Shown in pieces: positions 1 through 39,987 of a stretch of DNA of 39,987 nt. Position 1 is the stretch's first letter; each line of letters begins with the position of its first letter. Origin of the DNA: a virus; IMG/VR virus record IMGVR_UViG_2639762563_000001, positions 1 to 39,987 of that record; one strand, written 5' to 3'. The notes below the pieces were generated by a model. The model worked only from the letters and a program-made list of their open reading frames with translations. It had not been told where the DNA came from and searched no databases. Position numbers and translations under genes: made by a program.

Positions 1-231
1 ATGATCGGACGTCGGTCTTACTCCGGCAGTTCGATCGATGTGACGTATCAGTCGATTACTGAGCGTCCTGAGCTTGAAGAACAGGCTGAGAAAGTCGAGT
101 ACGCAACCGATCCTGAAGATATCGGCGAGGAACGAACCGAAGGGATTCCGAAGATCCCCGACGATCAAGAGGTTGAGCGTCCCGATGTCGACGGCCAAAC
201 ATCGTTCGATGACTGGGGGTGGTCGGCGTGA
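1..231 (+). CDS. Hypothetical acidic protein, possibly 5'-truncated by the window edge
   Basis: Acidic ORF ending DGQTSFDDWGWSA. Its stop overlaps the next GTG (GTGA). Confidence 0.6.
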   Translation: MIGRRSYSGSSIDVTYQSITERPELEEQAEKVEYATDPEDIGEERTEGIPKIPDDQEVERPDVDGQTSFDDWGWSA

Positions 232-335
232 GCTATACGCAGACATGTGTTGGGTGCGAGGGAGCCCCGTTCACAGCAGCTGCGCAGTACTGCCCCTGGT
301 GCGGCACCCACCTTGATCGAGGTGAGCTGGCGTGA
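228..335 (+). CDS. 35-aa CPxCG-type zinc-finger microprotein (not in ORF track)
   Basis: Manual translation MSYTQTCVGCEGAPFTAAAQYCPWCGTHLDRGELA. GTGA overlaps at both ends. Confidence 0.7.
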   Translation: MSYTQTCVGCEGAPFTAAAQYCPWCGTHLDRGELA

Positions 336-3300
336 CTGGTGGGCTCTCCCTCAAGATTCAGGTCGAACGCCACCTTGAGGCCAACCCCGACGCATCGATC
401 CCGGCGATCGCCGGCGCGCTCGGCGCACCCCCTGCAGCAATCCGCGACATCGTCGACGGCGAGTCATCCGATTCCACAGAAGACTCAAATGTCACAACGC
501 CGAACAGCGTGAAACGGTCCCGTACGCGGTCGCTTCCATGGCTTAAGACACAGTTTGCGAACTGGTCGGATGCGGACTTCGCGAACCCTGATCCGAACAC
601 CTGGCCCGACGAGTTGCTCGAACGCGAGCAGTGGATGGGTCACGCCGAGAAAAAGCCGTTCGCGCCGTGGGGGGACAAGGACGCCCCCGCCGAGTGCAAT
701 AAAGACGGCCACGACACCGCTTCGACATGCGAATGCGATGCTCGTTGGAAGTGGGGCTATCACGGCCACTACGTCGACGGGGAGACCGTCGCGATGGCCG
801 AAATCGATCCGCGACTCGATGGGCGAGCGTTCCTCCAGACGGAGGCCGATCCGTACGTCTACGTCGACGGTGACGATGTCCGCTGTCCCGAGACTGGTGA
901 CGTCCACCCAGCGTTCGTCGCGATCCTCGAACAGCTAGGCGCAACGTACGCAGATATTTCGCAGTCCGGTACCGGTGTTCACGCAATCTACCGAGGCGAC
1001 TTCGATGATCTCGACCTCAAACAAGCCGGCTGGCGACTCGACGAGGATCCATGGGGCGACAACGAGGACCTCCCGTCGATCGAGATCTATCCCGGCAAAC
1101 GCGTTTGCGTAATGACCGGCGAGCACGTCCCCGGGACGCCGACTGAGATTCACGAGTGGAACGACGACGTCCTCGAACCAATCTGTGAAGCGACCAACCA
1201 ATTCGGACAGGGGGGTCACGACCGCGACCAGGACAACGTTTCGTTCGATCGCGACGATTACGATCTCCAGGACTACGAACCCGACGCGACCTTGAGCAGC
1301 GAGACGACCGACGATATCCGCGACGTCTTCGCGGCGATAGATCGACTCGACGCCCAGCGGGTCGCCGACCGGACGATCGTCCAGCGCTGGAACGACGGTG
1401 CCTCTACAAGTGATGGCGAGCGTGCGTTCTGGCCTACCTGGGGCTCACTCTCCGATGGTGGGACGGCGAACATCGTGAACGATGAACGCTGGCAGGACAC
1501 CGGCGAACTCCGCGGCTACGGTGGCGTGGTCACGATGGCCGCGATCGACGCCGGTGAGATTCGACCCGCGAACGCCCGGCCCGTCGACGGTGAGACCTGG
1601 TGGCGCGGTGTCGACCGACTCCGCGAGCTCGGCTTTGCGATCCCGGAGTACGAACCCGATGACAACTATAAGGGAGAGAGCGATGGCCGTGCCGTCTCTG
1701 CTTTACCGATCGCACAATTAGACGCGCTCGAACCGGCTGAACGACGTAGATACGCCAAGGAACGCGGTCTCGAGTGGCCGTCGACGGACGACGCTCGCGA
1801 AGAGCTCTTCGAGACGATTGCCGAAGTGATCCGTGAGGAAGACGACCGGATCGTCGACGCCCCCACATCACTCGGAAAGTCGTTCACGATCGCGTCGACG
1901 CGCTGGGGTGCTCGCGAGGATATCACCGGTGATCGACCGGTCGTCCACCTCCTCGAGACACGAGAGGCTCGCGACGAAGCCGTCGATGTCGCCGAAGCGC
2001 ACGGCGGCCAGTACCACGTCCTCCTCGGTCGCCACGAGGCGTGCCCGGTGTGTGCCGGCAACCATGACGACGAGATATCGATCGACGATGAGCCTGCCAG
2101 CGAGTGGCTCGATCGCCAGTGTGAGGGGAAGGGAATGCCCTTCTCGGCAGCGCATCGCTACCTCGAGGAGCACAACGACCAGGGCGATGAGCTCCCCTGT
2201 GGCGGCGACCGGTGTTCAGCAATCACACAGTGGGAGACCTATCGCGAAGGTCCTAATGGCGAGCTCGACTACTGGCCGCTCGTCATCGCGACGCACAACT
2301 TTGCGTTCGCTCCTGGCCTGCGGATGCACAACAACGTCGTCGTCGACGAAGAGCCCAGCTACGAACAGGACGATCTCTCGACGAGTCGGATTCGAGACGC
2401 CGTCGGTGCCTACCTCCGTGAGATCAACGCGCCGGTGAAGACCTGGGAAGCTTTCGTCCAACTCTCTCGGCACGATGACTACCAGGGCGACGCCGCGAAC
2501 GAACGTGATGCGCTCGAAGACGTCCTTTGGACCGATCCCGGTCAAGAGTGGTACTTCGAGGACCCCGATGCCCACACGCTCGCACCGGCGCTCGCGAGAG
2601 CCATCTTCCACGCCGAGGATCGGGCGAACGGCCGCCGATTCGGGAAGACGATGCACGAACCACCGCGCCTCGAGGCCGGCGTTCGCGATGACGACGAGTG
2701 GAACCGCGAATGGGTGAGCGTTGTCCTGGACGAGAGCAACGACGTCCGCTCAGTTCGGACCGTCCCCGACTTCGGCGCTGCGCGATCGGTCGTCGGACTC
2801 GATGCCCATCCTGCAGTGCCGCTCTGGCAGGCGAACACGTTGCCGTGGATCAAGACGACAAATGTTCTCGAACCCGAACAGCGCCAACTCTGGCGACGAT
2901 ACGAACGCGGACTTCGCGTTGTCCAAGTCGGCGACGCGACCCGACCACTCTCCGGAAGCAAGGCACTCGAGTGGCTCAACGAGGACAAACTTGAGGTCCT
3001 GCTCGACCAGCTCGTCGACGAGTACGGTACCCAGTTCCGGACGGCGATCACAACGGGACAGGTTGAGGATCGACTCGAGGAGCTCATGGAAGAGGCTGGC
3101 TGCCATCGGCCCGAGTTGATGCACTTCGGCGAGGAAAAGAGCCGGAACGACTTCGAACATGAACGTATCGGACTGGTCAACGGCTGCATGGATCCCGGTG
3201 ACGACTACGTCGTCGATCTCCTCGCCGAACTCGACCTCGAAGCCGAGGTAGAGACTGCCGTCGACGACGCCGGCGAGGAGTACCGTGCCCGCGGCCGCGG

Positions 3301-3877
3301 CTTCGAGGGCCAGGACGCCGAGACTGCGAAGGAGATCCTCGCTTCAGTACGCGAGAACCACATCGCTCAGGCCGCCGGTCGGTACGCCCGATCTCCCGAT
3401 AATCCCGATGTGACGGCGACGGTGTTCGTTCGGACCGATGCGATGCCCACCAATTTCGCCGACGTCCAGACACCAGGTGTCGAGTGGGTCTACTCCGATC
3501 TCCAGAAGACGATCGTCGACGAACTCCGCTCGAGCCATCGCTCGCGAACAGTGCGGGAGCTCTCCGATGCTGTTGGGTGCTCGAAAGAGCACGTCCGCCA
3601 GACACTCGAGCGACTTGTCGAGCGTGATGCTGTCCAAGCGATCGAGGGAATGGGCGTGAACGGAGCAACGCTGTACAGCGATTCCGGCCTTCCACATTCA
3701 GGCGTTGTTGACATTCAGGAATCGCCAACTCCCCCCTACGAAGACTCTAGTAGGTGGGCGTTGGCGATTCGAGAGCCAACTACGTACGATGACGTCGATC
3801 AGGGGGTGAGTGGCACGGATAGTGGCGACACTCGACCAACAATCTGGCCACAACCGGCCCCTGATACGGGTGACTGA
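332..3877 (+). CDS. Primase-polymerase / SF2 helicase / C-terminal HTH fusion (probable replication protein)
   Basis: Prim-pol-like motifs YVDGDD, ISQSGTGVH and IEIYPGKRVCVMTG. Helicase motifs DAPTSLGKS (Walker A), VVVDEEP (Walker B) and QAAGRYAR (SF2 motif VI). HTH TVRELSDAVGCSKEHVRQTL. Confidence 0.75.
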   Translation: MTGGLSLKIQVERHLEANPDASIPAIAGALGAPPAAIRDIVDGESSDSTEDSNVTTPNSVKRSRTRSLPWLKTQFANWSDADFANPDPNTWPDELLEREQWMGHAEKKPFAPWGDKDAPAECNKDGHDTASTCECDARWKWGYHGHYVDGETVAMAEIDPRLDGRAFLQTEADPYVYVDGDDVRCPETGDVHPAFVAILEQLGATYADISQSGTGVHAIYRGDFDDLDLKQAGWRLDEDPWGDNEDLPSIEIYPGKRVCVMTGEHVPGTPTEIHEWNDDVLEPICEATNQFGQGGHDRDQDNVSFDRDDYDLQDYEPDATLSSETTDDIRDVFAAIDRLDAQRVADRTIVQRWNDGASTSDGERAFWPTWGSLSDGGTANIVNDERWQDTGELRGYGGVVTMAAIDAGEIRPANARPVDGETWWRGVDRLRELGFAIPEYEPDDNYKGESDGRAVSALPIAQLDALEPAERRRYAKERGLEWPSTDDAREELFETIAEVIREEDDRIVDAPTSLGKSFTIASTRWGAREDITGDRPVVHLLETREARDEAVDVAEAHGGQYHVLLGRHEACPVCAGNHDDEISIDDEPASEWLDRQCEGKGMPFSAAHRYLEEHNDQGDELPCGGDRCSAITQWETYREGPNGELDYWPLVIATHNFAFAPGLRMHNNVVVDEEPSYEQDDLSTSRIRDAVGAYLREINAPVKTWEAFVQLSRHDDYQGDAANERDALEDVLWTDPGQEWYFEDPDAHTLAPALARAIFHAEDRANGRRFGKTMHEPPRLEAGVRDDDEWNREWVSVVLDESNDVRSVRTVPDFGAARSVVGLDAHPAVPLWQANTLPWIKTTNVLEPEQRQLWRRYERGLRVVQVGDATRPLSGSKALEWLNEDKLEVLLDQLVDEYGTQFRTAITTGQVEDRLEELMEEAGCHRPELMHFGEEKSRNDFEHERIGLVNGCMDPGDDYVVDLLAELDLEAEVETAVDDAGEEYRARGRGFEGQDAETAKEILASVRENHIAQAAGRYARSPDNPDVTATVFVRTDAMPTNFADVQTPGVEWVYSDLQKTIVDELRSSHRSRTVRELSDAVGCSKEHVRQTLERLVERDAVQAIEGMGVNGATLYSDSGLPHSGVVDIQESPTPPYEDSSRWALAIREPTTYDDVDQGVSGTDSGDTRPTIWPQPAPDTGD

Positions 3878-3952
3878 CCTCGTCACCCGGCGTCTCGAAG
3901 CCTTGCTCGCCCCGCTGGAACCAGCCGCGGCACTCGCCACGAAACAAAGCCC

Positions 3953-4204
3953 ATGAGCCTCCCCGATAACACTGACGTCGACGCAGTCCGCTCGAGCCTT
4001 CCACCGAGCGCCAACTACGTTCTCGAGGCCGTCGGCGATGCGGGTGGGTCGATCTCCCGGGAGGAACTCATCGATCGAAGCTACTACTGCGACCGGACGG
4101 TCGATCGGGCGATCTCGCAGCTCGAGGACCGCAACCTCGTTCGACGCGATCGCGTTGATGACGACCTGCGTTATGTTCACGTGAAAACTACTGAAATATC
4201 CTGA
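3953..4204 (+). CDS. Small MarR-like winged-helix DNA-binding protein
   Basis: SREELIDRSYYCDRTVDRAISQLEDRNLVRR wHTH pattern. Confidence 0.7.
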   Translation: MSLPDNTDVDAVRSSLPPSANYVLEAVGDAGGSISREELIDRSYYCDRTVDRAISQLEDRNLVRRDRVDDDLRYVHVKTTEIS

Positions 4205-4380
4205 GACGGTCGAAACCGCACTCGAGAGAGCAACGACCGACAAAATGTCGCACGCGCGTACCCTTATCACCACACCGGAGCATATCAAAAGATAACACGA
4301 ACGCTGCAAGGGCGTCGAGTCGGCGACGCGGTCGCCGGCGATGATCCCGTCCGCCCTACAGCGTCGCTTTTCTCAAATCC

Positions 4381-4914
4381 ATGTCAACGACAGCTCCGAC
4401 CCCGACCGACGGCCACGTCTCCCCACAACGGGCGTTCGATCACATCGTCTGGCAGAATCCGAGATGCTGTAACGCGTGCTTCGAGCGCGTCAAGGACATC
4501 GACAAGGCGACGTTTAGTGGTGGTGTCTACGAATACGACGCACAAGATCATCACCGAACGCCTCAAGCAACGCTCGAGCCGGACGAACGAATCGTCCAGG
4601 ATGTCGACGTCGACGGTCGAGGAACGACCCGTCCGAGCCAGCAGCGCAGCGCCGTCCCACGGACCACCTGCCGGACCTGCGCTCGGATCGGTTGCTGGGC
4701 TGACGACGATACACTCTCGAAGATGCAAGCAGTTCGACTGACGACGCCACTGGCTCGCCGGCTTGAGGAAGCTGGTCTCGAGTTCGACAAGTCCGTTCTC
4801 CGAAGAGCGGTCCGCCTCTTCAAAGAACGCGACGACGTCCAGGGCTACGACACCGAGATTTTCCGTCGGTCAGTAAAGCTCGCAGTTCTCCGAGGTGATT
4901 CGCATGGCCAGTGA
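4381..4914 (+). CDS. Hypothetical protein with paired Cys motifs (possible Zn binding)
   Basis: RCCNAC and TCRTCARIGC motifs. First gene after a 176-bp intergenic region. Confidence 0.65.
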   Translation: MSTTAPTPTDGHVSPQRAFDHIVWQNPRCCNACFERVKDIDKATFSGGVYEYDAQDHHRTPQATLEPDERIVQDVDVDGRGTTRPSQQRSAVPRTTCRTCARIGCWADDDTLSKMQAVRLTTPLARRLEEAGLEFDKSVLRRAVRLFKERDDVQGYDTEIFRRSVKLAVLRGDSHGQ

Positions 4915-5152
4915 GACGGCTACAACACGACTGATCAAGACAGCCATCGCCGGCGTTATTCTCCTTGCACTGTTCGCTAGCTGGTTGGCTATGGAATGGA
5001 CCGGGCGCGAACCGGATTCGCTCATTCTTCTGGGCGCGGTCGCGATCGCCATCGGAGCTGGCTACTATCTCTGGGATGATGCGATGTCAGATGGCGTTCA
5101 AGCTGTCGGCGACCTCCAGGGCGAGGATGGTGGCGACAGTCAAGAGGACTGA
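4904..5152 (+). CDS. Small two-TM membrane protein (holin-like architecture)
   Basis: Two hydrophobic helices and an acidic tail. GAGGTGA Shine-Dalgarno precedes ATG 4904. Confidence 0.65.
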   Translation: MASETATTRLIKTAIAGVILLALFASWLAMEWTGREPDSLILLGAVAIAIGAGYYLWDDAMSDGVQAVGDLQGEDGGDSQED

Positions 5153-5235
5153 TAGATGCCATGTCTGTTAGACCACAATCCGACAATCTGCTGTACCGCG
5201 CGAAAATCGAGCTCGTTTGTCTGGGGAGAACGCTG

Positions 5236-5484
5236 ATGCCTGACAAAGAGACACACGAACGGACGATCGCGACTATCATCCTGTTCGGTGTCTGGGCGGC
5301 GATCGTCCTTGGACCGATGTTTTTCGGGGCTCGACCCGCCCCGTGGGAACTTCAACTTGGGACGACCGCCGTCGTGTTCCTCGTCATCGGTCGGATGTGG
5401 GACCTCGAGGTCGAGCGCGTCCTCGACGGAATCACGATTTCGACCGACGGTGGCCAGCCTCGAGACGACGACCGCGAGGACTGA
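5236..5484 (+). CDS. Small two-TM membrane protein (holin-like architecture)
   Basis: IATIILFGVWAAIVLGPMFF and LGTTAVVFLVIG helices. Start chosen at ATG 5236; the ORF is open from 5161. Confidence 0.65.
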   Translation: MPDKETHERTIATIILFGVWAAIVLGPMFFGARPAPWELQLGTTAVVFLVIGRMWDLEVERVLDGITISTDGGQPRDDDRED

Positions 5485-5491
5485 CGCTGCC

Positions 5492-5507
5492 TATTTATAG
5501 TATATAC
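5492..5507 (+). promoter_or_regulatory. Probable TATA box of the late packaging/head operon
   Basis: TATTTATAGTATATAC is an isolated AT block upstream of terS. Confidence 0.45.
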
Positions 5508-5542
5508 TACCCCCGATCACTTCTGAACGGTTTTCGAACTCC

Positions 5543-6232
5543 ATGAGTACCAAACAACGCCGCGTCACACTCGCGCTGAAGTGGCACTACCTCGACAATC
5601 TCAAGGTCAGTGACATCCAGCAGCGATTCGAGGACGAAGGTATCGGCTCCTACGCAGAGTCGACCATCCGTCGGTACCTCAACGAGGAGCCGGCCGAGGA
5701 GGTCCTCGAGCAGATCGAGCAGGAGCACGCCAACACCCGCCTCCAGATCGCCGAGCGAGAGGAGCGACTGTATCAGCGCGCTCGAGAGGCCGAGTCGAAG
5801 TCGCTGCAGGACGAACCGATCATCCGCGTCGTCCCGAAGACCGACACCGTCTCGACCGACCGTGAGACGCCCATGCAGTGGCCGGCGTGGGAGATCGTCG
5901 ACCCCGACGACGATGACCGACCGGAGTGGACAGAGGACCGGGACGTCATCATTCGCTTCGACGAGGATCGGACGACATCGGTCATGCCGGGCGAGACGTA
6001 CCCGCTCCGGTCGGTCGACGGCTCGCCGCGCTACACCAAGGAGTTCGACGGCCTCGAGCGCGACCAGGACGACCTCGAGGGCCAGTCGATGGCTCGGCGG
6101 GAACAGTCCCAGCACCTCCAGGCGAAGGGCGACGTCCTCGGCGTCTACAAGGACAAGGTCGAACTGAGCGGCGAAGGCGGCGGCGCAATCGAGGTGAACG
6201 TCAACCGTGAGCGCTACGAACCAGACGAGTGA
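5543..6232 (+). CDS. terS: Terminase small subunit
   Basis: N-terminal HTH, C-terminal LGVYKDKVELSGEGGGAIEV typical of TerS, and position directly before TerL. Confidence 0.75.
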   Translation: MSTKQRRVTLALKWHYLDNLKVSDIQQRFEDEGIGSYAESTIRRYLNEEPAEEVLEQIEQEHANTRLQIAEREERLYQRAREAESKSLQDEPIIRVVPKTDTVSTDRETPMQWPAWEIVDPDDDDRPEWTEDRDVIIRFDEDRTTSVMPGETYPLRSVDGSPRYTKEFDGLERDQDDLEGQSMARREQSQHLQAKGDVLGVYKDKVELSGEGGGAIEVNVNRERYEPDE

Positions 6233-7580
6233 GCCAGTCGAGATCGGCGGCGAGTACTGGGATGCCCAGCTCCGAGCGTTCGATGCCCTCGAGTCGGGCG
6301 ACTACGACGTCGTCGTCTTCCGCGCCGGCTACGGTGGCGGCAAAACCCTGTTCGGGAGCGACTACGTCCTCGGCGAGGCGATGCAGACGCCGAACGGGCA
6401 CTCGCTGATCCTCGCACCCGACAAGACGAAGGGTGGCCCGGCGACCTACAAAGGCTTCTACGAGCGCCTCCCCGGAGAGAACACCGTCCCAAACGACGCC
6501 GACGGCGACCCGGAGAACTCGCCGATCGTCGCCGGCCACCACGGCACCAAGCATCGGGTCACGCTCATCAACGGGCACATCATCCAGCTCGGTGGCGCGG
6601 ACATCTGGAGCCGGTTCGCCGGGACGGAGTTCAACGTGATCTGGTGCGACGAGGTCGCCCACTACGGGACGACTGACCTGTACGACCTGCACGAGATGCT
6701 CGTCACGCGCCAACGGACCGAGCAGGGTCCGAACGTCACACTCTGGACGTCGACGGGCAACGGCTTCAACCAGTTCTACGACATCACCGAGCGCCAGATC
6801 CAGCCCGACGGCGCCGGCGGCGAAGAACCGCTCCCGTGGCGCGATCGGATGAAGGTGGTCGTCGGCGACACTCGAGATAACCCGTTCCACAACGAACTCG
6901 AGAAGATGAAAGCCCAGTTCGAGGGCACCGAGCGCGAGAAACAAGCGCTCGAGGGTGGCTTCTCCGCTGCGGAAGGTCTCGTTTACGGCCAGTTCTCTCG
7001 GGAGGTACATGTCCCCGAGGTCGACGTCGACGGCCTGATCCCCGAGGACGCCACGCCAATCTACGGCTACGATGCTGGTTGGGATCACCCCCGCGTCCTG
7101 GTCCAGTGGTATCCAACCCACCACGATCAGTGGATCGCGACCGACTGCTACTACGCCTCCGAAATGGCGTTTGACGACCTGTGTGATCCCGAGGACCGTT
7201 CTGGATACGTCTACGACAACGATCTCGAGCGCGGGCCACTGTACGCCGAACACGAACCCGAGCACATTCAGAAGTTCAACCAGGCAGGTTTCAACGCCCA
7301 GAAGGCCAGCAAGAGCCTCGACGAGGGAATTCCGTTTGTACGGGGCCTACTCGAAGTTAAAGGCGACCCCGAGCGGCCGGGTCTTCTGGTCTCCGATGAC
7401 TGCGTCGAGTTGGTCCAAGAGTTCCAGAGCTACAAAGAGGAACACGTCGGGTCCTCGGGCGACGTCCCCGATCACGTCCTGGACGCCAGCCGATACGCGC
7501 TGTTCACCCACGATTCTGAACCCGAGACCACCGTCCACTACAAGTCTGGCTCGATGCCCAGTCAGAACTCCATTCGATAA
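6207..7580 (+). CDS. terL: Terminase large subunit
   Basis: Walker A RAGYGGGKT, Walker B VIWCDEVAH, nuclease motifs YGYDAGW and DHVLDASRYA. Confidence 0.93.
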   Translation: MSATNQTSEPVEIGGEYWDAQLRAFDALESGDYDVVVFRAGYGGGKTLFGSDYVLGEAMQTPNGHSLILAPDKTKGGPATYKGFYERLPGENTVPNDADGDPENSPIVAGHHGTKHRVTLINGHIIQLGGADIWSRFAGTEFNVIWCDEVAHYGTTDLYDLHEMLVTRQRTEQGPNVTLWTSTGNGFNQFYDITERQIQPDGAGGEEPLPWRDRMKVVVGDTRDNPFHNELEKMKAQFEGTEREKQALEGGFSAAEGLVYGQFSREVHVPEVDVDGLIPEDATPIYGYDAGWDHPRVLVQWYPTHHDQWIATDCYYASEMAFDDLCDPEDRSGYVYDNDLERGPLYAEHEPEHIQKFNQAGFNAQKASKSLDEGIPFVRGLLEVKGDPERPGLLVSDDCVELVQEFQSYKEEHVGSSGDVPDHVLDASRYALFTHDSEPETTVHYKSGSMPSQNSIR

Positions 7581-7583
7581 CTC

Positions 7584-9119
7584 ATGTCTACGACACAATC
7601 CACATCAGGCCCGATCCGTGGCCGCGTCGAAGCGCTCGCCGAACGCATCAGCCAGACCGTCGAGACGGTCACGCGTAACTCGCGGATCTTCATCGAGAGC
7701 GGCGACGTCGACGACATCAACCCGCCCGAGGACATCGACGAGTACCACGACTACTATCTCGAGATCGGCATCATCCGAGCGAACATCAACCAGTTCGTCC
7801 GCGATGTCGTCAAGCCGGGCGTCCGGATCACCGCGGATGACGACACCACTGAAGCCTACTTCATGGGCGGTGACGATGCTCCCGAGTCTGCTCCTGCGGG
7901 CGGCTTCCTCGAGAACTGCGCGGTCCTCGCCGGCGAGAAACGCCAGCCGTTCTACCCCTATCTGAAACAGGACATCGTCCAGAAGTGGACGAAAGGGACG
8001 ACGCTCAACGAGTACCTCAAGCAGGACGGCAAAGAGACGGATCCTGAGGGCCCGATTACGGGCTTCAAGCATATCCGACCGGAGACGGTCTCGGCGAGAA
8101 CGTACGCGAATACGAACATCCTCCTCGAGCCTGACGACATCGAGACGGCCGAAGAGGACGAGATCACGAAGCGCGGAGAGGCGGCAGCCTACGTTCAGTT
8201 CGACGACCAGTCGATCGTCGGTCAGCGCCGAGACGGCATGGACGAAGACGAGGTCCTCCTCTCACAGAACGACGTCCTCAAGCGAACGATCGACCCGGAC
8301 ATCGGCGGCGACGATGCGACCGAAGAAGGGATATTCGGGTCGCCTCCGCTCGAGGCGTGCGCCGCTGACGCCGAAGAGTATCGATCGATCAAACGCGACC
8401 GGGCAGTTGCCATCAAGAAGACTGCCTACGGTGTCTGGCTCGTAGAGTTCGATACCGAAGTCACAGAGGTGGGCGATGACGAGGTGATCGTCGAGACGTG
8501 GGATCAGGACGAGCAAGATGAGTGGGTTTCGAACGTCAACGACCTCGAGGCCGGCGGGATCATCGGCCACGATGGCTCGATCACGCCCGACCAGTGGGAG
8601 CCGACAATCCCCGAACTCGACGGTCCGCTCGAGCACTACGTCGCGGACATCCTCGCACCGCTCCCGGCGCCGAAGTACGCGACCGCGTTCGGTGAGTCGA
8701 TCGCTAACCACGTCTCGGACCGGCAGGAAAACTCCTACCAGGACACGGTCGTCGAGGAACGCCGGGACGCCGAGCGCGACTGGACGCAGGCGTTCCGTGC
8801 GGTCGCGGATCGACACCCAGACCTCGATCCGGCCGGCCTCGAGGTGAAGATCGCGCCGAAGGAGAGCGACAACCCGATCGCGACGCTGGACGATGACGAG
8901 ATCGAGAAAATGGAGCAGTTCATGACGGCGCTGAACGAGGGCCTCGGGAACGTGCCGATCGACTCGGTCCTGGACCTCAAGGAGTTCCTCCAGACGACGA
9001 TGGATCTCCCCGAAGACGTCTTCGTCGATGGCGAGATCGAGGTCGATGAGTCGGCCCCGGACATGCAGGAAATGTTCGGCGAGACACCCGGCGAGGAGGC
9101 CACGGAGGCTGATGACTGA
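7584..9119 (+). CDS. Portal protein
   Basis: 511 aa, directly after TerL, GIFGSPPLEA motif, acidic tail. Confidence 0.8.
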   Translation: MSTTQSTSGPIRGRVEALAERISQTVETVTRNSRIFIESGDVDDINPPEDIDEYHDYYLEIGIIRANINQFVRDVVKPGVRITADDDTTEAYFMGGDDAPESAPAGGFLENCAVLAGEKRQPFYPYLKQDIVQKWTKGTTLNEYLKQDGKETDPEGPITGFKHIRPETVSARTYANTNILLEPDDIETAEEDEITKRGEAAAYVQFDDQSIVGQRRDGMDEDEVLLSQNDVLKRTIDPDIGGDDATEEGIFGSPPLEACAADAEEYRSIKRDRAVAIKKTAYGVWLVEFDTEVTEVGDDEVIVETWDQDEQDEWVSNVNDLEAGGIIGHDGSITPDQWEPTIPELDGPLEHYVADILAPLPAPKYATAFGESIANHVSDRQENSYQDTVVEERRDAERDWTQAFRAVADRHPDLDPAGLEVKIAPKESDNPIATLDDDEIEKMEQFMTALNEGLGNVPIDSVLDLKEFLQTTMDLPEDVFVDGEIEVDESAPDMQEMFGETPGEEATEADD

Positions 9120-9525
9120 TGGGTCACGACGAAGTCAGAGAACACTATAAACGGCACTTCCCGGACGACGAGTGCGTTTACGTGTCGGGGACCGGTTTTA
9201 CGGACCCGACGAAACACAGCTACACGGCGCTTGGGAAGCTCCCAGAAACCGATAGCCGGTCCTACAACGGCTGTGAACACGTCAATACCCACCGCCTCGT
9301 CATCCACACACCGGCAAAAGGACCGGTCGACTTTCTGACTCGTCATGAGGATATGGAGGGCTTCGTCATAGTCGCGCTTCGACTGGCGATTGAGGGAGAC
9401 AACCGATTCGGGCCAGCGGGAGAGCTGGTGTTCAACCAGGAATGGCTCGAGGACAATCTGGGCGGCCCCATCCAATGGGAAGCTCGCTCCGACGACCCCG
9501 ACTACGTGGAGGCTGACGACTGATG
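9104..9525 (+). repeat. 18-bp direct repeat GGAGGCTGAYGACTGATG at 9104-9121 and 9508-9525, flanking the 134-aa gene
   Basis: Read directly: ggaggctgatgactgatg versus ggaggctgacgactgatg, one mismatch. Confidence 0.8.
9119..9523 (+). CDS. Hypothetical protein inserted between portal and gp7-like genes
   Basis: TGATG coupling at both ends. Ends in the same EADD as the portal. Confidence 0.65.
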   Translation: MGHDEVREHYKRHFPDDECVYVSGTGFTDPTKHSYTALGKLPETDSRSYNGCEHVNTHRLVIHTPAKGPVDFLTRHEDMEGFVIVALRLAIEGDNRFGPAGELVFNQEWLEDNLGGPIQWEARSDDPDYVEADD

Positions 9526-10404
9526 AGTGCCGCCGCCAACGCAGACGCCGGCGTCCCGGAGCAAACGTCGGCCCACGAGCGCTACCTCGAGCGGGCTCGC
9601 GATCGCGACGAACCGGCGCGGATCCGATCGGTTCGACAACAGTACGCCCAACGTCTTCGGGGGCGGTTGGCAGACATCCGCTCGGCGCTCCGAACGGGGA
9701 TCGTCGAGAACGACGTCTTCGGTCTTCAGACCGAGGCACTGGTCGACGCGCCCTCGACGCGACAGTTCGAGTTCACGACCGACCCGCAGAAGGTCGAGGC
9801 CGCGCGACGCTGGCTCGAGAAGCAACTCGAGAATGAGGTCCTCACCGAGTACGGCGGCGAGAACCAGTACATCGAGCGCTCCTACCTCAAAGGCATCGAG
9901 GACGCCCAACGGGAGCTCGGGGCGCTGAACGTCGGCAGTGGTGAGGCGGCCGCTTCCGCATCGATGCGGATGCCGGTCCACCAGGAGCAACTCGAGCAGC
10001 TGTACTCACGGAACCTCGAGGAGCTCCGCGGGATGACCGACGACATCGCAAGGGACGTCCGGCGGGAGCTGGCCGATGGCCTGGCGTCCGGCGACAACCC
10101 GCGGACGATCGCCGGCGACGTCTCGGATATCCTCGGGAAGGTCGACGACGGCACGCCCCGAGCGGCGATGAACCGCGCGACGATGATCTCGCGGACGGAG
10201 TTGATGAATTCCCACAACTGGGCCCGGCTCAAGGAGTGGGAACGCGCCGGCGTCGAGAAGGTGGACGTCATCCTGTCGAACGGTGCGTGTGAGCAGTGCT
10301 GGGCCTACGCCCGTGACGCGCCGTTCGTGGCGTCGGAGGCCTACGGCAACCTACCAATCCATCCGAACTGCCGCTGTGTGCATACGGTCTGGACGGGCGA
10401 CTGA
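9523..10404 (+). CDS. SPP1 gp7/MuF-like head morphogenesis protein
   Basis: RATMISRTE, CEQC and PIHPNCRC motifs. Confidence 0.88.
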   Translation: MSAAANADAGVPEQTSAHERYLERARDRDEPARIRSVRQQYAQRLRGRLADIRSALRTGIVENDVFGLQTEALVDAPSTRQFEFTTDPQKVEAARRWLEKQLENEVLTEYGGENQYIERSYLKGIEDAQRELGALNVGSGEAAASASMRMPVHQEQLEQLYSRNLEELRGMTDDIARDVRRELADGLASGDNPRTIAGDVSDILGKVDDGTPRAAMNRATMISRTELMNSHNWARLKEWERAGVEKVDVILSNGACEQCWAYARDAPFVASEAYGNLPIHPNCRCVHTVWTGD

Positions 10405-10466
10405 TCGACCACCGATGACCCCGTCGGGGCGAGGTCCTCCCGACATGGACTTTTCATGACACCACT

Positions 10467-11753
10467 ATGACCACCTACGAAATCCTGAGCGACGGTATCG
10501 CAGCCGTCGCAGCCGAACCGGCCGACAACCAACTACCGGTCCACGGCGTGCTCTTCGGGCCCGGCGACATCACGCAGGGGCTCACCGGGAAACGGACCCG
10601 CTGGCCGGCAGACATCCTCGAGAAGATGGCCGATGACGGCATCTTCGAAGGGAAGCCGTTCACGCTCGCAGACAGTCTCGACCCCGAGCAGCACGCCGGC
10701 GTCGAGATGACCGAGAGCGGACCAGCGCTGACCGGTGCCGTGTCGATGGACGAGAAGGTCGGCGAGATCACGGCGACGAAGTTTGACGAAGACGCGGGCC
10801 TCCTCTTCGACGGTTTCCTCGCCGACTGGGAAGCCGAGGAGACGGTCGAAAGCGGCCTTGCTCAGATCTCTCCGGTCGTCATCCGCGATGTCGAACTCGT
10901 GGAAGGCGAGGAAGGAGAACCCGATGCCATCTACGAGCCTACTCGCGTCGAGGTGGCTCGAGACGTCGCCCTGGTCGCCGATGGCGCGGTCCCGAGCAAC
11001 GAGATCAACGTCGGGCAGTCGCCGGCTATCGAGCCGGCAGCGGCCGAAGCGCTGTCGGCTCACTACGGCGTCGACGTCGAAGCACTCACTGAAGATTACC
11101 CGGAGGGCGATGACGGCCATACGACACCCTCGGGCCAGACCAACGGGTCTGACTCGAGAGGCCAGAGCACCCCGGCCAACGACGACACGATCATCATGGA
11201 TCTAACTGACAAAGAGCAGGAGCTGGTCGCAGCAGCCCGGCAGAAGGACGACCCGACGGTCGTCGAGGCCGAGGTGCGCGATCGGCTCACCGAACTCGAG
11301 GAACAGGCAGACGAACACGAAGAGCTCATCGAAGAGGCTGCGGACCTCGATGAGCCGGAGGTCATGGACGCCGAAGAGGCGGAAGCGATGCGCGAACGCG
11401 TCGACATCGTCGAGGGCATGATGGCCGAGGCACTCACCGAAGATCTCGGTCTTCGAGAGGCGACCGTCGAGGCGATGAGCTTCGACGCGATGGCGTCGGA
11501 GTTCAAGACCGACGACGGAGATCTCGACGTCGAAGCGCTCACCCAGTCTCCCGAGGCCGGATCGGGCCCGACGGGCGGATCCGGTGGTTCGAGCGGCCCG
11601 ACCGACGAGGACAAGCAACGCATCGAGGAGATCGACACGAAGCTCTCGGCGGTCGGCAACGCGCTGCCCGACGAACGTGTCGAGGCCCTCCGCGACGAAG
11701 CGGCCAGTCTCGCAGGGGCTGACGACTACGACGGTGCGCTGGAGGTGCTCTGA
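10467..11753 (+). CDS. Putative prohead protease/scaffold protein
   Basis: Position before the decoration and capsid genes. Globular N-half plus acidic coiled-coil C-half. Confidence 0.65.
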   Translation: MTTYEILSDGIAAVAAEPADNQLPVHGVLFGPGDITQGLTGKRTRWPADILEKMADDGIFEGKPFTLADSLDPEQHAGVEMTESGPALTGAVSMDEKVGEITATKFDEDAGLLFDGFLADWEAEETVESGLAQISPVVIRDVELVEGEEGEPDAIYEPTRVEVARDVALVADGAVPSNEINVGQSPAIEPAAAEALSAHYGVDVEALTEDYPEGDDGHTTPSGQTNGSDSRGQSTPANDDTIIMDLTDKEQELVAAARQKDDPTVVEAEVRDRLTELEEQADEHEELIEEAADLDEPEVMDAEEAEAMRERVDIVEGMMAEALTEDLGLREATVEAMSFDAMASEFKTDDGDLDVEALTQSPEAGSGPTGGSGGSSGPTDEDKQRIEEIDTKLSAVGNALPDERVEALRDEAASLAGADDYDGALEVL

Positions 11754-11755
11754 TC

Positions 11756-12142
11756 ATGGTGGCAGAACCCGGACAGAACGGCGGCGACAGTACCAGTACC
11801 ATCGGCTACTCCGATGCGAGCGACACCACCGAAGCCGGCGACGCGGTCGGCATCACCGGCGGTGAGATCGAACCCGGCACGGACACCGAGCAACTGCTTG
11901 GTGTTCGCGCTCGAGGTCGAGCGACTGAAAACAGCGGTATCGCACCAGTCCACGTCGGCGGTGTGACTGTCGCATCGGTCGAGGGCACAGTCTCCGGCGG
12001 AGACGATCTCGACCTCGGGACGACCGGCGGTGACGGCGTCCTCGAAACGAGCGCCGGTGGCCCTGCACACGCACTCTCCGATGCTGGCGGCTCCTGGCGC
12101 GGCCAGGACGCCCCGGACGGCTACGCGTGGGTCCTGCTGTAA
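11756..12142 (+). CDS. Putative capsid decoration/cement protein
   Basis: Small Gly-rich beta protein (GDAVGITGG, VHVGGV) immediately before the capsid gene. Confidence 0.6.
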   Translation: MVAEPGQNGGDSTSTIGYSDASDTTEAGDAVGITGGEIEPGTDTEQLLGVRARGRATENSGIAPVHVGGVTVASVEGTVSGGDDLDLGTTGGDGVLETSAGGPAHALSDAGGSWRGQDAPDGYAWVLL

Positions 12143-12168
12143 ACGACGACAACTCATCCTAATCACAT

Positions 12169-13035
12169 ATGGCTCAGAAAGCATCCGACATCATCAGCGA
12201 CGACGACGTTCGCGCGATCGTCGAGAAGATCCGAAACAAGAAGTACCAGAGTCGTACCGCCTTCAAGGACTACGACGCGACCAACAACGATTCGAACTCT
12301 GTCGAGTTCCCGATCTCCGATGGCGACTTCGATGGCGACGTCGCCGAGGTCCCGCCGGGAAGTGACTTCCCGCGAGCGACGAAGGACTACGACACGGTCC
12401 AGGTCGCTCACACGAAATACGGCCTCGAGATCGTCATCCCGGACGAAGACGTCGAGGACAACGTCATCGACATCACGATGGATCAGGAAGAGGACCTGAT
12501 CCGGGCAGAGGAGACCCGTGTTGACGCGATCGCGTACAACATCCTGTCGAACAACACGAACTCGGCCGGCCCGATCGACGCCGGCAACGAGGCAAGCGGC
12601 GTCATCGAGTACGAAGACATCACGCTCGCTCGCCAGCGCGCCTTCCAGGACGAACTGGATCTCGGCGAGCTCCGGCTGCTCACCGGTGGCCAGAACATGA
12701 ACGCCCTGCTGAACATGGACAAGTTCACGCAGGCCAGCGAACTCGGCGACTCCGTCCTCGAGATGGGTATCCTCCCCGAGGGGAACCTCGTCGGCCAGCA
12801 GGCGTTCCTCGGCGTCGCCGGCGACGTGCCGGTCTTCCTCGACAACACCGGCAACTACGCCGAAGGGGAGGCGTACCTCGTCGATCCGACCAACTTCGGC
12901 TGGGAATCGACCCGCCGCGCCGTCGACGTCTCGAGCTACTACGAGGAGAGCATCGAGAGCACCGTCTGGCAGATCGACGAACGGGTCGGCTTCGCCGCAA
13001 CCCAGCCGTCGGCGAACATCGCGATCGACACGTAA
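12169..13035 (+). CDS. Major capsid protein (HK97 fold)
   Basis: 288 aa, position in the head operon, KYGLEIVIPDEDVED and C-terminal ERVGFAATQPSA patterns. Confidence 0.85.
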   Translation: MAQKASDIISDDDVRAIVEKIRNKKYQSRTAFKDYDATNNDSNSVEFPISDGDFDGDVAEVPPGSDFPRATKDYDTVQVAHTKYGLEIVIPDEDVEDNVIDITMDQEEDLIRAEETRVDAIAYNILSNNTNSAGPIDAGNEASGVIEYEDITLARQRAFQDELDLGELRLLTGGQNMNALLNMDKFTQASELGDSVLEMGILPEGNLVGQQAFLGVAGDVPVFLDNTGNYAEGEAYLVDPTNFGWESTRRAVDVSSYYEESIESTVWQIDERVGFAATQPSANIAIDT

Positions 13036-13041
13036 CCAGCC

Positions 13042-13431
13042 ATGCCCTACATCAAACACGAGTCCGGCGAGGCGGGCGAACTCCGCAACTCGCAGATCCT
13101 CGGTGATCGCTCACCGCTCGAGTTCGACGAGGACGGCTACGCCTACGTCGAAGACCCCATCGTCGCCGACAAGCTGCTGGCGATGCACCGGCACATCGAG
13201 CGCGGTGGCCACGGGCCCGGTGGCTCGGACGATATCGACGAACCCGACGACGAGTCGGAGACGCTGCCGTTCAACCCCGAGGAGCACACCAACGACGAGA
13301 TCGCCGAGCGTGTCAAGGACGTCGACGACGCCGCCGCGCTCGAGGCGCTCCGGAATCTCGAGGAAGAACAGAAGGATCGTGACGGCGCGAAAGATGCGAT
13401 CGACGCCCGGATGGACGAACTGGAGGACTAA
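13042..13431 (+). CDS. Hypothetical head-associated protein with small helical C-terminal domain
   Basis: Follows the capsid gene. TNDEIAERV...RDGAKDAIDARM helical motif. Confidence 0.6.
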   Translation: MPYIKHESGEAGELRNSQILGDRSPLEFDEDGYAYVEDPIVADKLLAMHRHIERGGHGPGGSDDIDEPDDESETLPFNPEEHTNDEIAERVKDVDDAAALEALRNLEEEQKDRDGAKDAIDARMDELED

Positions 13432-13434
13432 TCC

Positions 13435-13791
13435 GTGACCGAAGCGACGCCGAGTGACGTGCGCTCACTCATCGACCCGTCGCTGTCTGACGATGACATC
13501 CAGACGTATCTGGATCGCGCCCAGGAGGACAACCAGCGCGTGAACGACGTCGACGCGATGGACCAGACGCAGATCCGCCGCGTCGAGGAACTCCTCGCGT
13601 CGATCAAGATCCTCTCACTCCCGACCTCCGAGCGATCAGCATCGGACAAGCAGGTCGGAAACGCACGGAAGACCTACGAACGAGGCCGCATCGAACAGCT
13701 TCGGGCCGACCTCTCGAAGTGGGATCCCTCGGGCCAACTTGGCAGTAGCGTCGTCTGGGATAGTGATCGAAACGTGACGACAGGGAGCTAA
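13435..13791 (+). CDS. Putative head-tail adaptor
   Basis: 118-aa helical protein (ATPSDVRSLI...) at the canonical neck position. Confidence 0.6.
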   Translation: MTEATPSDVRSLIDPSLSDDDIQTYLDRAQEDNQRVNDVDAMDQTQIRRVEELLASIKILSLPTSERSASDKQVGNARKTYERGRIEQLRADLSKWDPSGQLGSSVVWDSDRNVTTGS

Positions 13792-13793
13792 TC

Positions 13794-14222
13794 ATGATCG
13801 ATGGCTTCGAGAACGAGACGGCGACCTTCTACACGGAAGAGCAAACCGGGACCGATGAGGACCCCTACGGAGAGACCGAACCGGTCTACGAGTGGACGCC
13901 AGCGTACGAAGACGTCTCGGTGAGGGCCGAGCAACAGAGCGCCTCGTATGTCCGTGAGGTCTACGGCGAGTGGCCTCAAGAGGTCTACCGGCTCTACGTG
14001 TCTCCTCGAGCGATTGGCGACGTCGTCGATGAAACCGAGACAGATGCCGATGGCAACGAGATCGTCACGGGCCGCTCCTACGAACTCGGCGTCGCAGCGG
14101 ACGATCGCGTCGAACTCGACAGCGTCGACGGCCAGTTTGCGATGCAGCCGCCGAACCTGCAGCGTCTCGACTCGGAGATCCCCGAGTACGTCCAACTCGA
14201 AGTGACGAAAGTGGAGGTCTGA
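13794..14222 (+). CDS. Putative head closure protein
   Basis: Beta-rich protein between the adaptor and gp10-like genes. Confidence 0.55.
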   Translation: MIDGFENETATFYTEEQTGTDEDPYGETEPVYEWTPAYEDVSVRAEQQSASYVREVYGEWPQEVYRLYVSPRAIGDVVDETETDADGNEIVTGRSYELGVAADDRVELDSVDGQFAMQPPNLQRLDSEIPEYVQLEVTKVEV

Positions 14223-14224
14223 TC

Positions 14225-14611
14225 ATGGATATGCAACTTGACTTCGAGAGCGGCTTCGCTCCCGAAGACGCCCAAGAGGTCTTCGAGAACATGATCGAGG
14301 AAGCTGACGACCAGCTCGTCGAACGCATGGAAGAGGCCGAGCAGAACATCCAGAAAGAGGCCCAGCAGCGCTCACCCGTCGACACGGGGAACCTCCGCGC
14401 CTCCTGGACGGGGCTGACCGAGGCGCGACGCGGCACGATCATGACCGAGGTCGGCAACACCGCGAGCTACGCCGAGTTTGTCGAGCGAGGGACCAGCAAG
14501 ATGAGCGCACAACCGATGCTCCGGCCAGCGATGGATCGTGAACTAATGGCACTGATCCGTGATATCGAGCAGTTGGTCTTCCGCGTCGCCGCACAGGAGG
14601 GCAACGCATGA
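14225..14611 (+). CDS. HK97 gp10-like tail completion/neck protein
   Basis: SPVDTGNLRAS, VGNTASYAEFVERGT and AQPMLRPA motifs. Confidence 0.88.
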   Translation: MDMQLDFESGFAPEDAQEVFENMIEEADDQLVERMEEAEQNIQKEAQQRSPVDTGNLRASWTGLTEARRGTIMTEVGNTASYAEFVERGTSKMSAQPMLRPAMDRELMALIRDIEQLVFRVAAQEGNA

Positions 14612-14736
14612 CCGAGGTATCGAAGATCACGGTCCCGGCCGAGATTAAACAGGTCTGGACTTGGCCATCGCTCGGCCGCGCACTTGCCGTCGTGGCGATC
14701 AACGGAACTGAACATCTCATGGAGTTTGATATATGA
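14608..14736 (+). CDS. 42-aa microprotein (not in ORF track)
   Basis: MTEVSKITVPAEIKQVWTWPSLGRALAVVAINGTEHLMEFDI. ATGA overlaps with both neighbours. Confidence 0.65.
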   Translation: MTEVSKITVPAEIKQVWTWPSLGRALAVVAINGTEHLMEFDI

Positions 14737-15164
14737 CCTACGGGATGCACGACGCCCTCAGAGACACGATAGTCGACCTTCGAGCTCATGACGATCTCGT
14801 TGCTCTCCTCGAGGACCCGACCGCGATCGACGAGGGTTGGCCGAAGGACGTCCAGGACCATCCGGTCGTCGTTCGCGTCCAGCCGATTACCGAGGCCTCG
14901 AACTCCCAGCGCGAGTTCTCGACGATCCAGCGCCAGTTCCGCCTGCAGGTGAGCGTCGTCATGACGGATACGTGGCGCTCCGAACAGAGCGCGCCGACCT
15001 ACCGCATGGCCGAGATCATGGCGACGGTCGCCGACCGCCTGGACATCGCCGTCGACGCGCCGGAACTGTTGCCCGAGGGAACCGACTCGAGCAGCTGGTC
15101 GGAGGTCACTGGCGACCGCCTCGCACTGATGCAGGACTGGCTGACAACGACCTACACGCGATGA
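14733..15164 (+). CDS. Putative tail terminator protein
   Basis: 143 aa after the gp10-like gene. PVVVRVQP...FRLQVSV pattern. Confidence 0.65.
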   Translation: MTYGMHDALRDTIVDLRAHDDLVALLEDPTAIDEGWPKDVQDHPVVVRVQPITEASNSQREFSTIQRQFRLQVSVVMTDTWRSEQSAPTYRMAEIMATVADRLDIAVDAPELLPEGTDSSSWSEVTGDRLALMQDWLTTTYTR

Positions 15165-15168
15165 CACA

Positions 15169-15312
15169 ATGCCGATAGGAACAATCACTCGCGGTCCAAC
15201 CGCGCACGTCGACGCACAGCTCACCAACGCCCAGCCCGATGCGGCGTTTGGTCGAGACGACACTGGCCGGGTTGCCGGCCGGCTCACGACCTACAACCCC
15301 GGAGAACGATGA
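15169..15312 (+). CDS. 47-aa microprotein (not in ORF track)
   Basis: MPIGTITRGPTAHVDAQLTNAQPDAAFGRDDTGRVAGRLTTYNPGER. Stop overlaps ATG 15309. Confidence 0.55.
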   Translation: MPIGTITRGPTAHVDAQLTNAQPDAAFGRDDTGRVAGRLTTYNPGER

Positions 15313-15623
15313 CAATCAAATCAGCATACGTTGGGGAGGACGTCCCGATCGAGATCGCGTACAGTGACTCGAACGGGGCGGTCGACCCGGACGATCAAGA
15401 CACAGACGAGAATCCAGACGCCGACATCACGATCACCGCCAACAGTGACAGTACCGAGGTGATCTCCGCGCAGTCGATGACGCACAACGACGTCGGAGCG
15501 TTCGAATACGTCTGGGATACTGATGCCGACGCGAACGGGTCCGGCACCTACGTCATCGAGATCACCGCCGAGTTCGATGGCGAAACGAAGATCAACAAAT
15601 CGCAGATCACACTGAAGGAGTAA
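15309..15623 (+). CDS. Small Ig-like beta-sandwich protein (tail-associated)
   Basis: GAFEYVWDT...GTYVIEITAEF alternating beta strands. Confidence 0.55.
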   Translation: MTIKSAYVGEDVPIEIAYSDSNGAVDPDDQDTDENPDADITITANSDSTEVISAQSMTHNDVGAFEYVWDTDADANGSGTYVIEITAEFDGETKINKSQITLKE

Positions 15624-15627
15624 TTCC

Positions 15628-16149
15628 ATGGCAGACATCACTAACGACCTCGAGGTCGAGGGCAGCATCGTATCGGTCATCCACGTCGACGAGAGTGGGG
15701 CTGAACCAGTCCGGACCGTTCTGGGACTGTGCACTAAAGACGATCTGTCGGTCACCGTCGACGAATCGAACGAAGATTTCAACCCTGGCTCGCAGCGGCG
15801 CACCCGACGCTTCCGGACGAACAACACGATCGACGTCGAAGTCGCGTCCGCCGTCGCGCCCGATCTCGAAGCGCTCGAACTGATCGGCGTCGCCGACTCC
15901 GACGGGAAGATCACGTTCGACAGCTCGGACCGGCAGACTGGCGATAACGAGTATCTCGAGATCGCGTACTTCGCAGACGAACCGGACTTCGGCTCGGTCG
16001 ACATCCCGGCCGACTCCGAGCTCCTGCATCGCTTCGCCGACTGCGAGGTCACGTCGCCGGAGATCGACCCGTCCGCAACGCCGCCGACGGCGTCCTGGAC
16101 GTTCTGGGTTGAGGGAGATGCCTGGATCAGCTACTCGCCGGGTGCCTAA
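15628..16149 (+). CDS. Major tail tube protein
   Basis: 173-aa beta-rich protein two genes upstream of the tape measure gene. Confidence 0.75.
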   Translation: MADITNDLEVEGSIVSVIHVDESGAEPVRTVLGLCTKDDLSVTVDESNEDFNPGSQRRTRRFRTNNTIDVEVASAVAPDLEALELIGVADSDGKITFDSSDRQTGDNEYLEIAYFADEPDFGSVDIPADSELLHRFADCEVTSPEIDPSATPPTASWTFWVEGDAWISYSPGA

Positions 16150-16159
16150 CCACTGACCT

Positions 16160-16642
16160 ATGTCTGTAGCCAACGCTGACTCCGCGAACTCGGCACTCGA
16201 TTCGATGCAGGAACAGCAGCGGGAAGAGCAGCGTGAGACGGCCGAACTCTACGGCAAGGCCCAGGAACTCTTCGACGCTCGCTCTCGGGATTCGTTCACT
16301 GTCGACCGCCACGGCGTCGAAATCGAGTTCCTGTATCCTGACCCCGAGACTCAACAGGAGTTCGAGGACCGACAGCAGACTGTCCTCGAAAAGGCCCAGG
16401 GCGACGCCAGTCTCTTCGACCTCCTCGAGGAAGCCCAGGTCGGTATCGAGCAGATGGAGGAGACACTGTCCAACCACGCCGTCGACCCGTCGTTCCAGAA
16501 GCCGGCGGTCTGGCGGGAGACGATCGGCTTCACCGAGGAGGAAATCGGAGATCTCTACAAAGATTTTTTGGCGCTTGGCGAGGGCGAGACGCAGTCGCAG
16601 CAGCTCGAGATGTTGGACGGTCTCCTGTCGGACGATTCCTAG
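16160..16642 (+). CDS. Tail assembly chaperone (lambda gpG analogue)
   Basis: Position between tail tube and tape measure genes. Contains a slippery heptamer. Confidence 0.8.
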   Translation: MSVANADSANSALDSMQEQQREEQRETAELYGKAQELFDARSRDSFTVDRHGVEIEFLYPDPETQQEFEDRQQTVLEKAQGDASLFDLLEEAQVGIEQMEETLSNHAVDPSFQKPAVWRETIGFTEEEIGDLYKDFLALGEGETQSQQLEMLDGLLSDDS

Positions 16643-16779
16643 AGTGGCTCAACCAGGAGCAGCACTACCGGCCCGACGAGTTCTTCGCGATGAGCGAGGC
16701 GGAGAAGATGTTCTGGATGACTCGGTACGAAGAGCGTCAGAGAAGGCGTGAGGAGCTTGACAACCAACTCCAGATGTGA
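16160..16779 (+). CDS. Predicted -1 frameshift-extended chaperone (gpGT analogue)
   Basis: T TTT TTG at 16564-16570. The -1 frame stays open to TGA 16777-16779 (FGAWRGRDAVAAARDVGRSPVGRFLEWLNQEQHYRPDEFFAMSEAEKMFWMTRYEERQRRREELDNQLQM). Confidence 0.8.
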
Positions 16780-16837
16780 CACCTTCCTTCGACTCTCCCT
16801 CAACCGCCCTTTTGATAGTCGATAAAAACCGATAGTT

Positions 16838-18913
16838 ATGCCAACAATATCAACACTAACAGCGGTTCTCGAACTCGACAAGAGTGACTTCGAGTCGAAA
16901 CTCGATACCGCTCAGAGAGATCTCGACGGATTCGGCAGCCGGGCTCAACGCACTGGGGATCGGCTCGCCTCCGCCGGCCAGTCGCTAACGATGGGCGTTA
17001 CTGCGCCGTTGGCTGCAATGGGGGCGCTCTCGGCCCGAACGGCGGCGAATTTCGATCAGGCTATGCAGCAGTCGATCGCCGTGATGGGAGACGTCGATGC
17101 ATCGATGCGGGAAAACCTCGAGGAACGAGCTCGAGAGGTTGCGAATACGACGACCCACAGCGCCGATCAGGCAGCGCAGAGTTACTACTATCTGGCGTCT
17201 GCTGGGCTCGACGCTGCACAGTCCATGGAAGCGATGCCGGAGGTCGCTGCCTTTGCTGAGGCCGGCAACCTGAAAATGGCGGAGGCGACCGACGTCGCGA
17301 CGAACGTGATGTCGGCGTTCGGGTACGAGGCCAGCGAGATGAACGAAGTGACGGACACGCTCACCGCCACCGTCTCGAACCACAACCAGACGATGCAGGG
17401 GATGTCGTCGGCAATGTCGAACGTCGCGCCGATCGCCTCGTCACTCGGCATCTCGATCGAGGAGACGTCCGCTGCGATCGGGCAGATGGGGGACGTCGGT
17501 ATCCAGGGCCAACGTGCTGGGACAGCACTCCGGAACGTCCTCTCCCAGATCTCCGACGAGACATCGCCAGTGACGAAGCGACTGGAGGATATGGGCGTTG
17601 CAACCCGTGACTCCGAGGGAGACATCCTCTCGCTGACGCAGATCCTCGAGAACATGGAGCAGGCCGGCGTCGAAGCCGGCGACGCGGCTACGATCTTCGG
17701 GACCGAAGCCGGCCCGGCGATGGCCGCGCTCATCTCGGAGGGGAGCAGCGCCCTCGAGGAGAACACTCAGAAACTCGAGGACGCAGACGGGGCGACCCGT
17801 GAGATGGCCACAACTCAGCGAGAGACGCTCAACGCGGAGTTGCAAATCGCGAAGTCAAATCTCCTGGATGTCGGTATCGCTATTGGGTCTATCTTGATCC
17901 CGATGCTGACTACGCTAACAGGCTATGCAACGGTAGCTGCTAAGAAGTTCCAGGGATTAAATAAAGGGCAACAAAGAGCGATAGTTGTCGTCGGCGCGTT
18001 AGTGGCTGTGCTCGGGCCACTGTTGATCCTGTTTGGGACGCTCCTGACCATGTTGCCCGCGATGGCAACTGGGGCATCGATGGCGGCCGGGGCGTTCGCG
18101 TCGTTATGGTCTGCCCTATTAGGCCCGATTGCACCCATCATCGCTGCAGTCATCGGGTTAGCAGCGGCATGGCAGACCAACTTCATGGATATCCAGGGCC
18201 AGACGGAGAACGGCGTCAACACTGTGCTCGACCTTCTGAACTGGATGGTTGATCAGATCAACAAAATCCTCCCTAACAGATGGGAGATTGATTTCGAAGC
18301 TGAGGATGTCGATTTCACAACCGAAAATGGGTCTAGTTCGAGGGGAGCGCAGGATAAGGACGATTACCTCCCAGATGACATGTCGGACTCGGGTCTCGAG
18401 GGAGGAACTGACGGTCTCACGAGCGGACAAAACGGACAAGACCCTCTCCAAAATACGGAAGCGGGTGCTGGCCAGAACCCTGAGGATGCCCTTCAGGAGT
18501 CCGAAAATCTTGAAGGAGCGGATGCCGAGAAGATCGAATCGATCTATGCCAAACTGGAGGACAACCAGGGCGGCGAGGGGGCCACCGAGACAGACACTGC
18601 CTCGTTGCAAGAGCAGTTGGATGCATCGAGTGAATCGACGGATTCGGATATCGATTCGATGCTCGAGGACTTCGAGTCGCGATCGAGATCGTCTGGACAA
18701 TCTGGTCAACAGGATCTCAGCCGTGTTGTTAATCGACTCGACCAGCTCCTCGAGGCGATCCGTGCGCTCGGCGGGCCCCAAGAAATCTCGGGGACGCTTG
18801 ATCTGAACGGTTGGGAAGCCGAGGTCCGCGGCGTCGTCCAGGATGAGAACGAAAAGATCGCGTCTCAAGCAGATGTCCGTGGCGCTCGAGGATCCCGAGG
18901 TGGGCGACAGTGA
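16838..18913 (+). CDS. Tape measure protein (TP901-like core)
   Basis: AQSYYYLASAG, EAGNLKMAEATD and GIQGQRAGTALRN motifs, a hydrophobic segment, 691 aa. Confidence 0.92.
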   Translation: MPTISTLTAVLELDKSDFESKLDTAQRDLDGFGSRAQRTGDRLASAGQSLTMGVTAPLAAMGALSARTAANFDQAMQQSIAVMGDVDASMRENLEERAREVANTTTHSADQAAQSYYYLASAGLDAAQSMEAMPEVAAFAEAGNLKMAEATDVATNVMSAFGYEASEMNEVTDTLTATVSNHNQTMQGMSSAMSNVAPIASSLGISIEETSAAIGQMGDVGIQGQRAGTALRNVLSQISDETSPVTKRLEDMGVATRDSEGDILSLTQILENMEQAGVEAGDAATIFGTEAGPAMAALISEGSSALEENTQKLEDADGATREMATTQRETLNAELQIAKSNLLDVGIAIGSILIPMLTTLTGYATVAAKKFQGLNKGQQRAIVVVGALVAVLGPLLILFGTLLTMLPAMATGASMAAGAFASLWSALLGPIAPIIAAVIGLAAAWQTNFMDIQGQTENGVNTVLDLLNWMVDQINKILPNRWEIDFEAEDVDFTTENGSSSRGAQDKDDYLPDDMSDSGLEGGTDGLTSGQNGQDPLQNTEAGAGQNPEDALQESENLEGADAEKIESIYAKLEDNQGGEGATETDTASLQEQLDASSESTDSDIDSMLEDFESRSRSSGQSGQQDLSRVVNRLDQLLEAIRALGGPQEISGTLDLNGWEAEVRGVVQDENEKIASQADVRGARGSRGGRQ

Positions 18914-19425
18914 ACTGGCGCGTCGCAGGCTATGCCGTCGAGGCGGTCGTCGATCAGCCCGTCCCGACGCTCACTCGAGGCTCCGAGATCACGCTGAAGT
19001 TGCTGTTCGACAATAACCTCACGGAGACGAACCTCGCGTTCGGGCGGGGAGCATACGGCCAATTCTCCTACAATCAGGGCGGCCTCGGCGGAGTCGAGAA
19101 TTCGTATCTGGCGCTCAGAAAATACGGCTGGTTCGCTCCGAATTCGCAGACGACAGGGACGACCGACGCGGGAGTCCCGTGGTTTTCGGAGCGTGTCCCA
19201 TCCGATGCGTACTTCGACACGCTTGTCATCTCGGTTGAACCGATCGACGTCGTCGACCATACCGGCTTTTGGGCACTCGTCACGGACGTGACCGATCAGT
19301 CGAGGGTCGCCGGCGCTGAGTCGACAGCGCGACGGCTGGACTTCAATCTGTTTGTCCTCTCGAATCTTCGCGAGTACGACACCGTCGACGACGTGAAAGC
19401 CGACCTCGAGAACACACCAATTTAG
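18910..19425 (+). CDS. Putative distal tail protein
   Basis: First gene after the tape measure gene, GTGA overlap. Confidence 0.5.
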   Translation: MNWRVAGYAVEAVVDQPVPTLTRGSEITLKLLFDNNLTETNLAFGRGAYGQFSYNQGGLGGVENSYLALRKYGWFAPNSQTTGTTDAGVPWFSERVPSDAYFDTLVISVEPIDVVDHTGFWALVTDVTDQSRVAGAESTARRLDFNLFVLSNLREYDTVDDVKADLENTPI

Positions 19426-19429
19426 ACCA

Positions 19430-19909
19430 ATGAGTGACGAACAAACCGACAATATCGGGCTTACACAGCCTGAAATCGGAAAGCCAGAGGGCTGGGGAAT
19501 AGACTGGAACGAAAATGCCGCCGAGATCGATAGCCAGATAACGATTCTCGACACCGATAGTTCGAAAGGCAACTATACAGCCCACAGTACAGCGCTGTAC
19601 GTCGCAACGGACACGGGGAAGATCTATCGAGGCAACGGATCGAACTGGCAGCTCATCGACCTCCAAGTCGATGAGTTAGTCGCAGCCAGCGCAACGCTGG
19701 GGGCAACGACGCTCCAGGCGACACTCGACGCGAACGGGAACAACATCTCCAACGCTGGGGAAGTCGATGCCTCGAGCGCGTCTAACAGCCTTGCTGAAGA
19801 CGTCCGCACGAACGACAGCGTCGCATCCAACCTCGAGAACCGAACGAGCGACCCGAGTGACGATCCGAACGACACTGGTCGGCAGTGGTACCGGACCGAT
19901 CTCGACTAA
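19430..19909 (+). CDS. Short tail fibre-like protein
   Basis: ALYVATDTGKIYRGNGSNW and terminal RTSDPS...WYRTDLD motifs resemble haloviral fibre proteins. Confidence 0.5.
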   Translation: MSDEQTDNIGLTQPEIGKPEGWGIDWNENAAEIDSQITILDTDSSKGNYTAHSTALYVATDTGKIYRGNGSNWQLIDLQVDELVAASATLGATTLQATLDANGNNISNAGEVDASSASNSLAEDVRTNDSVASNLENRTSDPSDDPNDTGRQWYRTDLD

Positions 19910-19923
19910 GAGAGACGATTCCT

Positions 19924-20544
19924 ATGAGAACACAAGACATCGAACGGACAGCAGCACAGCTCCGCAGAGTAACGCGACAGGCAGAGCAGATCGTCGACGA
20001 AGCACGCACGATCGACGACGCGGGCTTCGACGTCTCCTCGGCAGCGAAGATCCTCGAGCAGCAGCAGGAACTGGCGGACGATCTCGCTCAGGCGATGGCG
20101 AACTACAACGCGCTTCTCGCTCGAGCAAACTCCGTCGCACCAGAGCAACAGACGTGGATCCCTGGTCGGGATGCGTTCGCACTGACCCATGACGAGAGTT
20201 CTACCGACGTCGAGATCGCGTACTCGGCGCCGGAGTCGATCGACGCCGCGGACGTCGTCGTCACACTCGACGGACAGGAGATCGATCCGTTTGCGACCGA
20301 AACGATCGCGGACGGAGACACTGCGACGGTTGATGTGTCCGGCGCCGAGGAGCTGGTCGTCGAGTGGACGGCTGAGGAAGATCGGTTGGATGAGATCGAC
20401 CTTCGGGACTGGACTGAGATTCTGGACGATGCTGAGGCCGACACGCCGGAGTTTAAGTGTTCGACGATGGAGCTCCCAGAGCACGACTTGAGCAGCACAG
20501 CGCGGACGTTCTCGACGTCGCTTGATGTCTCGACCGAGGGGTAA
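19924..20544 (+). CDS. Hypothetical protein with N-terminal coiled coil and acidic beta domain
   Basis: ORF within the tail-tip cluster. Start chosen at ATG 19924. Confidence 0.6.
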   Translation: MRTQDIERTAAQLRRVTRQAEQIVDEARTIDDAGFDVSSAAKILEQQQELADDLAQAMANYNALLARANSVAPEQQTWIPGRDAFALTHDESSTDVEIAYSAPESIDAADVVVTLDGQEIDPFATETIADGDTATVDVSGAEELVVEWTAEEDRLDEIDLRDWTEILDDAEADTPEFKCSTMELPEHDLSSTARTFSTSLDVSTEG

Positions 20545-20546
20545 CG

Positions 20547-21617
20547 ATGGCTCAGATTGGGACAATAAACCTGCAGACAGCCAGTGGGATCGTCGAGGTC
20601 CCGGTATTCGAGATCGCCGACGTAGATTATCCTGTGTGGCGGGTGCAGACCGCGAACGGGATCGGGGCGATCAACGTCGTCGACGTCTCCGAAGCGGAGT
20701 TAGATCAGCTCCGAATCCAGACTGGTCAGGGAATCATGGCCGTCTCGACGGAGATCAATGACTCTCCCAGTCTATCTGGTATAGTCGCGTATGGATCGAT
20801 TGACGATAACACGTACGTACACGATCTCTCGGATTTTTCGTTGGTCGAGACACTGACCGAATCGGGGGGTGGGGTTTATGAAGTTGCACTCTCTGACCAG
20901 TACGTTGCATATGGAAGTCAAGACAGCAACACGTACATTCACAACCTCTCGGATGGGTCACTAGTCGCGACACTGACCGAATCATCAGGCGGCATTCGGG
21001 GGGTCGCACTCTCTGACCAGTACATTGCGTACGGCGGGTTAGATAACAATGTATATGTTCATGATCTCTCGGATTTTTCGCTAGTCGCGACACTGACCGA
21101 ATCGTCGGACGCCGTGTTAGGTGTTGCATTATCTGATCAGTACATTGCATATGGAGGGTTAGACGATAACACGTACGTACACGATCTCTCGGATTGGTCG
21201 TTGGTCGAGACACTAACTGAATCGGCAGACCTCGTGCGCGGGGTCGCACTCTCTGACCAGTACATTGTATATGGCGGGTACGATAACAATGCATACGTTC
21301 ATGATCTCTCGGATTGGTCGCTGGTTGAGACATTGACCGAGTCGGGCGATAACGTGTGGGTATTTGCATTATCTAATCAGTACATTGCATATGGGAGTGA
21401 TGACAACAACACGTACGTACACGATCTCTCGGATTGGTCGTTGGTCGAGACACTAACTGAATCGTCGGACGGCGTTCGTGGGGTCGCACTGTCTGGCCAG
21501 TATATCGCGTATGGAGGAGTTGATCAAAATACGTACGTGCATGACCTCTCGGATTGGTCGTTGGTTGAGACACTCATAGAGTCAAGCGACACCGTGCAGA
21601 GTGTCTCGCTAATTTAA
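20547..21617 (+). CDS. Putative receptor-binding protein with 7 WD40-like repeats (beta-propeller)
   Basis: ~75-aa N-terminal domain followed by seven 40-aa repeats such as IAYGSDDNNTYVHDLSDWSLVETLTESSDGVRGVALSGQY. Confidence 0.8.
   Translation: MAQIGTINLQTASGIVEVPVFEIADVDYPVWRVQTANGIGAINVVDVSEAELDQLRIQTGQGIMAVSTEINDSPSLSGIVAYGSIDDNTYVHDLSDFSLVETLTESGGGVYEVALSDQYVAYGSQDSNTYIHNLSDGSLVATLTESSGGIRGVALSDQYIAYGGLDNNVYVHDLSDFSLVATLTESSDAVLGVALSDQYIAYGGLDDNTYVHDLSDWSLVETLTESADLVRGVALSDQYIVYGGYDNNAYVHDLSDWSLVETLTESGDNVWVFALSNQYIAYGSDDNNTYVHDLSDWSLVETLTESSDGVRGVALSGQYIAYGGVDQNTYVHDLSDWSLVETLIESSDTVQSVSLI
20784..21614 (+). repeat. Seven tandem 120-bp coding repeats
   Basis: The core CTCTCGGAT recurs in blocks starting at 20821, 20941, 21061, 21181, 21301, 21421 and 21541. 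Confidence 0.95.
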
Positions 21618-21635
21618 TCCGAAACTCTCACCATC

Positions 21636-23606
21636 ATGAGTGGCTACAAATTCGAATTCCTTCTCGAGGGAGAGACGAAAACCATCTCCCCAGACGAGAG
21701 TATCGCCCCGAACCTCCCGATCAGCCTGTCGGCGGCGGACGAGTGGAGCGTCCAAACTCAGTATCGGGCAGATCTCTCTGGGTTCGAGCTCGCCGACGCC
21801 AAAGTCTACTGGGTCGATGACGACGACGTCGAACACTTGATCTACCGGGGAGAGGTCGACATCACGGAGGGCGACCCGGACGGCCTGATGACCGTCCGCG
21901 GACAGGACCTCACAGGCCTGTTGAAACGCGGCGGTGCGCAGGTTCATTACCAGAGCATCGCTGGCTACGAGGCGATCAGGGACTACGCCAACACGTATCT
22001 CACCGACTGGGAGTGGGACGTGCTCGAGCCCGAGCCGGAGCTCGTCGACGAAGGCCTCCTGCTCCAGGACGCTCCGTCGGCCGAAGATCTCAGCGCAGTG
22101 TTCCCGCTCGAGGAGCAGGACTTTGACCCTGCCGCCCACCCGATCACGCTAGATCAGGATGTGTATTTTTTACAGCGAACAGGAATCGTTTCAATAGACG
22201 CTGGAGACTCAGACGGCCCAACAGATCCGCAGTACACGGGCGGTTCTGCACAGGATACGTCTGATAGTCCCATCACTCATCTGATGGGGTTCTTCGCGTA
22301 CGATATCCCCACGGAACATATTGGCTTTGCAGTCCGCGAAGGGATCTTCGGCCCAGATACGGGAGACATCACGTACTCGGCGGCGGACGGAACCTTCCAG
22401 GAAGTAACTGTCCGAGACAATATTAGCGAGAGTACGTCTCCCCGATGGGTCGATCTCTCGAGCGCTATGCAGGATTTCTGGGATGGACGCAGTGGCGATG
22501 TCGGCGGCAATATAGAGATCACACAATCCGGCGGCACGGATCCCTACGTCGCCGATGCGGTCGTGTATTTCGACAAGCGATTCCACGACTTCGACAACTT
22601 TGACAACGACGTCCACGAACCTGGCGGACATCTGGACCGGCCGTACGAGTACCCCTCCCCCGAGAAACCCGTTATTTTGGTGGCAGTCGACGTTTCAACG
22701 TCGACGAACATAACTCGTGCGTACGTCAATGGCGACGTAAATGATGCGAACGGACTGCTCGAAATGGGAGTATCCTTCGGAGAGGAGCCCGTCCAGACAG
22801 AGGCCAATACGGCCAGCGCCGAGTTCGGGTCAGACACCGATACGATGACCGTTAATGGACAGGTCGCACTCGGTATACGGACTGATTTAGATCCGCAGGA
22901 CGACACCCCTCGCTATGGATATGATGGCCAGATATTCGATGGCTGGGAACTCAGCGTCGACACGAACGACCTCCGCGTGATCGAAGATCTCGAGCTGGTC
23001 GGCAATCACTACGAGAACTTTGGCGACCTGCACGACGAAGTGGGGATGGCGTTCCTCCCAGCGTCGATCGACTTCTCGAGTCAAAACCCTGAGCCGACCT
23101 GGCCCGAAGATGGCCTCGAGGGAGCGTCGTTCACTCCCGGTCAGATCCAACTCGAGTCGGACTGGCGGCGACTCGCGAAAACGAAGAAGCGAGATATGCG
23201 TGACTACGCGAACGTCCTCAAAGGATTCGGTGAACCGGATAGCGAGGGCGAGCGGATCGAGGTCGAGATCCGACTCAGCGATGAGATCGCCGAACATGGA
23301 GAAGTCCCTGGCCCGCCAGTGGTGAGTGACGCGACGACGCTCGCTGAACTGACTGTCGAGACGCGAAACGAACTGTTCAATCTGGCCAGCGTCGATCGAA
23401 CGACGGGCTCGCTCGAGGTCGCCCCGAAGGTCGTCTGGCCCGGCTTTGCCTATCATGTCGAGATCTTCGACGAGGTCCTCACACTCGAGACGTCGACGCT
23501 CCAGGATGGCAGCCAAGCGCAGACCGAGCTCGAGTTCGAGGAAGGCGTCTCGATCGAATCGATATTCGGGTCGATCCGGCAGAACGTCCGCCGGTCGACG
23601 CGGTGA
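21636..23606 (+). CDS. Large minor tail (hub/Tal-like) protein
   Basis: 656 aa, last gene of the tail cluster. LIYRGEVD...MTVRGQDLTGLL resembles hub N-termini. Confidence 0.55.
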   Translation: MSGYKFEFLLEGETKTISPDESIAPNLPISLSAADEWSVQTQYRADLSGFELADAKVYWVDDDDVEHLIYRGEVDITEGDPDGLMTVRGQDLTGLLKRGGAQVHYQSIAGYEAIRDYANTYLTDWEWDVLEPEPELVDEGLLLQDAPSAEDLSAVFPLEEQDFDPAAHPITLDQDVYFLQRTGIVSIDAGDSDGPTDPQYTGGSAQDTSDSPITHLMGFFAYDIPTEHIGFAVREGIFGPDTGDITYSAADGTFQEVTVRDNISESTSPRWVDLSSAMQDFWDGRSGDVGGNIEITQSGGTDPYVADAVVYFDKRFHDFDNFDNDVHEPGGHLDRPYEYPSPEKPVILVAVDVSTSTNITRAYVNGDVNDANGLLEMGVSFGEEPVQTEANTASAEFGSDTDTMTVNGQVALGIRTDLDPQDDTPRYGYDGQIFDGWELSVDTNDLRVIEDLELVGNHYENFGDLHDEVGMAFLPASIDFSSQNPEPTWPEDGLEGASFTPGQIQLESDWRRLAKTKKRDMRDYANVLKGFGEPDSEGERIEVEIRLSDEIAEHGEVPGPPVVSDATTLAELTVETRNELFNLASVDRTTGSLEVAPKVVWPGFAYHVEIFDEVLTLETSTLQDGSQAQTELEFEEGVSIESIFGSIRQNVRRSTR

Positions 23607-23653
23607 CGTTCGCGAACGATACTCTTTTCGTGGGTACAGTCAAATTTAATGAT

Positions 23654-24163
23654 ATGATCCGGAGACGATACCTCGCAGGGTGTGCTGGGGTTGCTGCAGT
23701 CGGTGGGTGTCTTGGATCGGGCGAATCAGACAGTAGCCCGCCAGAAGATCCGCGTGAACAGGTCGGGCACTACATCGAAGAGGGAGCGAACAACGATGGG
23801 GCGTTCGTCGAAGAGGTCGGCGATATCGTCTCTGTGGAGGCAGACAGTGGCGACGGTTACAACGCGTCACTCGAATGCGAACTCGAATACCGCTCGAGCG
23901 ACCAACCGGACTCGGCGTACGAAGAGAACGCCAATTGGACGGCGTACTACGTCTTCAAGTCCGTCTTCGAGCAAGATCTGGACGTCGAACAGCTGCTGAT
24001 CACAGCCTACGTCCCTACAGTCGACCAGCAAGGGAGCGAAGAAGATACAGTCATCTCGGAAATCATGATGACCGGCGAGACAGCTGCAGAGATCACATGG
24101 GACAATATCGGCGCTGAGGAGATCCCGGCAAATGCAGATCAGTACTCGTTCGATCCAGTTTAA
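23654..24163 (+). CDS. Tat-exported lipoprotein (moron)
   Basis: MIRRRYLAGCAGVAAVGGCLG contains a twin-arginine motif and a lipobox Cys. Confidence 0.8.
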   Translation: MIRRRYLAGCAGVAAVGGCLGSGESDSSPPEDPREQVGHYIEEGANNDGAFVEEVGDIVSVEADSGDGYNASLECELEYRSSDQPDSAYEENANWTAYYVFKSVFEQDLDVEQLLITAYVPTVDQQGSEEDTVISEIMMTGETAAEITWDNIGAEEIPANADQYSFDPV

Positions 24164-24262
24164 CCAGCACTCGAGAGCGACGAGTACCTGATTCAGGACT
24201 GACCCCTTTCTGAATATAAAAACATCGTGGCGGATCGATCTCACGCTCGGACGGCAGGACGG

Positions 24263-24598
24263 TTAGGCGTCGGTATTTTGAATTTTAGTAATCACGAAGT
24301 CAATCATAAGGAACGTCGTCGAGGCTCCGATGAGGGCCAAGAGCAGATTGGATTCTGCTGCAATTGCTACTATCGGGCCGACTATCTCAACCACAAGTGA
24401 GGAGATCTCGATACTGATGACATTCGTAAACACCATAGAAGCGCCCTCGCCCAAGAGAGGGGAGACAAACGCTAATGCGGCAGTTGAAGCATTTGCAAGG
24501 GATTCTACGGATGTAAAGCCCAGTCCTCCACTGAGAAGATACGCGAGTAAAGCCGCGGCTGGAACGCCGAGTATCTCCTTTCGTGATGGTTTTTGCAT
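24263..24598 (-). CDS. Multi-TM membrane protein (accessory)
   Basis: Mostly hydrophobic 111 aa in AT-richer DNA. Confidence 0.65.
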   Translation of the reverse strand: MQKPSRKEILGVPAAALLAYLLSGGLGFTSVESLANASTAALAFVSPLLGEGASMVFTNVISIEISSLVVEIVGPIVAIAAESNLLLALIGASTTFLMIDFVITKIQNTDA

Positions 24599-24922
24599 AC
24601 CGTCATGTGATAGCGAATTGATGTAAACTTTATGTGGAATACCCAGTAGCTTGCTTCTCCACTCTCATTCCCCATCAACAAGCAAGCAGGTTCCCGTTCG
24701 ACGTCCTGACACTCGAGGAGTCGAATCCACTTTTAGCAAAATCCCTTTGGAGCAGTGCCATCGTACATAGATAATCTCTCTAGGCAGAATGTGATGTTAG
24801 GATGAAACTAGTAGTATCCTACTAATGCTCACCTTTAGCAAATTAAAGACGACCTTCCTCCTTTGAACTGTCTCTTCCCCTTATATGAGGTTGGTATCTA
24901 TGAAAGTCTGCCGTTGGAGACT

Positions 24923-25102
24923 ACCCTACCACGTTTCCCACAGGTGGGGTGTTTATCAACGGATAGCTGTGGGTATGATCAACCAGATAACACTCCAGTT
25001 CACGACTGTCGTATTGCTTGCTGTGAATACAGCGATCGCACTACTCGATCTATATTGTCGAAAATAGGCCGGTAAACGGAACCGACCCTACCACGTTTCC
25101 CA
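24923..25102 (+). repeat. Perfect 18-bp direct repeat ACCCTACCACGTTTCCCA at 24923-24940 and 25085-25102
   Basis: Read directly from the sequence. Confidence 0.85.
24975..25067 (+). CDS. Possible 30-aa single-TM peptide
   Basis: MINQITLQFTTVVLLAVNTAIALLDLYCRK, with TTTATC just upstream. Lies between the 18-bp repeats. Confidence 0.4.
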   Translation: MINQITLQFTTVVLLAVNTAIALLDLYCRK

Positions 25103-25143
25103 TTTACTCGAACGACGGCATTTCTTTTATAGATTTGCCCCAG

Positions 25144-25313
25144 TCACAACACCTGATGAACCGCTTCTGCAGGGGCGATGTCGTATTCAACGAGGCGATC
25201 AGCTGCCAACTGCCACGCGTAGTTCGCGAGCTCGGGGTTGGCGTCTTCGAACTGGACTGAGAAGCGAGTCAATGCCACTGCGATCAGGAATCGTCGTCTC
25301 GTTCTCCGGACAT
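25144..25313 (-). pseudogene. Small acidic protein gene apparently broken by a 1-nt frameshift
   Basis: TTTATAT lies at -31 to -25 from ATG 25313. MSGERDDD continues in another frame as FLIAVALTRFSVQFEDANPELANYAWQLAADRLVEYDIAPAEAVHQVL. Span is 170 nt. Confidence 0.45.
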
Positions 25314-26232
25314 TGGGGTGTCTGGCCGCGGCTTCTCATATAAACTTTCGCAGAAGGGGGGTGTTGGATGGAGCGTGTTTCTGAAAGCGCGCACGGGAAG
25401 AAGGGCGATGTGGTGTGTCAATCGATCTGTTTGGCAACAACAGATGCCCCCATTCCTCCCCGTTTGCAATTGTACCTCACGAACACACTGCTATCAATCT
25501 TTTCGCCAGTTTGATATGATGATTTCTGTTGGAAACCAGTTTTAGCGTCTTTCGACAAGACTCATGGTCCGACTGGGAGAAGGAAAGAACGCCAGGCGGG
25601 ACGTGTATCGACATATGGGGGAGAGTCTATACACTCCTGGTGTAGGTGGACATCGCAGTGCGATGGATATCAGTCTCTGGGCGATATCGAGCCGTGAGTT
25701 CTACTGTCGTAGTAAGGGACCAATGGAGCGTGACGCTGAGTGCACCCGGGAAGAAATGGTGGCGTGATGTGTTGATGGTAGGACGAGGTAGGTGACAACG
25801 ACAAAACCCCCTTTCACTCTTCCCGGTTGCAGTTAGGTGTTCGTCTGAAGATAGTTAATATTATTGTATTGTTGATACTAATGCAGGATAGAAATCGGTG
25901 ATGGCGACGCTCTGCTCGAGGGATGAGAGAGAACGCCAGGTGGGGATGGCTGTTGGGCGGAGACCCACACAGACCTGGCGTGCATCCCTAGACAATGTCA
26001 AACAATATAACTATCAGGGTGTGTGAGAAGGCAAAGCTCTCGACGAACGGCAAGGACACATTGGGAGAGGGGGGTTTCTCCCTACGCAGTTGGCCTAGGC
26101 GCTATCTCCTACGTAAACGTATTTGCCGCTGAATTACAGATTTCAGTGTCTTTTATCGGTAGTTTTCGAAATCGGAATTGTTGGAACCGCCCCAGATAGG
26201 CTTTCGCTATAGGGCACGAGACACACCGGCGT

Positions 26233-26559
26233 ATGCGCGCACACGAACGCGGGCGTTTAGTGCTCAAACACGAGCTCTCGAAGTACTATCTTCGGGTCCG
26301 TGATCACGACATCTCGAGTATCGTCCGTCGGCTGCAGAAGGGCTTCGTCGACGGGGAGTTTCTGGGACTTCGAAATCGCGGCTTCGAGGCGATCGTCTTC
26401 CAGAGATCGTACCACGGGTTCGGGAAGATCATCTCGTACCAGGTGCTGGATTCAGGGCACACCACCTGGGATGAGGTTCTCTGCAAGACTAACGATCCGA
26501 CGGAGTGGCTCGAGAACCATCGCGACGATCTCGAGTGGGTTCACTACGAATGGCGATAA
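26233..26559 (+). CDS. Hypothetical protein
   Basis: 108-aa ORF with return to host-like GC-rich codons. Confidence 0.7.
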   Translation: MRAHERGRLVLKHELSKYYLRVRDHDISSIVRRLQKGFVDGEFLGLRNRGFEAIVFQRSYHGFGKIISYQVLDSGHTTWDEVLCKTNDPTEWLENHRDDLEWVHYEWR

Positions 26560-26617
26560 ATCTCTCTACGCAGGCTACAAAATAGTGAAGTAGGGTTGGG
26601 GCACTTCACTGCTGTTC

Positions 26618-26764
26618 TTATTCCTCATCGCTGTTTCCGCTTCGGAGTCGACGCGCGGCCTTCTTCATCGCAGTTATCGGGCCAAGATTTGGCGAGTTTG
26701 TCACACGCTCCGTCCCTCTCGACCTCTTCCGCGACTTCTCTGAGTTTTTGTCACTCGAGGTCAT
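26618..26764 (-). CDS. 48-aa basic peptide (not in ORF track)
   Basis: MTSSDKNSEKSRKRSRGTERVTNSPNLGPITAMKKAARRLRSGNSDEE, with TTATAT about 25 nt upstream (leaderless geometry). Confidence 0.5.
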   Translation of the reverse strand: MTSSDKNSEKSRKRSRGTERVTNSPNLGPITAMKKAARRLRSGNSDEE

Positions 26765-26835
26765 CACATCTTCTACTACGGTGTCCAGAATATAAGCCTT
26801 ATTGCCGACATTAAGAGAGGGGAGATAATTTTAGT

Positions 26836-27450
26836 TCAGTCGCTGATGCGAGCGTAGAAACTATCGGCATTCCAGATTACCCAATCAAGGAAAATGAGAA
26901 TTGATGATGTAACCAAGAACGTGAGATAAATAATTCCCTCATTTTCGTATCCAGATAGTCCGAGTGCGCCGCCTCCTAACAGCAGCACAATCCCATTAAA
27001 CGCAGAGGCGATCGCTATCGTGATGAGATATGAATTGAAATCCCCCATGTTTCTATTGTGGACTATCCATTCTTTATATAACTCTGTTACCTCGTCATTG
27101 AACTCTTCCGAGGAATCGATCTCTCCCTCTTCAACATCCTCTATAATCTTGGGGCTAACACCGAGGTCGTAGCTAGATGAGGTGTACGTGATTGATGCAA
27201 AAAATGTCGATAGAACTAGGAAAAATAGACACCCATAAGACCAGATATTGAAGAACGGTGCGACCTCGATCCCATCACGATTCAAAATTATCGTCAATGC
27301 CGTGAGCAATACCCCCATAAGGAGGAGGTTAAGACGAAATATTCCAACAGCCTTCTTATCGACATTATGTATTCGAGTAATGTGGTGGTCGACTGTATAC
27401 CGCGCTTCTCGGCAAACACAGTCTCCGACAGCACGGTCCTCATCGCTCAT
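26836..27450 (-). CDS. Four-TM membrane protein (204 aa)
   Basis: Likely start ATG 27450 with TTATTT about 30 nt upstream. Topology is two TMs, an acidic loop, two TMs. Confidence 0.75.
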   Translation of the reverse strand: MSDEDRAVGDCVCREARYTVDHHITRIHNVDKKAVGIFRLNLLLMGVLLTALTIILNRDGIEVAPFFNIWSYGCLFFLVLSTFFASITYTSSSYDLGVSPKIIEDVEEGEIDSSEEFNDEVTELYKEWIVHNRNMGDFNSYLITIAIASAFNGIVLLLGGGALGLSGYENEGIIYLTFLVTSSILIFLDWVIWNADSFYARISD

Positions 27451-27514
27451 TGGTCCAAAGACTGATAGTACAACCTCAAATAACTTTCGGCGGTGTGCTA
27501 TCTGGGGCAGAGGA

Positions 27515-28150
27515 TTACCGGTTAAGCATCGCGTCTTTCGCCTTTTGGATCCGTTTGTATTCCTCAACATCAGGGGCGTCACTGTCGGGGTGGACGTCCG
27601 CCGACTTTCGTCTCGCGACAGCCTTGACGACGTCGTCGGATGCGTCGGGGGAGATCTCGAGAATCTCGTGTGGTTCCTCCTGAAACTCGTCGTCACTCGA
27701 GGCCGGCGGCGCGGCGATCGCGTCCTCATTAGCTGGCGGCAACCGCGCCGTCGCGAACTCCGACTGCCCGGTCGTCACTGGCCGATTCTCCATCTTGCGC
27801 TTTTCGCGGAGGTACAGCCCGATCGCACGGGTGTTATCACGGACACGCGTATAGTGATCGCACGCGATCGCGTAGTCCTCGCCATCGTCAGTCCAGCGGA
27901 GTGCAACGCCGGGATCCTCGGGTTCGGCAGCGCTAGCATAGGGGAGGCCGTCGGTCTTCCGTTGGGGCATCGCGGTCTCGAGTCGCCAGTCGTCGACGTC
28001 GAGGCGATCCATCTCGCGCTTGATGTCCTTGATCGCGTTCCCGAGTGTGACGTCGAACTTGGTGGTCCGTTCACGATTCGTTGAATCGGTTCGCTCGAGC
28101 TCAGTGGGCCAGTCGAGACGGGAGTTCCCGTTGGTGGCTGCACTACTCAT
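27515..28150 (-). CDS. J-domain (DnaJ-like C-terminal domain) protein
   Basis: PHEILEISPDAS...DVHPD...YKRIQKAKDAML J-domain with intact HPD. N-terminal LDWP motif. Confidence 0.85.
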   Translation of the reverse strand: MSSAATNGNSRLDWPTELERTDSTNRERTTKFDVTLGNAIKDIKREMDRLDVDDWRLETAMPQRKTDGLPYASAAEPEDPGVALRWTDDGEDYAIACDHYTRVRDNTRAIGLYLREKRKMENRPVTTGQSEFATARLPPANEDAIAAPPASSDDEFQEEPHEILEISPDASDDVVKAVARRKSADVHPDSDAPDVEEYKRIQKAKDAMLNR

Positions 28151-28385
28151 TGGAATCACTGTCTTCGCAGACCACGTCGCGGAGTTCCTCGAGTAGTTCC
28201 GGGTGGTGTTCTTCGAGTACTTCGATGTCCTTTGTCAGTTCGTCGTTGATCCGAGACCGTACACGCGAGATGGACTGAAGGCGCTGTGACTCCGAAGCGT
28301 CTGCTTCGCCCGAGATGTACTCGCGGTCCGTGTCCGTCATGATTGCACGGTACCGTCCCATTCTGGGTGTTTTATTTTGCGCCAT
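28143..28385 (-). CDS. Small helical regulator, divergent from early operon 1 (putative repressor)
   Basis: RAIMTDTDREYISG...SRVRSRI...HPELLEELRDVVC pattern of small haloarchaeal mobile-element regulators, plus divergent position. Confidence 0.6.
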   Translation of the reverse strand: MAQNKTPRMGRYRAIMTDTDREYISGEADASESQRLQSISRVRSRINDELTKDIEVLEEHHPELLEELRDVVCEDSDSNE

Positions 28386-28421
28386 TGCAAATGAAGCTTC
28401 TTTCTCAGCTCCCTAAAACTT

Positions 28422-28475
28422 TGCGCCTATGCATACATTTGCATTGCTGCAAAACATTTAATATGCACTGGTGCA
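28422..28475. promoter_or_regulatory. Three TGCR-N4-TGCA palindromic operator-like sites around a TATA box
   Basis: TGCGCCTATGCA 28422-28433, TGCATTGCTGCA 28440-28451, TGCACTGGTGCA 28464-28475. TTTAAT at 28457-28462. Confidence 0.6.
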
Positions 28476-28488
28476 AAGTAGTGACTGT

Positions 28489-28549
28489 GAAGCACGGGAC
28501 GCCTCAGAGAATCTGAGGCCGGTGTTCCAGCACCGACCTCTCGTGCTTC
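28489..28549 (+). ncRNA. Structured 5' leader (three-way junction), copy 1
   Basis: 11-bp outer stem 28489-28499/28539-28549 with one G-U, hairpin GCCTCAGA-GAA-TCTGAGGC, hairpin CGGTG-TTCCAG-CACCG. Confidence 0.6.
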
Positions 28550-28560
28550 GGTGAGAAGCA

Positions 28561-28764
28561 ATGGCAACTACACAAGCCCACCTCAAGACGATTGCGGACG
28601 AATCGAACGCTGAATCGGAAACGGAAACCACCCAAACCGACCTAAGTGCGGTCGCTGGCGAGCATACGTCGACGACTGATGCGCTCCCAGATTTCTACGT
28701 CTTCCACGCTGCACGAGAGTTCGCAACGGACGCCCTCGAGACTGCGGTCGCGGAGGCGATCTAA
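28561..28764 (+). CDS. Hypothetical early protein
   Basis: First ORF after the leader, GGTGAG Shine-Dalgarno. Confidence 0.65.
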   Translation: MATTQAHLKTIADESNAESETETTQTDLSAVAGEHTSTTDALPDFYVFHAAREFATDALETAVAEAI

Positions 28765-28765
28765 G

Positions 28766-29251
28766 ATGCGGGCCGCAAAACGACGCTCCATCGAAGCCGA
28801 CCACCTTGAGTCCGAAGCCCAGGACGAACTCCGAATCCAGCGCGAAGCGCAGGCGGTCACCGCCCCCGAAACCGAACTCCGAGCTGATGGCGGCGAGGCG
28901 GACACCTACACCGCAAACGAAAACGCGCAGCTAGAGATCGCCAAGAACGAACTCGAGTACCCACCCGTCGACGTCGGTGATCACGTCCAGGACCGGGAGG
29001 ACATCGACGCGACGATGGTCGTCGTTCGGACGCCGCTCGAGCCGGCCAATGAAGTGGATGCTCGAAACGGGAAGACGGTCGCGGAGTCCAACCCCGGATA
29101 CCCGGCTGACGATGACGTCGTCGTGGTGAAGTTCCCAGAGCGGACGAGCACCGATATAGGACCGCTGCAGGGGTACGCATTTCCACGGACTCGCCTCGAG
29201 ATCGTTGCTCGAGTCCACGATCGCAACGACGACCAGGAGGTGAGCGAGTGA
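28766..29251 (+). CDS. Hypothetical protein with SH3-like haloviral domain
   Basis: VGDHVQDRE...TVAESNPGYPADDDVVVV...YAFPRTRL motif. Confidence 0.65.
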   Translation: MRAAKRRSIEADHLESEAQDELRIQREAQAVTAPETELRADGGEADTYTANENAQLEIAKNELEYPPVDVGDHVQDREDIDATMVVVRTPLEPANEVDARNGKTVAESNPGYPADDDVVVVKFPERTSTDIGPLQGYAFPRTRLEIVARVHDRNDDQEVSE

Positions 29252-29859
29252 TGTCGACCGAAGCAGACGACACCGACGTCGCGGATACAATCAACAGTGA
29301 CACCACCGAGGGGACAGCACTGCCGCGGTCGTTCCTCGTCGAGGGTGCCGGGCCAGTGACCGTCGTTCGCGAACACGGCGACATCACCGAGCGTACCGAA
29401 GGCGAGGTGTCGATCACCCGCCGCCTCGAGACGCTTGATGAGTTCGCACAGTTCTGGCGCTTCCGCGATCTCCGAAACTGGAAGCGAAACGCGATTCGAG
29501 AGGTGCTCGAGTCCCGGGAGAATGAGTTGTTACGGTACGTGATCGACGACGAACAACTCGAGGCCTGGAGCGTTCAGGTCGACGGCCGTGTCCAGGCGTT
29601 CGTCGGCGTTGCCGAGACGATCGTCGGCGGTCAGATCGATCCGAAATCTGTCACAGCAGCCGACCACCGATTCGAGTCCTACCTCCGGAACAACACCGGC
29701 AAAGACGCCGACGAACTGACGCTCGAGTTCGCGAAGGATCTCAAGGGGTCGCCACTGTGGGGGCCTGGCGCTCGACTCGCCGAGCTCGTTGTTCGCCATG
29801 CCGACCGAGAGGATCTGGATGGCTATGTCGCAGCGCTCCTTGAGGAGGTCGATGAGTGA
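29251..29859 (+). CDS. Hypothetical protein
   Basis: TGATG-coupled acidic ORF. Confidence 0.7.
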   Translation: MSTEADDTDVADTINSDTTEGTALPRSFLVEGAGPVTVVREHGDITERTEGEVSITRRLETLDEFAQFWRFRDLRNWKRNAIREVLESRENELLRYVIDDEQLEAWSVQVDGRVQAFVGVAETIVGGQIDPKSVTAADHRFESYLRNNTGKDADELTLEFAKDLKGSPLWGPGARLAELVVRHADREDLDGYVAALLEEVDE

Positions 29860-30191
29860 TGGCGGTCGCCGAATCTCCACAGGCCCACCTCGCCGATCGC
29901 GAACGCCGAGCTCTGGAACAGTACCTCACCGTCCTCGAGGACGATCCGCGCGTTCGCGATGCCGACGACATGTATCTGGTCGTCTCTGAGAGTGGATCGG
30001 AGTACCTCGTCGACGTTCGCGAACGAACGTGCGAGTGCGATGATGCGACCTACCGGGGTGTGACCTGCAAACACCAACATCGAGTCCGCTTTGCGACGGG
30101 CCGGCGATCGATCCCCCTCGGTGCCGATCGCGACGACGTCGACCAACAGTTAGGAGAGCACGTTTCCGGTGAACCCAGGTGGTCGAAGTGA
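29859..30191 (+). CDS. SWIM zinc-finger protein
   Basis: YLVDVRERTCECDDATYRGVTCKH matches CxC...CxH. Confidence 0.85.
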   Translation: MAVAESPQAHLADRERRALEQYLTVLEDDPRVRDADDMYLVVSESGSEYLVDVRERTCECDDATYRGVTCKHQHRVRFATGRRSIPLGADRDDVDQQLGEHVSGEPRWSK

Positions 30192-30421
30192 GTGTGCAAA
30201 CCTCGGATATCAAAGGTGCGGCCAACGCGGTGGAACCACACCCAGTGGTGCTTGACGCCCGCGCTGTCGATCAACATGACGGACACGACGTCCTCGAGAT
30301 CGTGCTGCTCGAACGAGTCGACCGCGTCCCACCGGCGGTCCTCCGCGACCTCGGTGACCACGACTGTGGCATCACATTCGCCCAGCCACAAGGCGACCAT
30401 CTCGTCGTGGAGGTTCAATGA
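30188..30421 (+). CDS. Hypothetical protein
   Basis: GTGA/ATGA-coupled ORF. Confidence 0.6.
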   Translation: MSVQTSDIKGAANAVEPHPVVLDARAVDQHDGHDVLEIVLLERVDRVPPAVLRDLGDHDCGITFAQPQGDHLVVEVQ

Positions 30422-30636
30422 GCCGTGACGCTCTGGCTCCGGACACGGAGTACAACGTCGTTCGCAGCGAGACGTCCATCGATGTCGACGGCTTTCGCAA
30501 AGGTGAGCCGACCGGCGAAATCGAGTGCTGCGAGTGCGGTCGGTCGCATCTGAATATAGACGAAATCCCGCACGAGAAGGACTGCTCGCAGCGCTGGGCG
30601 AAGACAGACTACTGGCGGGATCGGTTCAACGACTAA
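30418..30636 (+). CDS. Small Zn-binding protein
   Basis: CCECG...HEKDC motif. Confidence 0.65.
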   Translation: MSRDALAPDTEYNVVRSETSIDVDGFRKGEPTGEIECCECGRSHLNIDEIPHEKDCSQRWAKTDYWRDRFND

Positions 30637-30696
30637 CTCGTTCTTCTTTTTGCAGAAGCTGATAAGTAGGATGCACTAACACTCACACGTAGTGAG

Positions 30697-31014
30697 ATGG
30701 CTATCTTCGGTACTCTATTCGAAGTGCTGTCCATAACCGGGTACTTTTCTACGCTCTTTGGAATGGTGGCGTACGCTCGTCTCATACTCTCTGAAATATT
30801 TGAACAGGAGAATATCGAGGTGAGTTCGGGGCTTACCTGGCTTGTCGCGCTTTGTGCCATCGTCTCAGCCACAGGAGCGGCTGGATCCAGCCAAATTATC
30901 ACAGCCTATGGGCTCCTGTTGCCGTTGTTCGAAATCATGATGGCGGCTATTGGCGGAGGCGTTGCAATCACGTCTATCTCGCAACTCATACTCTGGCTCG
31001 TCGAGAACACCTAA
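30697..31014 (+). CDS. Three-TM membrane protein (AT-richer insertion)
   Basis: Hydrophobic ORF, compositionally distinct from its flanks. Confidence 0.65.
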   Translation: MAIFGTLFEVLSITGYFSTLFGMVAYARLILSEIFEQENIEVSSGLTWLVALCAIVSATGAAGSSQIITAYGLLLPLFEIMMAAIGGGVAITSISQLILWLVENT

Positions 31015-31114
31015 TATTCAATCACGCATCTTATGAGAACTATACCGGGCCCAGTACAGCGATTATTCGGAATTACAAGTAGTCTTTTTAGGATACCAGA
31101 CAGTTTTCGAGAAT

Positions 31115-32176
31115 ATGATCGCCGATCTGCGGGTGTTCGACGACGAGTTCGTCCCACCCGATTTGCTCCATCGGGAGAACGAGATCGAACAGCTTCTCCG
31201 CCGGTTTACCACCCGCCACCCAGCGGAGTCGGACGTCCTTATCTCCGGACCCAGTGGGGTCGGGAAGACAGTTCTCGCCCGAACAGCGGTCGATCACCTC
31301 GAGACACAGACCGACGTCACGCGGGTGTTCGTCGACTCGCTCGGGAAGACGACCGGCGGCATTCTTCGGGCGATGCTCGAGCAGCTGCCTCGAGGACCGA
31401 ACGAGGTCGCCCAGACCCTCCCGACGAGAGACGTCTGCCGAGAGATCCGTGAGGCGATCACCAGCGAAACGATCGTCGTCCTGGATGAAGGTGATGATCT
31501 CCCCCAGACGAACGCAGTCGGTGAACTGCTCGCGATGGCGAACGTCACGGTCGTGGTGATCGCCCACGACGGAACCGATTGGCTCTCACGTCTGGACGTC
31601 ACCGACGGCCACCGACTCGACCAGGGTCACCTTGAGCTCGGACGCTACGGCGTCGACGAACTCGCGGACATCCTTGAGCGGCGTGCCCGCCAGGGATTGC
31701 ATGGCGAACCCGTCTCTCGAGCCCAACTCGAGGCGATCGCCGACGAGGTCGCCGGCGTCGCTCGCCATGGGATCCAGTCGCTGCGCTCCGCGGCAGTGCT
31801 CGCTCGGGAACGCGGCCACCGTCGGGTGCGCGATCGGGACGTCGACGACTCCTACGAACATGCCCGCCACCGAATTCGGAAGTTGAATCTAAGTTCATTG
31901 CCGTTTCACCACCAAGTGCTGTATGCGATAATTCACGAAGCTGAGGAGCTCTCGGCGTCGGAGTTGCACGACCGCTACGACGCTGTTTCGGGGGATATCT
32001 ATGCGGGGTCGCCGCCGCAACCACTTGGAGAACGCGCTCGCCGGGAGAAGCTCTCGAAGCTTGCAGAGTACGATCTCATCGACTATGACGGTCCGACACG
32101 TGATCGGCTCTACTGGGTAATTGATTCTGATGTAGAACCATTGCTAGAACTACCGGGAAGAATGCCATTAGAATGA
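31115..32176 (+). CDS. cdc6: Orc1/Cdc6-family AAA+ protein
   Basis: FVPPDLLHRENEIEQL, Walker A GPSGVGKT, Walker B VVLDEGD, C-terminal winged helix. Confidence 0.9.
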   Translation: MIADLRVFDDEFVPPDLLHRENEIEQLLRRFTTRHPAESDVLISGPSGVGKTVLARTAVDHLETQTDVTRVFVDSLGKTTGGILRAMLEQLPRGPNEVAQTLPTRDVCREIREAITSETIVVLDEGDDLPQTNAVGELLAMANVTVVVIAHDGTDWLSRLDVTDGHRLDQGHLELGRYGVDELADILERRARQGLHGEPVSRAQLEAIADEVAGVARHGIQSLRSAAVLARERGHRRVRDRDVDDSYEHARHRIRKLNLSSLPFHHQVLYAIIHEAEELSASELHDRYDAVSGDIYAGSPPQPLGERARREKLSKLAEYDLIDYDGPTRDRLYWVIDSDVEPLLELPGRMPLE

Positions 32177-32304
32177 CCAATCGTCTTTTAGAACCACAAT
32201 TATATTTAAAACAGATCTATTATAACTTCAATATTCACAGTTTCCTTTGATTGGCACATAGCGCTGATCAGGAGTAGGCTAACGGTATAGAGTACAAAAG
32301 CGAG

Positions 32305-32483
32305 GGCTCTGGTGAATCGCTAGACTCCGGCGACTTTCAACTCTATATCAGGTGCTCGATGCACTACTCTTGGACAATTCTGGCTTCAGTTTCCCCCGAA
32401 TCTCTGCTGGCGAAACGATTGGACTCATTCACAGTGCCACTATGTAGGTCCAACCCAACGCCCTATGGCGATTCACCAGAGCC
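32305..32483. mobile_element. 179-bp MITE with 16-bp TIRs and 8-bp TSD
   Basis: GGCTCTGGTGAATCGC at 32305-32320 and GCGATTCACCAGAGCC at 32468-32483. AAAGCGAG at 32297-32304 and 32484-32491. Confidence 0.88.
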
Positions 32484-32597
32484 AAAGCGAGTAAAGGCCA
32501 AATGAGGTGGATGTTCTCGATCATTGTTCAGTGAAAGATTGGTTGCTAAGGATGATTTAAATAGGGCGAGAAACTACTTTAACGTGGTATATTATAT

Positions 32598-33980
32598 ATG
32601 GCCGATGAAGGTCGATCAAGAGGCGGCCCCGCCTCTTTTGCTTTGACACAAGCGGAAAGAGAGTTCCTAAAAAACGGATCTACCGGTGGTTATCGAAAAT
32701 CGAAATTGGAGTCGCAGATAGAAGCGAAAAAGGATAAATTACCTGAACGTTTTGAGAGGCTTATGGATGATATGGAATTACTTTCTGATCGAATGGATGT
32801 GGATATGCTAGAACAGTTATCGCTCAAAAGTTTGCCAAATTCACTATCAATGTATGATTCATCAATACCACTGACAGAGCTAAATCTGGAGTTCAGGCCG
32901 ATGTCTCCGGCCTGTGAATTAGGGAGAGAAATAGGTGAAACCATACATCACGTAATGAGTGGTCGCGATGATCAGCAAATGCGAGAGATAGTATCTCAGA
33001 TGTCATTTGGATTCATACTTGGTGCATATATACTTCCATTGCCAGTTGCGGAGGTTGACAAACATGGAGTTGATCAATTTATTGGTGAAATAAATGAGAT
33101 GTCACTCACATTCGCTTCTAAGTTTGACGAGGAGAGAATGACATTCGACGAATTTACGGAAGGGATGGATGAATATAGTCAAAAATGGAGGGAAATCGAG
33201 AGAGATATTGATCAAAATATCCGGCATACATTATTCGAAGCTGGCTATCTTTATGACGACGACCAACATTTATTTCCAGACCCCACACCCGATGGGATAT
33301 TATTTTCCCTTGATGATACTGATTATTCGACGAAATGGGAGGAGTATAGAAACTCACGAAGTCACAAAATAATCAAAAAAACAAGAGACTACTTGATCGC
33401 AGATGGTGTGGATAGTGATATCATCGACATGAGTGTTGGTTATAGCACTATTCCCGGTTCTGGAGGTAATGTGGCGGCATTCCAAGATACCCACGATTTA
33501 GATCAATTAGATGTAGATGTGTTCGCCTCAAAAGAGAACATTCTTGAAGTGTATTCCAAGTATCGTATCCGAAAGCGAATCCAGCTTAGTTCTCGGCTAG
33601 CGGAAGACACCTCTCGACTGAGAGATCATCGGTGGAGAGGAGTCAATGCATTTCAGGTTTTCAAACTAATAAACACTGAGGGACCTAATATATCCTCACA
33701 TGAAATTGCTGAAATTATTGGTTCCCGGAAACACCGTGATCCTCAAGTAACGGCTATTGGTCGGGCACTTTCAGGAGAACACTATGACTCTCAAACAAAT
33801 TGGAAAGAACTTCCTTTACTATCAGGTAACAAGAGATCATGGAGACTGACTGATTATGGGGAAGTATTAGCTCAATATATATTTCGGGATTTGCCAATGT
33901 TCAACAAATTATCTCAGATTCCGAAGGAATTGGTCAATCAAGGTATTGACTCGCTAGAAGAAATCACGCCCTCTAGATAA
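32598..33980 (+). CDS. Hypothetical 460-aa protein in AT-richer DNA, probable C-terminal winged helix
   Basis: N-terminal ALTQAEREFL motif. C-terminal ISSHEIAEII...WRLTDYGEVL. Confidence 0.7.
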   Translation: MADEGRSRGGPASFALTQAEREFLKNGSTGGYRKSKLESQIEAKKDKLPERFERLMDDMELLSDRMDVDMLEQLSLKSLPNSLSMYDSSIPLTELNLEFRPMSPACELGREIGETIHHVMSGRDDQQMREIVSQMSFGFILGAYILPLPVAEVDKHGVDQFIGEINEMSLTFASKFDEERMTFDEFTEGMDEYSQKWREIERDIDQNIRHTLFEAGYLYDDDQHLFPDPTPDGILFSLDDTDYSTKWEEYRNSRSHKIIKKTRDYLIADGVDSDIIDMSVGYSTIPGSGGNVAAFQDTHDLDQLDVDVFASKENILEVYSKYRIRKRIQLSSRLAEDTSRLRDHRWRGVNAFQVFKLINTEGPNISSHEIAEIIGSRKHRDPQVTAIGRALSGEHYDSQTNWKELPLLSGNKRSWRLTDYGEVLAQYIFRDLPMFNKLSQIPKELVNQGIDSLEEITPSR

Positions 33981-34092
33981 TATACTGTTTTCTGCGACCC
34001 TTTCAGAGTGATATAGATAATATATCTATCTGACGAGACATTCGGAATTGAAAGGGGGTTTAAAGCAAACACCATGCCAATCAGCGGTTGTC

Positions 34093-34353
34093 ATGTCGAC
34101 TGCAAGGCGAACGATCGATGTCGACCTCCGCACTGACGTCGACGCCGAGATCCCGGCGGAGGTGCCACGGGTAATTGCGCTTGAGATCGAGTACGGTGAC
34201 GACAGCGAGCGAACGGTGCATCTCAATCACGGACCAGAAGAGTGGACGTTCGAATTCGTCCGGGGGCAGTGTACCGATCGCGATCCACCAACACGGACAG
34301 TCCCGCAGTGGATCAACGAAGCGCTCAGAGCTGTGGAAGCAGAGATCCGGTGA
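34093..34353 (+). CDS. Hypothetical protein
   Basis: TTTAAA upstream. Convergent with the repressor. Confidence 0.6.
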   Translation: MSTARRTIDVDLRTDVDAEIPAEVPRVIALEIEYGDDSERTVHLNHGPEEWTFEFVRGQCTDRDPPTRTVPQWINEALRAVEAEIR

Positions 34354-34362
34354 GAGAAGATG

Positions 34363-34680
34363 TCAGTCTTCGACGCCCTCGACCGGCTCGAGTTCCCCAG
34401 CGTCGAGGTCCCCCTCGAGATAAGCTTCTCCGAACTCTGTCAACCGATAAAGTCCACGGTCAAGTCGCTCAAGCAATCCGTATTTCGTGAGCTCTCGGCA
34501 CCGGTCGCCGGCATATTCACGGCTGATGTCGATACGAGGAACAAAACCGTCACGAGACAATGCTCGAGGCGTCATGTTCCCCTCCTCATTCATCAGTTCC
34601 AGAATGCGATCGTCAGTCGGCGAACGCATCCAATCTGCCGGCTTCCTCATCTGTCGTTTAACTGGGTCGGTAGGACTCAT
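34363..34680 (-). CDS. PhiH1 repressor-like winged-helix protein
   Basis: WMRSPTDDRILELM...YAGDRCRELTKYGLLE...GLYRLTEFGEAYLEGDLDA pattern. Divergent from early operon 2. Confidence 0.85.
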   Translation of the reverse strand: MSPTDPVKRQMRKPADWMRSPTDDRILELMNEEGNMTPRALSRDGFVPRIDISREYAGDRCRELTKYGLLERLDRGLYRLTEFGEAYLEGDLDAGELEPVEGVED

Positions 34681-34701
34681 ATGTACACCGATATGATGAC
34701 C

Positions 34702-35057
34702 TGTTCAGGCCACTAGCCTATAAGAGTCCGGTTACTAGCTGGTAGATATCCGGCCAGTGGTGGGAAAAGTATTAAACGGTCGAACCAGTCACTATAGATA
34801 GGAAGTCATCCTCGCCAGAATCTGCGAAGATTCGGGGTGTTGGCGCACCCCGAGGTTGACTTCCGAACCCTTCACACGGGGAATTCAGAAGTCATGTCCA
34901 ACGAGCACACCGGGGTAAAAAGAGATTGCCCCACAGAACGCAGTACCGCCGGCCGTCCACACGGCCGAGATGACTCTCCAGCGCCCACTGATTTATCCGA
35001 AAAACCACCGCGCGGCAACGCGGTAGCACAGACGGGAGGTTGTTCAGGCCACCAGCC
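34702..35057 (+). repeat. 17-bp direct repeat TGTTCAGGCCACYAGCC at 34702-34718 and 35041-35057 (possible operator)
   Basis: One mismatch. One copy in the repressor promoter region, one inside the first early ORF. Confidence 0.5.
34801..34864 (+). ncRNA. Structured 5' leader (three-way junction), copy 2
   Basis: GGAAGTCA/TGACTTCC plus CCTC/GAGG outer stem, hairpin GAATCT-GCGA-AGATTC, hairpin GGGGTG-TTGGCG-CACCCC. TATTAAA at 34770-34776. Confidence 0.6.
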
Positions 35058-35178
35058 CCGTCTAGGAAACTCGCACACGCGCGACGCGGATAACGCTACC
35101 CCATCGACATACCTGGTCGAGGCGCTCGAGCGTGCCGACCGCTACGATTCGACGTTCTTCTACGGGGTGCGACTATGA
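34894..35178 (+). CDS. Hypothetical low-complexity early protein
   Basis: First ORF after the leader, ATGA overlap with the next gene. Confidence 0.5.
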   Translation: MSNEHTGVKRDCPTERSTAGRPHGRDDSPAPTDLSEKPPRGNAVAQTGGCSGHQPRLGNSHTRDADNATPSTYLVEALERADRYDSTFFYGVRL

Positions 35179-35552
35179 CTGCAGCCGCCCGACCCGATCA
35201 GCCTGCGAAATTCCCACGCAAGCTGACGACCGACAAGGCGCTGCACCTGTTCCAGCCGATTCGCCGCCGACTCGTCGTCGAGCTCGTCGACGTACTCGGA
35301 CCGATGCATATCCGAGCGCTGTCGGACGCGATCGCGTGCATCACCGACAGCCAGTACGACTCCGTATACGTCTCGCTATCTCAGCAACATCTCCCGAAAC
35401 TCGACGATTACGACATCGTCGAATTCGATGAGCAGGACCTCGAGGTCGCACCAGGCCCCCACTTTGCTGACTGTGCGGCGTTTGTCGACGACGCCCAGAG
35501 CCGGTTCCGCTCAGAAGCCGACAGCGAACAGATCGATAGAGGTGAGCGGTGA
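35175..35552 (+). CDS. Haloarchaeal ArsR-like winged-helix protein
   Basis: RRRLVVEL...VYVSLSQQHLPKLDDYDIVEFD motif. Confidence 0.8.
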   Translation: MTAAARPDQPAKFPRKLTTDKALHLFQPIRRRLVVELVDVLGPMHIRALSDAIACITDSQYDSVYVSLSQQHLPKLDDYDIVEFDEQDLEVAPGPHFADCAAFVDDAQSRFRSEADSEQIDRGER

Positions 35553-36016
35553 TGGCCTCTTACAACTGTCTCTACCCCGAACCGGTCGTGATGGACGGTG
35601 ACGGCCTTGAGTGGGGGCCCATCCAGTGGGCCGACGAAGGCACGTTCGAAGATGCCGACTACCCGAAACCTGCCGAGAACGAGCGCCGATTCTACACGAT
35701 CGCCATCCGTCGTGGGTGGGCAGAGAACACCGACGTCGCGTCGATCGCCGTCCTCGGTGTGACCCGCGACCTCGAGATCGGGCTCGAGACCCGCTACCGC
35801 GCAACCAGTGAGGACTGGACACTATGTGATCGCGACGGAGTTCCGCCGTCGGTGTGCAAACGCCCACCCGCGGATTCCACGATCCCAACGGCACGAAAAG
35901 ACAAGTTCCGACAAGTCCTCAAGCGCGCCCACGATTTCGAGAACAGCGCCGTCGACGCACGTCACGAGGGGACAAGCGAAGTCCGAGCCGACGGTGGGAT
36001 TCGGGAATCCGAGTAA
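35552..36016 (+). CDS. Hypothetical protein
   Basis: TGATG-coupled acidic ORF ending RADGGIRESE. Confidence 0.65.
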   Translation: MASYNCLYPEPVVMDGDGLEWGPIQWADEGTFEDADYPKPAENERRFYTIAIRRGWAENTDVASIAVLGVTRDLEIGLETRYRATSEDWTLCDRDGVPPSVCKRPPADSTIPTARKDKFRQVLKRAHDFENSAVDARHEGTSEVRADGGIRESE

Positions 36017-36046
36017 GTCGATCGCGCCGTTCGCGAAGCTGCGACG

Positions 36047-36832
36047 TTGATCGACGCCGGCGATAGCACGAGCGTCGCGATCAACTACGTCGTCGGCGAG
36101 TACGAACTCGAGCATCGTCGCGACGACGTCCACCAGCGCGTTCGCGACCGACTCGAGCGGGTTGTGGCGACCGACGGTGGTCGCGATGCCTTCCTCGCAG
36201 GTGACGCCCACTGGTGTGACCTTTGCGAGACCCCATTTGAGACGCTAGGCGAGTTGATCCGTCACGACTGCCAGGAGCAACAGGCGATCGCCGACGGTGG
36301 ACGTCCACAACATCGAGCGGACTGTGAGGACTGCAGTTGGTCCTACCGCGACACTGATCTCGTGGATGTCTCTGACGAGATGGAGCGCCACGCGCGCAAA
36401 GAGATGCATGATGTCGACCTCGAGCGAGCGGTCGTGACCGATGGCGGCCAGTGTGTGGACGAGAGTGCCCAGTTCGCGAGGGGCCATCACTCGTTGTTGT
36501 CAAAGATATCCGATTTATCAACAGTCCTGAGGATCCCCTCTTCACAGGCACATGAATTCTCCGGAGAAACCGGTCGGATAGAGCCGTCGGCTAATACCCA
36601 GACAGTGAAGACTGCACCACAACTGTCACACTTCCCAGGGAGTTTTTCTTTGTCTTCGTCAGCATCTGATGGGTTCATCAAACCAAGTCCATTGACAACA
36701 TATAACAATAGATTTCTGCCGGTCAAGTACCTGCCTATCGGTACCCCTCACCGGACATCGCAACCAGAGACTTGTCTGCCGTTCGCAGAGTCTGAGAACT
36801 CCACTGGAACCGAAGGGGGTGACCGTCAGTGA
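36047..36832 (+). CDS. Mosaic hypothetical ORF with two Cys/His Zn modules; start uncertain
   Basis: CDLC..H.C and CEDC..H...H modules separated by DGG motifs. In frame with the previous ORF after one TAA. The C-terminal half is antisense to another gene. Confidence 0.5.
   Translation: MIDAGDSTSVAINYVVGEYELEHRRDDVHQRVRDRLERVVATDGGRDAFLAGDAHWCDLCETPFETLGELIRHDCQEQQAIADGGRPQHRADCEDCSWSYRDTDLVDVSDEMERHARKEMHDVDLERAVVTDGGQCVDESAQFARGHHSLLSKISDLSTVLRIPSSQAHEFSGETGRIEPSANTQTVKTAPQLSHFPGSFSLSSSASDGFIKPSPLTTYNNRFLPVKYLPIGTPHRTSQPETCLPFAESENSTGTEGGDRQ
36487..36678 (-). CDS. Small CxxCG/CxC zinc-finger protein nested antisense
   Basis: MNPSDADEDKEKLPGKCDSCGAVFTVWVLADGSIRPVSPENSCAC... is acidic, with TTATAT upstream. 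Confidence 0.65.
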   Translation of the reverse strand: MNPSDADEDKEKLPGKCDSCGAVFTVWVLADGSIRPVSPENSCACEEGILRTVDKSDIFDNNE

Positions 36833-37050
36833 GCAGTGAACTCATCCCCGACGATTTCGACCTCAAACACGCTCGCCAGGCACCGTCGACGACGCCACAC
36901 AACGAGCGTCCGCGCTGTCCGGAATGCAACCAACTCGCGGTTCGAAAGAAGACAGGGAAACCATCCAGTAACCCAGGTGGACCATCTCACTACTGTAACC
37001 GCTGTGGAGCGAAGTTCGATGAACCCGTCTACGGTGATTCCGATGAGTGA
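36829..37050 (+). CDS. CPxC zinc-ribbon protein
   Basis: RCPECNQ and YCNRCG motifs. Confidence 0.75.
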   Translation: MSSELIPDDFDLKHARQAPSTTPHNERPRCPECNQLAVRKKTGKPSSNPGGPSHYCNRCGAKFDEPVYGDSDE

Positions 37051-37888
37051 CCCCGCCGACGGGCTTCGTCGATTCGCCGACGTCGTCGCCGTCTTCCAGG
37101 ACACACCGATCGGCATCGACGACGCTCGGTTGCTCGAGGCCGACGACGAAACGCTCCACGGCCAGCTCACCGTCACTGTTCGCGACGACGATCTCGAGGG
37201 CTTCGGAGATCCAACCGAAGCCGCCGACCGACGTGGTGATGAGGGTGATGCCCCCGAAAAGACGCTGGATCACACTGACACCGAGGATCTCGAGCGGGCA
37301 TACAACGCAGCGGACGGCAATATCAGCGCTGCCGCCGAGCGCTTCGATGTCGGCTACGGCGCTGTCTACAACCGGATGGTCGAGAACGGAATTCACGAGA
37401 GACAAAGCGGCACCTCCACCGAGGACGACACCACCGAATCAACGTCAGAGTCAGAGGCACCAGTCGACCTCGAGGAGGACGCCACGGACGATTCGCCGGC
37501 GGGCACCGGCGATGACGAAGCCGACTCTCCCCCATCGTCAGATGGTCAGGAAATCGAAGCATCTATCGAAGACAACACTAACGAACAGGTGTCAGAGGTA
37601 CCAAATGTCGACCACGACGAGGACGATTCGTCGGCGGGCACCGACGAAGGCGTCCAGGAGGACACCGACGAGATCACCGTCGACGCTGTCGATGGCGAGA
37701 AGGACGAACCCGATATCGCGCTCCCCGATGGCGTAACCGAAGCCGACGTTCTTGCTGTTGTTGACGAGTTCGACGCACTCGGTACTATAGCTGATGAACT
37801 CGGTGTTACGCGAGGGCGAGCACGGGCGATTACGGTTGCTCTCGGTTGCTATGGAGATGTTCGGGAAGTCTCCGGAGGGGACCAATGA
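37043..37888 (+). CDS. Acidic protein with two HTH domains
   Basis: GNISAAAERFDVGYGAVYNRM and LGTIADELGVTRGRAR, separated by an acidic linker. Start chosen at ATG 37043. Confidence 0.7.
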   Translation: MSDPADGLRRFADVVAVFQDTPIGIDDARLLEADDETLHGQLTVTVRDDDLEGFGDPTEAADRRGDEGDAPEKTLDHTDTEDLERAYNAADGNISAAAERFDVGYGAVYNRMVENGIHERQSGTSTEDDTTESTSESEAPVDLEEDATDDSPAGTGDDEADSPPSSDGQEIEASIEDNTNEQVSEVPNVDHDEDDSSAGTDEGVQEDTDEITVDAVDGEKDEPDIALPDGVTEADVLAVVDEFDALGTIADELGVTRGRARAITVALGCYGDVREVSGGDQ

Positions 37889-38205
37889 GCCAGAGCGAGT
37901 GCTCCGTCTGTGGCGAGGAGCTCGCAAGCCCACTTGCCGGGCCCGCCCACGCGCGCAAACACAAGAACCGATTCGAGAAGCTGGTTGGACGTCGACCGGA
38001 CGACTACAGCGAGGTCCAGGCGCTATTCAACGAAGGCGGGGTTCCCGAGGACGTCGACCTCGAGACTGGCTCATGGATGACACTCGAGCAGTTCGTCGAC
38101 GGGCGAGCGCAACTGAGCCCCTTCGAGGGCCTTGCTCTCGTCGCGATCGTCTCAGCAGCCCTCTTATTCTCACTCCTACTCGCAAAGGGGGTGGTGTTCG
38201 CGTGA
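37885..38205 (+). CDS. C2H2 zinc finger with C-terminal TM helix
   Basis: CSVC...HARKH and a hydrophobic tail. Confidence 0.65.
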   Translation: MSQSECSVCGEELASPLAGPAHARKHKNRFEKLVGRRPDDYSEVQALFNEGGVPEDVDLETGSWMTLEQFVDGRAQLSPFEGLALVAIVSAALLFSLLLAKGVVFA

Positions 38206-38516
38206 GCACGAGCACCGAGGACATTGCCGATCGCGAACGCCTGCGTGCAGCCGAGCACGTGGTCGGAGCCACGGAACACGTCGAAGACCAATGGCCCGAT
38301 CGCGCTCTCGTCGACGACGTCGACATCGAACAGGCGTGGTCCGAAGCTACCCCGATCCACTATCCGAGTGCCCGACGCGGGGCAGTTGCCCGGTACCACC
38401 GTCGCAGCGACACCGTCATTCTCGCCCGACAGGGCGCGATCACGACGTGCATTGAGCTGATGGACCGCCCGTGGTCCGAGCGTATCTACATCCGAAAACA
38501 GGTGACAGACCAATGA
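38202..38516 (+). CDS. Hypothetical protein (possibly RelE/BECR-like fold)
   Basis: TEHVEDQWPDR...VILARQGAITTCI. GTGA/ATGA coupled. Confidence 0.55.
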   Translation: MSTSTEDIADRERLRAAEHVVGATEHVEDQWPDRALVDDVDIEQAWSEATPIHYPSARRGAVARYHRRSDTVILARQGAITTCIELMDRPWSERIYIRKQVTDQ

Positions 38517-38674
38517 GTACGGCTGACTCTCCCCAACCAGTTGACGACCTAACCGACGACGAACGAGCGTTATTCGAACGGATTGCTGAGAAACACGAGG
38601 ATGACGACGAGGTGCGACGTATCTGCGAGATCGTGCTTCAGTCCTCAGACGATAACGAGGAGGCGAACTCATGA
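38513..38674 (+). CDS. Small acidic helical protein
   Basis: 53 aa. Its 3' end overlaps the integrase 3' end. Confidence 0.6.
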   Translation: MSTADSPQPVDDLTDDERALFERIAEKHEDDDEVRRICEIVLQSSDDNEEANS

Positions 38675-39987
38675 AGGTCGTCTTTGTCCATGACGTGGGG
38701 TTTCTCCTCGAGCGTCCGTCGAGCGCTGACGAACTCTCGCCGATCCTCCGGGTCCTCGGCTTCGATCGACCGATCGTCGAGGACGCTGCGGACTTCGTCG
38801 AGGAGTTCCTTCGCCTCGAAATCGAGGCTCTGGTGACAGTGGATACAGAAATCCCGGTCACTCGGGGTGTCCTCTCCGCATCGGGGACAGGGGACGGGCG
38901 AGACGTCTTCGGGTTCGTCGGATTCGACCTCGAGGCCGTGGAGTTGCGCGTACGCGCGTTCGTTACTTTCCTCGCCGAACCGAGCCATGTAGCGCGCGGT
39001 GTGCTCGCTCCCGCGTTTTCGGCCCTGCCGGTCCTCGATTCGAGCTGTCGAGAAGTTCTGGAGGATCAGCCATCGAGTGTTCGACTTCCGGAATGCGGTC
39101 GGCGTGACGTCCTTCGTGATGTCGACGCGACCAGCAGCGTTCTTGAAGTAGTTCAAGAAGGTGTTGTAGCTGGGTCGGTCGGGCGAGGAGAGCTTGCTCC
39201 AGACCGGTGCTTGGTCGTTATCCGGAGCGGGATGCTCCGAGAGCCATTGCTGAAGGTATGGAACCGACGTGATCAGGTGGACGGTGCGCTCGCCTTCTTT
39301 GCCGTCGACGTGGAGGCCGACCGAGTGCTCACCGTCGAAGATGTCTCCGACGCGGAGGTCGTAGAGCTCGCCCCCACGGAGACCCGCCTCGAACTGGACG
39401 GCGAACAGTGCCTTGTCCCGCGCGTTGTGGGCGGTCTCGACCATCGCTTGGCTGTCGTCGTAGGTCAGGAGATCGCGTTCGGAGGGGACAGGGTCGAAGT
39501 CGTTACTCGTCCCGGTCGGGATCCATTTGAGGCTCTCGGGCGGCTCGTCGAGTTTGCGTCGGTAGCGACCAAACGATCGCAGCGCCGTCCGGTAGTCCTG
39601 GTTGGTGTGTTCGTTGGTGTACTCCTCGTTGATCCAGCGGACGACAGCCTCCGCAGCGGCACGGTACTCGAGTGCGAGTCCGAGCAGGCCGTGCTCCTCG
39701 AGGAGCTCGTCGACGTCGGATTCGTCGTCGATCTCGTCGGCCTCGCCGTTGTCTTCGAAGTCCTCGACGGATGGCGGTGGGACCAGGGAAGCCATTCGGC
39801 TGCAGTGTCGGAGCAGCTTGAGGTGGCGATGGTCGCCGATCTCCGAGGGAACGAGCCGGATGTTATCCGAGAACTTCAGGAGGTGACGGCGGTCGGCCTC
39901 GAACTGAACGTAGCGAGAGTCTTCCCCGTTCGACCGGAGACGGTCGCGGAGGGTGTCGACTTCGGCGCGTGGGTCGGAGTCGCTCAT
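38638..39987 (-). CDS. int: Tyrosine integrase, SNJ2-like haloarchaeal family
   Basis: EAGLRGGEL (R), DGKEG (K), TPTAFRKS (HxxR with H replaced by T), RQGR (H/W replaced), TARY (Y), C-terminal CPRCG...CIHCH ribbon. Confidence 0.9.
   Translation of the reverse strand: MSDSDPRAEVDTLRDRLRSNGEDSRYVQFEADRRHLLKFSDNIRLVPSEIGDHRHLKLLRHCSRMASLVPPPSVEDFEDNGEADEIDDESDVDELLEEHGLLGLALEYRAAAEAVVRWINEEYTNEHTNQDYRTALRSFGRYRRKLDEPPESLKWIPTGTSNDFDPVPSERDLLTYDDSQAMVETAHNARDKALFAVQFEAGLRGGELYDLRVGDIFDGEHSVGLHVDGKEGERTVHLITSVPYLQQWLSEHPAPDNDQAPVWSKLSSPDRPSYNTFLNYFKNAAGRVDITKDVTPTAFRKSNTRWLILQNFSTARIEDRQGRKRGSEHTARYMARFGEESNERAYAQLHGLEVESDEPEDVSPVPCPRCGEDTPSDRDFCIHCHQSLDFEAKELLDEVRSVLDDRSIEAEDPEDRREFVSARRTLEEKPHVMDKDDLHEFASSLSSED

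Follow-up and report, generated by a model that had tools for sequence, protein, structure and literature searches.

Two leader elements at divergent promoters

The window, meaning here the whole 39,987-nt stretch of viral DNA that was analysed, carries two loci at which a minus-strand gene on the regulator side diverges from a plus-strand operon, and at both of them the beginning of the operon is predicted to fold into a three-way junction. The two elements are referred to as el1 and el2, and the features of the loci are as follows.

28143..28385, minus strand: 80-aa gene matching PHROG 26393 (function unknown; E 7.6e-31), the divergent, regulator-side partner of el1
28457..28464, plus strand: TATA-like promoter element of el1, -32..-25 when counted from the first paired base
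28489..28549, plus strand: el1 three-way-junction leader (predicted fold dG -36.7 kcal/mol, z -6.32), with outer stem 28489-28499 paired with 28539-28549, hairpin 1 at 28501-28519 and hairpin 2 at 28520-28535
28555..28563, plus strand: second copy of the el1 5'-arm sequence (six bases), with the ATG of the first gene directly after, predicted to pair with the outer-stem 3' arm
28561..28764, plus strand: first gene of the el1 operon, 67 aa, from the ORF list
31115-32176, plus strand: Orc1/Cdc6-like gene, to which the el1 operon extends
34363..34680, minus strand: phiH-RepR-like winged-helix repressor gene, 105 aa, the divergent, regulator-side partner of el2
34770..34776, plus strand: TATA-like promoter element of el2, positions -31..-25
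34801..34864, plus strand: el2 three-way-junction leader (predicted fold dG -36.2 kcal/mol, z -5.36; one bulge in the outer stem), with hairpin 1 at 34818-34833 and hairpin 2 at 34834-34851
34865..34886, plus strand: hairpin 3 of the el2 leader, a predicted fold between junction and start codon
34888..34896, plus strand: second copy of the el2 5'-arm sequence, with eight bases in common with 34802-34809, overlapping the ATG at 34894-34896
34894..35178, plus strand: first gene of the el2 operon, 94 aa, its N-terminus kept in relatives
34912..34932, plus strand: possible hairpin 4, within the first codons of that gene
35175-35552, plus strand: DUF7344 protein gene, second in the el2 operon

The el2-side repressor matches PHROG 2440 ('transcriptional regulator', E 9.4e-34), and its tblastn matches comprise BJ1 gp20, Humcor1, Harhisp1, HHPV4, SNJ2 and the repR genes of phiH and phiCh1. 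The first gene of the el1 operon has no family match in Pfam and PHROG searches, and the further genes after the DUF7344 gene in the el2 operon are likewise without one. Hairpin 3 is absent from el1 and recurs with covarying stems in the relatives of el2, in BJ1 and in Humcor1, and a stem at the position of hairpin 4 is conserved and covarying in the alignment of el2 relatives.

An earlier note on this DNA had described the elements as cis-encoded leaders lying at predicted transcript starts, about 25-30 nt past a TATA-like box and divergent from regulator genes, and the geometry agrees at both loci, with a measured distance of 25-32 nt. Across 53 members of the family described below, the A+T fraction peaks at 0.8-1.0 at positions -31..-27, counted from the first paired base. 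For el1 and el2 the starts are predictions, and mapped ones are available only for phiH and SNJ2: the phiH T4 start, as annotated, coincides with base three of the closing helix at its maximal extent, and one of the two mapped starts of SNJ2 PInt, 114 bp before the orf3 ATG (PMC5861418), falls 1-2 nt ahead of the structure. The junction is shown to sit at mapped transcript starts in these two viruses. No terminator-like signal is found between either element and its first gene. The candidate termination signals of the el1 operon are T5 runs at 30647 and 31085, in intergenic gaps 2.1-2.5 kb past the element, and the el2 operon has a single T5 run (36643), located inside a gene.

The predicted folds agree with the architecture that had been proposed for both elements, an outer stem enclosing two directly abutting hairpins. 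Either element is more stable than all 200 of its dinucleotide shuffles, none being as stable, and el1 and el2 rank 2nd and 3rd of the 736 compact three-way junctions (<=70 nt) on both strands of the window. A generic scan for three-way junctions up to 100 nt returns hundreds of matches and is not discriminating, because the DNA is GC-rich. Judged by energy alone, folds of this kind are not rare in 60% GC DNA; the weight of the evidence rests on position and conservation.

The GAAG...CTTC ends, a shared octamer (28508-28515 and 34817-34824) and a GGTGTT-N3-GCACC hairpin, all pointed out in the earlier note, are present in both copies, but the octamer is not supported as a shared functional motif. 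Its register differs, covering the loop and 3' arm of hairpin 1 in el1 and the junction and 5' arm of hairpin 1 in el2, and it is not preserved in the closest relatives of el2, whose hairpin 1 covaries. By our own estimate, two 60-mers would share an octamer by chance about once in 20 cases, and the match is largely a coincidence. The hairpin 2 loop usually begins with pyrimidine-U-G and the hairpin 1 loop is purine-rich. Hairpin 2 was also considered as a mimic of a Shine-Dalgarno/anti-Shine-Dalgarno pairing and dropped, the U of GGUG being often C.

A family of structured leader RNAs

The MAFFT alignment of el1 with el2 is structurally meaningless, and the covariance models were therefore seeded separately: R1 from BJ1 alone, R2 from seven R1 matches, and R3 from el2 together with its nearest relative. 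The BJ1-only model matches el1 at E 0.018, before its inclusion in any seed, whereas the 52 bits of el1 with R2 are those of a seed member. R2, built without el2, matches el2 with 16 bits, plus strand only, at E 0.0019 in a search of its own intergenic region, a target set a priori; in a 56-kb search el2, HJTV-4 and L033 stay below significance (E 0.5-0.85). The relatedness of the two elements is borne out by these recoveries of el1 by R1 and of el2 by R2. R3 finds 44 further sites, and between el2 and its closest relative 9 of 64 positions differ, seven of them in hairpin 1 with pairing kept. A search with R1 genome-wide in the window's own genome gave nothing at E <=1.

The covariance-model search for homologues that the earlier note had proposed retrieves relatives with covarying stems both in haloviruses and in dozens of haloarchaeal genomes. 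The same junction in the same place is present in HJTV-4, Humcor1 (twice), a Halorubrum tailed virus, BJ1, Harhisp1, phiH and phiCh1, and larger variants occur in HHPV4, SNJ2 and Halfgib1, those of SNJ2 and Halfgib1 lying ahead of short integrase operons. In total, 11 sequenced haloviruses from two realms carry the junction in a leader divergent from RepR-like or phrog_26393 genes. A gene of one or the other kind is upstream and divergent at 17 of the 18 genomic R2 matches; a phrog_26393 homologue takes this position at 10 of these 18 and lies immediately upstream and divergent in HJTV-4, Humcor1 and the Halorubrum tailed virus. One junction RNA thereby accompanies two unrelated regulator families. 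The chromosomal relatives are small stand-alone units, up to three per genome, some with 3-4 U after hairpin 3, and the genes more than 1.5 kb downstream of them have no common theme.

Covariation across the homologues supports the claim that these are RNA-level elements whose stem sequences change while pairing is kept. In alignment A10 (25 sequences), 98.9% of the cells are paired, 17 of 19 pairs have changed on both sides, and the covariation score is 0.758, compared to 0.214 for shuffles (0/500 reach 0.758) and 0.05-0.14 with slid partners. The el2-type alignment is 95.6% paired versus 37-50% when slid, with 20 of 25 pairs compensatory. These counting alignments were fitted to the model, except for a structure-blind MAFFT/RNAalifold run, which arrives at the same three helices and finds 10 of 13 pairs to be compensatory. 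The strand can be told from the type of mismatch. A10 contains approximately 31 G.U cells versus 5 unpaired cells, and the el2-type alignment 43 G.U versus 13 A.C; since G.U pairs far exceed A.C mismatches, the selected structure is the RNA of the operon's sense strand. The plus-strand fold also beats the minus-strand fold in stability in most members.

Rfam 15 has no match at gathering score anywhere in the window or in the 11 loci with relatives, and between 28300 and 35100 the sole match at E <=10 is a chance snoRNA hit elsewhere than the elements; the overlap with known families that could have removed the novelty is thus not found. With a closing stem, two abutting hairpins and covarying stems in both, el1 and el2 are two members of one structured 5' leader RNA family that was previously uncatalogued.

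Complementarity to the start codon and a possible switch

The 3' arm of the closing stem is complementary not only to the 5' arm but also to the bases just before the start codon, a property that is new here. Among 17 hand-picked and incompletely independent representatives, pairing of the 3' arm with its own pre-AUG region has a mean of -9.9 kcal/mol, compared to -5.8 for cross pairs, and none of 20,000 permutations reaches the observed value (p about 5e-5); the pre-AUG complementarity follows the stem sequence across types. When the first 8 nt are blocked in computed folds, the 3' arm pairs with the start region in nine of nine leaders, and the unpaired probability of positions -6..+3 falls from 0.40-0.92 to 0.02-0.43. 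Blocking the 5' arm lowers the mean for el1 from 0.72 to 0.18 over the same positions, and the value for the el2 start region from 0.92 to 0.20. The translational-control half of what the earlier note inferred thus gains computational support from a predicted alternative helix over the start codon region. The long leaders of phiH and phiCh1 (approximately 175 nt to the first ORF in phiH) have no obvious copy of the arm before the ATG in an informal look.

The design of the element suggests a translation on/off switch for the first gene, not antitermination. In the model that we favour, to which a probability of roughly 0.5 is assigned, the junction would be a cis-acting leader switch governing both access to the start site and protection of the 5' end. 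Transcription of each early operon would begin on the element's first base or 1-2 nt ahead of it, and the first 55-65 nt of the mRNA would fold at once into the three-way junction, its closing stem formed by the 5' terminus and the 3' arm around two hairpins stacked without a spacer. Acting in cis and after transcription, the 3' arm would choose between two near-identical partners, the 5' terminus or the 6-9 nt ending at the start codon. With the junction closed, the 5' end would be buried in a helix and the start codon left free, allowing translation of the first gene; were the 5' arm removed or occupied, for which 5'-end decay, a protein or another RNA are candidates, the freed 3' arm would fold onto the start region and turn translation off. 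The likely contact points for a factor are the conserved hairpin 2, with its stem and loop, and the purine-rich loop of hairpin 1. The RNA would then constitute a second, post-transcriptional layer over a repressor-controlled lysis/lysogeny or early promoter.

Thermodynamics favours the closed junction, by 4-9.5 kcal/mol, which counts against a switch. In SNJ2, a mutant of a 5'-UTR palindrome gave no visible difference in a plate reporter assay (PMC10123103); if the mutated palindrome belongs to the junction, the cis effect would be modest or condition-dependent.

The preference for the closed form would also fit a rather unlikely explanation, in which the closing stem only shields the mRNA from 5'-to-3' decay by an RNase J-type exonuclease and the pre-AUG likeness has no switching role. 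In all members the helix starts with the first nucleotide of the transcript, mapped or predicted, and 5'-terminal stem-loops are known to stabilise mRNAs in bacteria and phages, the leaders of E. coli ompA and Bacillus phage SP82 likewise having a helix within a couple of nucleotides of the 5' end. Those stabilisers, however, are simple hairpins with neither a conserved junction and conserved loops nor an arm complementary to the start. A terminal hairpin would suffice for shielding, leaving the conserved three-way geometry, the sequence and loop of hairpin 2, and the tracking of stem sequence by the pre-AUG sequence across types all unneeded. The complementarity would find a use if the leader were cut or terminated to give a trans-acting small RNA of approximately 60-100 nt, its 3' arm pairing with the start regions of incoming or resident copies, which appears distinctly improbable. 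The layout resembles seqA/seqB/seqC of P4: as in the P4 CI and P1/P7 c4 RNAs of immunity regions, a leader segment is complementary to two repeated targets in the same leader, one of which overlaps the translation start of the first gene, and the stand-alone chromosomal relatives, up to three per genome and some with 3-4 U after hairpin 3, would suit such an RNA. The P4 and P1/P7 RNAs, however, undergo processing and work in trans by way of exposed loops in a bacterial host, whereas in el1 and el2, from an archaeal host, the antisense segment is tied up in the closing stem; el1 moreover lacks hairpin 3, and el2 has no U run ahead of the ATG of its operon.

Under processive antitermination, which the earlier note had considered, binding of the nascent junction to the archaeal RNA polymerase or to a viral factor would cause read-through of termination signals in a multi-kb operon. 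Like HK022 put and lambda nut, the elements are cis-encoded RNAs straight after early promoters of temperate viruses; put consists of two adjacent stem-loops in approximately 70 nt, the two hairpins here lie 12-17 nt after the predicted start, and the intergenic T5 runs of the el1 operon would offer sites to read through. Unlike put, however, the hairpins are enclosed by a third helix, which uses the very 5' end and whose 3' arm matches the start-codon region, a complementarity that antitermination leaves unexplained. Whereas put and nut act on bacterial RNA polymerase and suppress terminators, here the host is an archaeon and the element is not followed by a terminator. The Nus factors of archaea are unlike those of bacteria, and we know of no RNA-mediated antitermination for archaeal polymerases. 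The Rfam searches give no sequence or model likeness to put, nut or any other family, the only T5 run of the el2 operon is intragenic, and what follows the SNJ2 and Halfgib1 versions is a short integrase operon, which together make the idea very unlikely. An element acting as DNA, be it an operator for the divergent regulator, a cruciform or a single-strand replication signal, is hardly credible, even though hairpin 2, a palindrome of 5-7 bp around a spacer of 4-7 bp, has the dimensions of a dimer operator and adjoins a repressor gene. Three nested covarying helices with arms up to 40 nt apart, strand-specific G.U pairs and the presence of one RNA beside two unrelated regulator families all argue against it. 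Genetic mapping placed the SNJ2 operator at a different palindrome, beside and upstream of the TATA box, and the 5'-UTR palindrome mutant retained repression (PMC10123103). Identity of the element with a RepR operator was rejected on its position downstream of the start, its strand-specific G.U pairs and the SNJ2 operator lying elsewhere, and a replication origin in the SNJ2 leader was dropped, the origin being downstream of orf19 (PMC13107129).

Repressor-controlled transcripts of haloviruses

Published work on the phiH, phiCh1 and SNJ2 loci concerns the repressor, operator and promoter, and a conserved RNA structure is not described there in PMC6210493, PMC4284463, PMC7911831, PMC10123103 and PMC5861418. 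In their drawing of the 5' UTR, the SNJ2 authors included 'another palindrome' (PMC10123103). The promoter-operator regions of phiH T4, phiCh1 ORF49 and SNJ2 PInt are the same loci as those of the junction RNA, which is the untranslated start of these much-studied repressor-controlled transcripts. For phiH, an antisense RNA directed at T4 was also considered and dropped, as a review puts its target at T1.

There is a slim chance that the junction is the first known RNA of a virus with a direct action on archaeal transcription or translation machinery, either by put-like read-through of the oligo-T sites in the early operon or as a factor- or ligand-sensing RNA switch between lysogeny and the lytic cycle in tailed and pleomorphic haloviruses. 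To our knowledge, cis-regulatory RNAs of archaeal viruses are essentially undescribed, and accounts of the lysis/lysogeny switches of phiH, phiCh1 and SNJ2 have until now invoked nothing beyond repressors and operators. A conserved RNA with covarying stems, occupying the first nucleotides of the transcript under repressor control, points to an unrecognised layer in these model switches, and it is common to tailed viruses (Caudoviricetes), pleolipoviruses and chromosomal units. Most haloarchaeal mRNAs are leaderless and initiation on leadered ones is poorly understood; the junction offers an opportunity to test leader-dependent control of translation directly in haloarchaea, for which genetic systems exist in the SNJ2/Natrinema reporter plasmids and in phiCh1/Natrialba, and the covariance models could mark the regulatory regions of haloarchaeal proviruses.

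Folding and setting of the two junctions

A haloarchaeal assembly of 4.1 Mb contains the window (contig C14), which carries a tailed virus or provirus whose relatives are HJTV-4, BJ1 and Halorubrum tailed viruses. Both elements singled out in the earlier note fold as it described, each with two directly abutting hairpins (hairpin 1 and hairpin 2) closed by an outer stem:

el1, 28489-28549, plus strand: three-way junction, dG -36.7 kcal/mol, z -6.3
el2, 34801-34864, plus strand: three-way junction, dG -36.2 kcal/mol, z -5.4

Among the 736 compact junctions of up to 70 nt on both strands of the window these rank second and third. Junction-like folds of greater length are frequent in this GC-rich DNA, so that folding energy alone proves little. 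The most stable compact three-way junction of the window, at 31700-31769 within an Orc1/Cdc6-like gene (31115-32176), has a dG of -41.6 on the minus strand and of -35.9 on the plus strand.

The TATA-like box and divergent regulator noted earlier are likewise present. The box stands 25-32 nt ahead of the first base of each element, and an ATG follows 11 nt past the end of el1 and 29 nt past that of el2. The divergent neighbour of el1 encodes an 80-aa PHROG 26393 protein, and that of el2 a winged-helix protein resembling the phiH repressor (RepR). Both transcripts are predicted to start at the element. In the phiH record, T4 is annotated to start on base 3 of the closing helix at its maximal extent, and of the SNJ2 starts placed 132 or 114 bp ahead of orf3 (PMC5861418), the 114-bp one falls 1-2 nt before the structure. 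In 53 family members taken together, A+T content is highest at -31..-27.

Short virus-specific repeats occur in the promoter regions upstream of el1-type leaders (TTGCA/TGCAA at 28386-28488 of the window, TACGCA/TGCGTA in HJTV-4, TTAGC/GCTAA in Humcor1) and suggest operators for the 80-aa regulator. Positions 32000-34000, which lie between the two modules, have a GC of 0.40-0.45 versus about 0.6 elsewhere and resemble a foreign insert; a 460-aa ORF there (32598-33980) is without a Pfam or PHROG match.

Relatives and covariation of the leader family

Related viruses were found by tblastn with both regulators, and their divergent leaders were then inspected. Eight leaders share the architecture of el1 and el2 with differing stem sequences (HJTV-4, both modules of Humcor1, Halorubrum tailed virus DL_1.7, BJ1, the pleolipovirus Harhisp1, phiH and phiCh1), and larger variants in HHPV4, SNJ2 and Halfgib1 keep the conserved hairpin 2. 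Covariance models were built in succession: R1 from BJ1 alone, R2 from seven R1 hits, and R3 from el2 and its closest relative. R1 retrieved both Humcor1 copies, DL_1.7, Harhisp1 and el1 (E 0.018). With R2, 13 of 150 other Halobacteria genomes yielded a total of 16 sites (E <=0.01 per genome), and immediately upstream of 17 of the 18 genomic R2 matches lies a divergent gene for a RepR-like protein (7) or a PHROG 26393 homologue (10). The homologues with covarying stems for which the earlier note had suggested a search thus exist in both haloviruses and Halobacteria genomes. R2, built without el2, matches it at 16 bits; confined to the intergenic region of el2 this is E 0.0019, with the plus strand alone matching, and in a 56-kb search it is E 0.5. 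What links el1 to el2 is consequently architecture, position and this modest score. The minus strand of 31700-31769 also matches R1 and R2 weakly (14.6-15.2 bits).

Searched against 150 genomes of the host's family, R3 located 44 sites in 31 of them, and two further families also yield matches. Many of these are chromosomal units with no RepR-like gene within 1.5 kb, arranged as a promoter with a TATA box, the junction, hairpin 3, an arm copy with the AUG, a conserved and covarying hairpin 4 and, about 120-145 nt further on, an ORF for a small acidic CPxCG zinc-finger protein. They are small and stand-alone, number at most three per genome and are flanked by ordinary genes such as PhoD, Fe-ADH and adenine deaminase. 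RepR-like winged-helix genes occur in 369 of 401 Halobacteria genomes, often in more than 10 copies per genome, and far outnumber the RNA matches, so most copies are unpaired with this leader at the thresholds used.

In A10, an alignment of 25 sequences fitted to the covariance model, base pairing holds in 98.9% of cells, and both partners have changed in 17 of 19 pairs. The covariation score of A10 is 0.758; slid partners give 0.05-0.14 and shuffles 0.214, none of the 500 shuffles attaining 0.758. A structure-blind MAFFT/RNAalifold analysis yielded these three helices again, and 10 of 13 pairs there were compensatory. In the el2-type set the paired fraction is 95.6% of cells, dropping to 37-50% with slid partners, and compensatory changes affect 20 of 25 pairs; between el2 and its nearest relative 9 of 64 positions differ, seven of them in hairpin 1 with pairing kept. 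Cells with G.U far outnumber unpaired or A.C cells in A10 (about 31 versus 5) and in the el2-type set (43 versus 13). Since a G.U pair in one strand corresponds to a mismatch in the other, the selected strand is the operon's sense strand, and on this comparative evidence the selected structure is RNA.

The GAAG...CTTC ends are a genuine characteristic of the family, in which many members start with GGAAG and finish with CUUCC, and the motif of the second hairpin proved to be the most conserved part. The octamer does not hold up as a shared functional motif: its place in the structure is not the same in el1 as in el2, and covarying sequence replaces it in the relatives of el2; part of it is kept in those of el1 as the hairpin 1 loop and 3' arm. 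Neither the window nor the relatives matched an Rfam family, and no description of the leader RNA was found in the papers covered, which deal with the phiH1 genome, with Hardycor1/Humcor1, with haloviruses in review and with SNJ2 (PMC10123103, PMC5861418, PMC13107129).

Predicted competing helices at the start codon

Just before the start codon comes a repeat of sequence from the closing stem's 5' arm, six bases long in el1 and eight bases long in el2, which is consequently complementary to the 3' arm. The repeat varies in step with the stem sequence across the el1, el2, chromosomal and BJ1 types, SNJ2, Halfgib1 and others. Among 17 representatives, the 3' arm pairs with its own start region at a mean of -9.9 kcal/mol versus -5.8 for cross pairs, a difference reached in 0 of 20,000 permutations. 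When the first 8 nt were barred from pairing in fold predictions, the 3' arm covered the start region in all nine leaders folded, the unpaired probability of -6..+3 fell from 0.40-0.92 to 0.02-0.43, and the refolding cost 4-9.5 kcal/mol.

Three nested helices that covary, and the presence of one and the same leader next to two regulator families that are unrelated, speak against a protein operator. SNJ2 genetics agree: the RepR-like Orf4 works through another palindrome, next to the TATA box, and repression is intact after mutation of a 5'-UTR palindrome (PMC10123103). The replication origin of SNJ2 sits elsewhere (PMC13107129). For the put/nut-like antitermination that the earlier note thought possible, no terminator-like signal was found between the junction and the first gene of el1 or el2. 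Plus-strand T5 runs, possible archaeal termination signals, occur in the two operons only at 30647, 31085 and 36643, the first two in intergenic gaps of the el1 operon, one of this pair just upstream of the Orc1/Cdc6-like gene.

From the alternative helix and the modelled refolding, we infer that the element is probably a cis-acting leader with competing helices. With the junction closed, the 5' end would be protected and the start site open; loss or capture of the 5' arm would shut the start site, and contact would most obviously be made at the conserved hairpin 2 and at the purine-rich hairpin 1 loop. Structured leaders with competing helices are already known from bacteria and phages; the novelty here lies in the RNA family itself, in the domain of life of its hosts and in where it sits within the switch region of haloviruses.
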